Part shown: positions 1 to 64,000 of the stretch, piece after piece
How the letters are laid out: each line of letters starts with the position of its first letter
Position numbering within the stretch: position 1 is the stretch's first letter
Program-made: the position numbers and the translations under genes
Source: Planctomycetota bacterium
GTDB taxonomy: Bacteria > Planctomycetota > UBA1135
Direction of reading: 5' to 3'
DNA: 64,000 nucleotides
NCBI GenBank assembly: GCA_045047305.1
Contig: JASFYO010000029.1
Location: 32,001 to 96,000 of the forward strand
Notes under the pieces: model-generated
What the model saw: only the letters and a program-made list of their open reading frames with translations
The model's database searches: none
Told to the model about the DNA's origin: nothing

Positions 1-641
1 TCCCAAAAAGCATCGATGCGACCGGCAGCAACATAAGCCAAATCAATCGCGGCAGAACCCATGCGGCGAATGCCGCGCTGATGCAAAAACATGCGATTGA
101 AATTCTCGAGATTATTATCTGCAAGAAGATGACGACGGTAGGGAAAACCAGTTGCAAATAGAGATTCAAGCGGTTTTCTACTATCGGAAACTTGAAGGCG
201 CTTTCCATTTAGAAAAGCCCCTCCACCACGAATCGCGGTAAAAGTTTCCTGCAAGCGTGGTAAATGCACAACTGCCAGTTGTGGCACACCCCGATGCAGA
301 CGAGCTATCGAAACGGCATACATGGGCAACTGATGCACGAAATTGACCGTCCCGTCTAAGGGGTCAATACACCACATGGATGTGGAATCAGGGTTCCGCA
401 CTGCATCACCCGCACTCTCCTCAGCAAGGAAAGTGTCTTCAGGAAAGGCAGCGGACAAATGCTTCAGCAAATAGTTTTCACTAGCCAGATCCGCGGCGGT
501 CACCAAATCACGGCTGGAGCTTTTGGAGCCGATCTGATCCTTTGCTAGCCGTCCGCTCCAATCCAAAAGGATTTCTCCGGCACCGAGGGCGAGCGCTTCG
601 GCTTGAGCTAAAGCAGCAGTTAAGGAATCCGTGGCGCTCAT
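1..641 (-). CDS. suhB: Inositol monophosphatase family protein (3' end outside window)
   Basis: Manual translation from ATG at 641 (ATGA overlap with dacB stop): MSATDSLTAALAQAEALA...DLVTAAD...WCIDPLDGTVNF...GIRRMGSAAIDLAYVAAGRIDAFW. IMPase motifs DPLDGT and GSAAxDL. Not in the ORF track because it runs off the window. Confidence 0.9.
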   Translation of the reverse strand, partial: MSATDSLTAALAQAEALALGAGEILLDWSGRLAKDQIGSKSSSRDLVTAADLASENYLLKHLSAAFPEDTFLAEESAGDAVRNPDSTSMWCIDPLDGTVNFVHQLPMYAVSIARLHRGVPQLAVVHLPRLQETFTAIRGGGAFLNGKRLQVSDSRKPLESLFATGFPYRRHLLADNNLENFNRMFLHQRGIRRMGSAAIDLAYVAAGRIDAFW

Positions 642-2089
642 GCTTCACTGCGCAGAAAAGCGCTAAAAAATTGGTCTTGAAGTTCTTTAAAGCGTCGGTT
701 GTTGGTGTTCTTGTTTTTGGAACGATCGAAGTTCACTAAAAAGGAGAACACGGCGATACGTCCATCCTGCAGCAACAAGTAACCGCTTAAGGAGCTTGCT
801 CCAAGAATGAATCCGGTTTTAGCATGGATGCGCTGAGGACTAAAAATGGGGTTCTTAAACCGCGTCTTCAAACTAGCGTCGACGCCGCCAATAGGCAGAG
901 TGTCAAAGAACAGAGCACCGCGCGGATGTTGCGCTATTTGGCGCAAAATGTGACAGAGCTCCTCCGCCGTACAAGTGTTAAGACTCATGCTACTTGAGCG
1001 TGCCATACCGCTGCCGTCGGCCTGTTGAAAACCAAGTTCCTGATTGAGCTCACCTGACAAAATCTCATGGATGGCCGCAGCGCCAGAAACGAAATCGCCC
1101 GCCTGCTTCTTTTCAGCGCCGAGCGTCTTCATCAGGACTTCTGCAAGGTAGTTGTCGCTTTGCTTATTGGTGACAACGAGCACGTCGGCCAGAGTCCATT
1201 CCGAACGCCAGTCCAGTATTAATTCTCCGCTTTGCGGAGCTGCAGCAGAATCAAGCTGTGCAATCGCACCAACCCCAATCCCATGCTTCTTCAGCGCCGT
1301 CTTCAGCCAGGCGGCGTAAACTACCATGGGGTCTTGCACCGCAAAGCGAACACTCTCATTTTTTCCTGTGGTGGACCGAGCAATCACAATCTCATTCGCA
1401 CTTGCCCCCCACCACGCGGATAAAGATTTCCCCTTCTTCTTTGCGTAGCGAATGTGCATGCCAGCAGAGACATCGGGCACAGTATGAATACGGCCTTCGG
1501 TGCAAACCACTTCGAGGCAACCGCCCTCAATGGCAAGTGCAGAAACCGGTGCGCAATAAGTTTGCTGGGCCTGATTACTCGGCCAGTCTGGATGACGATA
1601 CTGCTTATCGAAATAGCGACCATCTAACTCCAGCGTTTCGATAAAACTCAAACCTTGCTCACGCAATCGGTCCGCCAATGCGCGAACAAAACGTGCTGCA
1701 TAATCAATATCTCCGATCCGACGCATAGAGGGATCTCCATACCCAACCACGCGAACCACCTTTTGATTTAAGAAAACTTTGGTGTGCCAACGATAGGTAT
1801 CCGGCAAAGCCATGAGTGCCGCAGCTGTAGTCAGAATTTTATTATTCGAGGCAAGCCGCTGCGGATCATCTCCGCGAAAGTCGTAAAGCACCTCCCCTTC
1901 CAAAGTCTCGACGTGCACCGCCACTTCCAGGAAATGCTCCCGATCGACTGCCTCTAACATAGCATCTAACTGTGGGTTCGACTTCGCTGGAGAGGCAACC
2001 GCGTCCACCGGCAACGCCTGTGCACCTAGCTGCGACGTCATCCCAAGCAACAGGAAAACGTGCAGGTGAAAACGCAATCGTCGGATCAA
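638..2089 (-). CDS. dacB: D-alanyl-D-alanine carboxypeptidase/endopeptidase (PBP4, peptidase S13)
   Basis: SxxK (ASNNK), SxN (SDN) and KTG (HAKTG) motifs, DGSG motif, signal peptide. Confidence 0.9.
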   Translation of the reverse strand: MIRRLRFHLHVFLLLGMTSQLGAQALPVDAVASPAKSNPQLDAMLEAVDREHFLEVAVHVETLEGEVLYDFRGDDPQRLASNNKILTTAAALMALPDTYRWHTKVFLNQKVVRVVGYGDPSMRRIGDIDYAARFVRALADRLREQGLSFIETLELDGRYFDKQYRHPDWPSNQAQQTYCAPVSALAIEGGCLEVVCTEGRIHTVPDVSAGMHIRYAKKKGKSLSAWWGASANEIVIARSTTGKNESVRFAVQDPMVVYAAWLKTALKKHGIGVGAIAQLDSAAAPQSGELILDWRSEWTLADVLVVTNKQSDNYLAEVLMKTLGAEKKQAGDFVSGAAAIHEILSGELNQELGFQQADGSGMARSSSMSLNTCTAEELCHILRQIAQHPRGALFFDTLPIGGVDASLKTRFKNPIFSPQRIHAKTGFILGASSLSGYLLLQDGRIAVFSFLVNFDRSKNKNTNNRRFKELQDQFFSAFLRSEA

Positions 2090-3663
2090 GGCCGCACGCC
2101 CTCATACGCTACGGCCCAAGCCACAGCGGTGTACAGTTTTGCAATCAGAGAAATCTTCTTGGCGTTAATAGTTTCAGCGATGTCGGTTGGCTGATGATAA
2201 TCCTTGTTGTCGTGCAGATCCGCCTCAAAAAAGAAAAGCCCATCCACTCCTTTCTGATGGAAGCTGTACTGATCACTCCGGGCATACAAATCACGCCCTT
2301 GCTTATTATCCATTTTCAGAGGGCTCTTGATGCGCTTATGCATGACCCCCACCAACTTTGCCCAACCAGGTCGGTCCCAGAGTCCGCCAATGTTGATTTT
2401 CTTGGTTGTCCCTCGACCTACCATGTCCATATTCAGCATGCCTACCGCATTTTCTAGAGGGAAAATCGGATGATCACAATAGGCGGACGAACCCAGCATT
2501 CCCATTTCCTCGCCGGTGAACCACAGAAACAGAACGTCGATTTCTGGTTTGGTGCCGGCAAGTCCTTGTGCAACTTCCAACAAGGCAGCACTACCACTGG
2601 CATTGTCATCTGCGCCAGGGCGGAGTTGGAAACGAATGTTGTCGGCAGCGACATCAAAACCGACGTGATCTAAATGCGCACCCAAAATGAGATGTTCGCC
2701 TCCAGACTCCTTACCCGGCAACAAGGCGGCGAGATTAAACGTATTGCGGGTTTCACTTTCCCACTCAACCTCCAAGTGAATCTCGATGCCCTTTTTCGAT
2801 TTTAGCACCTTGGCCTTCTTCTTTTTCTCCATACCCTGGTAGTAAGCACCAATGTCTTGATCAAAAATACGACCTGCGACTTCACGCGAGACCGACATAA
2901 CCGGAATCGAGGGAAAGCCGAATCTTCTTTGTAGTCCCACTGGACCGGCGCCACGGTTGTCGACGAACGGAACCATGCCAGGCAGCGGTTCTGTATCGTC
3001 GAAGACCATACCTGGGTCTGGCACTAACACCAAAGCCAAACCACCAGCCTTTTCGATTTCGCGCGCCTTATTTTTGACTTCTGAATAGCGAGTTGAAGCA
3101 GTGCCATCAAAGCGCCGTGACTTCGGGTCATCAGCAAAGGGCTCGCGGGTGAAGGCAAATACGATTTTGCCTTTCACATCCTTCTTTTTGACATCACGCC
3201 ATTTTTCTTTTTTTGCGTCAATCGCATAACCAATAAACACCGCTTCTCCCCATGCACTTTCTTCCTGGCTACCAATGACGGGAACAAAATGTTGCTCCAC
3301 GAGTAGAGGCATACTTTCTGCCAAACCAGAGACCTCAAAATGGCAATCCTTGCCTGCAACCACGCAGGAAATCGAAACTGGATTACGAAAGGAATCACCG
3401 TTGGCAGGCTGATACCCCAAGGCAGTCAGTTGCTCCTCCACGAAAACTGCGGCGCGTTCAAAGCCAGGAGTTAGGGTGCCGCGGCCGCCCATTCCGGGTG
3501 CTGCGAGGATCTGAACGTTGGCATAACTATCTTGCTCGGTAATCGTCTCCAGAACCTCTTCCAAAGTGGTGCGCTCATAAACCTTAGCCGAAGTAGTCGG
3601 CTCCTGCGCCCCAAGAGGAATTGGGGTGAGTAGAAGTGCGCTTAGGAAAAGGATGTATTTCAT
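2086..3663 (-). CDS. M28 family metallopeptidase with PA domain, secreted
   Basis: GAHLDH, GADDNASG, GEE, DMVG, SDQ and YH motifs; start placed at MKYILFL (ATGA overlap with galE stop). Confidence 0.88.
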   Translation of the reverse strand: MKYILFLSALLLTPIPLGAQEPTTSAKVYERTTLEEVLETITEQDSYANVQILAAPGMGGRGTLTPGFERAAVFVEEQLTALGYQPANGDSFRNPVSISCVVAGKDCHFEVSGLAESMPLLVEQHFVPVIGSQEESAWGEAVFIGYAIDAKKEKWRDVKKKDVKGKIVFAFTREPFADDPKSRRFDGTASTRYSEVKNKAREIEKAGGLALVLVPDPGMVFDDTEPLPGMVPFVDNRGAGPVGLQRRFGFPSIPVMSVSREVAGRIFDQDIGAYYQGMEKKKKAKVLKSKKGIEIHLEVEWESETRNTFNLAALLPGKESGGEHLILGAHLDHVGFDVAADNIRFQLRPGADDNASGSAALLEVAQGLAGTKPEIDVLFLWFTGEEMGMLGSSAYCDHPIFPLENAVGMLNMDMVGRGTTKKINIGGLWDRPGWAKLVGVMHKRIKSPLKMDNKQGRDLYARSDQYSFHQKGVDGLFFFEADLHDNKDYHQPTDIAETINAKKISLIAKLYTAVAWAVAYEGVRP

Positions 3664-4637
3664 GAGAGATAGCCCTGAGGTGAGGCAGCATGCCAGCGTA
3701 CCGCGGAATCCACAATGGAGGATAGCTCGGAACGTGTAGCAGTCCAACCCAACACTTGTTTAGCCAAACTGGGGTCCGCCACCAGGCGTGCGGGGTCTCC
3801 GGGGCGTCGTGGCGCTGGACTCCATGAAATCGACTTACCGGTTGCGTTCTCGACGGCGCGGATGACGTCGAGCACGGAATGGCCTTGGCCGGTGCCTAGG
3901 TTGAGTGAAATCGGTGCGCCACCTTCAAACAGGTACTGCAAAGCGCGGACATGGGCATCGGCAAGGTCCTCAATGTGGATGTAATCACGCACACAGGTGC
4001 CATCGGGAGTAGGCCAATCCATGCCAAAAACGGCCATGGGTTCTTGCAGCAAGCCCATTGCACTCAAAATAGCGCGAGGAATAAGGTGCGGCTCCGGATC
4101 ATGATGCTCCCCATACCCAGGTTCGGCTTCTGCACCAGCAGCATTGAAATAACGCAGGGCTACAAAATCGCCTTGCTTGGCATCAGCTCGGTCGCGCAAA
4201 AGACGTTCGGCAGCGAGCTTGGTTGCCCCATAGGGGTTCACCGGTGTTGGCGTGAGCTTTTCCGACAACAAGTCGACGTCCGGTTCTCCATAGGTCGCGC
4301 AGGTGGAACTCAACACGAAGGGCACTGTGGGGAATGCTTCGCATAGATGAATGACCGGTACTAGGTTTGCATGCCAATAGCGCAAGGGTTGCACCACGCT
4401 CTGTGCAATGTAAGCGCGCGCTGCAAAGTGAATGATGCCATCAAAAGATTCGCGCGCTGCAAAAGCATGCACTTTGGAGGCGTCGCGTAAATCGAACTCC
4501 TCGATGGCACCTTTCCATGCGGCCCGATGGCCTTCGGAAAAGTCATCGACCACCAAGACGTCGTAGCCTTTGCGCTCGAGGAGGCGCGCTGTTGCAGAAC
4601 CGATGTAGCCGCAGCCACCCGTGACTAGGATTCTCAT
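3660..4637 (-). CDS. galE: UDP-glucose 4-epimerase
   Basis: MRILVTGGCGYIGS, YxxxK (YGATK), LRYFNAAGA, DGTCVRDYIH. Confidence 0.93.
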   Translation of the reverse strand: MRILVTGGCGYIGSATARLLERKGYDVLVVDDFSEGHRAAWKGAIEEFDLRDASKVHAFAARESFDGIIHFAARAYIAQSVVQPLRYWHANLVPVIHLCEAFPTVPFVLSSTCATYGEPDVDLLSEKLTPTPVNPYGATKLAAERLLRDRADAKQGDFVALRYFNAAGAEAEPGYGEHHDPEPHLIPRAILSAMGLLQEPMAVFGMDWPTPDGTCVRDYIHIEDLADAHVRALQYLFEGGAPISLNLGTGQGHSVLDVIRAVENATGKSISWSPAPRRPGDPARLVADPSLAKQVLGWTATRSELSSIVDSAVRWHAASPQGYLS

Positions 4638-5830
4638 CCTCCTAGTTTGCCGGCGTCGGACTGTTCTTTCCACCACGCCCACCAAGCTAACTTGAGGCTC
4701 CTTCGCTGTTCAAGGTCCGGATCGAGACCAAGTCCGATGCTGTGGTTGGTTATCGCCTCGCAAGCAGCGCGGGCGCCACGGAATCGTGAACGATCTTCTG
4801 GGTCCATGACATCCAAAATCGGAGCCATCTCAGCCGCTGTACCTAGAACCGTCAAGCTGCGCAAAGCCTGCACCACGACTGCCGAGTCTTGATGCTGCAA
4901 AAAAGGAAGAATGGCACCCGTGCGCCCGACTGGGGCTCGCAGGGCGAGTTGCTGCATTGCCAAACGCACTACGCGCAAATCGGGATCATTCAACGCGAAC
5001 TCAAAACTACCGATGTCTTTGGGGAAGCGGTCGCGGGCAAGATAGCGGATTCCTTCAAGCCGCATATCTGGGTCCGTATGGTGGCGTAGCAGCATCAGGG
5101 CATCGGCCACGTTCTCTGGCTGGCCCAACTCAAAAGCATGCAAGCGTTGCACTACGCGCTGCTCTTCTTCGCGGAGAACCACACCATCAAGAGCCCGCTC
5201 GATACAAATCATGGCGCGCGTCAAATCACCCATTTGCTCATGCAAACTAGAAGCTCGCTGCCACCATTCTTGAGACTCACTTCCTTGGGTAAGGTTCCCC
5301 AGTTGCTCACAACGTAAAGCGGCCTCTAACTTGCGGTCCTGTTGCAAGAGCAGAGTCACCATCGCCGCCCAGGCATAGGCCTGTTCTTGGGAGTCCGCAA
5401 AACTTACGTCTAAAACCGCCAAGGCTTCCATCTCGCGACCAGTTTGCTGGTAATCATCTGCCAGATCAATCCGTAACCACAAATCATCGGGCCGGGTCGC
5501 TAGCAAAGTTTCGCGCACTTCCGCCGAGCGATAGGGGTCTCCACCTTTCTCTGCAAGAGCCGCGCGCCGAAACCAGAAGTCTTCATCCAACTCAGCCTCG
5601 GGCAAAGTGGCATAGCGATCCAGCCACATGCCAGCTTCGGCGTAATCCAGCCGAACTTCGGCGGCGCGCGCTAAATCCAGCCAAGAATCCGCAGGGACTT
5701 GCTGCGAATAAGGCGCATTGGTTTCCAATGGGAACGCAGACGAGCTTGCTGCACAAGATGGAAACCAGAGAGTGCCGCCCACAAGGACGGACCAGACTGG
5801 ACATGCGCAACGGTGGAGGCGAAACTTCAT
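4634..5830 (-). CDS. TPR + HEAT repeat protein, possible lipoprotein
   Basis: Helical TPR-like N-half and HEAT-like repeats (ALNDPDLRVVRLA, FLQHQDSAVVVQA); coupled by ATGA overlaps on both sides. Confidence 0.65.
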   Translation of the reverse strand: MKFRLHRCACPVWSVLVGGTLWFPSCAASSSAFPLETNAPYSQQVPADSWLDLARAAEVRLDYAEAGMWLDRYATLPEAELDEDFWFRRAALAEKGGDPYRSAEVRETLLATRPDDLWLRIDLADDYQQTGREMEALAVLDVSFADSQEQAYAWAAMVTLLLQQDRKLEAALRCEQLGNLTQGSESQEWWQRASSLHEQMGDLTRAMICIERALDGVVLREEEQRVVQRLHAFELGQPENVADALMLLRHHTDPDMRLEGIRYLARDRFPKDIGSFEFALNDPDLRVVRLAMQQLALRAPVGRTGAILPFLQHQDSAVVVQALRSLTVLGTAAEMAPILDVMDPEDRSRFRGARAACEAITNHSIGLGLDPDLEQRRSLKLAWWAWWKEQSDAGKLGG

Positions 5831-7062
5831 TGGAGACGTGCAAGCTGATTCCAGAAATCAGGAAAGGATTTAGCGACGCAACCCTGTCCTGCGATTTTCA
5901 GCTGTGGATAGCGTAACGATGCGATGCCAGCGGCCATGGCCAAACGATGATCATTGCAAGAATCAAACGCTGCTTGCGTGTGGGTTAGTGCACCTGGCTT
6001 CACACGTAACTCCCCTGCTCGCGCAGACATCGTACCTCCCAGGATAGCGGCCAGATGTTGCATGCCGTCTAACCGATTTGATTCTTTAAAACGCAGCCGC
6101 TCTGGATTGCGAAAAACCATGCCGTTGGGCATTTGGCTGGCGAGAACGGCAAGTGCTGGGCCGCTGTCAGGCGAATCTTGAAGGTCAAAGATGGGCACCC
6201 CGGAAGAAGCGGCAACCGCAGCGGCTGGCATCGGTACGAGGGTCGTCCCTTCGACTTGCAGGAGTCCGTTCTGGCGAAGAAAGTTCAGCACCGCAATATC
6301 CGGGTGCGACAGATCCCAAGGGCTTCGGATTTGAATCTCGCGCTGTTGCAGAATGGCAGCTACAGCGAAAAAGACCACAGCGGAGGCGTCGGATGGGATT
6401 TGCAAGTCTTGGCCGAGACCGTAACCCGCTTGTTGCTGCCACCCGTGCGCTTGGATTTGCAGGACATCGGGGCCGCGAAATTGCTGCAGCATGCAAACCG
6501 TCATGTCTAAGTATCCACGCGACACGGGTTCAGACCCTAACTTCCAGCTTTGCGCTTGCTTGCCAGAAGCCATCAGGAAACCACTGAAAAACTGACTGCT
6601 GAGGTCGACTGGAATCTGCATCTCTTGAGGTAGAGCGCGGCCTGAACTTTGCAGGTGAAAGCCGGAGGCTGTGGGAGTCAAAGAAGCTCCAAATTGAGCT
6701 AAGGCATCGACCATCACTTGTTGCGGCCGCGCGCGAAGGCCGGGTGCGAGTCCCAACATTAAGTCCTGCGGAACAGCAGCCAGCAGCGGCACCAAAAAGC
6801 GCAAAGTGGAGCCACCTTCACCGAGAGTCAGGGCATCGACCGTTGCCGTTTGCGGGCCGTGGCGCCCAACCACAAGCAGGCTGCCGCAGTCGTCTAGCTC
6901 AAGGCTCCAACCTAGTTGGCGCAGGGCTTGTTGCAAGAAGACGCTGTCATCTCCCGTACTTAAGCCAACCAGCCGACTTTCGCCTTGAGCCAGTGCCGCC
7001 AAAATCAACGCCCGTTGGGAGACGGATTTACATCCTGGAAGGTCGAGGGTGACGCGGCGCAT
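5827..7062 (-). CDS. aroA: 3-phosphoshikimate 1-carboxyvinyltransferase (EPSP synthase), divergent
   Basis: LPGCKSVSQRA, SSQFFSG, LRFKESNR, DHRLAMA, VAKSFPDFW. Confidence 0.88.
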   Translation of the reverse strand: MRRVTLDLPGCKSVSQRALILAALAQGESRLVGLSTGDDSVFLQQALRQLGWSLELDDCGSLLVVGRHGPQTATVDALTLGEGGSTLRFLVPLLAAVPQDLMLGLAPGLRARPQQVMVDALAQFGASLTPTASGFHLQSSGRALPQEMQIPVDLSSQFFSGFLMASGKQAQSWKLGSEPVSRGYLDMTVCMLQQFRGPDVLQIQAHGWQQQAGYGLGQDLQIPSDASAVVFFAVAAILQQREIQIRSPWDLSHPDIAVLNFLRQNGLLQVEGTTLVPMPAAAVAASSGVPIFDLQDSPDSGPALAVLASQMPNGMVFRNPERLRFKESNRLDGMQHLAAILGGTMSARAGELRVKPGALTHTQAAFDSCNDHRLAMAAGIASLRYPQLKIAGQGCVAKSFPDFWNQLARLQ

Positions 7063-7066
7063 AGGG

Positions 7067-7080
7067 AGATTCTAGAATCT
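7067..7080. promoter_or_regulatory. Palindromic bidirectional -10 element (AGATTCTAGAATCT) for divergent aroA and purC
   Basis: Perfect 14-bp palindrome giving TAGAAT on each strand, 5 nt before the purC ATG (7084) and 6 nt before the aroA ATG (7062). Confidence 0.65.
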
Positions 7081-7083
7081 GTC

Positions 7084-8025
7084 ATGGCCAGTGCATCCCC
7101 TTCCGACCTCACTTCCCATGGTTACGCCGGTGGCATAGAGATTCCTGGGTGGAATCTATTCTACGTAGGCAAGGTGCGCGACCTTTATCGCCATCCTAAC
7201 CACCCTCAGCACATGCTGATGGTCGCCACCGACCGCCTCAGCGCCTTTGATGTGGTGATGGCCGAAACAATCCCCGATCGTGGTCGAGTTCTGACCCACA
7301 TCACTGAGTTCTGGCTACAAGAATTTGCCGATTGGATGCCTGCCGCACGGGTCACCTGCGATCCGGAAGAGATTCCTGACCTCCCGACGGCATTCCACGA
7401 CGCGCTGCGTGGTCGCGCCACCTGGACCAAGGAAGCCGATCGGGTGAATGTGGAAGTGGTATTGCGTGCCTACCTCGCCGGTTCCGGATTCCGCGAGTAT
7501 GCAAAAACCGGCCGCTTGTGGGATCACGCCCTCCCCGCAGGCTTGCAAAACTCTTCGCAACTACCAGAAGTCCTGCACACTCCAACCACCAAGGCCGAGG
7601 TCGACGAACCCGTCACCTGGGTCGAAGCCATCGAACTCATTGGAAACCAAGACGAGGCTGCGCAAATCCACAAACTCGCTCTGCGGATTTTTAACCAAGC
7701 CAGCCAACGCGCAGCCGCCAAAGGTGTGGTCCTTGCCGATACCAAGTTCGAATTTGGTCGGGTGGACGGCAAGCTTGTTCTCATCGATGAGGTGATGACC
7801 CCGGATAGCTCCCGTTACTGGCCGCAGGATCAAATTGTTGCTGGGCAAGAACCGCCAAGCTTCGATAAGGAAATCGTGCGCAGCTATTTACGCTCGATTA
7901 CCGAGTGGGATAAAACGCCACCACCACCAAGCATTCCTGCCGAGGTGATTGCCGAAACCAGATCCCGCTACTTAGACATTTGCGAGATCCTGACTGGCAG
8001 TCTGCCGGTATCCGTTTCGCGCTAA
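7084..8025 (+). CDS. purC: Phosphoribosylaminoimidazole-succinocarboxamide (SAICAR) synthase
   Basis: GKVRDLY, ATDRLSAFD, LADTKFEFG, DEVMTPDSSRYW, SFDKE; start at ATG 7084. Confidence 0.95.
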   Translation: MASASPSDLTSHGYAGGIEIPGWNLFYVGKVRDLYRHPNHPQHMLMVATDRLSAFDVVMAETIPDRGRVLTHITEFWLQEFADWMPAARVTCDPEEIPDLPTAFHDALRGRATWTKEADRVNVEVVLRAYLAGSGFREYAKTGRLWDHALPAGLQNSSQLPEVLHTPTTKAEVDEPVTWVEAIELIGNQDEAAQIHKLALRIFNQASQRAAAKGVVLADTKFEFGRVDGKLVLIDEVMTPDSSRYWPQDQIVAGQEPPSFDKEIVRSYLRSITEWDKTPPPPSIPAEVIAETRSRYLDICEILTGSLPVSVSR

Positions 8026-8069
8026 GTTTTTGTTACCTTAGCTGAGGTCAGGGTAGGAGCGGGCTATGA

Positions 8070-8273
8070 GCCTCATCTCTATTCGGCGACATCTCAGTGA
8101 CTTTTCCGTGGTTGCAAACACCTCGATTCCCAGCAGACGAGAACGGCGTGGTGAATTTCACCACCACCCTTCCACGCGGAGTTTCCGGGCATAGCCTTTA
8201 TAGTCAGGCCATTGAGCTACTTGGCGACGGAACCGCAGAACTCAGCAATGCACTAGCGGCCCAGGTTCCATAG
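8070..8273 (+). pseudogene. Relic of the C-terminal domain of a secreted protein
   Basis: Open frame with no ATG, beginning right after an in-frame TGA (8067): ASSLFGDISVTFPWLQTPRFPADENGVVNFTTTLPRGVSGHSLYSQAIELLGDGTAELSNALAAQVP*; resembles the C-terminus of the 36344-39286 protein. Confidence 0.55.
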
Positions 8274-8359
8274 CAATTCAGCATTCCAATGTTATCCTTC
8301 TGCTAACATCGTTAACGTTCACTCCTTATCCTTGAACAAACCCCGTTTCGGAGTTCAAG

Positions 8360-8668
8360 TTGAACATAAAATCAAGATCTTCCCGCCGCCAACTCGCGTT
8401 TTGGGCTGGCATTACATTAACCTTTTTATCCGCGCAGTTACTCGCACAAGAAACCACTGGAGGTGACCATCACTTCGATGACTCCCAAGTCGGTGTATTC
8501 CGTGGGGAGAGTTTTAGGCTTGCGGTAGCATCGCTAGGCGATATCAATATCGATGGAATCCTAGATATCGCAGCCGGTCCTATAGATGACGATGGCATTT
8601 CTGATTTCGCGGTTGGTTCCTTGCCTATGCGTGAGAGCGTTCAGGCGATTCTCGACGTTCAGCCTTAA
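8360..8668 (+). pseudogene. Truncated FG-GAP (integrin-like) repeat protein fragment
   Basis: Signal peptide followed by about 1.5 FG-GAP units (AVASLGDINIDGILDIAAG; DDDGISDFAVG), then a stop overlapping the mnmG end; too short for a propeller. Confidence 0.5.
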
Positions 8669-10485
8669 TTCGATTGGGCTTCGCTTTTTTCGAAGCGCGC
8701 CAAGGCAATTTCAAGCAAGGCGACATCCGCAGGAGTCACTCCGGCTAATCGTCCTGCACTTCCCAGAGTTTCCGGTCGCACTTCCTCCAAGGTTAGACGC
8801 GCTTCATTGCGTAATCCCTTGATGTTATCTAATGCAAAATTGGAAGGGATTAAAGTTCCTTCGCGTGATGCAGCACGTGCCACCCAAGCAGCCTGACGTT
8901 TTACATAGCCTTCATATTGCACATCTGCTTCAAGAGTTTCCCAATCGCGATTGCTTAGTCCAAAACGCGCACTTTCGGGTGCAACTTCCAACACCTTTTG
9001 CCAGCCACCGTGTTTCGGTTGACGCAAAAGCGCCAGGTGTTCTCCCAATTCCGCCAGCGCTAGATCGAGCCTTGCTTTACGCGCAGCATAACGCTCAAAA
9101 CGATGCCTCGAACAGCCGCCAAACTCCTGTGCAACCGGAGTGAGGCGAATGTCGGCGTTGTCATGACGCAGCAACAATCGATGCTCCGCACGCGATGTGA
9201 ACATGCGGTAAGGTTCGGTGGGATCGCTCACCACCAAGTCATCAATAAGCACTCCGATATAGGCTTGATGTCGACCGAGCACAATCGAGTCACGCCCCAA
9301 GATTTTGAGCGCGGCATTCCATCCTGCCATCAATCCTTGTGCCGCTGCTTCCTCGTAACCAGAAGTGCCACAGATCTGGCCGGCGAGGTACAGGCCATCC
9401 CAGTCACGCAATTCCAAGGTACGGTGCAGGCAACGCGGGGCAACATGGGTGTACTCCACCGCATATCCCGCCTGCACAATCACCGCGTTTTCCATGCCAA
9501 TACAGGTGCGCACAAACTCCTCTTGTACCTCGATAGGCAAAGAAGTGGAAATGCCGTTGGCGTAGAGCAAATCGGAATCGACGCCTTCCGGCTCCAAAAA
9601 CACATTATGCGCATCGCGGTCAGCAAAGCGCACCACCTTGTCCTCCAACGACGGACAATAACGCGGACCGACACCATCAATGCGTCCGGCATACATGGGA
9701 GCCAGATGCAAATTTTCCCGCACGATGTCTTGCGTACGTTTCGTGGTGGTGGTTTGCCAACAAGAGATTTGCTCGTTATCAATGCGATCGTGAAGGAAAC
9801 TAAATGGAACCGGATCAGCATCGCCTTTCTGTTCCGTCATCACCGAGTAGTCCACCGAATCAGCAGCAAGACGTGGCGGGGTTCCAGTCTTTAAACGCGC
9901 CGTGGGTAATCCCAATTTGCGTAATGCTTGACCAAGACCAGCAGCACCGGCTTCGCCAAAACGCCCGCCTTCGGTCTTCACCAAACCAGTATGGAGCAAT
10001 CCCTCTAAGAAAGTACCGGTGGTCAAGATGACTGCTTTGGCTGCAAATTCGCGGCCATCGGCCATGCGGATGCCACGGATTTGCTTCTCATTCCAGAGTA
10101 AATCTACGGCCTCGCCCTCGATGACATGAAGTCCTTCCTGTGCCGCCACCATTTCCTGGGCGATACGCTCATAGCCCTCGCGATCACATTGCGCCCGTGG
10201 CGACTGCACTGCGCGTCCTTTCGATGTATTCAACATGCGAAATTGAATACCAGCACGGTCGGTGATGATGCCCATCCAGCCGCCAAGAGCATCAATCTCA
10301 CGCGTGAGTTGGCCCTTGCCAATCCCTCCAATCGCTGGGTTGCACGACATCCGCCCCAAAGCCTTGGCTTGGAGAGAAACGAGGCCGACCTGAAGGCCCA
10401 GGCGTGCCACCACCGCTGCCGCTTCTAAGCCAGCATGGCCACCGCCAATCACCAAAACATCGTGGGAATCTATCATCATTTCCAA
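8665..10485 (-). CDS. mnmG: tRNA uridine-5-carboxymethylaminomethyl(34) synthesis enzyme MnmG
   Basis: VIGGGHAG, MSCNPAIGG, LKTGTPPR, GPRYCPSLEDK, GTSGYEEAAAQG, PYRMFTSRAE; start could be ATG 10479 or 10476. Confidence 0.97.
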   Translation of the reverse strand: MEMMIDSHDVLVIGGGHAGLEAAAVVARLGLQVGLVSLQAKALGRMSCNPAIGGIGKGQLTREIDALGGWMGIITDRAGIQFRMLNTSKGRAVQSPRAQCDREGYERIAQEMVAAQEGLHVIEGEAVDLLWNEKQIRGIRMADGREFAAKAVILTTGTFLEGLLHTGLVKTEGGRFGEAGAAGLGQALRKLGLPTARLKTGTPPRLAADSVDYSVMTEQKGDADPVPFSFLHDRIDNEQISCWQTTTTKRTQDIVRENLHLAPMYAGRIDGVGPRYCPSLEDKVVRFADRDAHNVFLEPEGVDSDLLYANGISTSLPIEVQEEFVRTCIGMENAVIVQAGYAVEYTHVAPRCLHRTLELRDWDGLYLAGQICGTSGYEEAAAQGLMAGWNAALKILGRDSIVLGRHQAYIGVLIDDLVVSDPTEPYRMFTSRAEHRLLLRHDNADIRLTPVAQEFGGCSRHRFERYAARKARLDLALAELGEHLALLRQPKHGGWQKVLEVAPESARFGLSNRDWETLEADVQYEGYVKRQAAWVARAASREGTLIPSNFALDNIKGLRNEARLTLEEVRPETLGSAGRLAGVTPADVALLEIALARFEKSEAQSN

Positions 10486-10529
10486 GCGCAGGACGCAACC
10501 TGCCGAGCTTTGTATTCTAAAGCACTCTG

Positions 10530-11810
10530 ATGTTTACCGTTGCCCTCCTCCTGTGCGCGCCACTCGCCATTTCCTGCCCTCAAGAACCGAGTGCTGGATT
10601 CGAAAGCCTGACAGCGGCATTGCAAAAGCGAACCGCCGTGCGGCGTGCTAATGCGGAGCAGGCCTGGAAGGACCACGGTGCTGCCTATCTGAACCAACCG
10701 GCTCGTGGCACTATGGACCCCCTGCTGAATTTCGCGCCCGAGATTCAAGAACCCCTGCTGAACGCCCTGCAGCAAACATTGCGCGGAGAACTCGACCAGC
10801 CTGACGCCCAGCAAAGCATTCTGCTCTTGCTGGCCCGATGCCTCAACTCAGGCGGCTCAGCACGTTTGCTAGAGATTCTTCCACAGCTGCCTCCAGCACG
10901 GCAGCCCGACACCCTACGCAGCGTAATTGCGCAGGGTGGACCACGCACCCTTAGTCTTGCGCGCACCTACCTTGACCATGCCAACCCGGCCTTGCGCCAA
11001 GCAGCTCTAGGTGGACTCTTGCTGCACCTCCATGTGTCGGAAACACCGTCCTTGGTCGCGCGGATGGATTTTGCGCAAATGGATTTGGAGCTCTTTGGGG
11101 CCACTCTAGATGAGCTGGCTAATCGAGATTTACCCGATAGCTTTCAGCTCCCCACCGAGGCCTTCCGCCAAACCCAACGCGCCTTTGTCGCTGGCGTAGT
11201 CACGCTGCTTACCGCCCACCCACAAGAAAACGCCGAGGACTACCTGCTTGACCGGGTACTCGATCGCACTGGGACCGGCTTGTCCACCGAATCAAAGGTG
11301 GACTCCCTGCACGCCTACGAAGCTGGCGCCACCGCTTTTCGCTGGAAAACCGGGGTACGAGCACTCGCCCGTGAGCTGAAAGACCTTCCACGTTCGCCAT
11401 ATAGCCTCGAAATCGCTTGGTCCTTGCACCGTTTGGGCGAAAAAGCGGGGCGCAACTATTTGTTAGAAAAGCCCTTGGCCACCGCCCGCCGCAACCCAGA
11501 TGACTGGCGCGCACAATTCGCTTTGGCCCAGCTTCAGGTCGAGGTCGATGAGTTTCAATCGGCCTATCGCCTATACAAAAAGACCCTAGATTCCCTCGAA
11601 GGCACCCCTGTGGTGCGCCGGGTTGAGAAATGGGATTATTTCTACGCTGCACGCGCGGCAGCTGGCGCCAAGCATTCCAAAGAGGCTGGGCAGTGGCTTG
11701 TGGCGGCACGGCTGAGGCCTGAGGAGCTGGCTCCCTACCGAGATTTACCGGAATTTCAGCCCTACCTCAAAAAGGAACCCTTCAATCGTCTGCTAAAGGT
11801 TGCCGATTAG
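10530..11810 (+). CDS. Secreted HEAT/TPR-like helical repeat protein
   Basis: 426 aa ORF with hydrophobic N-terminus, a HEAT-like unit (YLDHANPALRQAA) and a C-terminal TPR (NPDDWRAQFALAQL). Confidence 0.6.
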   Translation: MFTVALLLCAPLAISCPQEPSAGFESLTAALQKRTAVRRANAEQAWKDHGAAYLNQPARGTMDPLLNFAPEIQEPLLNALQQTLRGELDQPDAQQSILLLLARCLNSGGSARLLEILPQLPPARQPDTLRSVIAQGGPRTLSLARTYLDHANPALRQAALGGLLLHLHVSETPSLVARMDFAQMDLELFGATLDELANRDLPDSFQLPTEAFRQTQRAFVAGVVTLLTAHPQENAEDYLLDRVLDRTGTGLSTESKVDSLHAYEAGATAFRWKTGVRALARELKDLPRSPYSLEIAWSLHRLGEKAGRNYLLEKPLATARRNPDDWRAQFALAQLQVEVDEFQSAYRLYKKTLDSLEGTPVVRRVEKWDYFYAARAAAGAKHSKEAGQWLVAARLRPEELAPYRDLPEFQPYLKKEPFNRLLKVAD

Positions 11811-11843
11811 GGGCGGCGACGGGAGAATGTTCGGTCCTGGGTC

Positions 11844-13199
11844 ATGTGGACCCACCCAAAAGACGTGCCGAAATCCCTCCCCATTGAAGCCGACAAGACC
11901 GAACTCGGTGCTTGTCACTACAAAATCTCCGTCAAGGTTCCTGCTGAACGGGTGACCGAGGAATTTGATCATGCTTACAAATCCGCATCGCGGGGCATGA
12001 AAATTCCAGGTTTCCGTCCTGGCAAAGCGCCGGCATCGGTCCTTCGCCAACTCCTTGGAGACGGCATCCAAGAACATGCTACCGAGCATCTGTTCGAGCA
12101 CACCTCGGGCGATGCATTGAGTGTGGTTGGGCTGCGCAGTGAAGTTTTGCGCATGCTGGAATTCGATCCAAGCCAATACACCGTCGAAGATGGAACCGCG
12201 CTCGAGTTCGAATTCGAAGTAGAAACCATGCCTCAAATCGATCTTCCAGAATGGACGGAGATTGATGTCGAAGCGGAAGAAACCGAAGCGACCGAAGAGC
12301 AAATCCAAGAAGCCCTCAACGGTTTGGGACAAAACCATGCCAAGTTCGAGGAAGTCGAAGACGGTAGCGTCGACGAAGAGCTTCTTGCTGAAATCGATCT
12401 GGTTTACGAACTAGATGGCGAAACTGGCCCCGAAGCCAAAGAGCTTAAGTTTGGCCTCGGCTCCCCGCTTTACGGCGCGGATTCTGAAAAATACGACGAA
12501 GCACTACGCGGCGCCCAAGCTGGCAGCGAGTTTGAACTCGAGGTCGAGTTCAACGAAGGCTTCTCCAAAGAAGAGTGGGTTGGCAAGACAGGCATCGCCA
12601 AAATCAAGGTCCTCAAGGTGCTCAAGCAACGTGCTGCAACCAAGGAAGAACTCTGTGAGGGGCTTGGCCTAGATAGCCCAGAAGTGCTCGATGAGCGCTT
12701 AGAAGCACGCATTGCCGCTGATAACGTACAGCGTGAGCGTGAGCGTCAGGCCCATGAAATCCTGGCCACCATCGTTCGCCTGCGTCCTTTCGAACTGCCG
12801 GGCCGCATGATTGAAGAAGAAGCTGCTGCCACCACCAAGTCGAACAAGGAGCGCATGATGCAACAAGGCGCGAGCGAAGAGCAGGCAGAAGAAGAGGCTG
12901 CCAAGCACGTGGACCAAATGGTGGAGGATGCAGAAAAACGCCTCAAGCATTGGTTCATTCTGCGCAAAGTTGGCGCTGAAATGAAGGTACGGGTGACGTC
13001 TAAGGATTTGGACATGGCCTACCGTTCGATCTCGATGCAGCAACAAGTCGATATCAAAATGGTCAAGACCTACTATAAGGAGCAAAACATGGTGGATAAC
13101 CTCCGTGGCGAAATCCTTGAGTCCAAAGTCCGCTCCACGATCGTGGATGTGGTCGCCAAGCACCGCGAAGATAAGGCCGCTGCGCCGCTGGAATCCTAA
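11844..13199 (+). CDS. tig: Trigger factor
   Basis: IPGFRPGKAP ribosome-binding signature; upstream of clpP-clpX; start may be GTG 11865. Confidence 0.93.
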   Translation: MWTHPKDVPKSLPIEADKTELGACHYKISVKVPAERVTEEFDHAYKSASRGMKIPGFRPGKAPASVLRQLLGDGIQEHATEHLFEHTSGDALSVVGLRSEVLRMLEFDPSQYTVEDGTALEFEFEVETMPQIDLPEWTEIDVEAEETEATEEQIQEALNGLGQNHAKFEEVEDGSVDEELLAEIDLVYELDGETGPEAKELKFGLGSPLYGADSEKYDEALRGAQAGSEFELEVEFNEGFSKEEWVGKTGIAKIKVLKVLKQRAATKEELCEGLGLDSPEVLDERLEARIAADNVQRERERQAHEILATIVRLRPFELPGRMIEEEAAATTKSNKERMMQQGASEEQAEEEAAKHVDQMVEDAEKRLKHWFILRKVGAEMKVRVTSKDLDMAYRSISMQQQVDIKMVKTYYKEQNMVDNLRGEILESKVRSTIVDVVAKHREDKAAAPLES

Positions 13200-13237
13200 T
13201 TGGAATCCTTCCAGGCTTCCTAAAGGATGCCGCCCAT

Positions 13238-13280
13238 AAACGCCGAGAGCTTCTTCAAGGGGCTCTCGGCGTTTCTTTTT
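13238..13280 (+). terminator. Rho-independent terminator after tig
   Basis: 13-bp stem AAACGCCGAGAGC / GCTCTCGGCGTTT followed by CTTTTT. Confidence 0.8.
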
Positions 13281-13292
13281 GGATGCCGAGGT

Positions 13293-13321
13293 TTGATTTG
13301 CCCCGCCAATAACGCTACTTT
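13293..13321 (+). promoter_or_regulatory. Sigma70-type promoter of clpP (likely leaderless)
   Basis: TTGATT-17 nt-TACTTT, 6 nt before ATG 13328, directly after the tig terminator. Confidence 0.6.
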
Positions 13322-13327
13322 CCTGCC

Positions 13328-13942
13328 ATGAACTCGCCCGAGCACCAGCCCGCCCAAGGCTTCTCCATTCCTTACGTCATCGAGAAGACCGGTCGCGGTG
13401 AGCGCACTTACGACCTTTACTCCCGCCTTCTGGAAGATCGCATTATCTTCCTCGGCACCGGAGTAGACGACATGGTCGCCAACGTCATCGTCGCCCAGCT
13501 CTTGTTCCTGTTTAAGCAGAATAAGAACCAGGACATTCAGATGTACATCAACTCCCCGGGTGGCTCGGTCACCGCTGGGTTGGCGATTTACGACACCATG
13601 CAGTACATCGACTGTGATGTATCTACTTTCTGCATCGGGCAATGCGCATCCATGGGTGCGGTTTTGCTGGGTGGAGGCGCTACGGGTAAGCGTTTTATCC
13701 TGCCCAACTCCCGGGTGATGATTCACCAGCCTTGGGGTGGTACGCAAGGCACCGCCAGCGACATGGAAATCCAGGTCGCTGAGATTCTGCACTTGAAAAA
13801 GCGCCTCAACGGCATCCTTGCCCACCACAGCGGCAAGACCCTGAAACAGGTCGAGAAGGCTACCGACCGTGACAATTTCCTCTCCGCTGAGGAAAGTGTG
13901 GAGTTTGGTCTCGTCGACCAGATTATCGGTCAGGTGAACTAG
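13328..13942 (+). CDS. clpP: ATP-dependent Clp protease proteolytic subunit
   Basis: [25 protein letters not shown] (Ser), MIHQP (His), DRD. Confidence 0.97.
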
Positions 13943-13977
13943 CGTTCCAGGCCCCTTTCTTAGTGTAGACTATACGT

Positions 13978-15318
13978 ATGGCAAGGGGCCAAGACCGAGG
14001 AGAAGTAGAACGTTGCACTTTCTGTGAGAAGGTGCGCGCCCAGGTGGAGTCGTTAATCGCGGGTCCACCTGGAATCTATATCTGTAATGAGTGCGTGGAA
14101 ATCTGCAACTCGATCCTGCATGAAGAGGACCGGCGCTTGCAATCCGTCACCGAACCCGAGGCCGATAAAACCTCGGTGGGTTTCCTGACTCCGCGCGAAA
14201 TCGTCAATCGTTTGGACGAGTACGTCTACAGTCAGGAAAGCGCCAAGCGTGTCCTGGCCGTTGCGGTACACAACCACTACAAACGGTTAGAGGCCGATGC
14301 CCGCATGGCTGCGGTCAAAGACGGTGCGGAAAAACCGGAATGGGCCAACGTGGAGTTGGAGAAGTCCAACGTCTTGCTGATAGGACCGACCGGCTCTGGA
14401 AAAACCCTGCTTGCGCGGACTTTGGCGCGCATTCTGAATGTGCCCTTCGCGATTGCCGATGCCACCACTTTGACCGAAGCCGGCTATGTAGGTGAAGACG
14501 TCGAAAACATCTTGCTGAAGCTGCTGCAGTCCTGTGACTTTGATTTGGAGAAGGCCCAACGCGGCATCATCTATATCGATGAAATCGACAAGATTGCGCG
14601 CACCACTTCCAACGTGAGTATCACCCGCGATGTCAGCGGTGAAGGCGTACAGCAGTCCTTGCTAAAGATTCTGGAAGGTTCGGTGGCGAATGTGCCACCC
14701 CAGGGCGGACGCAAACATCCGGAGCAATCCTGCATTCAAATGGACACTTCCGGCATCCTCTTCATCTGTGGCGGAACTTTCTCTGGGATTGAAGAGATCA
14801 TCGGGCGCCGTGTAGGCGAAGGTTCCATTGGCTTCCACTCTCCTGAAGAATCGGTGAAAGCGATTGAGGTCAAAGACCTCAACGACCGTGATCGTTTGGT
14901 GCCGTTGCTCGACACCAAAGATTTAGTCGACTATGGATTGATTCCTGAGTTCGTCGGACGTCTTCCAGTCCATGTTCACCTCGCTGGCCTTAGTCAGGAA
15001 GATTTAGTGCATATCTTGGTTGAGCCAAAAAATGCGCTGATTCGTCAGTTCCAGGCTTACTTCGCCATGGAAGAACACGAGTTATCCTTTACCCAAGAAG
15101 CTTTGGTGGAGATTGCCAAAAAAGCATTTGAACGTGAAACCGGCGTCCGTGCCCTACGTTCCATCTTGGAAGGCGTACTACACGATCTCATGTTCCATCT
15201 CCCGGAATACGGCTCCCCTGGACGTAGCTTTGTGATTACCGGCGAAATGATTCGTAACGGCAATGCCAATGTCTTGCTGGAAGGGGGCGAAGAGAACGCC
15301 CGTCGCGAAACCGCCTAG
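13978..15318 (+). CDS. clpX: ATP-dependent Clp protease ATP-binding subunit
   Basis: C4 zinc finger, [34 protein letters not shown] loop. Confidence 0.97.
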
Positions 15319-15335
15319 GCTTCCCACACTAACCC

Positions 15336-17075
15336 TTGGTCATGTTTGGACTCCTCACGAGCCTCCTCTTGGCGGCGGCGCAGCAAGCACCGTCGGTTCC
15401 TTTTGAATTTGACCTGCCCGCAGGCTATGCCCCCTTTGAAGCTTCAGCTGAGGAACTAGGCACCTGGGTCAGTGCTCGCGAGGACGCAGGTGCACGTTTT
15501 CTAGTGCGCCATTACGCGGTCACCATCGGAGCGATTCCTGCCGCGGTCGCCAAAGACATTCGTGATCGCTTGTGGGCACCAAGTCTGCAAAAAATCCAGC
15601 ACAGCATCACACCATGGGCTGGTGAGGTCGACGGCATTGAAGCGGCCGGATGGATCATTGAATATCCCTCTGAACACAAAGCCATGGTGGTACTGCAACG
15701 GATTGCCATCCAAGGCGAGGCTATGACCATGATTTTGTGGGAAGGTCCTTTCGCTGGCAAACAAGCAGCCGAAGCCTTACTCGACGGATTCAAGCTGCCA
15801 TCCAGTTGGCTCTCGCTTCCCCCGCCAGAAATCGATATCTACCGCGGCCTAGGGCCTAACGCGGAAGCTCCACTCTTCCCAGGTAAAATGGAGATAGAGA
15901 TATTTTCGCCCGCGTTTAAGGAAGATGCCTACATGACAGTTCGGGTTAGCTATACCCCCGGTTTAGGCCCAACTCCAAACCAGGAATTCACTTGGCAACT
16001 TCCCAGCGGCGCCGCGCTGCAACCGCAAGAGGATGATTTAGGTGGACGTCGGGTGGTTTATCGCGTTCCGCTTGGAGAAGATGGCGGATTTGGCGCTACC
16101 TTTGGTATCACCCGCCTCGATGGGCAGGAATTCAGCGCTTTGAATCCCCTTTGGTTGGCGATGCCGTCGCCAGCGCTTAGTCTGCCAAATGTACAACCTC
16201 CTGAGTGGCAACTGACCGTGACTCACCTGGCTAATCTTGAGGCTATTTCCACTCAAGTGATCCACCAAAGATTTGACGAGGTCAACAAAGCCATCATCAC
16301 AGAATTCGCAGCCGTCCCCGCTGGAGTTGCATGGCCGTTCTTTTTAATCGGCGACTTTGAACTGCGTCAGACCGCAGGCCGTAACTGGCACTTGCGCCTC
16401 AACAGCAACGCCACCTTAGAAGAGGATGCGATGCGTGAGATCGTACGTCTGCATAAGGCACTAGATCTATGGATGCCAGGAGTCAGTGAACATTGGACTG
16501 TCGCTTCCTTTCCTTGGATTGGGGATCGAGTGATGCCAGGACTCTTAGTATTGGATGAACAACGTGGCTGGTTTGGCGCGCCAGTGGATAGTGACTTTGA
16601 AGGTTTAAGCCGACGCACAGCCCTAGCCAAACTTCTTTGCCAAGAGCCCTTTGGTGTGCGCAGTCACTCCCGCGGCAGTGCGGCCCTGTTCATGGAATCT
16701 TCTCTCGCTGAATACGCCGCTTGGCGTTTGCTAGAAACTTCTGACAATCAAGCCGACGCCGATGCACTCCTTGCCAGCTGGAAGTTACACGAAAAACGTT
16801 CTGGCGCCCTACCAATGCCACTTTCGCTACTAGAAATTGGCGATCTCTACGGGCCCCGCCGCCTGCTCAGCTTTGGCCCTTTGGTCTGGCGTGCCATCGA
16901 ACAGAACTGTGGCAGAGCCGCATTCGATAACATCCTAAAACAGCAGCTACAAAGCCACTCTTGGTGGACTACTTCTGATTTAGAGGCAAAACTTAAAGCC
17001 GCCAACCCAAGTTTCGATTGGGATGAATTTTTCACCCAGCATGTCTACGGGCGCAATCTGCCCTCCGACGCTTAA
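15336..17075 (+). CDS. Secreted protein with a degenerate M1 aminopeptidase-like C-terminal region
   Basis: C-terminal pattern follows M1/gluzincin helices but HEXXH is replaced by LAKLLCQ; start may be ATG 15342. Confidence 0.55.
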   Translation: MVMFGLLTSLLLAAAQQAPSVPFEFDLPAGYAPFEASAEELGTWVSAREDAGARFLVRHYAVTIGAIPAAVAKDIRDRLWAPSLQKIQHSITPWAGEVDGIEAAGWIIEYPSEHKAMVVLQRIAIQGEAMTMILWEGPFAGKQAAEALLDGFKLPSSWLSLPPPEIDIYRGLGPNAEAPLFPGKMEIEIFSPAFKEDAYMTVRVSYTPGLGPTPNQEFTWQLPSGAALQPQEDDLGGRRVVYRVPLGEDGGFGATFGITRLDGQEFSALNPLWLAMPSPALSLPNVQPPEWQLTVTHLANLEAISTQVIHQRFDEVNKAIITEFAAVPAGVAWPFFLIGDFELRQTAGRNWHLRLNSNATLEEDAMREIVRLHKALDLWMPGVSEHWTVASFPWIGDRVMPGLLVLDEQRGWFGAPVDSDFEGLSRRTALAKLLCQEPFGVRSHSRGSAALFMESSLAEYAAWRLLETSDNQADADALLASWKLHEKRSGALPMPLSLLEIGDLYGPRRLLSFGPLVWRAIEQNCGRAAFDNILKQQLQSHSWWTTSDLEAKLKAANPSFDWDEFFTQHVYGRNLPSDA

Positions 17076-17105
17076 CCTCTAGTCTGCCTTCCACTCCCCC
17101 GAATC

Positions 17106-18035
17106 ATGCGCATTTATTACCACCGCGACTTTGATGGCATGGCCTCAGCCGCCATCCTTGCGGACGCTCTCGAGCAGTCTCGCGACGAAGCTCAAGTCCG
17201 TTGGGCAGGGGTGAACTTTGACCGCACCCTAAATTGGGAAGACTTTGCCATGGGGCAAAACTTTGCCGTGGTAGATTTTCATTTCCACCCACGCGCAAAG
17301 TATTGGTTTGATCACCACCCAACCACCTTCCTCAGTGAAGAAGATCAAGCCAAGTTCACTCCAGATGAGAACCGCTGCTTTGACCCAACCGCGCCTAGCT
17401 GCCCCCCCATTATCCTGAAGCATGCAATAGAACATTGGGGATACGAGCCCCGCGCGCACTATGCAGAACTTTCCAAGTGGTCCGACATCATCGATGCCGC
17501 ACGCTTTGGATCTGCCGACCAGTCCATGTTTGGGACGGAAGCCGCCATTCGAGTTAGCCGCGCACTCACTTGCGCTCCAGATTTGAGCTTCCACGACCGC
17601 GTGGTTGGCTTGATGCGCGACCGCCCTCTTTTACAGGTCGCCAATGATCCCAAAATCGATAAGTGCTATGAGCGTTCCTGCCGCAACCGCGATAATGCAT
17701 TGGAGAACTTCAGCGCCAATGTGCAGATTCGATCGGCCACCGCCTTGTTCGCTGACTTACGTTCGCGCAAGATTCGCCGCGAACGTTTTGCGCCGTTCTA
17801 CTTGAACCCAGAAATCAACTACGCCGTCACCTTGTTACCCACTCGCGCGGGTGTGCATATTACGCTGGCCTCGAATCCATGGAATCGGCCGAAGAGTGAT
17901 TTTCACATCGGCAATGAAATGAAAAAATATGGCGGCGGCGGCCACCAAGGCGTTGGAGGGTGCAATCCTCCGGATGAAGCCACAGCCCTGGAATGGGCTC
18001 ACGATATCTACCACGCGGTCGAAAGCCTCAGCTAG
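17106..18035 (+). CDS. DHH family phosphoesterase (DHHA1-like C-terminus)
   Basis: HRDFDG, VVDF, FDHH, GGGGH motifs. Confidence 0.85.
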   Translation: MRIYYHRDFDGMASAAILADALEQSRDEAQVRWAGVNFDRTLNWEDFAMGQNFAVVDFHFHPRAKYWFDHHPTTFLSEEDQAKFTPDENRCFDPTAPSCPPIILKHAIEHWGYEPRAHYAELSKWSDIIDAARFGSADQSMFGTEAAIRVSRALTCAPDLSFHDRVVGLMRDRPLLQVANDPKIDKCYERSCRNRDNALENFSANVQIRSATALFADLRSRKIRRERFAPFYLNPEINYAVTLLPTRAGVHITLASNPWNRPKSDFHIGNEMKKYGGGGHQGVGGCNPPDEATALEWAHDIYHAVESLS

Positions 18036-18040
18036 AGCTT

Positions 18041-19084
18041 ATGCAACCCTTGCTAGAATCGCATCCATCCGCTTGGCCGGGGATTTTCAAAGAGCTCGGC
18101 GTGCCTTCCTTTCATGGTAAGAACGCCGCGCGATGGGTGTTTCAGCGTGGTGCCGGCTCGTGGCAAGAAATGACCGACTTGCCGGCCTCTCTACGCCAAA
18201 AGCTGGAGGCCGAAATCCCTCTACTACGCGCACGTTTAATCGACACCTCGGAAGCTAGTGATGGTGCGGTCAAAGTGCTGCTTGCAATGCCGGACGATGC
18301 CACGGTGGAAGCCGTCGGTATGCCGGGCACTGCAGGGCGAACCTTATGCCTCAGCACTCAGGTCGGTTGCCCGGTGAAATGTCGTTTTTGCGCGAGTGGC
18401 ATGGAGGGACTCAGCCGTAACCTGACTCAAGGTGAAATACTCGAACAGGTGTTGTGGCTAAGGCGCGCACAGGGTGATTTTCAGCGCATTGTGGTTATGG
18501 GCATGGGAGAGGCTGGGTTTAACCTCGACGCCGTCCTGGGTGCTCTCGATGTCCTCCTCGACGACACTGGCTTCGGCCTCTCTGCCCGCCGCATTACCCT
18601 CAGCACGGTCGGACCCAAAGACACTCTCCCGCGCATTGCCGCATGGGGCCGCCCGGTAAATCTTGCGCTCTCACTTCATGCCCCCGACGACGAGCTTCGT
18701 CATCAATTGGTACCTGGAGTCGCCAAACGCAGCATCGATGAGACTCTGGCCGAAGCCGATGCCCTATTCGTGGCGCATGGGCGTGAATATACGGTGGAAT
18801 ATGTGCTCTTGGCGGGCGTGAATGACTCCCCTGAACAGGCCGAAGCCCTGGCCTCTTTGTTATACCAAAGACGTTGTCACGTAAATCTAATCCCCTTTAA
18901 CCCAGTGGCGGAACTGTCTTACGACCGTCCCGCCCCATTGGTGCAGGAAGACTTCGCGAAACGGCTACGAGCAAGGGGTCTATCCGTTACCTTAAGACGG
19001 AGTCTTGGACGGGAATCGGACGCCGCTTGTGGTCAGCTTCGGCGTCGCAGGTTGCCCTCCCCAGACCTCTCGACCGAAGTCTAA
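18041..19084 (+). CDS. rlmN: Dual-specificity RNA methyltransferase RlmN (radical SAM)
   Basis: CLSTQVGCPVKCRFCASG, MGMGE, SLHAP, VNLIPFN, AACGQL. Confidence 0.95.
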   Translation: MQPLLESHPSAWPGIFKELGVPSFHGKNAARWVFQRGAGSWQEMTDLPASLRQKLEAEIPLLRARLIDTSEASDGAVKVLLAMPDDATVEAVGMPGTAGRTLCLSTQVGCPVKCRFCASGMEGLSRNLTQGEILEQVLWLRRAQGDFQRIVVMGMGEAGFNLDAVLGALDVLLDDTGFGLSARRITLSTVGPKDTLPRIAAWGRPVNLALSLHAPDDELRHQLVPGVAKRSIDETLAEADALFVAHGREYTVEYVLLAGVNDSPEQAEALASLLYQRRCHVNLIPFNPVAELSYDRPAPLVQEDFAKRLRARGLSVTLRRSLGRESDAACGQLRRRRLPSPDLSTEV

Positions 19085-19093
19085 TCAAACCCG

Positions 19094-22000
19094 ATGCGTT
19101 TTCTCCTACTGCTTGCCTGCCTGACTCTCCTCCCCGCTAGCGGTGGTGGTGAAAACCCCTTCCTGGAAAAGCAGCTTGCAACCGCCACGCGTTTGCTCGA
19201 AGCAGGCAAGGTCGCCGAAGCCAGAGTGCAAATCGAACGAGCGCTGGAACGCGATGACCAACATCTAGGTGCCCTTCGCTTATGGGCTAGCGTTTGCGCC
19301 AAGGCTGGCGACAAAGACACCGCAGCTTATGCATTACATTCTTGGCTCGAAGTGGTGCGCGCCGCAGAAACACCATCCGTTAAGAGAAAAGTAATCAAGG
19401 AAGTCGAAGCGGATTTGCTTCTGATTGATACCGAGGCTAAAAGTTTTCGCAAGTTGACTGATTTATACATCAAGGAGTTATTGAAACTAGAGAAGGAGCA
19501 TGTCAAAAGGGGACGTTTCCATTCCGCGCTTGCGATCCTCGATGAAGTGCTGCACATCGATCCACGGAATGCAGAAGGCTTACGTTTATATAAGGCCATT
19601 CAACGCGAAGGCGGATCCGATATCGCGACAGAAGATATTTACGCCGGCACCGACCCGAGCGCAGGCGTCGACCCGGAATGGATCGCCGAAGAAAATGCCA
19701 AGCATTCTGATTGGAAGAATGCATGGCGTAAAGAAACTGAGTATTACCGCATTCGCACCAACGCCGGTTATATGGTGTTGCAAACTGCCGGCATCGCGAT
19801 GGACCAAATGAGTTTGGCCTACCGCAGATTCTTCCACTACAAAGAAGACGGTGGATCCGTCCCGAAAATCGATGTCTTGGTATTCAAGAACCGAGATGAA
19901 TATCTAACCCTCGGAAGTAGCCCGGTAGAGTGGTCCGCAGGTCAATTTACAGGAAGTGCGGTGGAGACTTACATCGGCGATGCGGAAGGTTCCGACGGGA
20001 TTCGTGGCATGTACAGCACTCTGTTTCACGAAGCAGCGCACCAATATGTTTCTCTCACAGGAAAAGGCGGCGTACCTGGTTGGCTCAACGAAGCTTATGC
20101 CTCCTTCTTTGAAGGCACCACCATTCTGTCTAATGGAACTGTAAGGTGGAACCGAGTCAACAATGGTCGTTTGTTTGCTTTGGCCCCGCGCCTAGAAGCT
20201 GGATGGATGAAAGATTATAACGACGGCATCCGCGACAACGAAGGTGGATGGGGCACTCCAACCAAGGCGCCAAGTTTGCGCATCTTGATTGAGAACCGCT
20301 ACGAATGGGGTCCACCATGGTATGCGCCGACTTGGGGGGTGGTGTACTTCCTCTACAATTACCGCGATCCAGAAACCGGTATTCCGGTGCTACGCGCACC
20401 CTTGCACGAATACTATTTGTCTGGAGCAGGCAGTGTAGGCCCCAGTCGCCGCATTGAACACTTTGAGGAAATTGTTTTATCCGGTGAAAAGTCGCCGGTG
20501 AAGACGGTCGACGAACTCACTGAGATTTGGGCAGAATGGTTGTTAGAGTTGCGCGATCGCCAGCTCGGCAAAGGCGATGCAGAAGCAGACTTGTTGCATT
20601 ACGCAGACTTGGCCATCGAACGCAACGATATCGAACTCGCTCTTTCGCTGCTAGAAGAAGCCATGCTTTACGCACCGGATAACCCTGAAACGCAATGGAG
20701 TCTTGCCAACGTACTCGAGGAGAAAAAGCTGTATGACCGCGCAAGTTCGATGTACCGAACCTTTGCTTCCGAATTAGAGTTACGCGGCTTGGCGGGAGAA
20801 GATTCACGTTATGAGCGTGCGCGCAAATTAATGGAAGAACTGGACCCCTTGTTCCAAAAGCACAAAAAGCTAAAATTCCAACTTGAAACCGACGGCTTGA
20901 AACTCGCGCGATCCTATCGTCAACGTAAAATGCCACGTATGGCGATGGAAATCGCTAGGCGAATGTCGGCCAGCTGGTCGATGCCAGAAGCACTCGCCTT
21001 TTATACCGAAGTAGCCATGGAAAGTGGTATCAGTTTGGCGCGTTGGAGAATCGCCTATAACGAGCTCACACTCGACGGATGGCAACCCAATAAGTATTAC
21101 CGTGCATACGGCAAGATTGTCGACGTCCTGGTCGTCGATGACCCGCTCATCAAAACGCCACCAGGTTCCTTCCAAACCCAAGAGCTCTCCGCCGACGTTT
21201 CCTTCGATGCCGACTACTCCATCGAAACTGAATTTCGCTTCGGGAAGGACCCTAGTTTCATGGGGCTTTGTTTCGGCCGCAAAGATGGTCGCAACACACA
21301 CGCCGTCGGCCTTTATCCCAAGGGTGCGCTCGACGTCGCGACCAAGGCTGGCGGCAATTGGACTACGCGCGATCACCAACAGCTTTCCATCGCACCCGGC
21401 TGGCACAAACTCAAAATCGATGTTGTAACCCAAACCGGCGCCAATGCCGTAGTCGACATTTACTTCGATGACAAGTATCTACGCAGCGTTGAAATGCCGC
21501 GCGATAGTGTGCGTGGAAGTTTTGGCCTCATCACTGGAACCGGAGACGGACACTTCCGCAACATCCGCATTTTGGAGCGCGACCCCCACGATCCAGCGGC
21601 CCGCATTGAACGTGAAATCGCACTGAAGGAACGCTTAAGTGATCCTTCCAGCCGAGCCCCTGGCGTATTCCAGGGCGTGAAACCACCGGACTTCAGCAAG
21701 ATGCACGGCAAATGGCTGCAGGGCGAAGCTATGACTCTACTCGACAATTACGGGCATCCATCGGTCATCGCATTCTGGACCCCCCATCAAGACGAACTGA
21801 TACCAACCACCGATTACTATGATTGGTTAGTCGGTAAATGGAAGGAATTCGGACTCGAGGTCGTGGTGGTCGTCACCAATTCGCACACCGAGAAAGCAGT
21901 GCTGGATTGGCTCAAGGAGCATCCGATGGAACATGTCCGCGTTCTCTATGACCAACGGTTTTTGATTTACCCGGCCTACAACGTGGGCCAGGGTGGCTGG

Positions 22001-22714
22001 GAAATCCCCCGATTGCTGCTAATCGATGTCGATGGCACAGTCGCCTGGGAAGGCGACCCAAACCTTCGTCTGGATGTTGGCTGGGATTTAATGGAGCCAG
22101 AAATCACCCCCCTCGACCAATCCATCGAGGCCTTAGTCAACAAGCGCCAACTACGTGAGCTTGAAAAATTGGGGCCCAGCTACGATGCAGCACTTAGCTT
22201 GTTCGAGAAGGGAGACTTGAAATTAGCCCTGAATAAGCTCACCCCGCTTGCCAATCTCAAGGCCGGCTTCGACATTCGAGTGCAAGATGCACGCGCCTTA
22301 CGCGATGCGATTGAAGGTATCGGCGCCGAACTTCCTTTAGCTGCAGAAGCTGCCGAAGAAGAAGGGCGTCCATTGTTTGCGTTTGCCTTACTCTCTCGCG
22401 CGATCGACGAATTCCCTAAAACCGGAATCGCAGACCTCTCCACATCTAGGCGACGCAAGCTGGAACGTACCACGCAGTACCGTAAGGCCACCAAGGCATG
22501 GAAGTCTCTAGAGTCGGCGGCCAAAGATGCTGGGCGTGGCCGTGATCAAGCGCAGATCATGGCGAACCTCGACAAGGCCTTAGCTGCCAGTGATTGTGCA
22601 GAGGTCCAAGAAGCAGCCGCCAACATGAGAGACGTCCTACTGCAAAGCGGCGCAAGCGCTGTTGCTGCAGTATGGGAAAAAGTCCAGCCCCAAACTTTGG
22701 GACTGGACTTCTAA
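19094..22714 (+). CDS. Large secreted multidomain protein: TPR, gluzincin (DUF1570-like), beta-sandwich, thioredoxin-like fold
   Basis: TLFHEAAHQY...PGWLNEAYASFFE zinc motif; TPRs; beta-sandwich (WHKLKIDV...GSFGL...FRNIRI); Trx-like (VIAFWTP...EIPRLLLIDVDGTVAWEG). Confidence 0.7.
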   Translation: MRFLLLLACLTLLPASGGGENPFLEKQLATATRLLEAGKVAEARVQIERALERDDQHLGALRLWASVCAKAGDKDTAAYALHSWLEVVRAAETPSVKRKVIKEVEADLLLIDTEAKSFRKLTDLYIKELLKLEKEHVKRGRFHSALAILDEVLHIDPRNAEGLRLYKAIQREGGSDIATEDIYAGTDPSAGVDPEWIAEENAKHSDWKNAWRKETEYYRIRTNAGYMVLQTAGIAMDQMSLAYRRFFHYKEDGGSVPKIDVLVFKNRDEYLTLGSSPVEWSAGQFTGSAVETYIGDAEGSDGIRGMYSTLFHEAAHQYVSLTGKGGVPGWLNEAYASFFEGTTILSNGTVRWNRVNNGRLFALAPRLEAGWMKDYNDGIRDNEGGWGTPTKAPSLRILIENRYEWGPPWYAPTWGVVYFLYNYRDPETGIPVLRAPLHEYYLSGAGSVGPSRRIEHFEEIVLSGEKSPVKTVDELTEIWAEWLLELRDRQLGKGDAEADLLHYADLAIERNDIELALSLLEEAMLYAPDNPETQWSLANVLEEKKLYDRASSMYRTFASELELRGLAGEDSRYERARKLMEELDPLFQKHKKLKFQLETDGLKLARSYRQRKMPRMAMEIARRMSASWSMPEALAFYTEVAMESGISLARWRIAYNELTLDGWQPNKYYRAYGKIVDVLVVDDPLIKTPPGSFQTQELSADVSFDADYSIETEFRFGKDPSFMGLCFGRKDGRNTHAVGLYPKGALDVATKAGGNWTTRDHQQLSIAPGWHKLKIDVVTQTGANAVVDIYFDDKYLRSVEMPRDSVRGSFGLITGTGDGHFRNIRILERDPHDPAARIEREIALKERLSDPSSRAPGVFQGVKPPDFSKMHGKWLQGEAMTLLDNYGHPSVIAFWTPHQDELIPTTDYYDWLVGKWKEFGLEVVVVVTNSHTEKAVLDWLKEHPMEHVRVLYDQRFLIYPAYNVGQGGWEIPRLLLIDVDGTVAWEGDPNLRLDVGWDLMEPEITPLDQSIEALVNKRQLRELEKLGPSYDAALSLFEKGDLKLALNKLTPLANLKAGFDIRVQDARALRDAIEGIGAELPLAAEAAEEEGRPLFAFALLSRAIDEFPKTGIADLSTSRRRKLERTTQYRKATKAWKSLESAAKDAGRGRDQAQIMANLDKALAASDCAEVQEAAANMRDVLLQSGASAVAAVWEKVQPQTLGLDF

Positions 22715-22750
22715 GAGCTTCGCCGTGGCGAATCTAAACTTGGCCTTGGT

Positions 22751-24085
22751 TTAAAGCACCTTCAAGGATTGCTCAGTCAAAACGAGCACCTTGTCGACAT
22801 CTCCACTGGTGATAGCCAGATGTGGGCGGAAACGAATGGTGCGCTCGCCACTGCCGAGCCCAAGAAGACCATTGTCGAACATTTCGCTCAACATTTTATC
22901 GCGAGCATCGCCGCTAGGAAGGTCAAAGGCCATCAGTAATCCAACACCACGGACGTTCTCGACCATGTCAAAGGATTCAGCCATTTTGCGCATGTTGTCC
23001 AACCAGTATGCACCTTGGTTCGCGGCGTTGTCGCACAAGTTCTCGTCACGAATGACTTCCAGAACTTTGGTGGCGCGCACCATATCAACCAAGTTGCCAC
23101 CCCAAGTGGAGTTGATGCGACTCGACTTCTCGAAACAGTTATCTGGCACTTCATCCACCTTTGGACCCGCCATGATGCCACACTGCTGTGCCTTCTTGCC
23201 GAAGCAGAAGATGTCTGGAGTGATACCGTAATGCTGGAACATCCATGGCTTGCCGCTCCCGAAGTAACCGGTTTGCACTTCATCCAAAATGAACAAGCAA
23301 TCATACTTTTCACAGCGTGCCTGTAGACCTTGCAGGAACTCGGCGCGGAAGTGACGATCGCCACCCTCACATTGCATAGTTTCAATCAAGATCGCAGCGA
23401 TATCGTCTCCATGCTTATCAAAGCATGCATCAATTACTGCAAAACAATCCTCTTCGGCTGCAATATGCTCGCGTAGGCCATCGCCTTCCAGCGGGAAAGT
23501 GACTGCAGGTGCAAGCACACGTGGCCAATCCTCAAACTTTGGAAAGTAATCAACCTTGTCTGGCAGAGTGTTGGTCAGCGACAAGGTGTATCCAGAGCGA
23601 CCGTGGAATGCTTTTTCAAAGTGCAGGATTTTGGTGCCTACATCAGCATCGACGCCCTTGGCACGATTGCGGCGTACCTTCCAGTCGAAGGCAACCTTCA
23701 TTGCGTTTTCAACAGCAAGCGCTCCGCCATCGATGAAGAACATGTGCTTAAAGCCTTCGGGAGCTGCAACCTCACCCATCCGGGTGACGAAATCGGCCAT
23801 CTCGGTGGTGTAAAGATCAGAGTTCGCTGGGCGATTGGCGATCACGTAATCCAAGCTACGCAACCAAGCCTGATCCATCAAAGCTGGATGATTCCAACCG
23901 ATTGGAGTGGAGCCAAAACAGCCGAAGAAGTCGACAAAGGTTTTGCCACTGCGAGAATCATGCAGTTCAGCGCCCAGGGACTTCTCGAAATCGAGAACGA
24001 GTGGGTAGCCGTCGGCCAGAATCCAGCGGCCGAGAGTCTCGTGAACCTGCTGGGGATCGGTATGAGTTTGTGTGGATGTGGTCAT
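22751..24085 (-). CDS. lat: L-lysine 6-transaminase (class III PLP aminotransferase)
   Basis: FFIDGGALAVENAMKVAFDWK, AFHGRSGYTLSLTNT, DEVQTG, FGKK, SRINSTWGGNLVDMVR. Confidence 0.9.
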   Translation of the reverse strand: MTTSTQTHTDPQQVHETLGRWILADGYPLVLDFEKSLGAELHDSRSGKTFVDFFGCFGSTPIGWNHPALMDQAWLRSLDYVIANRPANSDLYTTEMADFVTRMGEVAAPEGFKHMFFIDGGALAVENAMKVAFDWKVRRNRAKGVDADVGTKILHFEKAFHGRSGYTLSLTNTLPDKVDYFPKFEDWPRVLAPAVTFPLEGDGLREHIAAEEDCFAVIDACFDKHGDDIAAILIETMQCEGGDRHFRAEFLQGLQARCEKYDCLFILDEVQTGYFGSGKPWMFQHYGITPDIFCFGKKAQQCGIMAGPKVDEVPDNCFEKSSRINSTWGGNLVDMVRATKVLEVIRDENLCDNAANQGAYWLDNMRKMAESFDMVENVRGVGLLMAFDLPSGDARDKMLSEMFDNGLLGLGSGERTIRFRPHLAITSGDVDKVLVLTEQSLKVL

Positions 24086-24106
24086 TTCTAAGCAGCTAAG
24101 GGAAAT

Positions 24107-24589
24107 TTAATTCGTTCCGCCCAGCGCAGGGATGGTGCGGCAAAAATCGAGGAACAAATCTTCGTCGGCAGCATTTTCTTCCAAAGTGCCGACCATGAGC
24201 ATAGGTGCTGCGCGCCCAAGGCTCGCAAGCATTTGCCGATTGAGTTTGAGATTGGCAACCAGAGCCGGGTGTCCATCTTCGCCACCAACAATCAAACTGG
24301 CGCCGGCATCGGCAATCCGATGTACGGCGGAAGCGAGCTCACCGAGGGAGCACTCCTCCTGCAGCGGAAGTTTCGAAATCCGCGAGCGAAGAGCAGAAAG
24401 GAAGGCTGTGTTACGTACTTCAGGCACCAAAACTAAGCTGATCACTGGACGCGCGAGCCATGTCTCCATAAGAGCTTCCGCCGCCTGCGCGACCGGAGCT
24501 TCGGCGGCGAGGCAGAACACCTTTTCCCCAGAAGCTTGCAAGGGGGATTCCTGCACAGCCTGGTCGGAAGTAAGGTTAAGGGTATTCAT
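24107..24589 (-). CDS. Hypothetical protein
   Basis: 160 aa ORF with protein-like composition, co-oriented upstream of lat; no recognised motif. Confidence 0.55.
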   Translation of the reverse strand: MNTLNLTSDQAVQESPLQASGEKVFCLAAEAPVAQAAEALMETWLARPVISLVLVPEVRNTAFLSALRSRISKLPLQEECSLGELASAVHRIADAGASLIVGGEDGHPALVANLKLNRQMLASLGRAAPMLMVGTLEENAADEDLFLDFCRTIPALGGTN

Positions 24590-25022
24590 GTCAGAGGAGA
24601 CCTCTCAAGCAGCGCAGTCAGGAAGGTGGGATGCCGAAGAAGCATCGTCTGCTCGCCTGAGTTTGCCACGTATCAGCAGCCTAAGAAAGAAGCGTGACTA
24701 CGCGAGAGTCTACGCCGAGGGCAAACGCGCCCGGGGACGGCTCATTCTAGTCGTTGCGGCTCCAGGATTGAACCCCCTGTCTGCGCGTATGGGACTTTCC
24801 GTGGGGCGCAAATTCAATCCCTCGGCGGTGGTGCGCAATCGAGCACGCCGAGTTTTACGTGATGCATTCCGTCTGCAGCGACGCCAATTGCCCCACCTGG
24901 ACCTCATTCTCATCCCTACAGCTCGTGGCGCGGAGTACAAAACCAATGAGGTTGAGGCCGAGTTACGTCGCCTGAGTAAAAAAATTGCCCGCTGGTTCGA
25001 AGAGGACCAGGCCAAAACTTAG
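24588..25022 (+). CDS. rnpA: Ribonuclease P protein component
   Basis: LRKKRDYARVY..G.R, RMGLSVGRK, AVVRNRARR (RNR motif); followed by yidD; start uncertain (ATG 24588 or TTG about 24663). Confidence 0.88.
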   Translation: MSEETSQAAQSGRWDAEEASSARLSLPRISSLRKKRDYARVYAEGKRARGRLILVVAAPGLNPLSARMGLSVGRKFNPSAVVRNRARRVLRDAFRLQRRQLPHLDLILIPTARGAEYKTNEVEAELRRLSKKIARWFEEDQAKT

Positions 25023-25024
25023 AC

Positions 25025-25255
25025 ATGCGCTACCTCTTTATGGGGCTTATTAAAGCCTATCGCTTCCTTTTGAGTCCGCTTCTGGGCGCCGACAAGTGCA
25101 GGTTTACTCCAAGCTGTTCAGAATACGGACTAGAAGCTCTGCAAATACATGGAAGCATCAAGGGCCTCGGCCTTACAATCTGGAGAATTCTCCGCTGCCA
25201 GCCCCTCTGTCGCGGCGGATTTGACCCGGTTCCCCTTCGAAAACCGAAGCCATGA
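25025..25255 (+). CDS. yidD: Membrane protein insertion efficiency factor YidD
   Basis: CRFTPSCSEY, RILRCQP, GGFDPVP. Confidence 0.95.
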   Translation: MRYLFMGLIKAYRFLLSPLLGADKCRFTPSCSEYGLEALQIHGSIKGLGLTIWRILRCQPLCRGGFDPVPLRKPKP

Positions 25256-26352
25256 TTCTCGGATTCACACTTTCTCTCCTTCTTCAGCATCCGCACGCCC
25301 AACCAGGCCCGGAAATCCAACCTCTTCCAGCCAAGCAAGACATTGCGATTCCAATGCGAGAAGACTTGCGCTACGACGGCGAGGTTCATTTCGGTGCCAT
25401 GCGCCGCTTGACCACCTTGGGCGAAAATGCAGAGGGCTACTTCAGCAATGGCGGACGTCATATCACCTACCAAGCCACATTCGGCGGACGTGATTGTGAC
25501 CAAATTTTTGAACTGGATTTACTCAGTGGCGCGCGTCGCTTGATCAGCACTGGAACTGGAAGAACAACTTGCAGTTTTTACATGCCCGGAGACCGGCGTA
25601 TTTTGTTTGCCAGCACGCATGCATCAGCAGACGACTGCTTACCGCCAGCTGACTTTTCACGCGGTTATGTGTGGAAGATTTATCCGCAGTACGAATTGTA
25701 CATTCGCGATCTGGATACCTGGGAACTAAAGCCATTGGCCCCCGCTCCGGGCTACGATGCGGAAGCCGTAGTCAGTCCAGACGGAGAGAAGATCGTTTTC
25801 ACTTCGCGACGCAATGGTGATCTTGATATTTACATCATGAATATTGACGGTTCAGACATAACTCAACTCACTGACCGTTTGGGTTATGACGGCGGCCCCT
25901 TCTTCTCACCGGATTCCAAACGTTTGGTTTACCGTTCCTACTACCCAGAAGATGAAGAAGCCAAAGCCAAGTATCAGGCCTTACTCGACGACAATTCCAT
26001 TGAACCGATGGCTTTGCAGCTTTGGGTCATGGATATCGACGGAAGCAATAAGCGCCAGATTACGGACAACGGAGCCGCAAACTTCGGACCGTACTGGCAT
26101 CCAGACAATAAGCACATCATTTACTGCTCGAACCAAGCATCGGAAAGTGGTCGTGATTTTGACATTTTCCTGACCGACGATGAAGGTAAAACGGATGAAC
26201 GCATCACCTACGGCCCAACCTTTGATGGCTTCCCGATGTTCTCTGAAGATGGCCGTCAGCTGATTTTCGCGAGTAACCGCGCCAACGCGAAACGCGGAGA
26301 CACCAACCTGTTCTTGGTGGAGTGGCTGCCAGACGCCCGTCCGGTGGAATAA
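25252..26352 (+). CDS. TolB-like PD40 beta-propeller protein, secreted
   Basis: Repeated SPDG..IVFTS.R.G..DIY.M..DG....QLT; YDGGPFFSPD; FDGFPMFS. Confidence 0.85.
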   Translation: MILGFTLSLLLQHPHAQPGPEIQPLPAKQDIAIPMREDLRYDGEVHFGAMRRLTTLGENAEGYFSNGGRHITYQATFGGRDCDQIFELDLLSGARRLISTGTGRTTCSFYMPGDRRILFASTHASADDCLPPADFSRGYVWKIYPQYELYIRDLDTWELKPLAPAPGYDAEAVVSPDGEKIVFTSRRNGDLDIYIMNIDGSDITQLTDRLGYDGGPFFSPDSKRLVYRSYYPEDEEAKAKYQALLDDNSIEPMALQLWVMDIDGSNKRQITDNGAANFGPYWHPDNKHIIYCSNQASESGRDFDIFLTDDEGKTDERITYGPTFDGFPMFSEDGRQLIFASNRANAKRGDTNLFLVEWLPDARPVE

Positions 26353-26376
26353 GCAAACCCAACCGCAATTCCTTTC

Positions 26377-26408
26377 AAGGTCAGACTCGTTTCGAGTCTG
26401 ACCTTTTC
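26377..26408. terminator. Terminator hairpin between convergent PD40 gene and trpS
   Basis: 13-bp perfect stem AAGGTCAGACTCG / CGAGTCTGACCTT with T-tail on + strand. Confidence 0.8.
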
Positions 26409-26473
26409 AATTCACGGCGTCCGCTTCGAAGGATTTCCAAGAGCAGTCCAAAAATCCCATGAAGACGCCCACC

Positions 26474-27457
26474 CTAGCGCAAGCCACAAGCCTGAAGTGC
26501 ACGATCGCGAACTTCTTGGGCGCGTCTGCGAGCCTTCTTAGCACCAGCCCGAAGAACCTCTTCGACTCTCTCTGGATGCGCGAGATATTCTTCACGCCGG
26601 GCACGCGCAGGAGCAAAGTAATCTTCCATCGCATCTTTCAGACGCATTTTGAGGTGGCCATAACCAGGTGCACCTTCGCCACCAGCTTGTACTTTCTGCT
26701 GCCACCCGGTCATCTCCTCACCCGACAGGAACAATGCAAGCAGATCAAAAACGAATAGCTCCGAAGGATCTTTGGGGTCTTCGGGTGGGCGCGAATCGGT
26801 TACGATTTTGCCACATAACTTTTTGAGTTTTTTACCCTCCTCAAATATCCAAATATCGTTGCCATAACTCTTGGACATCTTTTGCCCATCAAGCCCTGGC
26901 ACTTTCTGCATGGTCTCCGTCTTTTGCAGACGCATTTCTGGGCGCTGAAAAACATCGCCGTACGCGCCATTGAAGTAGCCCGCCATATCCTGCGTCATTT
27001 CAACGTGCTGCACTTGGTCCTTGCCAACCGGAACCAAGGTGGAATCGTAGGCAAGGATATCGGCGGCCATAAGAATGGGGTAAGTGAACAGGCCGACACT
27101 CGGCTTAATGTCGTTATTAACCTTATCTTTGTAGGAATGCGCACGCTCGAGTAAACCCATGCCGGTGACCGTGGCTAATAACCAGGCAATCTCGGTGACT
27201 TCTGGAACATCGCTTTGACGAAACAGCACCGACTTTTCAGGGTCCAAACCACAAGCCAAATAGGTAACCGCCGTTTCCCAAACCAACTCGCGCATTTTTA
27301 CTGGATCGCGCTGCGAAGTTAAGGCGTGGTAATCCGCAATAAAATAAAAGTGTTCACCCGCTTCTTCTTGCAAAGCAATGTGTTGATGGATTGCACCAAA
27401 GTAGTTGCCGATATGCAACAAACCACTTGGCTGAATCCCGCTAAGAATCGTAGTCAT
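26474..27457 (-). CDS. trpS: Tryptophan--tRNA ligase
   Basis: SGIQPSG.LHIGNY, YPILMAADIL, VPVGKDQ, KMSKS. Confidence 0.97.
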   Translation of the reverse strand: MTTILSGIQPSGLLHIGNYFGAIHQHIALQEEAGEHFYFIADYHALTSQRDPVKMRELVWETAVTYLACGLDPEKSVLFRQSDVPEVTEIAWLLATVTGMGLLERAHSYKDKVNNDIKPSVGLFTYPILMAADILAYDSTLVPVGKDQVQHVEMTQDMAGYFNGAYGDVFQRPEMRLQKTETMQKVPGLDGQKMSKSYGNDIWIFEEGKKLKKLCGKIVTDSRPPEDPKDPSELFVFDLLALFLSGEEMTGWQQKVQAGGEGAPGYGHLKMRLKDAMEDYFAPARARREEYLAHPERVEEVLRAGAKKARRRAQEVRDRALQACGLR

Positions 27458-27466
27458 GAATCCAGC

Positions 27467-27877
27467 CTACTTCCAAATAAAGGTGATTGGTTTTTCGATT
27501 TCTGGGTGCAAGCTTTGATGCACCGGACACGTTGCTGCTGCTTTTTCCAATAAGGACTTATGTTTCTCCTCCACTCTGCAGTGCATGGTCACAACCACAG
27601 GCAAAGCGCCAATCCGACGCACTGGATCCGCCACCATGTGCTTCTCAACTTTGATGGTGCTGCCCTCCAAAGCGATTCCATGGCGCTCAGAAACGATGCC
27701 GAGAATGGTCAAGATGCAACCGCCTAAAGCCGTCGCAACCAAATCAGTCGGCGAGAAGGACTCCCCCTTACCGCAGTTGTCCAGCGGCGCATCAGTCACA
27801 ACCTGCACTCCACTCGGTCCATGAGTGGCCTGACAGCGCAACTCACCTTGGTAAACAACATCGATTTCAACGGCCAT
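27467..27877 (-). CDS. OsmC/Ohr family protein
   Basis: TDAP.DN.GKGESFSPTDL..ALGGC and CPVHQSL. Confidence 0.9.
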   Translation of the reverse strand: MAVEIDVVYQGELRCQATHGPSGVQVVTDAPLDNCGKGESFSPTDLVATALGGCILTILGIVSERHGIALEGSTIKVEKHMVADPVRRIGALPVVVTMHCRVEEKHKSLLEKAAATCPVHQSLHPEIEKPITFIWK

Positions 27878-27942
27878 GCCGCTATTTTAGGGCAGAGATG
27901 AGGCTAGGCAAAATACATGGCTCCCCCTGCTAGGATAGGTCC

Positions 27943-29004
27943 ATGTCATACCTAGCATTTCTGCTCCTCACGCTTACTCAAGGCCCATCCACGCACCCCC
28001 CGGGAAACTTGATTATCTTGGAGAAATCGGCCGCAACTGCGCGTTTGGTAGACGCAGCGCATGGCAAATCCATGGCCTCCATCAAAGTGGGTGACGGCCC
28101 GCACGAAGTTGCGATATCACCTGATTTCCACACTGCGGTGGTGGCTAATTATGGAGGCAAAAATCCCGGTAGAAGCCTCACCCTGATTCATCTCAATGAA
28201 ATGGGGAAGCCTAAGACTCGCCATATCGATTTAGGGCAAGCGATGCGACCTCACGGCCTGGCCTTTGGGCCGAGCAATCGTTTTCTCTGGGTTACCGCAG
28301 AGGTCACTGGAGAGCTGTGGCGTATCGACCTTAAAGACGGAAAAGTCATAAAAAAGATCGACGTCGGCAAAGGGTCCGGGCATATGGTCGCTGCAATGGA
28401 TGACAAACATGTTTTCGTCAGTCATATTTCTGCCGGTTGCATTACCCCAGTCACCCAACAAGAAGACGGCAGCTGGAAAGCCGGAGAACGCATTCCGACG
28501 GGTGCGGGCGCGGAAGGGATTTGGGTGCAGCCAGGAACCGATTTGATCTGGGTGACCAATCGGGCAGCAGATAGCGTCAGCATTGTCGACGCTAGTGAAG
28601 GCAAAGAGATCGCAGAGCTACCCTGCGCAGGCTTCCCGATTCGGGTTATGTTCTCTGCCGATGGTTCCGTCGCTGCTGTGAGTTGTGCAGATGCCAATGT
28701 CATTGCCCTGTTCGACACCACCACGAAAGAACAAATCGCCCGAATTCCGATTGGTTTCAGCAGCAAGGATGATTCCGATACCCGCCTATTCAAAGATCAA
28801 TTCGGCGAAAGTGCGGTTCCGATTGGCATGGTGTTCGGGGGCCATGGAAACCACCTTTATGTATCCTGCGCTGGCGCCGATCGCATTGCCGATATTGACA
28901 TCCGCCTCCAGCGCGTAGTACAAGTCTTTAAAACAGGTAAGGAACCGGATGGCATTGGCTGGTATCCTGCCGCACCGCCCCAAACTACAGAGGTCGGGTA
29001 CTAA
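27943..29004 (+). CDS. YncE/YVTN-type beta-propeller protein, secreted
   Basis: Repeats VGDGPHEVAISPD, TGAGAEGI, VTNRAADSVSIVD, TGKEPDGI. Confidence 0.8.
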   Translation: MSYLAFLLLTLTQGPSTHPPGNLIILEKSAATARLVDAAHGKSMASIKVGDGPHEVAISPDFHTAVVANYGGKNPGRSLTLIHLNEMGKPKTRHIDLGQAMRPHGLAFGPSNRFLWVTAEVTGELWRIDLKDGKVIKKIDVGKGSGHMVAAMDDKHVFVSHISAGCITPVTQQEDGSWKAGERIPTGAGAEGIWVQPGTDLIWVTNRAADSVSIVDASEGKEIAELPCAGFPIRVMFSADGSVAAVSCADANVIALFDTTTKEQIARIPIGFSSKDDSDTRLFKDQFGESAVPIGMVFGGHGNHLYVSCAGADRIADIDIRLQRVVQVFKTGKEPDGIGWYPAAPPQTTEVGY

Positions 29005-29012
29005 ACGCATTC

Positions 29013-29381
29013 ATGATTATCACTAATACCGAAACGGTGCCCGGCAAACGTCTGCTCGAGCATTACGGCCTAGTTCAAGGCAGCACCATTCGTGCCAAAA
29101 ATGTTGGCCGCGATTTCATGGCTGGTCTAAAAAACCTTGTCGGTGGAGAACTCAAAGGCTACACCGAACTACTACAAGAATCGCGTGATGAAGCCCTTTC
29201 GCGCATGGTTTCTCAAGCTGAAGAACATGGCGCCAATGCCGTGGTCAATGTGCGTTTCTCCACCTCTTCGGTGGCTGCAGGGGCAGCAGAAATCTTGTGC
29301 TACGGAACTGCAGTTAAACTCGCCGATGAGCGCACAGATATGGGGACGCCACCGCCCATCCCGCACCGCGAGGAGTATTAG
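29013..29381 (+). CDS. YbjQ/UPF0145 family protein
   Basis: GRDFMAGLKNLVGGELKGYTELL..SR..A..RM...A...GANAVVNVRF..YGTAV. Confidence 0.92.
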   Translation: MIITNTETVPGKRLLEHYGLVQGSTIRAKNVGRDFMAGLKNLVGGELKGYTELLQESRDEALSRMVSQAEEHGANAVVNVRFSTSSVAAGAAEILCYGTAVKLADERTDMGTPPPIPHREEY

Positions 29382-29384
29382 AAC

Positions 29385-29860
29385 GTGCTGCAAATTTACT
29401 TTGCACTTGGATTTTTAGTGCTCGGACTCACAGTGGGCTCCGCATTGGAGCGATTGCATTACCGCGCCATACGCAAGCGTGAGTTCGGTTTTATTACCTT
29501 ACCCGCCAGCTCTCTAAAGACCGTGCCAGACCCCGATCATGTAGTGCGTACCGAATTGGCACTTGGCTCGGTGGTGATTTCAGTGGACTACTTCAAGCGC
29601 TTTGCGGCCAACCTGAAGAAGCTGTTTGGCGGTGAGATTCACTCTTATTCAAGCCTGCTCGATCGTGCGCGTCGCGAATCCATGCTACGGCTAAAGGAAA
29701 GTTGCGCGGATTGCGACATGCTCATCAACCTACGGGTTGAAACCAGTACGATTTCGAGTGGCGGCAACTCCAACATCGGTTCTGTAGAGGTACTCACTTA
29801 TGCCACCGCAGTCTGGTACAGCCCCCGCTCGCGGCACAGTGTTCCAGTCGATTTGGAAGT

Positions 29861-29864
<4 letters not shown>
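29385..29864 (+). CDS. Membrane-anchored YbjQ-like protein
   Basis: N-terminal TM helix, then DYFKRF.A.LK.LFGGEI.SY.SLLDRARRE...YATAV. Confidence 0.85.
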
Positions 29865-32310
<2,446 letters not shown>

Positions 32311-32378
32311 CTACTATGCGCCTCTTTTGCCCTTGACTCAAGCGGAATCCTGCATCCACGCGAAGTTATGATTCCAGA

Positions 32379-33017
32379 ATGGGTACAGGTCAAAAGGTCG
32401 CAATTGGGTGTGGTGGATTTCTGCTTTTATTCCTCTTGGCTGGCTTCGGTGGCTGGCGCTGGCTGCAAAACAATTTGGGGATGACCAAGGACCCAGTGGA
32501 GATTGCCCAGCGCTTAGACGGTATCGGTGACTTCACCATTCCAGACATTTTTGAACCTAAATTCGGTATGTACACTGAAGCGCCACTCATAAATCCGATG
32601 TTGATGTACATCGCTCTGGGCGACCGCAATCAGCAAACCTCGCTGGTGATTTACCAAAGAGAGGGTTACCTCACCGAAGATGACTTACTGAAGGAAGTGC
32701 TCGATGGAGGTGCCGGCATGCAAATTCAAGTGGGAGTCGAAAATCTCGGGGAAGAAGAACACTTCCCAGTCACTTTCCGCGGTCAAGAATACTCAGCCAA
32801 ACTACAAGAGGGCATCGACGACAAACAGCAGGTAGAACGCATCGTCTTGGTAGTGATGCCAGATGAGCACTACACCACTATGGTTGTCTTACACGGTGAT
32901 CCCATCTTGATCCATCGCAACCTGCTGCAAACGATTCTGCAATCGTCTGCAGCCGTGGATGACGAGACTTCTACTCCCCCGATGAGCGCGGGAAAAACGT
33001 CAGCGGAAGATCAGTAG
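32379..33017 (+). CDS. Hypothetical membrane-anchored protein
   Basis: N-terminal TM (IGCGGFLLLFLLAGFGGW); -10-like TATGAT 6 nt before ATG. Confidence 0.65.
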   Translation: MGTGQKVAIGCGGFLLLFLLAGFGGWRWLQNNLGMTKDPVEIAQRLDGIGDFTIPDIFEPKFGMYTEAPLINPMLMYIALGDRNQQTSLVIYQREGYLTEDDLLKEVLDGGAGMQIQVGVENLGEEEHFPVTFRGQEYSAKLQEGIDDKQQVERIVLVVMPDEHYTTMVVLHGDPILIHRNLLQTILQSSAAVDDETSTPPMSAGKTSAEDQ

Positions 33018-34716
33018 ATTTACCATCGCGCAAAATGGTAACCGTAATAGTCTGACCGTTCTTGAACTCAGCAAGGCTATCCATGAAGTCGTAGATGTCG
33101 CCAATGCTGATGTCACCGACCTGGATGATGATATCGCCTGCAAGCAGGCCAGCTTTCTCTGCTGGGGAACCTGCTGAGGTACCGTTGATCAACATACCGC
33201 GATCCACCATCGCACCGTAATCCGGCATTGAGCCAAACCATACGCCATCCCCCAAGCCACGGCGTCCTTTGCCTGCATCCTTAGGCGCCTCTGGCTTGAC
33301 ATAAGCAAAACCGCTACGTGGTGCGTCTTGGAGTTGCTCTAGGAAATCAACAAGTCCTACAGCAAGATCCGCCATCCCACCAAAAGTCACTTTATCGGCA
33401 TCGTCGCTTGGTTTATGGTAATCCGAGTGAATGCCGGAGAAGAAGAAGACCGCCGGAATGCCCATCTTATGGAAGCTCATGTGGTCGGAACCACCGCCTC
33501 CGGCCATTTCGCCTTGCATCACGTTGAGGTGCATCTTGACTCCGCTTGCATCCATGGCTGCTTGCGCATGCTCAAGAGCAGGCGCAAAAGCTGCAGCCGT
33601 CGCGGCACTGCCTACGGTGACAGTTCCATCTGCTAAGCGCCCGACCATGTCTAGATTTAGATTAGCAACAACGTTTTGCAACTCGACGGTCGGGTTTTCC
33701 ACCCAGTAAGCGGAACCAAGCAGACCCATTTCTTCGCCGCTCCAGAAACAGAACAACATGCCCCGTGCTCCGGGCCCGTCTTCGGCCAACTTCACGCCCC
33801 AAGTTTCAGCCAGCTCTAAAGTCATAGCGGTCCCAGATGCATTATCATCGGCACCATTGTGCACCTCGTGTACGCCTGGCGCTAAAGAACCTTCACCACC
33901 AAATCCAAGGTGGTCATAGTGAGCTCCAACCACAATCCATTGATTACTGCTTCCAGGCGTAGCTGCGATCACGTTACGAGCGATCCGCGTTTCATGCAGG
34001 ACCGAAGGGTAGAGTTCCACCTTATTGCTGCTTTGACAGCCCTTCTCCAACACAGCAAACGTTTCCGAGTTCACCGTAAGGACTGGAATAGGCATCGCAC
34101 CTTGCACCGCGTTAAAGCTATCAAGCTCCTCGCCACCTAAGGTGATATCGTCTGGGTGGGTGCCTAGAATAATGCCGATGGCACCCGCCGCAGAAGCATT
34201 GCGGATTTTCTTACGCAGATTCCCGAGCGACTTCAACTGCTCACTCGCATCCATGCCAAATTCAGTGTAGCGGCGCACCAAAACGACTTTTCCGGAAACG
34301 TCGACAGCGGCGTACTCATCTAAGTTGTGCGCTGGGAAAACAACCCCATAACCAGCGACCACTAAACTGCCGGTGGCGGTTTCATTGGGCGAGGCGGCTA
34401 CCGTACTGACATCTTCCATGCGCTTGCCATTAAACAGGAGCTTCGAATTACCCGGTGCTGCCGGCATTTTGACTTCGAACTCCTGGAACCAACTGCCGTC
34501 GGGCCCAGCCGGTTCAAGACCAGCCAAAAGCAAATGATCCTTCAGGTATTCCGCGCTGCGGTAAGCACCATCCGAACCTGTGCGTCGGCCTTCTTGTGCG
34601 TCGTCCGCTAGCCAGCGCACATGCGCCTCGAGTTCGGGGGCAGAAACTACGCGGCTTGGGCCTGCGCATGCGGCCAAAGAGCCGAGGGTGAGAATGAGGA
34701 TGCTGGAGGTCTTCAT
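32971..34716 (-). CDS. M28 peptidase lipoprotein with PA and C-terminal PDZ domains
   Basis: Lipobox LAAC; GAHYDHLG, NGADDNASG, GEE, DMVG, SDH, DYHKP; PDZ (GSPAEKAGL.AGDII). Confidence 0.9.
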   Translation of the reverse strand: MKTSSILILTLGSLAACAGPSRVVSAPELEAHVRWLADDAQEGRRTGSDGAYRSAEYLKDHLLLAGLEPAGPDGSWFQEFEVKMPAAPGNSKLLFNGKRMEDVSTVAASPNETATGSLVVAGYGVVFPAHNLDEYAAVDVSGKVVLVRRYTEFGMDASEQLKSLGNLRKKIRNASAAGAIGIILGTHPDDITLGGEELDSFNAVQGAMPIPVLTVNSETFAVLEKGCQSSNKVELYPSVLHETRIARNVIAATPGSSNQWIVVGAHYDHLGFGGEGSLAPGVHEVHNGADDNASGTAMTLELAETWGVKLAEDGPGARGMLFCFWSGEEMGLLGSAYWVENPTVELQNVVANLNLDMVGRLADGTVTVGSAATAAAFAPALEHAQAAMDASGVKMHLNVMQGEMAGGGGSDHMSFHKMGIPAVFFFSGIHSDYHKPSDDADKVTFGGMADLAVGLVDFLEQLQDAPRSGFAYVKPEAPKDAGKGRRGLGDGVWFGSMPDYGAMVDRGMLINGTSAGSPAEKAGLLAGDIIIQVGDISIGDIYDFMDSLAEFKNGQTITVTILRDGKSTDLPLTFFPRSSGE

Positions 34717-34783
34717 GATGCCAGCGCATCATTCTAGCGATGCTCAATGGAAAAAACGTGCAGACTTGCGGACACAAGTGGGG

Positions 34784-36232
34784 TCAGAATCCGAGTTCCT
34801 TCCAGCGCTCCGCAACCTTTTTCTTCACTTCTGGAGCCATGACGATGGCATCGGGCCAATCCCGCGTAAAGCCTTCTTCCGGCCACTTACGGGTGGCATC
34901 GATGCCAACTTTAGACCCATAACATGCAGCGCGGCTTGCATGATCCAGCACCTCCATGGGACCCATGGTGAATTCTAAATCGCGCTGCGGGTCGATGTGA
35001 TTTAAAGTAGCCCACGCGACCTCGGAATCGTTGTGAATGTCGACGTCTTCATCCACCACCACGATGACCTTGGTGAACATGGCTTGGCCGAGCCCCCAAA
35101 TCGCGTTCATGATTTTGCGCGCGTGTCCTGGATATTGCTTTTTGATTTGCAAATACATCAAGTTATGCGCCACGCCTTCAAACGGCATGCGGTAATCGAG
35201 CACTTCCGGGAATTGCTTTTGCAGGACCGGAAGTAGCAATCGCTCGATACCTTCGGTCATCCAACAATCTTCTTGCGGGGGACGCCCGACCAAGGTCGTG
35301 TGATACACCGGATTCTTGCGATGGGTGATGCACTCGACATGGAAAATAGGGTACTTATCGGCAAGGCTATAGAAGCCGGTGTGATCGCCAAAGGGGCCTT
35401 CGACACGTAAGTCGGTTGGATCCACCCATCCCTCCAAAACGATTTCCGCGGTGGCTGGGACCTCCAAGGGCACCGTTTTACATGCCACCAAGGGCACTCC
35501 TTTTTGCCGAATGAATCCTGCGATGAGTAGTTCATCGACATCGGGTGGCGCGGGAATCACACTTGCAAAACACGTGGCAGGATCCGCGCCAATAACTACG
35601 GCTACAGGAATGCGTTCACCACGCTCTTCGGCTTTTTTGAGATGACGTCGCGCATCTTTGTGCAGATGAGAATGAAAGCCGGTTTCCTTTGGACCCATCA
35701 CTTGCAAACGATAAGTGCCTAGATTGCGACGTCCGGTTTCTGGGTCCTGGGTTACGCATAAAGGAAAAGTGATGAAGGGGCCAGCATCGTCTGGCCAGGT
35801 GGTGAGGACTGGGAGTTTGCAGAGGTCGACATCGTCCCCGTGTAAAACCACTTCTTGACATGGCGCTTTCGAAACCTTCTTCGGCATCCACGAACCAATG
35901 CTCAACAACTTCGGCAACATGCGCAATTTATCACCGAGACTCTCCGGCGGCGCTTGCTCGAGCAAATCATGCAAACGTTTGGCATGCTCCTCAATGTCCT
36001 CCACGCCCAAGGAAAGCGCGCAACGTTTGCGTGAACCAAAGGCGTTAATCAGCACCGGCATGTCGCTGCCCTTCACATTTTCAAACAGCAAGGCTTTGTT
36101 CTCAGCGCCTTGCTCCTTGCTCACGCGGTCGGTGATCTCCGAAATTTCTAGATATGGATCCACCTCCACGGTGATGCGTTTCAACTCGCCAGCCGCGTCC
36201 AGCATTTGAATCCAGTCCTGCAGGTTCTCCAT
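34784..36232 (-). CDS. ubiD: UbiD-family (menaquinone biosynthesis-type) decarboxylase
   Basis: VDPYLEISEI, RNLGTYRLQ, EGPFGDHTGFY, GRPPQED, SKVGIDAT. Confidence 0.9.
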   Translation of the reverse strand: MENLQDWIQMLDAAGELKRITVEVDPYLEISEITDRVSKEQGAENKALLFENVKGSDMPVLINAFGSRKRCALSLGVEDIEEHAKRLHDLLEQAPPESLGDKLRMLPKLLSIGSWMPKKVSKAPCQEVVLHGDDVDLCKLPVLTTWPDDAGPFITFPLCVTQDPETGRRNLGTYRLQVMGPKETGFHSHLHKDARRHLKKAEERGERIPVAVVIGADPATCFASVIPAPPDVDELLIAGFIRQKGVPLVACKTVPLEVPATAEIVLEGWVDPTDLRVEGPFGDHTGFYSLADKYPIFHVECITHRKNPVYHTTLVGRPPQEDCWMTEGIERLLLPVLQKQFPEVLDYRMPFEGVAHNLMYLQIKKQYPGHARKIMNAIWGLGQAMFTKVIVVVDEDVDIHNDSEVAWATLNHIDPQRDLEFTMGPMEVLDHASRAACYGSKVGIDATRKWPEEGFTRDWPDAIVMAPEVKKKVAERWKELGF

Positions 36233-36343
36233 GAGCGTAGTTTAGAGCTGCCAGAGCTCAAAATCCCGTCCAGAATCCAGGTGGTGGACGCATAAATAAG
36301 CGATACTTGGGAGGCTCTGGCCACTTTTTCAAACCCGCTCATC

Positions 36344-39286
36344 ATGAATCCCAAAACCTACCTCCTTGGGCTGCTCGCGCTTGCCCCTATTTCCTGTCAT
36401 ATCCAACCGACTACTTCCTCTACGCCCGCACCATCTGGAGGTGTGGTCACGGTGCAAGGCAACGTCTTTACATCCAGCAGTCAAAGCAATGCAGCCCTGG
36501 CCACAGCTTCCGATGGACGCACTGCTTTAGTGTGGGAAAGTAAGCGCCAAGAACGTGGCAGCTTCGGTATTTATGCACGCCTGTTTGATAGCGCTGGGCA
36601 ACCACTGAGCCAGGAACTCCATATCAACACTTTCCTGCCGCGTGCACAGTGGCATCCAGCAGCACAGTTCGCGGCCGACGACACCCTTTGGATTGCATGG
36701 GAATCGTATTCTCAGGATGGAAACGGTTCCGGCATTGTTGCGCGCGCCTTTGATATCGACGGCAATCCGCTGGGAGCAGAAATCCCCGTCAACCAATACC
36801 GTGATGGGGATCAAACCGAAGTAGTACTTGCGCGCGCAAGCCAGTCAGCAGTTTTGGCGGCATGGTCTTCGCGTGGAGAAGAAGCAGGAATGGATGGAAG
36901 CGGTATTCGCGTACGCTTGCTGCATCCGGACACACAAACTGAAGAAGTGCTAGTAAGCGCGCCGCAAAACGCAACCGACTTGCGCCCATCCGTGGCTGCA
37001 ACTGCGGATGGATTTTTAGTCGTCTGGACACGCAATTTATTACAAGATTCGCGTTCCATCATCATGGGACGTCTGCTTGATACAGCGGGCGCGCCAACCG
37101 CCCCGGAGTTTGCACTTGCGGACCAAGAAGGTGTAGACCAAATCGAAGCGGTAGTCGCCTCCAATGCAAAAGGTCAACTTGCGCTGGCCTGGTTACGCAG
37201 TACCCAAGGTGGCTATGCCGTGCTTGCTCAAAGCCTAAACTCAAATGCGCAAACCATGCTCTCCCCCATGTTGCTTGCAACCCCACAAGATGGTTGGAAG
37301 TCGGGCGTGAGTCTTGCGGTTTCTCCCAATGGAGATATCGCGGTAGCCTACAACCACGATGGCGAGACCATCCTGCGCGATGATGAAAAGCCGAAGACAC
37401 CACGTTCAGTTTTATGCCAACGTTTTAGCCGCGAAGGCGTGGCCATCGACCCCCATGCTTTTGCCCTCACCAAACAGGGAGCATTGGCGCTCCCCACTGC
37501 AGCCCCCCGCTTAGTCTGGAGTGCAGATGCACGCTTAATTTCATCCTTTGATGGCCAGGGTTCCGCTGGAGATTCCTCAGCGGCAAACTTGGCAGTTTGG
37601 CTTCCAGCTGGATTCCAAGCACCTGTTGCCCGCGACCTTGGCCCCGCTACTGCAGCAGTAGCCACCACCGACGCGGACATGCGCGCCGCCAATCCACCGA
37701 TTTGGGATCCGAATTTTGTCCCTCGCGGACGCCTGCTTGGAGTGCAAGCTGCTGGTGCTGACTTTGGTTTTGAAGGTGTTCCAGGAACTGGATGGATTCC
37801 ACCCGACCCAGAGATGGCCGTCGGCCCCTTCGATATTTTAGTGATGACCAACGGCGAAATCACTTCGTTAAGCAAGACTGGCACGGTGCGTTGGACCGAC
37901 TTGATTGAAGGCGCGGCTGGCCTTTGGGGATCTCTAGGCACCGGCGGATTTGTGTTTGACCCAGAATGTACTTGGGATCCACACTCCAATCGTTTCCTTG
38001 CGATGGCCAATGAGCGCACTAGCGGTCGCAGCTACTTCTTGTTTGCCATCTCCAAAGATGATTCTCCTAACGACCAAAACGATTGGTGGAAATATCGTTT
38101 CGATGTAACCGCTCTGGCTGGCGGCGACATTGATTCACCAAATATGTCGGTGGGCCCTAACAGCATCCTACTCACTGCAGACTTCTTCAATCCCGACAAA
38201 TACCTGATGTATCTCATCGACAAAGCATCAGTGCTGAACGGTGGTGTTGCAACCACGACTTCCGAACTCATCACCGGAACTGGACAACAGTCGATGGGTG
38301 TCCCTGTGGTTTACGATGCCAACAACACCATGTACATCGTACAGTCGACGGAGTTCGGCTCCAATAACAGCGTAATCTTGCATGCGATTGAAAATCCCTT
38401 TACGGCTTACTCGCGTACGACCTTCACCCTGAATGTTCCGACATACACCTACCCGGCACAGCCACCGCAGAAAGGTTCCAGTTCACGCCCATTCTTGTTT
38501 GAACCACGTTTCTGGAGTGTTGTGGAACGTAATGATTCGATTTGGGCCGTGCATCATGTGAACAATCTGCGCGCGCGGGTTCACTGGTATGAAATTGCTC
38601 TGAATGGCTGGCCCAGCGGCGGAAACCCCTCTTTGGCGCAGGACGGAGAAATCGATCTTGGCCCTGGCATTTCGAGCTTCTTCCCGAGCATTCACGTCGA
38701 TGCCAATGACAATGTGGCGATTAGTTTTGCGCGTTCGGCAACAAATGAATACATCTCCATGAACCGTGCGACTCGTGCGGCAAGCGATCCTGCCGGCACC
38801 ATGCGCCCAGCCCAAGTCGTGCGCACTTCCGCTGCCGCCCACACCTCTGGGCGTTGGGGCGACTACAGTGCTACCCAGGCAGAACCAAATATTCCAGGCA
38901 CCTTCTGGGGGCACCATGAATTCACCGACAATGGCACTTGGAGAACTTGGGTGGCGCGATATGTGATGCGTCCTGCACCCTTCCTGCTCTCGGTTCCGAG
39001 CCTTGTCGGCGGCAGCAACAATACGCTTTCAGTTTCGGGGGCAACGCCAAATGTTCCAGTGCGTTTTGCGTACAGTTTGCTTGGAACCGCCATCTTTGAA
39101 GTCCCAGGAAATGCTGCCATCTTGAGTTTAGACGCCCCAGCCTTAGCTGGAAGCACCAGCGCCAACGCCAGCGGCAATGCCAGCATTAACCGTTTCATAC
39201 CAAGCAGCTTCGCCGGCACTACGGTTTGGCTGCAGGCGGTGGAGAATGACCACGCGTCGAACTGGATTCAGTTGACGGTGCAGTGA
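36344..39286 (+). CDS. Large secreted/lipoprotein: N-terminal E.xVN repeats, central PPDP-type beta domain, C-terminal small beta domain
   Basis: Lipobox-like PISC; repeats ELHINTF / EIPVNQY; PPDPEMAVGP, FVFDP, RWGDYS. Confidence 0.7.
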   Translation: MNPKTYLLGLLALAPISCHIQPTTSSTPAPSGGVVTVQGNVFTSSSQSNAALATASDGRTALVWESKRQERGSFGIYARLFDSAGQPLSQELHINTFLPRAQWHPAAQFAADDTLWIAWESYSQDGNGSGIVARAFDIDGNPLGAEIPVNQYRDGDQTEVVLARASQSAVLAAWSSRGEEAGMDGSGIRVRLLHPDTQTEEVLVSAPQNATDLRPSVAATADGFLVVWTRNLLQDSRSIIMGRLLDTAGAPTAPEFALADQEGVDQIEAVVASNAKGQLALAWLRSTQGGYAVLAQSLNSNAQTMLSPMLLATPQDGWKSGVSLAVSPNGDIAVAYNHDGETILRDDEKPKTPRSVLCQRFSREGVAIDPHAFALTKQGALALPTAAPRLVWSADARLISSFDGQGSAGDSSAANLAVWLPAGFQAPVARDLGPATAAVATTDADMRAANPPIWDPNFVPRGRLLGVQAAGADFGFEGVPGTGWIPPDPEMAVGPFDILVMTNGEITSLSKTGTVRWTDLIEGAAGLWGSLGTGGFVFDPECTWDPHSNRFLAMANERTSGRSYFLFAISKDDSPNDQNDWWKYRFDVTALAGGDIDSPNMSVGPNSILLTADFFNPDKYLMYLIDKASVLNGGVATTTSELITGTGQQSMGVPVVYDANNTMYIVQSTEFGSNNSVILHAIENPFTAYSRTTFTLNVPTYTYPAQPPQKGSSSRPFLFEPRFWSVVERNDSIWAVHHVNNLRARVHWYEIALNGWPSGGNPSLAQDGEIDLGPGISSFFPSIHVDANDNVAISFARSATNEYISMNRATRAASDPAGTMRPAQVVRTSAAAHTSGRWGDYSATQAEPNIPGTFWGHHEFTDNGTWRTWVARYVMRPAPFLLSVPSLVGGSNNTLSVSGATPNVPVRFAYSLLGTAIFEVPGNAAILSLDAPALAGSTSANASGNASINRFIPSSFAGTTVWLQAVENDHASNWIQLTVQ

Positions 39287-39323
39287 ATCAGAAATTCACG
39301 ATAACTGGTGATGGTTTAGCTGC

Positions 39324-41849
39324 CTAAGCCACCACGAAGTTCACCATGCGGCCGGGCACCACAATCACCTTGCGGATTTCTCCGTCTAGGTGCTCGGCGA
39401 CGGCTGCGCGTGCTGCGACTTCCATGACACTCTTATTAGCACCGGCTGGGACGACGGCACGCGCGCGCAACTTACCGTTGATTTGCACCGGGATTTCAAC
39501 CGTGTCCGAGGTTAACTTGGACTCATCGTAGACCGGCCACGCAGCATAAGCCAGAGTTTCAGTCATGCCGATATTGGACCAAATCTGTTCTGCGATGTGC
39601 GGCGCAAACGGTTCCAAAAGGATACACAAGGTGGATGCTTGATGCTTGGTCAAAGCCCCCTTCGCTTTGGTACCTACATTAACGAACTCCATCATGGCGG
39701 CAATCGCCGTGTTGTAACCCATTTGCTCCAAGTCATCGCCGCACTTACGAATGCACTGATGCAAGGCGCGCTCGGTTTCATCCGGTCCACTTTTCGCAAC
39801 ACCGCGATCTAGCAAACGCCAAGTGCGTTGCAAGAAGCGGTGCACTCCTGGTAGGTCGCGTGGATTCCAAGGTGCACTAGCAGTCACTGGGCCCATGAAG
39901 GCTTCGTATAGGCGCATGGTGTCGGCGCCGTACTGCTTAATGACATCGTCAGGGTTGACCACGTTCTTCAACGACTTCGACATCTTCGCGGTCTGACGTT
40001 CGACGCCGTCACCGGTCTTGGTGGAAACATAAACGCCTTCTTCTTTTTCCTCGACCTCATCGACGGGTACTAAAACGCCATCGGAGTTGCGGAAGGCATA
40101 ACTCTGCACCATGCCTTGATTGACTAACTTATGGAAGGGCTCATCCGCGGAAACCAAACCGCAATCGAACAGCACCTTATGCCAGAATCGTGCGTAAAGC
40201 AGGTGCAGCACCGCGTGCTCGGCGCCTCCGACGTACAAGTCCACCGGCATCCAGTAATTTTCCTTCTCAGAATCCCACGCGGCCACGGAGTTATGAGGAT
40301 CGAGAAAACGCAAGTAATACCAACAACTACCCGCCCATTGCGGCATAGAATTCGATTCGCGTTTCCACACTTTGCCGTCGCCATCGACCACGTTCATCCA
40401 CTCAGTTGCGCGTGCTAAGGGTGGATCACCGGAAGCTGATGGAGTGAAGTCCGCCAATTCCGGAAGTGTCACCGGCAAATCACCTTCGTCAACCAACTTA
40501 GAGACTCCAGTTGGCTTGCCCGACGCATTCATTTCATGCAGGATTGGGAAAGGTTCCCCCCAGTAACGCTGACGGCTAAACAACCAATCACGCAACCGAT
40601 AGTTAATCTTGCCCTCCCCAATGAAACGTTTCTCCAACCACGCAACCATCCGTGGGATTGCGTTTTCACGGGCAAAACCATCAAGGAAACCGGAGTTTAT
40701 CAACTCACCTTCCTGGTTGATAATTTCGCGCACTTCCAAGCCATACTTCTCAGCAAACTCGCGATCACGGGCGTCGCCATCGGGTACGCACATAATGGCC
40801 CCGGTGCCGTAACTCATCAGCACATAATCGGCCGTCCAAACCGGCATCAAGCGACGCGCATCCCCTTGTGGATAAACCGGGTTCAAGGCGTAAACTCCAG
40901 TGAACACACCAGACTTGTCCTTTTGCAGTTCGGCACGCTCCAATTCGGATTTAGTGGCTGCCTGAGCCACATAAGCATCGACCTCTTTGCGGGCAGAATC
41001 CACTGCCACCTCGGCAATAAGAGGGTGCTCTGGTGACAAAACGGCAAAGGTGGCGCCAAACAAGGTGTCGGGGCGAGTAGTGAAAACTGCGAAGGATTTA
41101 TTTAACAAATTGCCTTTAGCATCGGCAAGTTGAAACTTTAATTCAGCACCTTCGGAGCGCCCAATCCATTCGCGTTGCATCGCCTTCACGGATTCCGGCC
41201 AATCCACCTTCTTCAAGCCAGCAAGCAAGCGGTCAGCATACTCGGTAATTTTCAGCATCCATTGACGTAAGGGGCGCTTCACACAACGATGACCTCCACG
41301 TTCGGAAAAGCCGTTGATGACTTCCTCATTAGCCAAAACCGTGCCGAGTTCTTCACACCACCAAACCGGAATCTCGGCTTGATAGGCCAAACCTTTTTCG
41401 TAAAGCTTGGTGAAAATCCACTGCGTCCATTTGTAATACTCCGGCGCGGTGGTGTTAATCTCGCGGTTCCAGTCGTAGCTAAAACCAAGTCCCTGCAACT
41501 GACGGCGGAACTGATTCACATTCTTCTCCGTGGTCACCGCCGGATGGGTGCCAGTCTGAATCGCGTATTGCTCAGCAGGCAAACCGTAAGCATCCCAACC
41601 CATGGGGTGAAGAACGTTGAAGCCCTTGTGGCGTTTGAAGCGCGCAGTGATATCCGTGGCGGTGTAGCCCTTCGGATGCCCCACGTGCAAACCCGCTCCG
41701 GATGGATACGGGAACATATCCAAGACGTAATACTTGGGCTTCGAGGCATCAAAACCTTCCTCGCCGGGACCGGCGGTACGAAAGGTATCTTGTTCACGCC
41801 AAGCATTCTGCCAGCGGGATTCAATGGTGGTGAAATCGTAATCAGACAT
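39324..41849 (-). CDS. leuS: Leucine--tRNA ligase
   Basis: MFPYPSG.GLHVGH, editing domain FTTRPDT, KMSKS; start taken at MSDYDF. Confidence 0.97.
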   Translation of the reverse strand: MSDYDFTTIESRWQNAWREQDTFRTAGPGEEGFDASKPKYYVLDMFPYPSGAGLHVGHPKGYTATDITARFKRHKGFNVLHPMGWDAYGLPAEQYAIQTGTHPAVTTEKNVNQFRRQLQGLGFSYDWNREINTTAPEYYKWTQWIFTKLYEKGLAYQAEIPVWWCEELGTVLANEEVINGFSERGGHRCVKRPLRQWMLKITEYADRLLAGLKKVDWPESVKAMQREWIGRSEGAELKFQLADAKGNLLNKSFAVFTTRPDTLFGATFAVLSPEHPLIAEVAVDSARKEVDAYVAQAATKSELERAELQKDKSGVFTGVYALNPVYPQGDARRLMPVWTADYVLMSYGTGAIMCVPDGDARDREFAEKYGLEVREIINQEGELINSGFLDGFARENAIPRMVAWLEKRFIGEGKINYRLRDWLFSRQRYWGEPFPILHEMNASGKPTGVSKLVDEGDLPVTLPELADFTPSASGDPPLARATEWMNVVDGDGKVWKRESNSMPQWAGSCWYYLRFLDPHNSVAAWDSEKENYWMPVDLYVGGAEHAVLHLLYARFWHKVLFDCGLVSADEPFHKLVNQGMVQSYAFRNSDGVLVPVDEVEEKEEGVYVSTKTGDGVERQTAKMSKSLKNVVNPDDVIKQYGADTMRLYEAFMGPVTASAPWNPRDLPGVHRFLQRTWRLLDRGVAKSGPDETERALHQCIRKCGDDLEQMGYNTAIAAMMEFVNVGTKAKGALTKHQASTLCILLEPFAPHIAEQIWSNIGMTETLAYAAWPVYDESKLTSDTVEIPVQINGKLRARAVVPAGANKSVMEVAARAAVAEHLDGEIRKVIVVPGRMVNFVVA

Positions 41850-42021
41850 GGATTCCATGCAGACAGGGGCACCTAGCCCACAATCCGGCAAGGATTCTAC
41901 TGAAACCGCCCTCTACGTGCTTTTCCAGTCTCAAATTGGGTGGATGTAAGCGCAAAGCGCCGCTACACTTTCCCGCCCTGGGTATGCGAGCTTTGCCTCA
42001 AACGCCCAATCAGGATGCAAT

Positions 42022-42097
42022 GGGGCTTTAGCTCAGTTGGGAGAGCGCCACACTGGCAGTGTGGAGGTCAGGGGTTCAAGTCCCCTAAGCTCCACCA
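42022..42097 (+). tRNA. tRNA-Ala(GGC)
   Basis: Cloverleaf GGGGCTT..., anticodon arm CCACA-CTGGCAG-TGTGG, T-loop TTCAAGT, G3:U70 pair, encoded CCA; 76 nt. Confidence 0.97.
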
Positions 42098-42148
42098 TTC
42101 ATCCTCACTACGCTGACTTCTCAGCGTTGTTAACCCTCCAATCTGACG

Positions 42149-43681
42149 ATGGCTGACCTCTTCCATCCCGACCGGCTTCAGAAACTGGAGGATTTGAAAG
42201 CCTCCGGAGCCGACCCATATCCGGCCCAGGCTAACTTTCCGACGCAAGACGGAGTGGAAGCTGGCCCTCAGCGCGAGTTCGCCGCCGATGTCCTGGCCGA
42301 CGCCGACCAACGCACTGGCGAAACCGTCACCGTGTTTGGCCGCGTGCTCGGACGTCGTGGCTACGGCAAGCTAGCCTTCCTAGACCTTCACGATCAAACA
42401 GGTCGCATCCAGATATGTCTGCAGAAGGATTTAGTGAGTGCAGAGGATTTCGCCCTGCTCAAGCAAATGAACCTTGGCGATTTTGTCGCCGTGCAAGGTG
42501 AATTGAAGCCGACTAAAGTTGGTGAGCCAACGGTATTTGGTGCCCGCTTCCGCATGCTCACCAAAGCACTGGAGAATCCTCCAGAGAAGTTCCACGGCTT
42601 AGCCGATTCGGAATTGCGTGCACGTATGCGCTATGTGGATTTGTTCGCCAACCAAGAAGTGCGCGAGACCTTCCTCAAGCGCTCTGCCATTTTGCAGGCC
42701 ATGCGCCAGGTGTTCCTGAATCGACGTTATTCAGAAGTAGATACGCCGGTACTGCACCCGATTTATGGTGGCGCCAACGCGCGTCCATTTACCACTCACC
42801 ATAATGCCTTAGACATGGATTTGTTTTTGCGCATTGCCCCAGAGCTTTACCTCAAGCGTTTGGTGGTTGGCGGCATGGAGCGGGTGTTTGAAGTGGCGCG
42901 CGTCTTCCGCAATGAAGGCCTTTCCATGCGTCATAACCCAGAATTCACCATGATTGAATTCTATGAGGCTTACTCCGATGTCTATGGAATGATGGACATG
43001 ACCGAAGAGCTAGTGGTTGCTGCTGCGAAAGCTGCAGGCTGCGAACAAGCAGACGGCAGCCTGAAGGCGACCTTCCGCAAGGAAGAGTTTTGCATGGATG
43101 CTCCGTTCCAACGTCTGCGCTATGCCGATAGCTTTAAAGAGTACGTCGGATGTGATCCGACCGATCGCGATGCTGTTGCAGCGAAAATGAAGGAGCACGA
43201 CGTGACTCCCGATGGCGATAGCGAATACGCTTGGTGGAAAGCAGTGAATGCCTTATTCGAGGATTTGGTTGAGCCTCAGTTGCGTGGACCAGTCTTCGTT
43301 TACGACTACCCCGCTGCCATTTGCCCACTTGCCAAACCACTTGTCAACGACCCAACTTGGGCCGGGCGCTTTGAGTTTTTCCTCGGTGGTATGGAATTGG
43401 CAAACGCCTTCTCGGAACTAAATGATCCGCAGATGCAGCTCAAGAAATTTGAGGAGCAGGTGCAAGATAAGGATCCGGAAAGCGTCAATCAGGTCGACAT
43501 GGATTACGTCCGCGCCTTGTCCTACGGATTGCCACCCACCGGCGGCTGCGGCATCGGCCTGGACCGTTTGATTATGGTTCTACTCGACCGCGACACCATC
43601 CGCGATGTACTCCTCTTCCCACAGTTGCGTGCCGAAACGGGCATGCTGGTGACCGAAGAAGAAATCGAAACCAAAGCCTAA
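42149..43681 (+). CDS. lysS: Lysine--tRNA ligase (class II)
   Basis: OB fold, YGGANARPF.THHN, LRIAPELYLKRL, FRNEG, ELANAFSELNDP, GIGLDRL. Confidence 0.97.
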   Translation: MADLFHPDRLQKLEDLKASGADPYPAQANFPTQDGVEAGPQREFAADVLADADQRTGETVTVFGRVLGRRGYGKLAFLDLHDQTGRIQICLQKDLVSAEDFALLKQMNLGDFVAVQGELKPTKVGEPTVFGARFRMLTKALENPPEKFHGLADSELRARMRYVDLFANQEVRETFLKRSAILQAMRQVFLNRRYSEVDTPVLHPIYGGANARPFTTHHNALDMDLFLRIAPELYLKRLVVGGMERVFEVARVFRNEGLSMRHNPEFTMIEFYEAYSDVYGMMDMTEELVVAAAKAAGCEQADGSLKATFRKEEFCMDAPFQRLRYADSFKEYVGCDPTDRDAVAAKMKEHDVTPDGDSEYAWWKAVNALFEDLVEPQLRGPVFVYDYPAAICPLAKPLVNDPTWAGRFEFFLGGMELANAFSELNDPQMQLKKFEEQVQDKDPESVNQVDMDYVRALSYGLPPTGGCGIGLDRLIMVLLDRDTIRDVLLFPQLRAETGMLVTEEEIETKA

Positions 43682-44133
43682 AGCCGTTGCGCGTGGGCTG
43701 GAGTAGGCAACTCCTCTAGCCCGGTGCCATCGGGATCAGAATCGGAAACGTAAATTACCGTTCCCTTCCAGCCTTGGTCCTGAAAAGCACCTTCGCCAGT
43801 AAAACGGAAATACGACTGGCCTCCCCATTCGATAATCGGCAAACGGTCTGGGCTAAAAAACCATCTACGGACGGATTCAGTATAGTTTTCGGGGCCGTTC
43901 CATGTAGAAGAATACGCAATCAGCGCATCCTCAGTGCTTGGCATGTCCTTGTCCGGAAAAAGCTCAAGCTCAAATGGTTGAAAAACAGGAGGATCCGCGA
44001 GACTAATGATGAGATAGCGTCCGCGGTAAGCCTTTGCCGTCGGAGCTAGATTGCCATCCGCAAAGTCATTGCCGAAACAGCTGCCAAGCAAACAGCTAAG
44101 TCCGAGAATCGTGGTTTTGATTACCCTACGCAT
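43678..44133 (-). CDS. Hypothetical lipoprotein
   Basis: MRRVIKTTILGLSCLLGSC lipobox-like signal; converges on lysS with overlapping stops. Confidence 0.55.
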   Translation of the reverse strand: MRRVIKTTILGLSCLLGSCFGNDFADGNLAPTAKAYRGRYLIISLADPPVFQPFELELFPDKDMPSTEDALIAYSSTWNGPENYTESVRRWFFSPDRLPIIEWGGQSYFRFTGEGAFQDQGWKGTVIYVSDSDPDGTGLEELPTPAHAQRL

Positions 44134-44134
44134 T

Positions 44135-45412
44135 TCACTTCTCCAAACGGTACATTCCACCCTTACTAAAAGGGATTGAGGCCTGTGGATCTTTTTCTAG
44201 AGCAAGAATAGCTCGCCGGATGATACCTGAATAGAAAACTTGTTGCTCATCGTCCGCTAGCCCCGCTAGCCCCTCGAGCCACGGTAAAGCTCTTTCCCCA
44301 AGTAGAGCCAAGCTTTGCGACGCTAACGCAGCATCTTCTGGGAAGGAATTGTCTTTCAGGTGCTCCAGCAATAAAGGCACATAGCGCTCCGTCTCCGAAC
44401 AATGGATTTGCGCCAAAATCGCTGCGGCACGCAAGCGTAATGTGAGCGAAAGTGAATCCAAAGCGGGGAGTAAATACTCTAGGGCTTGCAGTGGGTGCCG
44501 CAAAAAAAAACTTTGGGCCAGATTCGCATTGCCTACATTGATGGTACTTGGAGAGCCAAAGCTATCTTGTTCTAGGCACTCCACGGCAACACAAAATAAG
44601 ATTTCCGATGGCACCCTTGCGCTTTCCATGAACAAAGATGCGGCCAAGACTCGAAGTTGGCGGTCCTCGCTGTTTAGCCCACGTTCCAAGAACTCCAAGG
44701 AGACCGTGCTTTCCCCAGCGCTTCCACGGATAGCTGCAAATGCTTTCACAGCATTTCCAGTCCTTGCATCGTTTTCTAGATCGAGAAGCCACCTAGCTTG
44801 TTGCTGCTCCAATGTCGGCAAAGGCACAGACAAGCCAAGGCGTGCCAGTTTTCCGCCGCCGACCCAGCGTAAACTTGGTACCCATTGCGCCAACGCCATT
44901 TGCGCGCGCCGCAAAAATTCTTGGCGACGACCACTCCGTTTAATCCCATCGCATACGGACTGAACGCGATGGGAAAATACATCTTCTCGGTTCCATGAGG
45001 CCGCTTCTAACCAAGGTTTTGCTTTCTCCCCTAACACGATCAAGGCATGCTCCGCAACCAAGGCATCACCGCGAATGACATTGTCCTCCAGATGCCAAAT
45101 CAAAATCCTGCAGACCCGTGCCAGGTCATGCTCCTCAATGCCGGCCTCGGCAAGTAATACCGCAGAAAGTAATCGCTGTTGCCAATCTGCCCCTTCAATT
45201 CCATACCTTAAAGCGGAGCTTGAATCCGCCATTCGGAGAGTGTGAAAAGCGTGCTCAGCATTCCCTTGAATTCCATCATCGCAAAGCGCCTTGAGCCACT
45301 GTGATTGCTGGGCGGAATCGCCACCGACAAAATCCTGCGCTGCAACAGGCCATGATGCTAGTAAAAAAAAAGCGTAGGCGAGCGAGCGCTTAGTAAGAAT
45401 CCAAATCTTCAC
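44135..45412 (-). CDS. Secreted helical-repeat (HEAT-like) hypothetical protein
   Basis: Signal peptide (VAA|QD); recurring motif hLxxD/N....D/NA..A...L. Confidence 0.6.
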   Translation of the reverse strand: MKIWILTKRSLAYAFFLLASWPVAAQDFVGGDSAQQSQWLKALCDDGIQGNAEHAFHTLRMADSSSALRYGIEGADWQQRLLSAVLLAEAGIEEHDLARVCRILIWHLEDNVIRGDALVAEHALIVLGEKAKPWLEAASWNREDVFSHRVQSVCDGIKRSGRRQEFLRRAQMALAQWVPSLRWVGGGKLARLGLSVPLPTLEQQQARWLLDLENDARTGNAVKAFAAIRGSAGESTVSLEFLERGLNSEDRQLRVLAASLFMESARVPSEILFCVAVECLEQDSFGSPSTINVGNANLAQSFFLRHPLQALEYLLPALDSLSLTLRLRAAAILAQIHCSETERYVPLLLEHLKDNSFPEDAALASQSLALLGERALPWLEGLAGLADDEQQVFYSGIIRRAILALEKDPQASIPFSKGGMYRLEK

Positions 45413-45491
45413 AGGAATCTCAGTCTATCCAAACAAGGACGGGTTTCCAATATCAGGAATTCTTAAGCGCAAAACAGGAAACACTCGCTGC

Positions 45492-45854
45492 TCAGCCGGC
45501 ATGGATTCCCAAAGTTTCATACAGCGCGAGAGGCTTAGTCACTTTTTGATAAGTAAGATTCGCAAAAGCATCCGCCCCAAGAAGCACCAAAACCAGAACT
45601 GTAAGGCTAAGTTGGGTTTGAGTCTGTGTATGCCTTTTCAAGTTCACCACCGCCACGGGAATGCAAGCAATCATCCTAGTCATGCTGCCAAAATCCAAGA
45701 GTTCCTCGAGCCCCCAGATGGTGACCAAGCCAGGGGCGTTGAGAGCCGTAAAACCGCTGGAATTGAAAGGGATTGCGTGGGGAAAAAATAAAACCGCGAA
45801 AAACCCTGAGGCCGACGCCATAGCACCACGAAGAACTGGAGTTGGGGTCGCCAT
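45492..45854 (-). CDS. Possible small membrane protein or decayed gene
   Basis: 120 aa ORF with hydrophobic stretches filling an otherwise empty gap; no motif. Confidence 0.25.
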   Translation of the reverse strand: MATPTPVLRGAMASASGFFAVLFFPHAIPFNSSGFTALNAPGLVTIWGLEELLDFGSMTRMIACIPVAVVNLKRHTQTQTQLSLTVLVLVLLGADAFANLTYQKVTKPLALYETLGIHAG

Positions 45855-45886
45855 CCAAGCCTTCCCGCCGCCGTAGACTTTCCAGC

Positions 45887-47239
45887 GTGCTGCGCTTAGC
45901 CCTGACCTACCTATTCCGACGTCCGGTCCAGTTGCTGGCCGTACTAGGAGTAGCGATTGGCTTATTGGCGCTATTGTCTGTCCTTGCGGTCATGAACGGC
46001 CTCATCAGCATGAACCGTGACGCCATCCGTGGACCGCTCGGCGACCTCATGCTGATCCCTGCGGTCACTGCGGAACTCCCTCACTGGCAGGACTATGAAA
46101 CAGCGCTGCAGAAGGTTCCAGAAATCGAAGCTATTGCCCCGCACTTGGTTGCTTATGCCATGTTCAGCTTCCCCGGCTATGTGGTCGACCTTTCCAATGC
46201 TCGGCAATCGGATCACAATGGAATCCAGGTTGTTGGCATTGACCCAAAAGCGGAACGCTTGGTTAATAACTTCCGACTCGAGGTGGAATCTGCACAAACG
46301 ATTCCGGTAAAGAATTTCAACCTACCTTTCCAGGGCAGCGATGCCATTTTCCCCAGTCCTGGGGTCTTGGTCAGTGATGCCTTCGCGACTGCATACGGCC
46401 TAGCCTCCATGGGGCTGCAAGGCGCAGCAGTGCAAATGGAATTGGGGTCTCTACCTGCGATTCTTCCACCTATGGGCGAAGAACTTATTCCACACAACAC
46501 CGTCGTCGATGTTCTCGGAACCTATAGCGGCAGTGATTTCCGCAGCGTGATGGATCGGGTTTATATGAACCGCTCGGGTGAGAATGGTCTGCATTACAAT
46601 TTGCTGGGTACCAGTGCTGCCGACTTCACCGAAGGCTTAATTAAGCTCAAGGCTGGGGTGCGCCCCAGCGACGCAAAAACATCCATACTTGCAGCTTTGT
46701 CCGCTGCTGGTTTACCGTTGCCGGGCGGGCCTAATGGCGGCTCACTAGAAACTTGGCAAGAGCGTTCTCAATTAGTTCTGAGCGCGATTGAGAACGAACG
46801 ACGTGTCGTAACCCTGGTTATGTTTTTCATCGTAGTCGTGGCAGCCTTTGGTTTGTTCGCCACCCTTTCAACCCTTGTACGCGAAAAAATTCGCGACCTC
46901 GGGGTACTTGCCGCTGTTGGCTATAGTCCGATACGACGTGGCGGCCTTATGCTTCTCACCGGAGGTATCGCTTCCGCTCTTGGATGCGCACTTGGTTTTC
47001 TCGGTGCGTATCAACTGGTCCTATATCGGGCTATGGTAGAAGATTGGGTATTCGAGAATTTCCATTTCCGCGTTTTCCAACCCGATCTCTACGTGGTGGA
47101 AGGCCTCCCTGCACGCTGGGACATGCAGGAAGCGCTGTTCCTTACCATGTGCACATTCCTGATTGGACTGTTGTTCACCGCGGCTCCAGCAATTCGAGCC
47201 GCACTTCTGTCCCCTGTCAAAGCTCTGCGCTATGAATAA
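45887..47239 (+). CDS. LolC/E-family ABC permease (lipoprotein release)
   Basis: TM + LSVLAVMNG, large periplasmic loop, EKIRDLGVL, RAA.L.PV.ALRYE; start GTG 45887. Confidence 0.85.
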   Translation: MLRLALTYLFRRPVQLLAVLGVAIGLLALLSVLAVMNGLISMNRDAIRGPLGDLMLIPAVTAELPHWQDYETALQKVPEIEAIAPHLVAYAMFSFPGYVVDLSNARQSDHNGIQVVGIDPKAERLVNNFRLEVESAQTIPVKNFNLPFQGSDAIFPSPGVLVSDAFATAYGLASMGLQGAAVQMELGSLPAILPPMGEELIPHNTVVDVLGTYSGSDFRSVMDRVYMNRSGENGLHYNLLGTSAADFTEGLIKLKAGVRPSDAKTSILAALSAAGLPLPGGPNGGSLETWQERSQLVLSAIENERRVVTLVMFFIVVVAAFGLFATLSTLVREKIRDLGVLAAVGYSPIRRGGLMLLTGGIASALGCALGFLGAYQLVLYRAMVEDWVFENFHFRVFQPDLYVVEGLPARWDMQEALFLTMCTFLIGLLFTAAPAIRAALLSPVKALRYE

Positions 47240-47939
47240 TTCGGATCCTGCTTCCGCCCCAGTATTAAGTGCAAGCAATGTGCGCAAGAGCTACCGCATG
47301 GGCAGTGGTACCTTGGATGTCCTCCGTGGGGTCGACATTGAGTTGCACACTGGTGAAGTCACTGCATTAATGGGTTCCTCTGGATCGGGAAAATCCACTT
47401 TGCTGCAATTGCTTGGGCTTATGGATCGCCTCGACCAAGGCAGCATTGCCCTACGCGGTCGCCCGATTCACGCATTAGGTGCTGGAGCCTCCGCCAAGAT
47501 CCGTGCGCAAGAGTTAGGTTTTGTTTTTCAACAGTTTCAGTTAATTCAAGAACTGTCGGCGTTGGAAAACGTACTGCTACCCCGCCGAATCGCACGTAGC
47601 TTGTCTTGGTTTGCAAATCGGCAGAAAGAAAGGCGTCGCGGTACGGAAGTATTGCAAGAGGTAGGGCTCGGAGATCGCTTGAAGCATCGACCCAACCAGT
47701 TATCCGGCGGTGAGCAACAACGCGTTGCAATTGCACGAGCTCTCATTTCTGCACCACCGGTATTGCTTGCAGATGAACCGACAGGAAACCTTGATCGTCA
47801 AACCGGGGAAGACGTTTTAGATTTGCTGCTACGCCTCGCTCGCGAACGTGGTAGTGCTATGTTGCTTGCAACCCATGATGAACGCATCGCGGAAGCATGT
47901 GACCGTATCATTTACCTGGAGGACGGCAAGCTCGCATGA
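47232..47939 (+). CDS. lolD: LolD-like ABC ATPase
   Basis: [32 protein letters not shown]; between two LolC/E permeases. Confidence 0.85.
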
Positions 47940-49159
47940 GCCTATTGCGCCTCGGCTGGGCTTACTTCTCTCAACGCCTCATCCTTCCGGTGGCGGCCAT
48001 TGGCATTGCATTAGGTGTTGCTGTCTTATTTACCGTACTGGCTGTCTTTCAGGGATTCCTAGAGGAATTCGAAGGCAGTATCCGTAGTTTTTCTGGCGAT
48101 GTGGTGATCGACGTACCACGGCTGGTCCCTCAGACAGAAAAACAGTATGCGCAATGGATTCAAGAAGTAGAGGGTGTAGCACTCGCACAACCACGGCTCA
48201 ACTGGTTTGGTTTAGTTGGACGTCGCGGGAGTAAAGCTCTTGATGACCCACGTAGCGCTGATTTGAGCGGTATCTTGATGATTGGCGTTGATAACGCCGA
48301 ACTTGAAATTCCGGATACAAGTGATGAGCATATGCTTCCCATGGTGTTGGCTCATCCTCTGGCTAAGAGTTTAGGCCTAACACTCGGAGACTCAGTTGAG
48401 ATTGTGACTCATCGTGGTGGTCGCGGACGCGCCATCCCAGTGCGTCAGACCTTTGAGTTGGTAGATTATTTTTCCACCGGACGGTTTGACCAAGAGATTG
48501 ACCGCGTATTTGTGCGACGCCTTGACCTTGCAACTCTATGTCGCAGCCAACCGCCGTTCTCTTCCTGGAAGGTACACGCTATCCCCGGCATGGATGCTGG
48601 TATTCTCGCGCAAAACCTACGCGACCACTTCCAGATGCTTCCAGAGGTAAGTCTCATCGATCAACCTCGAATTTCCACTTGGCATGATATCGGTGGAAAT
48701 TTCTTGCGTGCTGCAGAGAATCAAAAAGGAATTTTAGGGGTGGTTTTTGGATTCATCGTTTTGGTCGCTGCTTATCAACTGATTGCCACACTCTTACTCA
48801 CTGTGGCTGAAAAACGCCAAGACATAGGCATCTTGGGTGCTCTTGGCGCTTCCCCGCTACGGATTACCGGTTTCTTTGTCGGTCTCGGCTTACTCATCTC
48901 TACACTTGGATGCGTGCTCGGACTGCTCCTTGGTTGGTTCCTGGCAACCCACTTACCACTGGTTGAAAGCCTTTTGGGCGGTGGCGAACCCATTTTCCGC
49001 CAAGAGATTTACAAATTTGACCACATCCCTGTGGCCATCGATGTCTCCTCCATTACAGTTTTGCTGGTAGCCACATTAACCACGGCGGTCTTATTCAGTT
49101 TGCTACCGGCTTGGCGCGCTTCACGCTTGCGCATTATTCAGTCCTTACGGCGGCGCTAA
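47936..49159 (+). CDS. LolC/E-family ABC permease
   Basis: GIALGVAVLFTVLAVFQGF, EKRQDIGILGALGA, PAWRASRL. Confidence 0.85.
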   Translation: MSLLRLGWAYFSQRLILPVAAIGIALGVAVLFTVLAVFQGFLEEFEGSIRSFSGDVVIDVPRLVPQTEKQYAQWIQEVEGVALAQPRLNWFGLVGRRGSKALDDPRSADLSGILMIGVDNAELEIPDTSDEHMLPMVLAHPLAKSLGLTLGDSVEIVTHRGGRGRAIPVRQTFELVDYFSTGRFDQEIDRVFVRRLDLATLCRSQPPFSSWKVHAIPGMDAGILAQNLRDHFQMLPEVSLIDQPRISTWHDIGGNFLRAAENQKGILGVVFGFIVLVAAYQLIATLLLTVAEKRQDIGILGALGASPLRITGFFVGLGLLISTLGCVLGLLLGWFLATHLPLVESLLGGGEPIFRQEIYKFDHIPVAIDVSSITVLLVATLTTAVLFSLLPAWRASRLRIIQSLRRR

Positions 49160-49190
49160 CAATCGAAGCGTAGTAGCGTACGCTTAGAAC

Positions 49191-50117
49191 ATGCTGCGCA
49201 CCGCACTCCTCTCTCTGGTGCTCCTCACATCCTGTTCAGGCTCGATGACTGATACCGCTCCTACGACACGCCTGAACCTTGCGATTCCTACCCTCGGTGG
49301 AAAGCAGTTCTGGGCGGACCGCCGTTGGCGAGGCGGGTGGCGTATTCAAGAAAACGTGATCACGGGTCACCATCGCCTGCTCGATCCCCAAGACAAGCGT
49401 CGCGCATGGGGTAATCTGCCAGCATGCCTATTGGAGTTAGAAGCCCGTGCGCCACAGGTGAGCCCCTCGGACAACACTCTTGTCATTCTTCTCCATGGCA
49501 TGGGCCGCAGTCGCTCGGCCTTCTCCAAAATGCAAGAAGAGTTGCAAGCGCAAGGGTTTCATGTAGCTTCCATTTCCTACCCCAGCACGCGACGTCCCAT
49601 CGAAGCTCATGCGCAGCAAGTTGCCGAGCTCTTAGAAAACTTACAAGGGTACTCCAGAGTCAGTTTCGTCACCCATAGCCTTGGCGGCATCGTGATACGC
49701 CGCCTGCTCGCCGACCGCGGGGATTGGATGCGGGAAATTGACGTCGAACGCTTGGTCATGCTGGCGCCGCCGAACCAAGGGTCAGACTTTGCCCTGAAGC
49801 TAGAATCCTTCGCACCTTATCGGTGGCTCTTCGGCGAAACTGGACAAAGTTTGACTCCAGAAGCCATGCGTAAAATGCCTGTACCTGAAATACCATTTTT
49901 AGTCATTGCAGGCTCAAGTGGAAAACCAGATGGCTACAACAGCATGCTGAACGGCGATGATGACTTCGTGGTTAGGGTTGCCGAAACGCATCTTGCGGGC
50001 GAAACTGCGCACCTCACGGTGCCAAGCCTGCATACCTTTTTAATGAACCAAGACTTGACCATCGCCGCAACCGCCGGCTTCCTGCGTGATGGAACCGTGA
50101 CTACGGAAATCCCCTAA
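49191..50117 (+). CDS. Alpha/beta hydrolase (esterase/lipase) lipoprotein
   Basis: Lipobox LTSC; LLHG, THSLGG, PPNQGS, DDFVV, H. Confidence 0.85.
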   Translation: MLRTALLSLVLLTSCSGSMTDTAPTTRLNLAIPTLGGKQFWADRRWRGGWRIQENVITGHHRLLDPQDKRRAWGNLPACLLELEARAPQVSPSDNTLVILLHGMGRSRSAFSKMQEELQAQGFHVASISYPSTRRPIEAHAQQVAELLENLQGYSRVSFVTHSLGGIVIRRLLADRGDWMREIDVERLVMLAPPNQGSDFALKLESFAPYRWLFGETGQSLTPEAMRKMPVPEIPFLVIAGSSGKPDGYNSMLNGDDDFVVRVAETHLAGETAHLTVPSLHTFLMNQDLTIAATAGFLRDGTVTTEIP

Positions 50118-50121
50118 CGGA

Positions 50122-51087
50122 ATGCTCCGCTTAGTATTAATCTGTGCATTCGCGTTTGCATCCTGTGGAAACCCTCCATCGGAAGCGCTTCCACCAGCAA
50201 CACCACCCTCCACTCCCATCGGCCTCCTCCCAAATATCCCACTGCCCACCTTTGGGGGCATCCAATTCTGGGCTGACCGTCGTTGGCAAGAAGGTTGGCG
50301 AATCCAACAGCACGTTTTCACCAAAGAACATCGGCTACTGGATCCAAAGCAAATCAGGATTGCATGGGGAACGCTTGAGGCTTGTGAAGAAGTTATGCGG
50401 CAACGTGCGCCCGCCCCCCCAGTGAAGGATCAGAGTCTTGTCGTTTTACTGCACGGCATCGCCGACAGTCGCCTGAGTTTTTGGCGACTGGAAGACAAAT
50501 TGCACAAGGATGGCTGGCAAGTTGCATCTTTGTCTTATCCAAGCACCCACCAATCGCTGCAACAACATGCGGATCATCTTTCCGAGGTGATTGAACACCT
50601 ACGTGGTTACCGCCAAGTACATTTTGTCACCCATAGTCTTGGTGGCATTGTGCTGCGCCGTTTCTTGGCCGATGCTGGAGCTTGGCAAAAAACCGTGGAA
50701 GTTGGGCGCATTGTGATGATTGGCCCACCAAACCAAGGTGCTTTATTTGCAGAGAAAGTGGAATCCTTTCCGCCGTACCGCTGGATTTTTGGAGATGCCG
50801 GTAACAGTCTTACTCCTACTGCCATGCAATCTTTGCCTGCTCCCCAAGTCCCATTCCTTGTCATCGCTGGCTCTCGGGGCCAGAAAAACGGTTGGAACCC
50901 GATTCTTCCAGGTGACGACGACTTTGTGGTTCGCGTTTCCGAAACGCATCTGCAAGGCGAGAGCGGCCACTTGCAAGTAAAGAGCGTACATGGCTTTATG
51001 ATGAACCACGATGGTGTGATTGCTGCCACCCTGGAATTCCTAAATAGCGGCAAGGTAATGGATCAAAGTTCACTTTCCGAAATGTGA
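50122..51087 (+). CDS. Alpha/beta hydrolase lipoprotein, tandem paralog of 49191-50117
   Basis: Lipobox FASC; LLHG, THSLGG, PPNQG, DDFVVRV; shared PT.GG.QFWADRRW N-domain. Confidence 0.85.
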   Translation: MLRLVLICAFAFASCGNPPSEALPPATPPSTPIGLLPNIPLPTFGGIQFWADRRWQEGWRIQQHVFTKEHRLLDPKQIRIAWGTLEACEEVMRQRAPAPPVKDQSLVVLLHGIADSRLSFWRLEDKLHKDGWQVASLSYPSTHQSLQQHADHLSEVIEHLRGYRQVHFVTHSLGGIVLRRFLADAGAWQKTVEVGRIVMIGPPNQGALFAEKVESFPPYRWIFGDAGNSLTPTAMQSLPAPQVPFLVIAGSRGQKNGWNPILPGDDDFVVRVSETHLQGESGHLQVKSVHGFMMNHDGVIAATLEFLNSGKVMDQSSLSEM

Positions 51088-51989
51088 TGCCAGCAAATAT
51101 GATCCTCTTGCTTGCCGCCATGATTTGGGGCGCCGGATTTGCAGCGCAATCAGCAGCCATGGACGGCATGGGGCCACTAAGTTTTACAGCGGTCCGCTTT
51201 CTACTTGGTTGGTTCGTTTTACAGCCTGTGGTCAAACGACGAAAGATCACACACCCTGCGTCGGCAACCGTACCGTCCTCCAAACCGGTCATCCTCTTAG
51301 GTCTAGTCCTATTTCTGGGATCCCTATTTCAACAATTCGGATTGCTCTACACAACGGCCTCTAAAGCCGGGTTCCTTACCGGTCTTTATGTCGTTTTCGT
51401 GCCACTGCTCGGTTTATTCCTGCGCCATCGCCTACGACGCAACACTTGGATTGGAACTATGCTCGCTGCAACCGGTTTGTATTTCCTTTCTATTACTGAC
51501 CAGTTTCATTTCGCCTTAGGCGATGGCTTGATTCTTATTGGCGCCGTGATTTGGGCGGTGCATGTGTTACTGCTCGGACATCTTGCCGCCAAGCGTGACC
51601 CCGTGCGTATTGCGTCTCAACAGTTCTTAGTGGTTGCTATCCTCGCGGCAATTGCTGCGGTATTATTTGAAGACCTTACTCCCAACACTTGGGTTGAAGT
51701 ATGGCCGTGGGTTGCTTACAGCGGCGTCTTCGCGGTTGCGATTGCCTTTACTTTGCAAGCTTTAGGACAAGCCAAGGCCTCCCCAGCGCATTGCGCTATC
51801 TTGCTGAGTTTTGAGGCGGTATTCGCCGCTTTGGCTGGGGTGCTTCTCCTCGACGAGAGTTTGAGTCAACGAGAAATCGGTGGTGGCATCCTTATGTTTA
51901 TTGGAATCGTGGTGTCGCAGCTTGGACCGAAGGCCACAGCGGAACAGGAATCGGAATTAGCTCCCGAAGTTCATCCACCCGCTGGTTAA
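51084..51989 (+). CDS. DMT/EamA family transporter
   Basis: About 10 TM; IWGAGFAAQ, TTASKAGFLTGLYVVFVP, ILLSFEAVFAA. Confidence 0.9.
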   Translation: MMPANMILLLAAMIWGAGFAAQSAAMDGMGPLSFTAVRFLLGWFVLQPVVKRRKITHPASATVPSSKPVILLGLVLFLGSLFQQFGLLYTTASKAGFLTGLYVVFVPLLGLFLRHRLRRNTWIGTMLAATGLYFLSITDQFHFALGDGLILIGAVIWAVHVLLLGHLAAKRDPVRIASQQFLVVAILAAIAAVLFEDLTPNTWVEVWPWVAYSGVFAVAIAFTLQALGQAKASPAHCAILLSFEAVFAALAGVLLLDESLSQREIGGGILMFIGIVVSQLGPKATAEQESELAPEVHPPAG

Positions 51990-52079
51990 GTTAGCTGCCG
52001 ATGCAAAAACAACTTTTATTTGTCCTACTTCCTTTGTTGGGCTGGCGGAGGTAATTGAGATGGTTTTATTTCATGAGAA

Positions 52080-52111
52080 CAGCCGCTACAGAACAAAGTC
52101 TGTAGCGGCTG
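52080..52111. terminator. Hairpin between convergent genes (probable terminator)
   Basis: 13-bp stem CAGCCGCTACAGA / TCTGTAGCGGCTG. Confidence 0.7.
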
Positions 52112-52132
52112 AAAGGTGAGACAGGAATTCGC

Positions 52133-52438
52133 TTAGCTAATCACAGGTTCGACCGGATTCGCTTCGTAAATCCGAATCTCTGGTCCACCTACGATGAGAT
52201 TGGGAATACGCACACCTAACTCACGGAAGTGATCCGTAGCAAAGTGAAAGTCAATCGCTGCCTGATCCGCCCACTGCTCATAGAAGTGCACCATGTCTGG
52301 ATCCTCCGACGAAAAGAAGTAGCGGTAGCTAATGCAACCTAGCTCCGCACGTGACGGCTCCAGCATTCCATTCAGTAATTTAATCAGTTCCGCACGCTTT
52401 CCAGGCGCGGCCTTCATCTCGGCAATGATGATGCGCAT
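52133..52438 (-). CDS. Putative quinol monooxygenase (ABM domain)
   Basis: SRAELGCISY, FYEQWADQAAIDFHFATDHF. Confidence 0.85.
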   Translation of the reverse strand: MRIIIAEMKAAPGKRAELIKLLNGMLEPSRAELGCISYRYFFSSEDPDMVHFYEQWADQAAIDFHFATDHFRELGVRIPNLIVGGPEIRIYEANPVEPVIS

Positions 52439-52447
52439 GTTTAGATT

Positions 52448-53011
52448 TTACCGTTTGCCCTTAGCCTTATCCTCGACACGTTTCATGTCAATCACCATGT
52501 TCTTCTCGCCGTTGGCAAAGAAAGTAATGGTGTAGGCATCCTTGGTACGTACGGTTTCATTGTACATTTCGGTCATTTTTCCCATGGCATCTGGCGCCTT
52601 CCACTTCATGGTTAAGACCTTGCCTTGCTTATCGTAATTACCTTTCATGACACTGAAAGTTGTGCTTACGTTATCCATCCAAGTTCCCACATACTGCTTT
52701 GCTATTGGATCATAACCCGAATAGCCAAAGCCGTTGTATTCACCCATGGGCCCCATGGAAGTCGTGAAGTAGGAGTGAACCCAAAATGGGCCTTGCGCTG
52801 TAACCACTTCGGAAGCTGGCATCGGCATTTCTGGAACGCCCGGCATAAACATGGTGACCGTGCCTTCCCAGTTACCAACGCCTTCCTGCAGCGCCTTATG
52901 CTGCGCGGTCGGTTTCGGCATTTGAGGTTCTTGGTTCCACACGCTGGTCGCCGCAAACACTGCGGAACCTGCGACTGTAAGAATGAGGGTAGCTAGGAGA
53001 GTTTTCTTCAT
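52448..53011 (-). CDS. DUF1579-like secreted protein
   Basis: P.PTAQH..L...VGNW, GYDP..KQYVGTWMD. Confidence 0.75.
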   Translation of the reverse strand: MKKTLLATLILTVAGSAVFAATSVWNQEPQMPKPTAQHKALQEGVGNWEGTVTMFMPGVPEMPMPASEVVTAQGPFWVHSYFTTSMGPMGEYNGFGYSGYDPIAKQYVGTWMDNVSTTFSVMKGNYDKQGKVLTMKWKAPDAMGKMTEMYNETVRTKDAYTITFFANGEKNMVIDMKRVEDKAKGKR

Positions 53012-53016
53012 GACAT

Positions 53017-56000
53017 TTATGATGTTACTTGAGGGCTGCGGAAATGGCTATCCAATGCCGCGACATCGCGCAAGAGCTGTAGATGGTCCACTTCCACGGT
53101 GATTGAGCCGAATTCATCTCGTGCGATGCCTTCAATCACGTAAGGTCCGCGGGTTAAAGTCCATGGGGCCAGGCGTTTATAGGCCTGTGGAAAAAGCACG
53201 GTTTCATAGAGAGCAGTGGTGTCCTCAAAAGAAAGGAAGGACATGGATTCCCCGCTTTTGGTGCGCACTGGTTTCTGCGTCACCTGCCACCCAACCAACC
53301 GCACCCTACGCCCGGCATACTTTGCCAAATCGCGCGCAGGGACGACGTCGACGGCGCGGATGGCTTCTTGATGCAAACTGAGTGGATGACGTGAGACCAA
53401 ATATCCGAGCGTTTCCTCCTCCATCTCGAGCAATCGACGGATACTAAATTCGGCAGCGGTGGGTGGCGCGGGCACTCCGGGATCTGCAAACAAACGTGCT
53501 TCGCGTACTGCAGATGCCGTGCGCGAGGACTTGTACAGCGCCGTCCAACGCATCCGTTCAGGACGGGTGAATCCGTCGGGCAGTCCATCCATAGCACCGG
53601 CGCGCACCAACAATTCCAGCTGCTCGCGGGTCGGTGTTAAGCGCGACACAAAATCCTGCATTCCGATGTAAGGCCCACCATGCTCCCGTTCTTCCAGCAA
53701 CTGTGGCACGAGGGCTCTACGTAATCCTTGAATCTCATATAGGCCCGTGCGCAAACTCCGTGCACGCCCGAAGAAATGTCCGCCGCCACGATTCACACAT
53801 GGACGCTCAACCGTCAGCCCCATACGTAAAGCTTCTGCGACGTAAGCAAAACTCGCGTAAAAGCCGCCATGATTGCGCAACACCGACGCCATGAATTCCG
53901 CTGGATGATGCGCACGCAAGTACGCCGAGCGATAGCTCACCTCCGCATAACTTGCCGAATGCGCTTTGCAAAAAGAGTATCCAGCAAAAGACTCAATCTG
54001 CCGCCACAACTCCGCGGCAACCTCGACTGTCAGCCCCGCCTTCTGTACGCCACACATAAAGGTAGAACGCCATTCAGGCAAACGCTTATGCGCACCCTTT
54101 TTGGTCATGGCCTTACGCAAGCCGTCGGCATCGGCCGCGGTCATCCCTGCCAGACGTTGTGCGACACGCAGTACATCTTCTTGATAAGCCATCACCCCAT
54201 AGGTTTCGCTGAAAAGCTCGCGCAAAAGTGGGTGCAGGTACCAATCCGCTTGATGCTTGCCAGTAGTGCGCACCGCATGATGGCGCTCGATATAGGCCTG
54301 CATCATGCCGGAGGAAGAAATGCCCGGGCGAATAATGGAGGACGCCGCAACCAAAGTCGTGAACTCGCGGCAGCGTAATTTCCGTAAGAGACTACGCATG
54401 CTAGGCGATTCGATATAGAAGCAACCCATGGTGTCGCCCGCAGCGATCATCTCTTGCGTGCGTAAATCAGTTTTAGGATTGAGGCGCCCGAATCCAAGCT
54501 TGATGCCGCTGTTACGACGCACCATCTTTTGCGCATCCCGCACCACTGCGAGCCCGCGGTTGCCAAGCAAATCAATTTTCAACAGGCCTGCGTCTTCGAC
54601 CGGCCCCATATCCCACTGGGTGATCACCAGATGCCCGTCTTCGGTTTGCTTACGCGCGCGTTGCAGTGGCAAATGGTCGGTCAGCGCTGTTGGCGCCAAC
54701 ACCATGCCGCCTGCATGCACGCCGAGATGACGCGGAAAGCCGTCGATGGCAACGGCTTGCTGCAAAATGGTGCGCCAAGGTTCTTCCTGCAACGGTAGCT
54801 GCGCAGATTTTGGGTGTGACCGCAGGCGGTCTAAATCAAGGCCGCCGCGTGACCATGGAAGCGCACGCGTGATCGGCGTGATTTCCACTGGCGGCACCCC
54901 CATCGCTTTGGCGAGCTCACGAATCGCGCCGCGTGCACCAAAGGTAACATGCGTGCTGAGCATAGCCACATGATCATTGCCGTGGCGGCGCACCATGCGG
55001 TCAAGCACGCGGTCGCGTTCATCCCAAGCGAAGTCGAGGTCGACATCGGGGAAATCAGGGCGTCCGCGGTTGAGGAAGCGGTCGAACCACAAATCATGCT
55101 GCAGTGGGTCAACATGCGTGAAGCCGAGCAAATAACTCACCAAGCTGTTGGCGGCAGATCCGCGTCCACAGTTCTGAATGCCTTGCTGCTGCGCCCACGA
55201 CACGATGTCCGCGACAATGAGGAAGTAGTCAGATAAATCCTGCTCGCGAATCAGCTGCAATTCACGCTGCAGTTGCTGCGCATAGGCTTCATTCCAAGCT
55301 AAACCACGACAGGTTATGCCCGCACGGCAGGCGCGCTCTAATTCTGCCCAGGCTGCCGCTTGATGCGCGACGGGGTCGGCGTGAGGATCACCACCGATAT
55401 CCGACTTCAACCGCAGCCGCGGCATACGCTTTACCCCTAGCGGAATACGGTAATCCGCACGCTCCGCCAACTCGCGCGCACGCTGCAACGACTCCGGGTA
55501 ATAGCGGTAATCCATGCCTAACTCCAGTTCATTGCGCAACCATGCAGGCACCTCACGAGCACGACTTCCACGGATACTTGGGTCGGCGCAAGCGAGAGCG
55601 GCGGCGGGCAAGCGCGACAGATTGGTGTTGCGCCCGATCGCAACCAGTAAGCGATGACGTGTGAAATCCTCTGGCGATGCGAAGACCACCGCAGGGCATG
55701 CCAAAGTGGGCAATTGCAAAGTGCTTGCCAAATCCGCATCTCTTTGTGCACGTGCGCCACTTTGCTGTGCGACATACAAATCCTCATCGCCACTTTGCGC
55801 TTGCAAGGCACGCAACAGATCACCGTGGCGCGAAAGGATGGCAAAGCTTCCGCTAGCAACTCTCTCACGCTCCTCTAGCAACCACTGCAACAGCAAACGC
55901 GGTATGCCTAAGCCGACATGCTCGACAAAAACCATGGCCGCCCCACGTACTGGAGACAGTGTCAGCTGCACTTTGGTGGAGAGCCGACACAGCGCAGCCC

Positions 56001-56247
56001 ATCCATCTGAGTTCATGGCAAGCAGCTGAGCCTCCACGCCTTCTACACGCAAACGCAGGCCAAAAACTGGCTTGACTCCCTTACTTTCGCACGCGCGTTG
56101 AAATGGAACCGCACCCCATAAGCCATTGAGGTCTGCCATGCCAAGAGCCGCCACCCCACGCTCTGCCGCCGCCGTGGCTAGTTCTGCGACTCGCGAAGCC
56201 CCCCAGTGGAAAGACCAGGGTGTCGCTACTGAGAGTTGCGCAGCCAC
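53017..56247 (-). CDS. dnaE2: Error-prone DNA polymerase III alpha subunit (DnaE2-like)
   Basis: GRGSAANS, PDVDLDF, KIDLLG, FCKAHSASY, OB fold; 1076 aa with no tau-binding tail, degenerate PHP; in a lexA operon. Confidence 0.85.
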   Translation of the reverse strand: MAAQLSVATPWSFHWGASRVAELATAAAERGVAALGMADLNGLWGAVPFQRACESKGVKPVFGLRLRVEGVEAQLLAMNSDGWAALCRLSTKVQLTLSPVRGAAMVFVEHVGLGIPRLLLQWLLEERERVASGSFAILSRHGDLLRALQAQSGDEDLYVAQQSGARAQRDADLASTLQLPTLACPAVVFASPEDFTRHRLLVAIGRNTNLSRLPAAALACADPSIRGSRAREVPAWLRNELELGMDYRYYPESLQRARELAERADYRIPLGVKRMPRLRLKSDIGGDPHADPVAHQAAAWAELERACRAGITCRGLAWNEAYAQQLQRELQLIREQDLSDYFLIVADIVSWAQQQGIQNCGRGSAANSLVSYLLGFTHVDPLQHDLWFDRFLNRGRPDFPDVDLDFAWDERDRVLDRMVRRHGNDHVAMLSTHVTFGARGAIRELAKAMGVPPVEITPITRALPWSRGGLDLDRLRSHPKSAQLPLQEEPWRTILQQAVAIDGFPRHLGVHAGGMVLAPTALTDHLPLQRARKQTEDGHLVITQWDMGPVEDAGLLKIDLLGNRGLAVVRDAQKMVRRNSGIKLGFGRLNPKTDLRTQEMIAAGDTMGCFYIESPSMRSLLRKLRCREFTTLVAASSIIRPGISSSGMMQAYIERHHAVRTTGKHQADWYLHPLLRELFSETYGVMAYQEDVLRVAQRLAGMTAADADGLRKAMTKKGAHKRLPEWRSTFMCGVQKAGLTVEVAAELWRQIESFAGYSFCKAHSASYAEVSYRSAYLRAHHPAEFMASVLRNHGGFYASFAYVAEALRMGLTVERPCVNRGGGHFFGRARSLRTGLYEIQGLRRALVPQLLEEREHGGPYIGMQDFVSRLTPTREQLELLVRAGAMDGLPDGFTRPERMRWTALYKSSRTASAVREARLFADPGVPAPPTAAEFSIRRLLEMEEETLGYLVSRHPLSLHQEAIRAVDVVPARDLAKYAGRRVRLVGWQVTQKPVRTKSGESMSFLSFEDTTALYETVLFPQAYKRLAPWTLTRGPYVIEGIARDEFGSITVEVDHLQLLRDVAALDSHFRSPQVTS

Positions 56248-57422
56248 AGCCGATCTCCTGCACGCACCGACTTTTCACCGTATTTAGCACGCATCCGGTC
56301 CATCACCGCTAAGCGCCCGCGCTGCACCACGCGTTCTTCTTCGAACAATCCGCCTTGCCAAAAGCCACGTTCCAAGCCACTAAAACGCACGCCGACTAAA
56401 CGCACCAGAGTGCGCCGCTTCTTCAACACTCGTTCGAGCAAGGAACTAGCAAGCTCCCACCATTCCAAATCATGGTCACTTGGCCGCGGCAAAGTGGCAT
56501 CCCGTGTTTCAGTGGTGAAATCCGCATAACGCACCTTGATACTGATGGTGCGTGCCAACAAACCTTTCTCGCGTAGCTCCGCGCAACACTTTTCCAGCAT
56601 GCGCTGCATACGTCCACGCAGAACTAAGAGGTCATCGGTGTCTTCTGCAAAAGTGCGTTCCTGGCTTAGCGATTTACGCGCAGTCTTCTCCCACGGTGGA
56701 CGCACTGGGGTTTGATCTTCACCCTTGGCACGCCGACGCATCGAGCGACCATAACGCCCGAAGACATCTTCTAGAAACCAGCCATCGGTGTCCGCGAGCA
56801 CGCCAAGTTGGTCGATATGGAAATCACGCAAGCGTTTCTGCGTGACTGGGCCGATACCAGGCAACACCTTCACCGGAAGCGGCGCAAAGAAACGTGACTC
56901 CTGTCCAGGGCGGACATCGAAGAGTCCATGCGGTTTGGCAAATCCAGACGCCACCTTACTCACCAAACGGTTCTGCGAAACCCCCACGGTAAGATCTAAG
57001 CGCAAACGCTCCTTCACTTCTTTGCGCATATGATCGGCCGCATCTAAAGAGCGCCCGAAAAAGTGTTCGGTGCCGCGCAAATCCAAATACGCTTCGTCGA
57101 CGGAGACCTTTTCCACAATCGGCGTATACGAGCCCAGTAGGTCAAACACCGCTTTCGATGCCCGCGCATACACACCGCGGGTTGCACTCACACGGACTAA
57201 ATCCGGGCACAAGCGCATCGCTTGCCCCATCGGCATGGCGGAGTGCACCCCAAACTGTCGTGCTTCATAGGAGGCTGCGGCCACCACACCGCGACCTTCT
57301 ACCGGCCCGCCCACGACCACTGGGCGACCATTCAAACGCGGGTCCAAGACCCGCTCCACCGAAACGAAGAAGGCATCTAGGTCCACATGCAGGACCGAAC
57401 GCGGAGCCTCTTCTTGATTCAT
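56226..57422 (-). CDS. dinB: Y-family DNA polymerase (Pol IV/DinB-like)
   Basis: HVDLDAFFVSVE, AASYEAR, SVDEAYLD, SKVAS..KP; C-terminal QGGLF and DRMRAKYG. Confidence 0.9.
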   Translation of the reverse strand: MNQEEAPRSVLHVDLDAFFVSVERVLDPRLNGRPVVVGGPVEGRGVVAAASYEARQFGVHSAMPMGQAMRLCPDLVRVSATRGVYARASKAVFDLLGSYTPIVEKVSVDEAYLDLRGTEHFFGRSLDAADHMRKEVKERLRLDLTVGVSQNRLVSKVASGFAKPHGLFDVRPGQESRFFAPLPVKVLPGIGPVTQKRLRDFHIDQLGVLADTDGWFLEDVFGRYGRSMRRRAKGEDQTPVRPPWEKTARKSLSQERTFAEDTDDLLVLRGRMQRMLEKCCAELREKGLLARTISIKVRYADFTTETRDATLPRPSDHDLEWWELASSLLERVLKKRRTLVRLVGVRFSGLERGFWQGGLFEEERVVQRGRLAVMDRMRAKYGEKSVRAGDRLWLRNSQ

Positions 57423-57772
57423 GCCTCTTCAGATTGGTCTGGCTCAAACTGACGTAAACGCCCCACCACCACACCGCGCACTTGCGCCGACATCCTTTCT
57501 GCAGGCGGCAAGAAACCACCCACTCCTTTAAAACTGAAGTCATCTTGCACGCGCGCCAAAGCCAAAGTGCGCTCGACGCCAGTCCACCACACCACCAAAT
57601 CGCCGGCTTCGACATCGACGCCTTCGGTGATGGCGAACACATCGCCCACGCGTAATTGCTCCTCGTCTTCCGCTGGCTCACCGCGGAGTGCGAGGAAAAA
57701 CGTATGCGGACTATCCGAAAATTGACCGGCCTGGCCGCCCATCTCTACTTCTTCCAACATCACTGCAGGCAT
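57419..57772 (-). CDS. Small S24-fold (LexA-CTD/UmuD'-like) protein lacking catalytic Ser/Lys
   Basis: 117 aa from ATG 57772; TFFLALRGE, GDVFAI, GDLVVW, VRGVVVGRLR parallel the LexA C-terminal domain; 4 nt after the lexA stop, ATGA overlap with dinB. Confidence 0.65.
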   Translation of the reverse strand: MPAVMLEEVEMGGQAGQFSDSPHTFFLALRGEPAEDEEQLRVGDVFAITEGVDVEAGDLVVWWTGVERTLALARVQDDFSFKGVGGFLPPAERMSAQVRGVVVGRLRQFEPDQSEEA

Positions 57773-57776
57773 TTTT

Positions 57777-58406
57777 TTATCCCCAACAACGCAACACTCC
57801 GACCACACGCCCTGCCAAAGCAAAGCTTTCTCCAGGATGTATCACGCGGTCGGAAAGCGCGCAATTCTCTGGATGTAACACAATACGCCCGGCCTCCGGC
57901 AAATACCGCTTGACCGTGGCCTCCATTTCTTCGCCGTCGCCCAATAAGGCCACCACGATTTCTCCACGCGCGACCTGAGCCGCTTGTTCGACTAAAACTA
58001 GGTCCCCATCGAGGATGCCGGCTTCGATCATGGAGTCGCCTTGCACACGCAAAGCGAAATCTGCGCAGCTGCCATCCAGCCGCGGCAACTGGCCCTCTCG
58101 GTTTTCTAGCGCGAGGATGGGTACGCCTGCTGCAACCCGGCCGAGGATAGGAATTGCCGTTTCTGAGGCCGTTACAAGCAAAATCCGAATCGAACGCGAA
58201 TTCCTACCCAGTTCCACATAACCTTTTCGCTCCAGCGCCCGAAGATGAAAGTCGGCGGTTTGTGCACTCACTCCCAATTTCGCCCCCAGCTCCGCGCGAG
58301 TTGGCGGACATTCCTGAGCAGCTTGAGCCTGTTGCAACACGGCCAATACCGCGCTTTGACGCGGACTCAGCGGCTCCAGGCCTTCAGCAGCGGACAAACT
58401 TCCCAT
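57777..58406 (-). CDS. lexA: LexA transcriptional repressor
   Basis: wHTH (PPTRAEL...HLRALERKGY), cleavage site GRVAAG, VQGDSM (Ser), ATVKR (Lys). Confidence 0.93.
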   Translation of the reverse strand: MGSLSAAEGLEPLSPRQSAVLAVLQQAQAAQECPPTRAELGAKLGVSAQTADFHLRALERKGYVELGRNSRSIRILLVTASETAIPILGRVAAGVPILALENREGQLPRLDGSCADFALRVQGDSMIEAGILDGDLVLVEQAAQVARGEIVVALLGDGEEMEATVKRYLPEAGRIVLHPENCALSDRVIHPGESFALAGRVVGVLRCWG

Positions 58407-58413
58407 ACCGACC

Positions 58414-58441
58414 ACTATATGATAAATATCAGATATCGCAA
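58414..58441 (-). promoter_or_regulatory. lexA operon promoter with embedded palindrome (candidate SOS box)
   Basis: TTGCGA-16 nt-TATAGT, 7 nt before ATG; TGATAAATATCA (58420-58431) in the spacer. Confidence 0.6.
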
Positions 58442-58492
58442 GCCCCAGCGCGAAACGCGCAATTCACCTCCCCTAGCGCTACGATAAAACGC

Positions 58493-61400
58493 ATGAGAAC
58501 GCCATTCCGGCTAGTTTTTCTATCCCTCCTTGGTGCATGCACCAGCGGAGCTCCATCGCCCTACGCGCAGGACACAACATCCGGCCGCTGGGAGATTTCC
58601 CTCGCTGAGGCTTCGGCCACGCAAGAGCCTGCGACCACCACCGATCAAGGTGATGCGAAAACGCAGCAGCCCAGTGCGACCGCGCCGCCTCCGCCCACGG
58701 AGGAAGATGCCTATGCGCTGAACATCCATCAAGATGGTGTCGCCGCAGCCCAACTTTATGCGCACCTTATGCGCCAGGAGGTCGACGCCCTCGAACTGGC
58801 ACGGCATCCGCTGGAGCCCGATACGGCTCCCGATGAAGTGCAAATCGCAGCGCAGCTTGCCGAACTCGAATGGCTCGCAGTGAACTTCACCGACACTGTG
58901 GGCGAGCATCCAAACCACGCCCAAGTGCAACGCTTAATTGCATCCACTGGCATCAACCGTTCCCACGGTCAAGCTTGGAGTGTCTTGCAATGGGAGCACC
59001 CGGATCGCGTCGCCCTGCTTGGACGCCTCACCGACTGGCAGTTCATTGGCCCTTTCGATAACGAACGCGGTGCCGCTTTGGACAACCCGATCGCTCCAGA
59101 AAGCGCACCGCAAGCCGACCTTCCGCAGCAAGGCAAAGTCCGCACCGTCACTTGGCGCACCACTCCTGAAACCGTACCTACCGGTGCACTGCTCGACTTC
59201 TCGCAACTGCTGCAGCCTGCCGAACAAAGCGCGCTCCTGATGCGCACTTGGGTCGAGAGCGATGCCGAACAAGAAGTGGTGCTGCTCCTTGGCCTTGATG
59301 GCGAAGTGCGCGTTTGGCACGACGGCACCCCGATCTTAGAAGCGCAGGAGCAACATAAATTCCATGCCGACGCCTTAGCAACTCCACTCAAGCTACACGC
59401 CGGTTGGAATGAGATCACCATGAAGTTGGGGAGCCGCGATCATGCACCGCGCATCATGGCTCGCTTCGTCAACCCCGAGGCCATCCCACTGCATCTCACG
59501 CACACCTCCAGCCCTCCTGAAGAAGTGCAGCCGGTCCTGCTTGGCGACGGCCCGGCCCCTGCCAGCGACCCTTCCACGTACACCAATGCACTTGCTTATT
59601 ACACAGCGATTAGCAAGGTTTCGCCAGAAAATGCTCAAGCGTTCTATCGTTTGGCCGAATTGCAAGCGTACTATCAGGTCACACCGATTGCACAACACCC
59701 TGGCCGCGAGAACGCACGTCGTGCCATGGAGCTCGCTCCCGATGTCGTCCGCTATCGCGCATTTTATGCCTACACATTATTTCCACAACATGGCACTTCA
59801 GCCGCCGAGGTCGACCTCAACCCTTGGCTCGAGCAAACCCAGTTGGTGCTGGCACAAAAGCCGAATCATCCACTGGTAAATTTCTTCCGCGCGCAGGCAG
59901 CAACCCAATACCAGCATTTGGAGAGCACCGCACTAGCAGCTATCGACCGCGTGGTTGCAGCTTGTGCAGCACGCCCATCCACTCTGTTCTTCCGCTCGCA
60001 GGTTCTTTCCGCGTTTGGATATGACTTACTCGCGGACCAAGACTTACGCGCCATGCTCGCACACCCGCAAGCATCCAGCCTTCCCGAATTCGCTTTCCAA
60101 GCAGCCGACTCTCTCTATCCAAGCGGTTCAGAAGAACTCCTCCGTATCCTGCAAGAACTGCATCAAGCGAGCCCATTCAGCAGCGAAATCTTGCGCTCCT
60201 TGCTTTACGAACGTCGCCTGCAACGCAACACGTTCGACGCAGAACTCGAACTCGCGGAGCTCGACGATATGCTCGCGCTCGACCCTTGGAACGGCTGGCT
60301 ACGTCTTGCGTCGGCCGAGCGTTTCCAGTCGCAGGGTGATTTAGAAACGGCCTTCCGCCTCGTGCAAGAAGCGCTCGCACTCAAACCGGAATCCGCTCCT
60401 GCACTCGGCTTATTGGCACGCTTGCACTTGGCTAACGACAACCTAGAAGGCGCAGTCGAAGCATTAGAAATGGAGTTGGAAATCGATTTCGCGGCAGAAG
60501 ATGAAAGTCGCTTGCTCGATCATCTACGTTCACTCGATGGAGCATCTTTTGAACAACCATACCGCGAAAGCCTCGATGCCATCATCGCACGTCATCCAGA
60601 GGCGAGCGCCGAAGAAGATGCAACTGATTACAGTCATGAGTTCTTGCTTTACCGCAGCGTGATTCGCATCAATCCGGACAGCACTGCAGATCGTTACTTC
60701 CGCAAGGTGATCCGGGTTCTGAATAACAACGGCATCCGCAAGTTAGATGTAGTGAGTTTCCCCTACTCCTACGGCGATGAAGACTTGCGCGTTGAAACCG
60801 TCACTGTGCGTCATGCCGACGGCACCGAGGAGTCAGCGCGCACCGCACGTGGTTGGCGCGGACGTCGGGTGGACCTCCCACAGCTTCAAGTTGGCGATGT
60901 GATTGACCTAGAGTGGCGGGTAGATGATCTACACACCACTTTCTTTGGCAAGTATTTTGGCCTTAATCACGCGATGACACCAAACCGCTTAGTGCCTACC
61001 CGCGAAAGCCAGCTGGTGCTTTTGGTGCCGCAAGAACTGCCACTGAAATTCCATACTTTACGCATGGAAAATTCCGAAGCGGAAGTCCTAGAAACCGAAA
61101 ACTTTGGCACTAGCCATTCTTGGACTGTGCTTAACCTCTCTCCAGAGCGCCTGGAAAGCCTGATGCCGCCATCGGAAGAAACCGTCGCACGAGTCCAAGC
61201 CAGCTCTTATGCAACTTGGGATGACTTTGGGGCATGGTGGTGGAACTTGATTGATGCAGGTATCACGGTTTCACCGGAGATGAAAGATAAGGTTGCAGAA
61301 CTGATTGAGGGCAAGACTTCTTTACGTGAGAAGGTGTCTGCGATTTACGGCTTTGTCGCTAACGATATTCGCTACAACGCGTGGGAGTTCGGCGTCCACG

Positions 61401-62446
61401 GATACCAGCCTTACACCGCTCCGGTAATTTTCAGCCGCCAGTTCGGTGACTGCAAAGACAAGGGGATTTTGATCCGCGCCATGCTCTCCGAAATTGGTGT
61501 AGAGGCTTACCCAGTACTGATTTTGCGCACTGCGGATGGACGCCATGGCGGACGTCGCTTTGAGGAAGACCTCTCACTCGCCATGGTGAATCACTTCAAC
61601 CACTGCATTGCCTACATTCCAGCACAGCAGGATTTACCTGCCATGTTCGTCGATGGAACCGCGCGTTTGCACCCCATGAATGTGCTCCCCTACGATGACC
61701 GTGGCGCGCAAGTCCTGATTGTGAAGCCGGATGGCATTGAACGGGTGCGTATCCCGTTTAGCGAGGCTTCCGATAACACCATGGCGCAGAACTTCATTGT
61801 GGAATATGAAGCTACGGGCGCAGCTCATGTCGGCCTCATTATGGAACCCAGCGGACGTTTCGATCCTAGCCTACGTAATGCCTTTGCCGGTGGCGTGGAA
61901 GAACGCAAAGAAACTGTAGAACGCATCCTAACCGGACTTTTAGGGCCATTAGAGGGGGAGCCTACTTACGACATCCCAGACGTTGAAAACCTTGAACAAA
62001 ATTTGGTCCTAATTCTCGAGGGTCAAGCCACCAACTTAGCACGCAAAATCCAAGGTGGCTTGGAGATTCCATTCATTCTTGAGCGCCAAGGATTGCTGCA
62101 GTCCATGGCTGCGGAAGCTGCGCGCACTACCGACTTGTTGCTAGACTCTCCGATGGTCCGCGATATTCAATATGAAATCGTACTTCCAGACGGATGGACC
62201 CTCGACATTCCTTCCACCGCGATTCATGGTGCCACCGAGGATGCCACCTATCGATGGGAAATTGAAACGCTGGATGGCGGCAGCTATCGGGTACACGAAC
62301 GTTTCGAACTCCTCACCCACCGCATCCCCGTAGAACGCTACCAAGACTTCAGAGACCTCTGTCGTCTCGTCGATAGCACCCAAGACCGTTTCTTCGACGC
62401 CACCGCCCCACCCCCGGCGCAAGTCTCTGAGGAGGACCAGCAATGA
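58493..62446 (+). CDS. Large lipoprotein: beta-sandwich + TPRs + DUF3857-like + transglutaminase-like domain
   Basis: Lipobox LGAC; GDCKDK (Cys), FNHCI (His), FVDGT (Asp); LQVGDVIDLEW; start ATG 58493 rather than the overlapping ORF start 58154. Confidence 0.85.
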   Translation: MRTPFRLVFLSLLGACTSGAPSPYAQDTTSGRWEISLAEASATQEPATTTDQGDAKTQQPSATAPPPPTEEDAYALNIHQDGVAAAQLYAHLMRQEVDALELARHPLEPDTAPDEVQIAAQLAELEWLAVNFTDTVGEHPNHAQVQRLIASTGINRSHGQAWSVLQWEHPDRVALLGRLTDWQFIGPFDNERGAALDNPIAPESAPQADLPQQGKVRTVTWRTTPETVPTGALLDFSQLLQPAEQSALLMRTWVESDAEQEVVLLLGLDGEVRVWHDGTPILEAQEQHKFHADALATPLKLHAGWNEITMKLGSRDHAPRIMARFVNPEAIPLHLTHTSSPPEEVQPVLLGDGPAPASDPSTYTNALAYYTAISKVSPENAQAFYRLAELQAYYQVTPIAQHPGRENARRAMELAPDVVRYRAFYAYTLFPQHGTSAAEVDLNPWLEQTQLVLAQKPNHPLVNFFRAQAATQYQHLESTALAAIDRVVAACAARPSTLFFRSQVLSAFGYDLLADQDLRAMLAHPQASSLPEFAFQAADSLYPSGSEELLRILQELHQASPFSSEILRSLLYERRLQRNTFDAELELAELDDMLALDPWNGWLRLASAERFQSQGDLETAFRLVQEALALKPESAPALGLLARLHLANDNLEGAVEALEMELEIDFAAEDESRLLDHLRSLDGASFEQPYRESLDAIIARHPEASAEEDATDYSHEFLLYRSVIRINPDSTADRYFRKVIRVLNNNGIRKLDVVSFPYSYGDEDLRVETVTVRHADGTEESARTARGWRGRRVDLPQLQVGDVIDLEWRVDDLHTTFFGKYFGLNHAMTPNRLVPTRESQLVLLVPQELPLKFHTLRMENSEAEVLETENFGTSHSWTVLNLSPERLESLMPPSEETVARVQASSYATWDDFGAWWWNLIDAGITVSPEMKDKVAELIEGKTSLREKVSAIYGFVANDIRYNAWEFGVHGYQPYTAPVIFSRQFGDCKDKGILIRAMLSEIGVEAYPVLILRTADGRHGGRRFEEDLSLAMVNHFNHCIAYIPAQQDLPAMFVDGTARLHPMNVLPYDDRGAQVLIVKPDGIERVRIPFSEASDNTMAQNFIVEYEATGAAHVGLIMEPSGRFDPSLRNAFAGGVEERKETVERILTGLLGPLEGEPTYDIPDVENLEQNLVLILEGQATNLARKIQGGLEIPFILERQGLLQSMAAEAARTTDLLLDSPMVRDIQYEIVLPDGWTLDIPSTAIHGATEDATYRWEIETLDGGSYRVHERFELLTHRIPVERYQDFRDLCRLVDSTQDRFFDATAPPPAQVSEEDQQ

Positions 62447-64000
62447 TCGCATGCCTAGCTCTGTCTGCTCTGCTTCTACAAACCCCTGTAGAGGTTATTG
62501 AGGAAGTACCGCAAACCCCCAACTTGGCGATTCCAAGTTTCGCGGTCGATACCAGTCAGTTAAGCGCCAAGCTGCTGACTGCTCACCCAGGTTTGTTCTC
62601 CGGTCAGTACGATCAAGTACGCGCCGACTGGATGACTGCGCTGAGTAACGACCGTTCCTCGCCCTTCGCTGAACTTGCTGCACGCAAAATCAGCCAACTA
62701 GAGTCCTTATGCAGCGAAGGTATCAACCCTTCCGCACTCGCCAACTTGATTGAAGGCGTCGACGATGGCGACACTTCCTTTGCGCTAAAACGCCTTTACC
62801 TGCAGGAACTACGGCGTAGTCGCTTTGCCGACGTCCGCCCAGTCTTCGATGGCGATCTGTTCGACGACTGGTTCACCCATTGGCGCGTCCTGATGCCTTG
62901 GGGGCCACTTGCTGCTCCGCGTGCCATGAGAAGCTTGGCCACGCCTCCAGATCCGCGTCAAGCAGTGGTCACCGACCCGAGCAATGGCATGGAGCGTCAA
63001 TGGCGCAGTCTTCAGCGTCTTCCAAACCGCACCCTAATCTCCCCGGACAACTTGGCGCACTTACAGGCTGGAACCAGCTATGCCGCCCTTTGGGTTCGTG
63101 CCGATGTCGACATCGCGAAGCTTGAACTTCATGCAAGCGATGCATTTCGCGCCTGGTGGAACGGTTTTCCGACCTTCGAAGACCTCCACACCGGCCTGAC
63201 TGCATCCAAGGGTATTCACCGTGCCTTAGTCCACGTGCAGCCAGGCTGGAACTTGCTCTTGGTCGAGTTTGTCACTGGATCAAAAATGCGGCTGGGTGGC
63301 CGTCTCACCAGTCGCGAGGGTCGCATCATTCCTTTCCATGAGTGGGAGGACTATGCCTCTGCACCGGAGCTTCCAGAGATTCCAATGCCCGCCGAAGTCT
63401 TCGGCCTCAACAAATGGCAGCCCAGTGAACTCGATGCATTCTCCCTGATGGCGCGCAGTGAAATGGCAATCATCGCAGGTCGTTCGGCTGATGCTATGGC
63501 ACTCGCCAAGCCGGCGGAGATGGACAAAGAAACCCAAGCTGCATGGTTGCATGCGCGCCACCATGCTGTTGCCACTTGCAATCACTTGCCTGGCGCAGTG
63601 CGTCGCAACCGCCTGATGACCTTGGAACAGGACATGATAGCACTTGGTTTCTTCGACCTCCAACTGCAACTAGCTGCGGTACGTCGTTTGGACAGCGAAG
63701 ACAAAGCCGAAGAAGCTTTGGCAATTCTGGATGGATTCGACTTTTCCCAGCATCCCGGTCTGCTTTCCGTCGGCCTTTTACGCGCAGAAATCCTCCACAC
63801 CTTGGATACCAGCGGAACACTTTCAAAACCAGTGCTTCTTGCTCTCCATCAGCAGTTCCCATTGGTCGATGCACCCTTGGATCAACTGCAGGACATTGCC
63901 GCGGACCATGATGACCGTGGCACCGAAATCGCCCTTGCACGAAAACGCTTGGCCACCACGGGTGCCAATGCAAATGCTTTGCTGCCGCTACTTGTCGAGG
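62443..64000 (+). CDS. Large secreted protein, partial; probable paralog/partner of the upstream protein
   Basis: Manual translation is open to the window end: MIACLALSALLLQTP...THWRVLMPWGP...FRAWWNG...VQPGWNLLLVEF; GAGGAGG SD and ATGA overlap. Confidence 0.8.
   Translation, partial: MIACLALSALLLQTPVEVIEEVPQTPNLAIPSFAVDTSQLSAKLLTAHPGLFSGQYDQVRADWMTALSNDRSSPFAELAARKISQLESLCSEGINPSALANLIEGVDDGDTSFALKRLYLQELRRSRFADVRPVFDGDLFDDWFTHWRVLMPWGPLAAPRAMRSLATPPDPRQAVVTDPSNGMERQWRSLQRLPNRTLISPDNLAHLQAGTSYAALWVRADVDIAKLELHASDAFRAWWNGFPTFEDLHTGLTASKGIHRALVHVQPGWNLLLVEFVTGSKMRLGGRLTSREGRIIPFHEWEDYASAPELPEIPMPAEVFGLNKWQPSELDAFSLMARSEMAIIAGRSADAMALAKPAEMDKETQAAWLHARHHAVATCNHLPGAVRRNRLMTLEQDMIALGFFDLQLQLAAVRRLDSEDKAEEALAILDGFDFSQHPGLLSVGLLRAEILHTLDTSGTLSKPVLLALHQQFPLVDAPLDQLQDIAADHDDRGTEIALARKRLATTGANANALLPLLVE

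Follow-up and report, generated by a model that had tools for sequence, protein, structure and literature searches.

According to the parts of the cited papers drawn on here, the E. coli polymerase DinB forms a complex with UmuD2 and RecA for which cleavage is not needed (Godoy 2007, via PMC4564189, PMC6590174, PMC3901139), and a UmuD that cannot be cleaved is reported to suppress the frameshifts made by DinB completely (PMC6590174). Pol V, in the corresponding sections, uses UmuC's C-terminal tail as well as the conserved N-terminus of UmuD' (PMC11791011; PMC6511836, section 16), and HumD of phage P1 is described as a ready-shortened form of UmuD (PMC7092418). The combination of an active Y-family polymerase (PolY) and DnaE2 in the absence of ImuA and ImuB is, in the sections consulted, a described class, for which RecA has been proposed as a stand-in for ImuA (PMC6511836, section 17; PMC12926913, section 19); the DnaE2B-PolY-RecA type (Timinskas 2019/2026) is there represented by PolY2 and DnaE2 of Bacteroidetes (PMC6511836, PMC12926913).

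Layout and polymerases of the cassette

The window, i.e. the whole stretch of 64,000 nucleotides under analysis, contains a cassette of four ORFs, all on the (-) strand: lexA, an ORF of 117 aa, polY, and dnaE2. Their spacing (a gap of 4 bp, then overlaps of 4 and 22 bp) agrees with the tight coupling that an earlier note on this DNA had claimed.

The product of polY (56226..57422, (-) strand; 398 aa) is a Y-family polymerase of the DinB/Pol IV type: It scores 302 on the Pol IV model PRK02406 (cut-off 256) and 93 bits on the UmuC model PRK03609 (cut-off 431). That its catalytic residues are kept, as had been stated in the earlier note, was confirmed: Asp 14, Asp 16, Ser 107, and Asp 109 do not vary among the 34 aligned sequences, and position 110 is a glutamate in 32 and an aspartate in two of them. 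This gene with its intact active site is the only Y-family gene of the genome. The C-terminal tail of PolY is variable and does not contain the conserved tail of UmuC. By eye, we assigned from the alignment a clamp-binding-like motif and, behind it, a RecA-NT-like segment (residues 356-389; 56256..56357, (-) strand). A helix plus YG..V is present in 28 of the 31 PolYs that are accompanied by the small gene and visibly resembles the N-terminus of the genome's own RecA; a profile of 29 positions gave no match to it.

The dnaE2 gene (53017..56247, (-) strand) codes for 1076 aa and ends just past the OB domain; the polymerase aspartates are intact and the PHP site is degenerate. In a quick DnaE tree of 32 rows without bootstrap, where the reference operons served as stand-ins for DnaE2B and are not published labelled sequences, the enzyme shared a clade (SH-aLRT 99) with Desulfosarcina and with the dinB-dnaE operons of two Bacteroidetes. 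The same tree separated it from the imuABC DnaE2s of Azospirillum, Thermomicrobium, and the genomes G094 and G141. By this sequence grouping, it belongs to the DnaE2B group and not to DnaE2A. A phylogeny had been suggested as a check for PolY as well; in the quick PolY tree the cassette PolYs did not group with those of Bacteroidetes, and outside relationships were poorly separated.

Searches of the genome (87.7% complete) revealed neither ImuA nor ImuB nor ImuB-C; the profile and family queries support the earlier note in this respect. NF033429 matched RecA alone and below its cut-off, the family ImuA query found nothing in the genome, the operon contains no such gene, and neither the family ImuB query nor the ImuB-C domain PF20114 gave a match. 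Like the ImuA-ImuB-DnaE2A mutasome, the cassette is headed by lexA and has dnaE2 in last position; unlike it, it lacks ImuA, a dead ImuB, and ImuB-C, and its DnaE2 belongs to another clade. The cassette also resembles DnaE2B-PolY-RecA: an active PolY stands beside DnaE2, the genome is without ImuA and ImuB, the DnaE2 clade is the same, and the clamp motif and RecA-NT-like tail assigned by eye may have their counterparts there. It departs from this type in the additional S24-fold subunit and in a canonical LexA that has a box to itself. The two-polymerase core is of the known DnaE2B-PolY-RecA kind, whereas the S24-fold subunit is the new part; as regards the core, the earlier note's proposal of an undescribed system is overstated. 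Among the 11 complex types, as far as the compared parts of PMC6511836, PMC12926913, and the supplement extend, an S24-fold subunit is absent. A literature search, which most subscription papers lay outside, found no description of the small protein or of the four-gene architecture.

The small S24-fold protein

As a single sequence, the product of the small gene (57419..57772, (-) strand; 117 aa) matched no Pfam or NCBIfam family, and a BLAST comparison with the adjoining LexA was not significant; family profiles were needed to detect the S24 likeness. PF00717 was weakly matched by 25 of 40 members, and the profile of the small family matched LexA and UmuD in the PDB with E-values of 6e-5 to 2e-3. 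In a fold search, the C-domains of UmuD, cI, and LexA were on top, with a best Z of 8.3 and an rmsd of 3.1 over 93 residues. On the basis of profiles and fold matches, we assign to the protein the S24 (LexA/UmuD/cI) fold and homology to the C-terminal domain. It has no DNA-binding domain and no scissile Ala-Gly, and a degenerate cleavage-site strand is retained; in none of the 40 members do Ser and Lys occur together near the expected dyad sites. Judged by these residues, it is neither an active S24 peptidase nor a cleavable UmuD, in line with the dead S24 protein that had been noticed before.

An identity with ImuB-C was ruled out by the Pfam, fold, and PF20114 searches, and neither the HumD model NF051876 nor the YolD families in Pfam matched any member. 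The systems DnaE2B-PolY-ImuB-C-RecA and YqjW-YqjX(YolD)-RecA also encode a small barrel subunit beside PolY; they differ from the cassette, whose subunit has the S24 fold and matches neither PF20114 nor YolD.

Among the 49 genomes of one Planctomycetota family, 42 contain the small gene (43 matches, minus one weak LexA cross-hit); it was detected in none of the other Planctomycetota searched. Its dN/dS values (0.04-0.14, eight pairs) are similar to those of lexA, and the open frame persists in 20 of 22 genera, at identities that fall to about 35%; by these sequence measures the gene is under purifying selection, and the conservation on which the earlier note had made its reading depend was found within this family. 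The notion of a lexA duplicate in decay, or of a passenger gene without a role, could draw on its loss in one genus and its confinement to one family; given the dN/dS values and the open frames, this reading is already largely refuted and hardly credible.

The nearest matches of the family profile outside the family were full-length LexA proteins in 26 of 27 cases and UmuD in one, and TIGR00498 matched 24 of the 40 members, compared to nine for the UmuD model PRK10276. The protein was likely derived from the C-terminal domain of a planctomycete LexA in the ancestor of the family. The gene follows directly after lexA in all 39 assessable genomes and adjoins polY in 35 of 41; in the genus of the cassette, it overlaps polY start to stop. 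In some genomes, polY has moved away and has its own box. A lexA-small arrangement without polY, which had appeared in flanks of 1.5 kb, was rejected, as in wider loci polY follows inserted genes or lies on a different contig. These inserted genes vary between genomes and look unrelated. Because three genomes (G024, G113, G150) contain none of cassette lexA, small gene, and polY, and lexA of G103 lies at a contig end, co-occurrence cannot separate a gene that follows lexA from one that follows polY.

Predicted complex and role of the small protein

A multimer prediction, which the earlier note had proposed in a larger form as a check, gave a score of 0.72 for the small protein and PolY (runs 0.74, 0.72, and 0.68), versus 0.00 for the best of three controls; the model used custom alignments and two copies of the small protein and hence differs from the calibration of the tool. 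Of 157 solved complexes, 116 attain the score mark, whereas of 215 mismatched pairs two do so. The runs had at least 59% of contacts in common, with a partner pLDDT of at least 76. As the controls were unrelated proteins and not domains of the S24 type, docking at the PolY site might be common to all LexA-like domains. Four UmuD entries were found in the PDB, none of them with a polymerase in its title, which makes recall of a solved complex unlikely. According to this model, the small protein is predicted to bind the DinB-type PolY.

Confident contacts originate from one copy of the small protein only, and none involves the PolY tail. The conserved C-terminal strand (codons 100-109; 57446..57475, (-) strand), which we take to be the S24 dimer strand, is predicted to pair with the palm-edge strand of PolY (residues 166-171) and to contact the helix before the thumb. 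The contact of UmuD2 and DinB in E. coli rests on mutants and modelling. The predicted docking site (PolY residues 160-186; 56865..56945, (-) strand) includes F178 and L182, which align with F172 and L176 of E. coli DinB, reported as UmuD contacts in the part of the source consulted (PMC4564189); F178 and L182 are common in DinB-like proteins generally (20 and 26, respectively, of 28 outside PolYs). PolY residues that are conserved specifically in the family are enriched at the interface (7/27 versus 25/315), a comparison which is post hoc, includes kin that are not independent, and uses a model built from the same alignments. All 31 family PolYs have an acidic residue at position 169, where two of 28 outside PolYs have a glutamate; in the model, this residue faces R105 and R107 of the small protein. 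In two genomes of one genus, L106F of the small protein pairs with F168C of PolY. The PolYs of G017 and G063 keep F168 and D169, though the small gene is absent there.

These contacts bear on the possibility that the small protein regulates LexA, by a heterodimer via the shared C-terminal strand or by competition for the RecA filament, and in this way influences how the cassette is induced. The invariable position behind lexA, even where polY has moved, the profile proximity to LexA, and the retained cleavage-site strand would fit. We nevertheless consider it unlikely: By the prediction, PolY occupies the strand, Arg 105 is found in 38 of 40 small proteins where LexA has a valine and is matched by the acidic PolY residue, and a need for the promoter also explains the position.

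The earlier note had called the small protein UmuD'-like and placed it in the logic of Pol V; it would then be a pre-activated dimer required by PolY, as in Pol V or P1 HumD, with DnaE2 as extender. Foldseek indeed lists UmuD/UmuD' in its top rows (E 1.5e-3 and weaker), PHROG 811 ('UmuD-like') matches 27 of 40 members, PolY binding is supported by the model, and as in those systems an S24-fold small gene stands directly ahead of a Y polymerase, here with overlapping start and stop. The fit is poor, however, and this reading quite improbable, as PolY is Pol IV-like, DnaE2-paired, and without the conserved UmuC tail, the nearest outside matches of its profile are mostly LexA, and the predicted site corresponds to the DinB-UmuD2 surface. 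Moreover, the tail is absent in three of three PolYs of genus g4, where the small gene is retained, and the N-terminus of the small protein varies by up to 30 residues, whereas Pol V, in the sections consulted, uses a conserved one (PMC11791011, PMC6511836).

Twelve genomes in which no copy of this DnaE2 was detected keep the small gene; one of them, G006, shows a clean deletion. The small gene is missing in G017 and G063, which keep lexA-polY-dnaE2. For this reason, the small protein does not act in place of ImuA, whose position the earlier note had assigned to it. The same distribution, together with lexA-polY-dnaE operons lacking the small gene in other Planctomycetota, argues against a bridge between PolY and DnaE2B, like the ImuB-C barrel modelled in other DnaE2 systems. 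Although a small barrel in a PolY-DnaE2 operon of a genome without ImuB-C, and a predicted site near the thumb, which is the DnaE2 contact in published models (PMC12926913, in part), would suit such a bridge, we regard it as very unlikely.

One copy predicted on the DinB-UmuD surface, retention without DnaE2, and loss in one genus point to a likely manager of PolY rather than to a substitute for ImuA or an activator like that of Pol V. We slightly favour the view that the locus is a LexA-repressed cassette of the DnaE2B-PolY-RecA kind, in which an S24-fold protein devoid of protease and cleavage residues acts as a permanent, cleavage-free manager of PolY. Upon DNA damage, active RecA would induce self-cleavage of the cassette LexA, and the four genes would be expressed. 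PolY might then load on the clamp, bind RecA via its C-terminal motifs, and work with DnaE2B, while one copy of the small protein would dock with its strand to the palm edge and the helix before the thumb. In analogy to uncleaved UmuD2 on E. coli DinB, it may restrain slippage or otherwise tune PolY; whether as a brake or as an activator is suggested by this analogy only. As it cannot be cleaved, control would be exerted via transcription only. The E. coli complex likewise combines a DinB-type polymerase with an S24 protein without DNA-binding domain, does not need cleavage, and has reported contacts at residues whose equivalents lie in the predicted site. The cassette partner differs in being dedicated, co-operonic, permanently uncleavable, closer to LexA by profile, and predicted as one copy bound via its C-terminal strand.

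Whether this amounts to a twelfth multimeric error-prone polymerase type, i.e. a DinB-type PolY plus a dedicated, monomeric, uncleavable subunit derived from the LexA C-domain, the dimer strand of which has been redirected to the polymerase, together with RecA and DnaE2B and controlled by a LexA whose box is undescribed, is in our estimation evenly balanced. The pair would then also provide a stable natural model for UmuD bound to DinB, a complex of which our PDB search found no solved structure. If the prediction holds, UmuD is not the only case in which the protease domain of a repressor became part of a polymerase; here this would have happened a second time, with no switch by cleavage, and a new subunit class would join the published list of mutasome types. 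Being co-encoded and confidently predicted, the pair would offer a route to testing S24 control of DinB fidelity. The scope of this is limited by a core that is already known and by a range of a single family of assembled genomes, and our knowledge derives from sequences and models.

Repressor, predicted promoter, and probable operator

The cassette lexA (57777..58406, or 57777-58415 if the start is GTG; (-) strand) codes for 209 aa from the ATG at 58406, which is more likely the start than the GTG at 58415. The protein scores 150 bits on TIGR00498 (cut-off 111); A93, G94, S125, and K166 are invariant in 33 of 33 aligned sequences, leaving Ala-Gly, Ser 125, and Lys 166 intact. A second LexA gene lies on contig C61, and the present one is likely a dedicated cassette repressor.

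A sigma70-like promoter is predicted with a -35 hexamer at 58436..58441 and a -10 hexamer at 58414..58419 (both (-) strand), the latter 7 nt ahead of the ATG; from this position we infer a leaderless lexA mRNA. It is the only such promoter in 51900-58600, where shuffled sequence averages 3.1, so it is not significant alone. The promoter/start layout is seen again across relatives, with the -35 hexamer at the same position in family lexA upstream regions. A terminator scan gave counts at chance level.

Next comes a palindrome (58418..58433, (-) strand; family consensus TATGAYAWWTRTCATA), which is likely the box of the cassette LexA; the literature search, again with most subscription papers outside its range, found no description of it. 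By comparative evidence, the cassette is likely DNA-damage-induced and LexA-repressed. True imuABC cassettes occur in only two of the 49 family genomes, both without this DnaE2. Allowing for up to three mismatches, we find the palindrome upstream of lexA in 30 of 34 cases in the family, and the genome contains one strong match (26.4 bits; runner-up 14.3). It also precedes detached polY genes and, in eight of eight cases examined, detached dnaE2. Its occurrence upstream of lexA and again before detached dnaE2 marks a small dedicated regulon, and the box would define a compact regulon in uncultured Planctomycetota.

Cassette anatomy and polymerase core

All four cassette genes lie on the minus strand of the window: lexA (57777-58406), the small ORF encoding 117 aa (57419-57772), polY (56226-57422), and dnaE (53017-56247); the first two are 4 bp apart, and the next two junctions overlap by 4 and 22 bp. 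This is the layout given in an earlier note, except that lexA likelier starts at the ATG at 58406 than at the GTG at 58415. The cassette LexA scores above the TIGR00498 cut-off. The host assembly (2.83 Mb; the window belongs to its contig C29) contains no Y-family gene other than polY, a single RecA, and, besides the cassette copies, a second, replicative-type DnaE and a second LexA. ImuA, ImuB, and ImuB-C were not found in this assembly, which is 87.7% complete. Downstream of dnaE2, at spacings of 5 and 9 bp, follow a DUF1579 and an ABM-family gene (52133-53011), which occur near the cassette in few relatives only and are therefore likely passengers. Farther on, a tandem pair of alpha/beta-hydrolase-like genes (49191-51087; 308 and 321 aa, similar by eye) is likely a duplication.

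The earlier note regarded the cassette as a candidate for an undescribed system. This does not hold for the two-polymerase core, which is of an already known type: a PolY-DnaE2 core without ImuA and ImuB matches DnaE2B-PolY-RecA, and the new part is the S24 subunit. The accessible part of PMC6511836 describes ImuA-less operons, among them active PolY with DnaE2 in Bacteroidetes; that of PMC12926913 lists 11 complex types, DnaE2B-PolY-RecA being one, and reports DnaE2B in genomes lacking imuA and imuB. As far as the accessible part goes, where a data-file row on the family may have been missed, none of these 11 types combines PolY-DnaE2 with an S24 subunit, and no description of one was found in the literature searched. 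The best plasmid matches of the window DnaE were a Desulfosarcina lexA-DUF72-polY-like-dnaE operon and Bacteroidetes dinB-dnaE operons. In a quick tree of 32 DnaEs, the clade of the family (one Planctomycetota family, 49 genomes) joined the Desulfosarcina and Bacteroidetes sequences with an SH-aLRT of 99, apart from the imuABC DnaE2s and DnaE1. All 16 cassette DnaEs examined retain intact catalytic aspartate motifs; the PHP metal motif has degenerated, and the protein terminates directly after the OB domain. In its working the cassette resembles DnaE2B-PolY-RecA and, in part, DinB-UmuD2-RecA, but it is a member of neither ImuABC nor Pol V. True imuABC cassettes occur in two of the 49 family genomes, neither of which has the cassette-type DnaE2, suggesting that one mutasome replaced the other. 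Both (L093 and L094, in G094 and G141) are separate lexA-imuA-imuB-dnaE2A loci with no DnaE2B-like gene.

Conservation and fold of the small protein

The small ORF is a genuine gene, restricted to the family and conserved in the cassette: it is present in 42/49 family genomes (the 43rd match being a weak cross-hit to LexA), with dN/dS values of 0.04-0.14 in eight pairs, a ninth being saturated. That it is a mere relic is, in view of these numbers, scarcely credible. Searched against 1.84 billion representatives, the small protein had 18 matches, 16 of them family-like; the other two were discarded as spurious long proteins. Among 301 genomes of the phylum, only three, all from the family, scored strongly, and the best 27 of the weaker outside matches were 26 full-length LexAs and one UmuD. 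The relatives' loci are planctomycetotal in 29 of 30 cases (one labelled merely 'uncultured bacterium'); Oscillochloris (1/30 loci) was rejected as a spurious match.

The fold is S24. PF00717 matches 25 of the 40 members, the family profile matches LexA and UmuD chains in the PDB, and the structure model (pLDDT 81) has cI, UmuD', and LexA C-domains as top matches; the profile match to the cassette LexA has a probability of 88%. Ser and Lys do not occur together near the dyad positions in any of the 40 members, and where the scissile Ala-Gly would be there is a variable residue plus a Gly, which bears out the proposed catalytic death. By eye and from aligned ranges, the strand before this site resembles the LexA cleavage-site strand. 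Sequence profiles favour LexA (24/40 members versus 9/40 for UmuD), whereas Foldseek favours UmuD, within noise. The second LexA (G000:C61:3827-4504, L105) is of the common planctomycete type, and the C-terminal strand of the small protein is closer to it than to the cassette LexA (profile E 9e-4 versus 0.23). Similar clusters in the ESM Atlas (109-116 aa; one viral S24, two unnamed bacterial) are possible further S24 proteins that lack a DNA-binding domain.

In a tally over the 49 genomes, PolY was found in 43 and cassette-type DnaE2 in 31; 16 carry all four genes side by side on a single contig. In all 39 genomes where this could be assessed, the small gene comes immediately after lexA; it immediately precedes polY in 35/41. 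A function as a partner of LexA we regard as unlikely. Twelve genomes, all incomplete assemblies, have the small gene and polY with no cassette-type DnaE2 found, and in G006 dnaE2 is cleanly deleted while both are kept. The small gene is retained also in genus g4, whose PolYs stop at or shortly beyond the clamp motif. Conversely, G017 and G063 have lexA-polY-dnaE2 without the small gene, a loss, because the G017 PolY falls within the family PolY clade. Hence the small protein is tied neither to DnaE2 nor to the PolY tail, and a bridge between PolY and DnaE2, for which the 12 genomes lacking a detected DnaE2 are unfavourable, is very improbable. The G006 deletion (L041:3394-4959) left the polY end joined to the final codons of the DUF1579 gene, with the ABM gene next; the g4 loci L047, L048, and L079 encode truncated PolYs without the RecA-NT-like segment.

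Predicted binding to PolY

Complex prediction with PolY and two copies of the small protein gave a score of 0.72 (median of 0.74, 0.72, and 0.68), the best of three controls, none of them an S24 decoy, reaching 0.00. Of solved complexes, 116 of 157 attained the score mark, as did 2 of 215 mismatched pairs, counts that apply only roughly to this prediction. At least 59% of contacts were common to the runs, and PolY pLDDT was at least 76. Confident contacts are predicted from one copy only (residues 13-24, 47, 49, and 101-109), on a PolY surface formed by residues 124-144 and 160-186. E. coli DinB P166, F172, and L176, cited as UmuD-interacting in PMC4564189, are the counterparts of PolY P172, F178, and L182 in the alignment; F178 and L182 belong to the predicted interface, where P172 is not listed. 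According to the reviews PMC3901139 and PMC6590174, UmuD2 reduces DinB frameshifts, and noncleavable UmuD does so fully. Residues specific to the family, by comparison with 28 outside PolYs, are over-represented in the interface (7/27 versus 25/315, Fisher p 0.007); this post hoc test is not independent of the model. Position 169 carries an acidic residue in 31/31 family PolYs, and in one genus L106F of the small protein is paired with PolY F168C. Against the predicted interface counts that G017 and G063, without the small gene, retain F168 and D169; their PolYs differ at 171, 172, 177, and 183. In two g4 genomes, the 13-21 helix of the small protein and PolY 161-162 have both diverged.

The earlier note saw a hybrid of Pol V and ImuABC logic here. 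Binding of an S24 partner to PolY finds support in the model; the Pol V mode of UmuC tail plus UmuD' arm (PMC11791011) is not the one seen in the predicted complex, and PolY, which passes the Pol IV model, scores only 93 bits with the UmuC model. A Pol V-style activator is rather improbable. We consider it slightly better than an even bet that the cassette is a damage-induced PolY-RecA-DnaE2B unit whose small protein is a cleavage-free PolY manager at the DinB-UmuD2 surface: upon DNA damage the cassette would be induced, PolY would bind RecA, the small protein would sit uncleaved on PolY and might affect its fidelity, and PolY and DnaE2B would divide the labour.

A palindrome upstream of lexA

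The predicted -35 and -10 hexamers of lexA flank a palindrome with the consensus TATGAYAWWTRTCATA (58418-58433), which recurs within three mismatches in 30 of 34 family lexA upstream regions. In its own genome it is the single strong site (26.4 bits; next 14.3); shuffles gave 2-5 sites at 15 bits or more. An exact-pattern search found 32 sites in 30/49 genomes, the reversed control one genome; of 30 fetched loci, 27 are upstream of lexA and three upstream of detached dnaE2. With a weight matrix, the box was detected just upstream of all eight detached dnaE2 genes examined and of three detached polYs. Among three further detached polYs, one has a weak box (12.9 bits), one lies behind a single inserted gene and lacks a box, and one starts at the contig end. 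No box was seen at recA (locus L002). Judged from these positions, the cassette LexA, which presumably binds the box, likely regulates the cassette only. No description of the palindrome was found in the literature searched, including the accessible parts of PMC8565304 and PMC13148647; the box is likely undescribed so far.

At L033, L034, L036, L038, L040, L045, L046, L097, and L099 the box recurs where dnaE2 or polY has left the operon. The lexA and several detached genes appear leaderless. In G001, 191 bp separate lexA from the small gene, and the LexA (L008:2043-2663) lacks the Ala-Gly cleavage-site segment between two short repeats, by real deletion or assembly collapse. Full-length LexA homologs at L132, L133, L139, and L145, from one genus of another Planctomycetota family, have the catalytic Ser motif replaced and no Ala-Gly, and are apparently uncleavable repressors.
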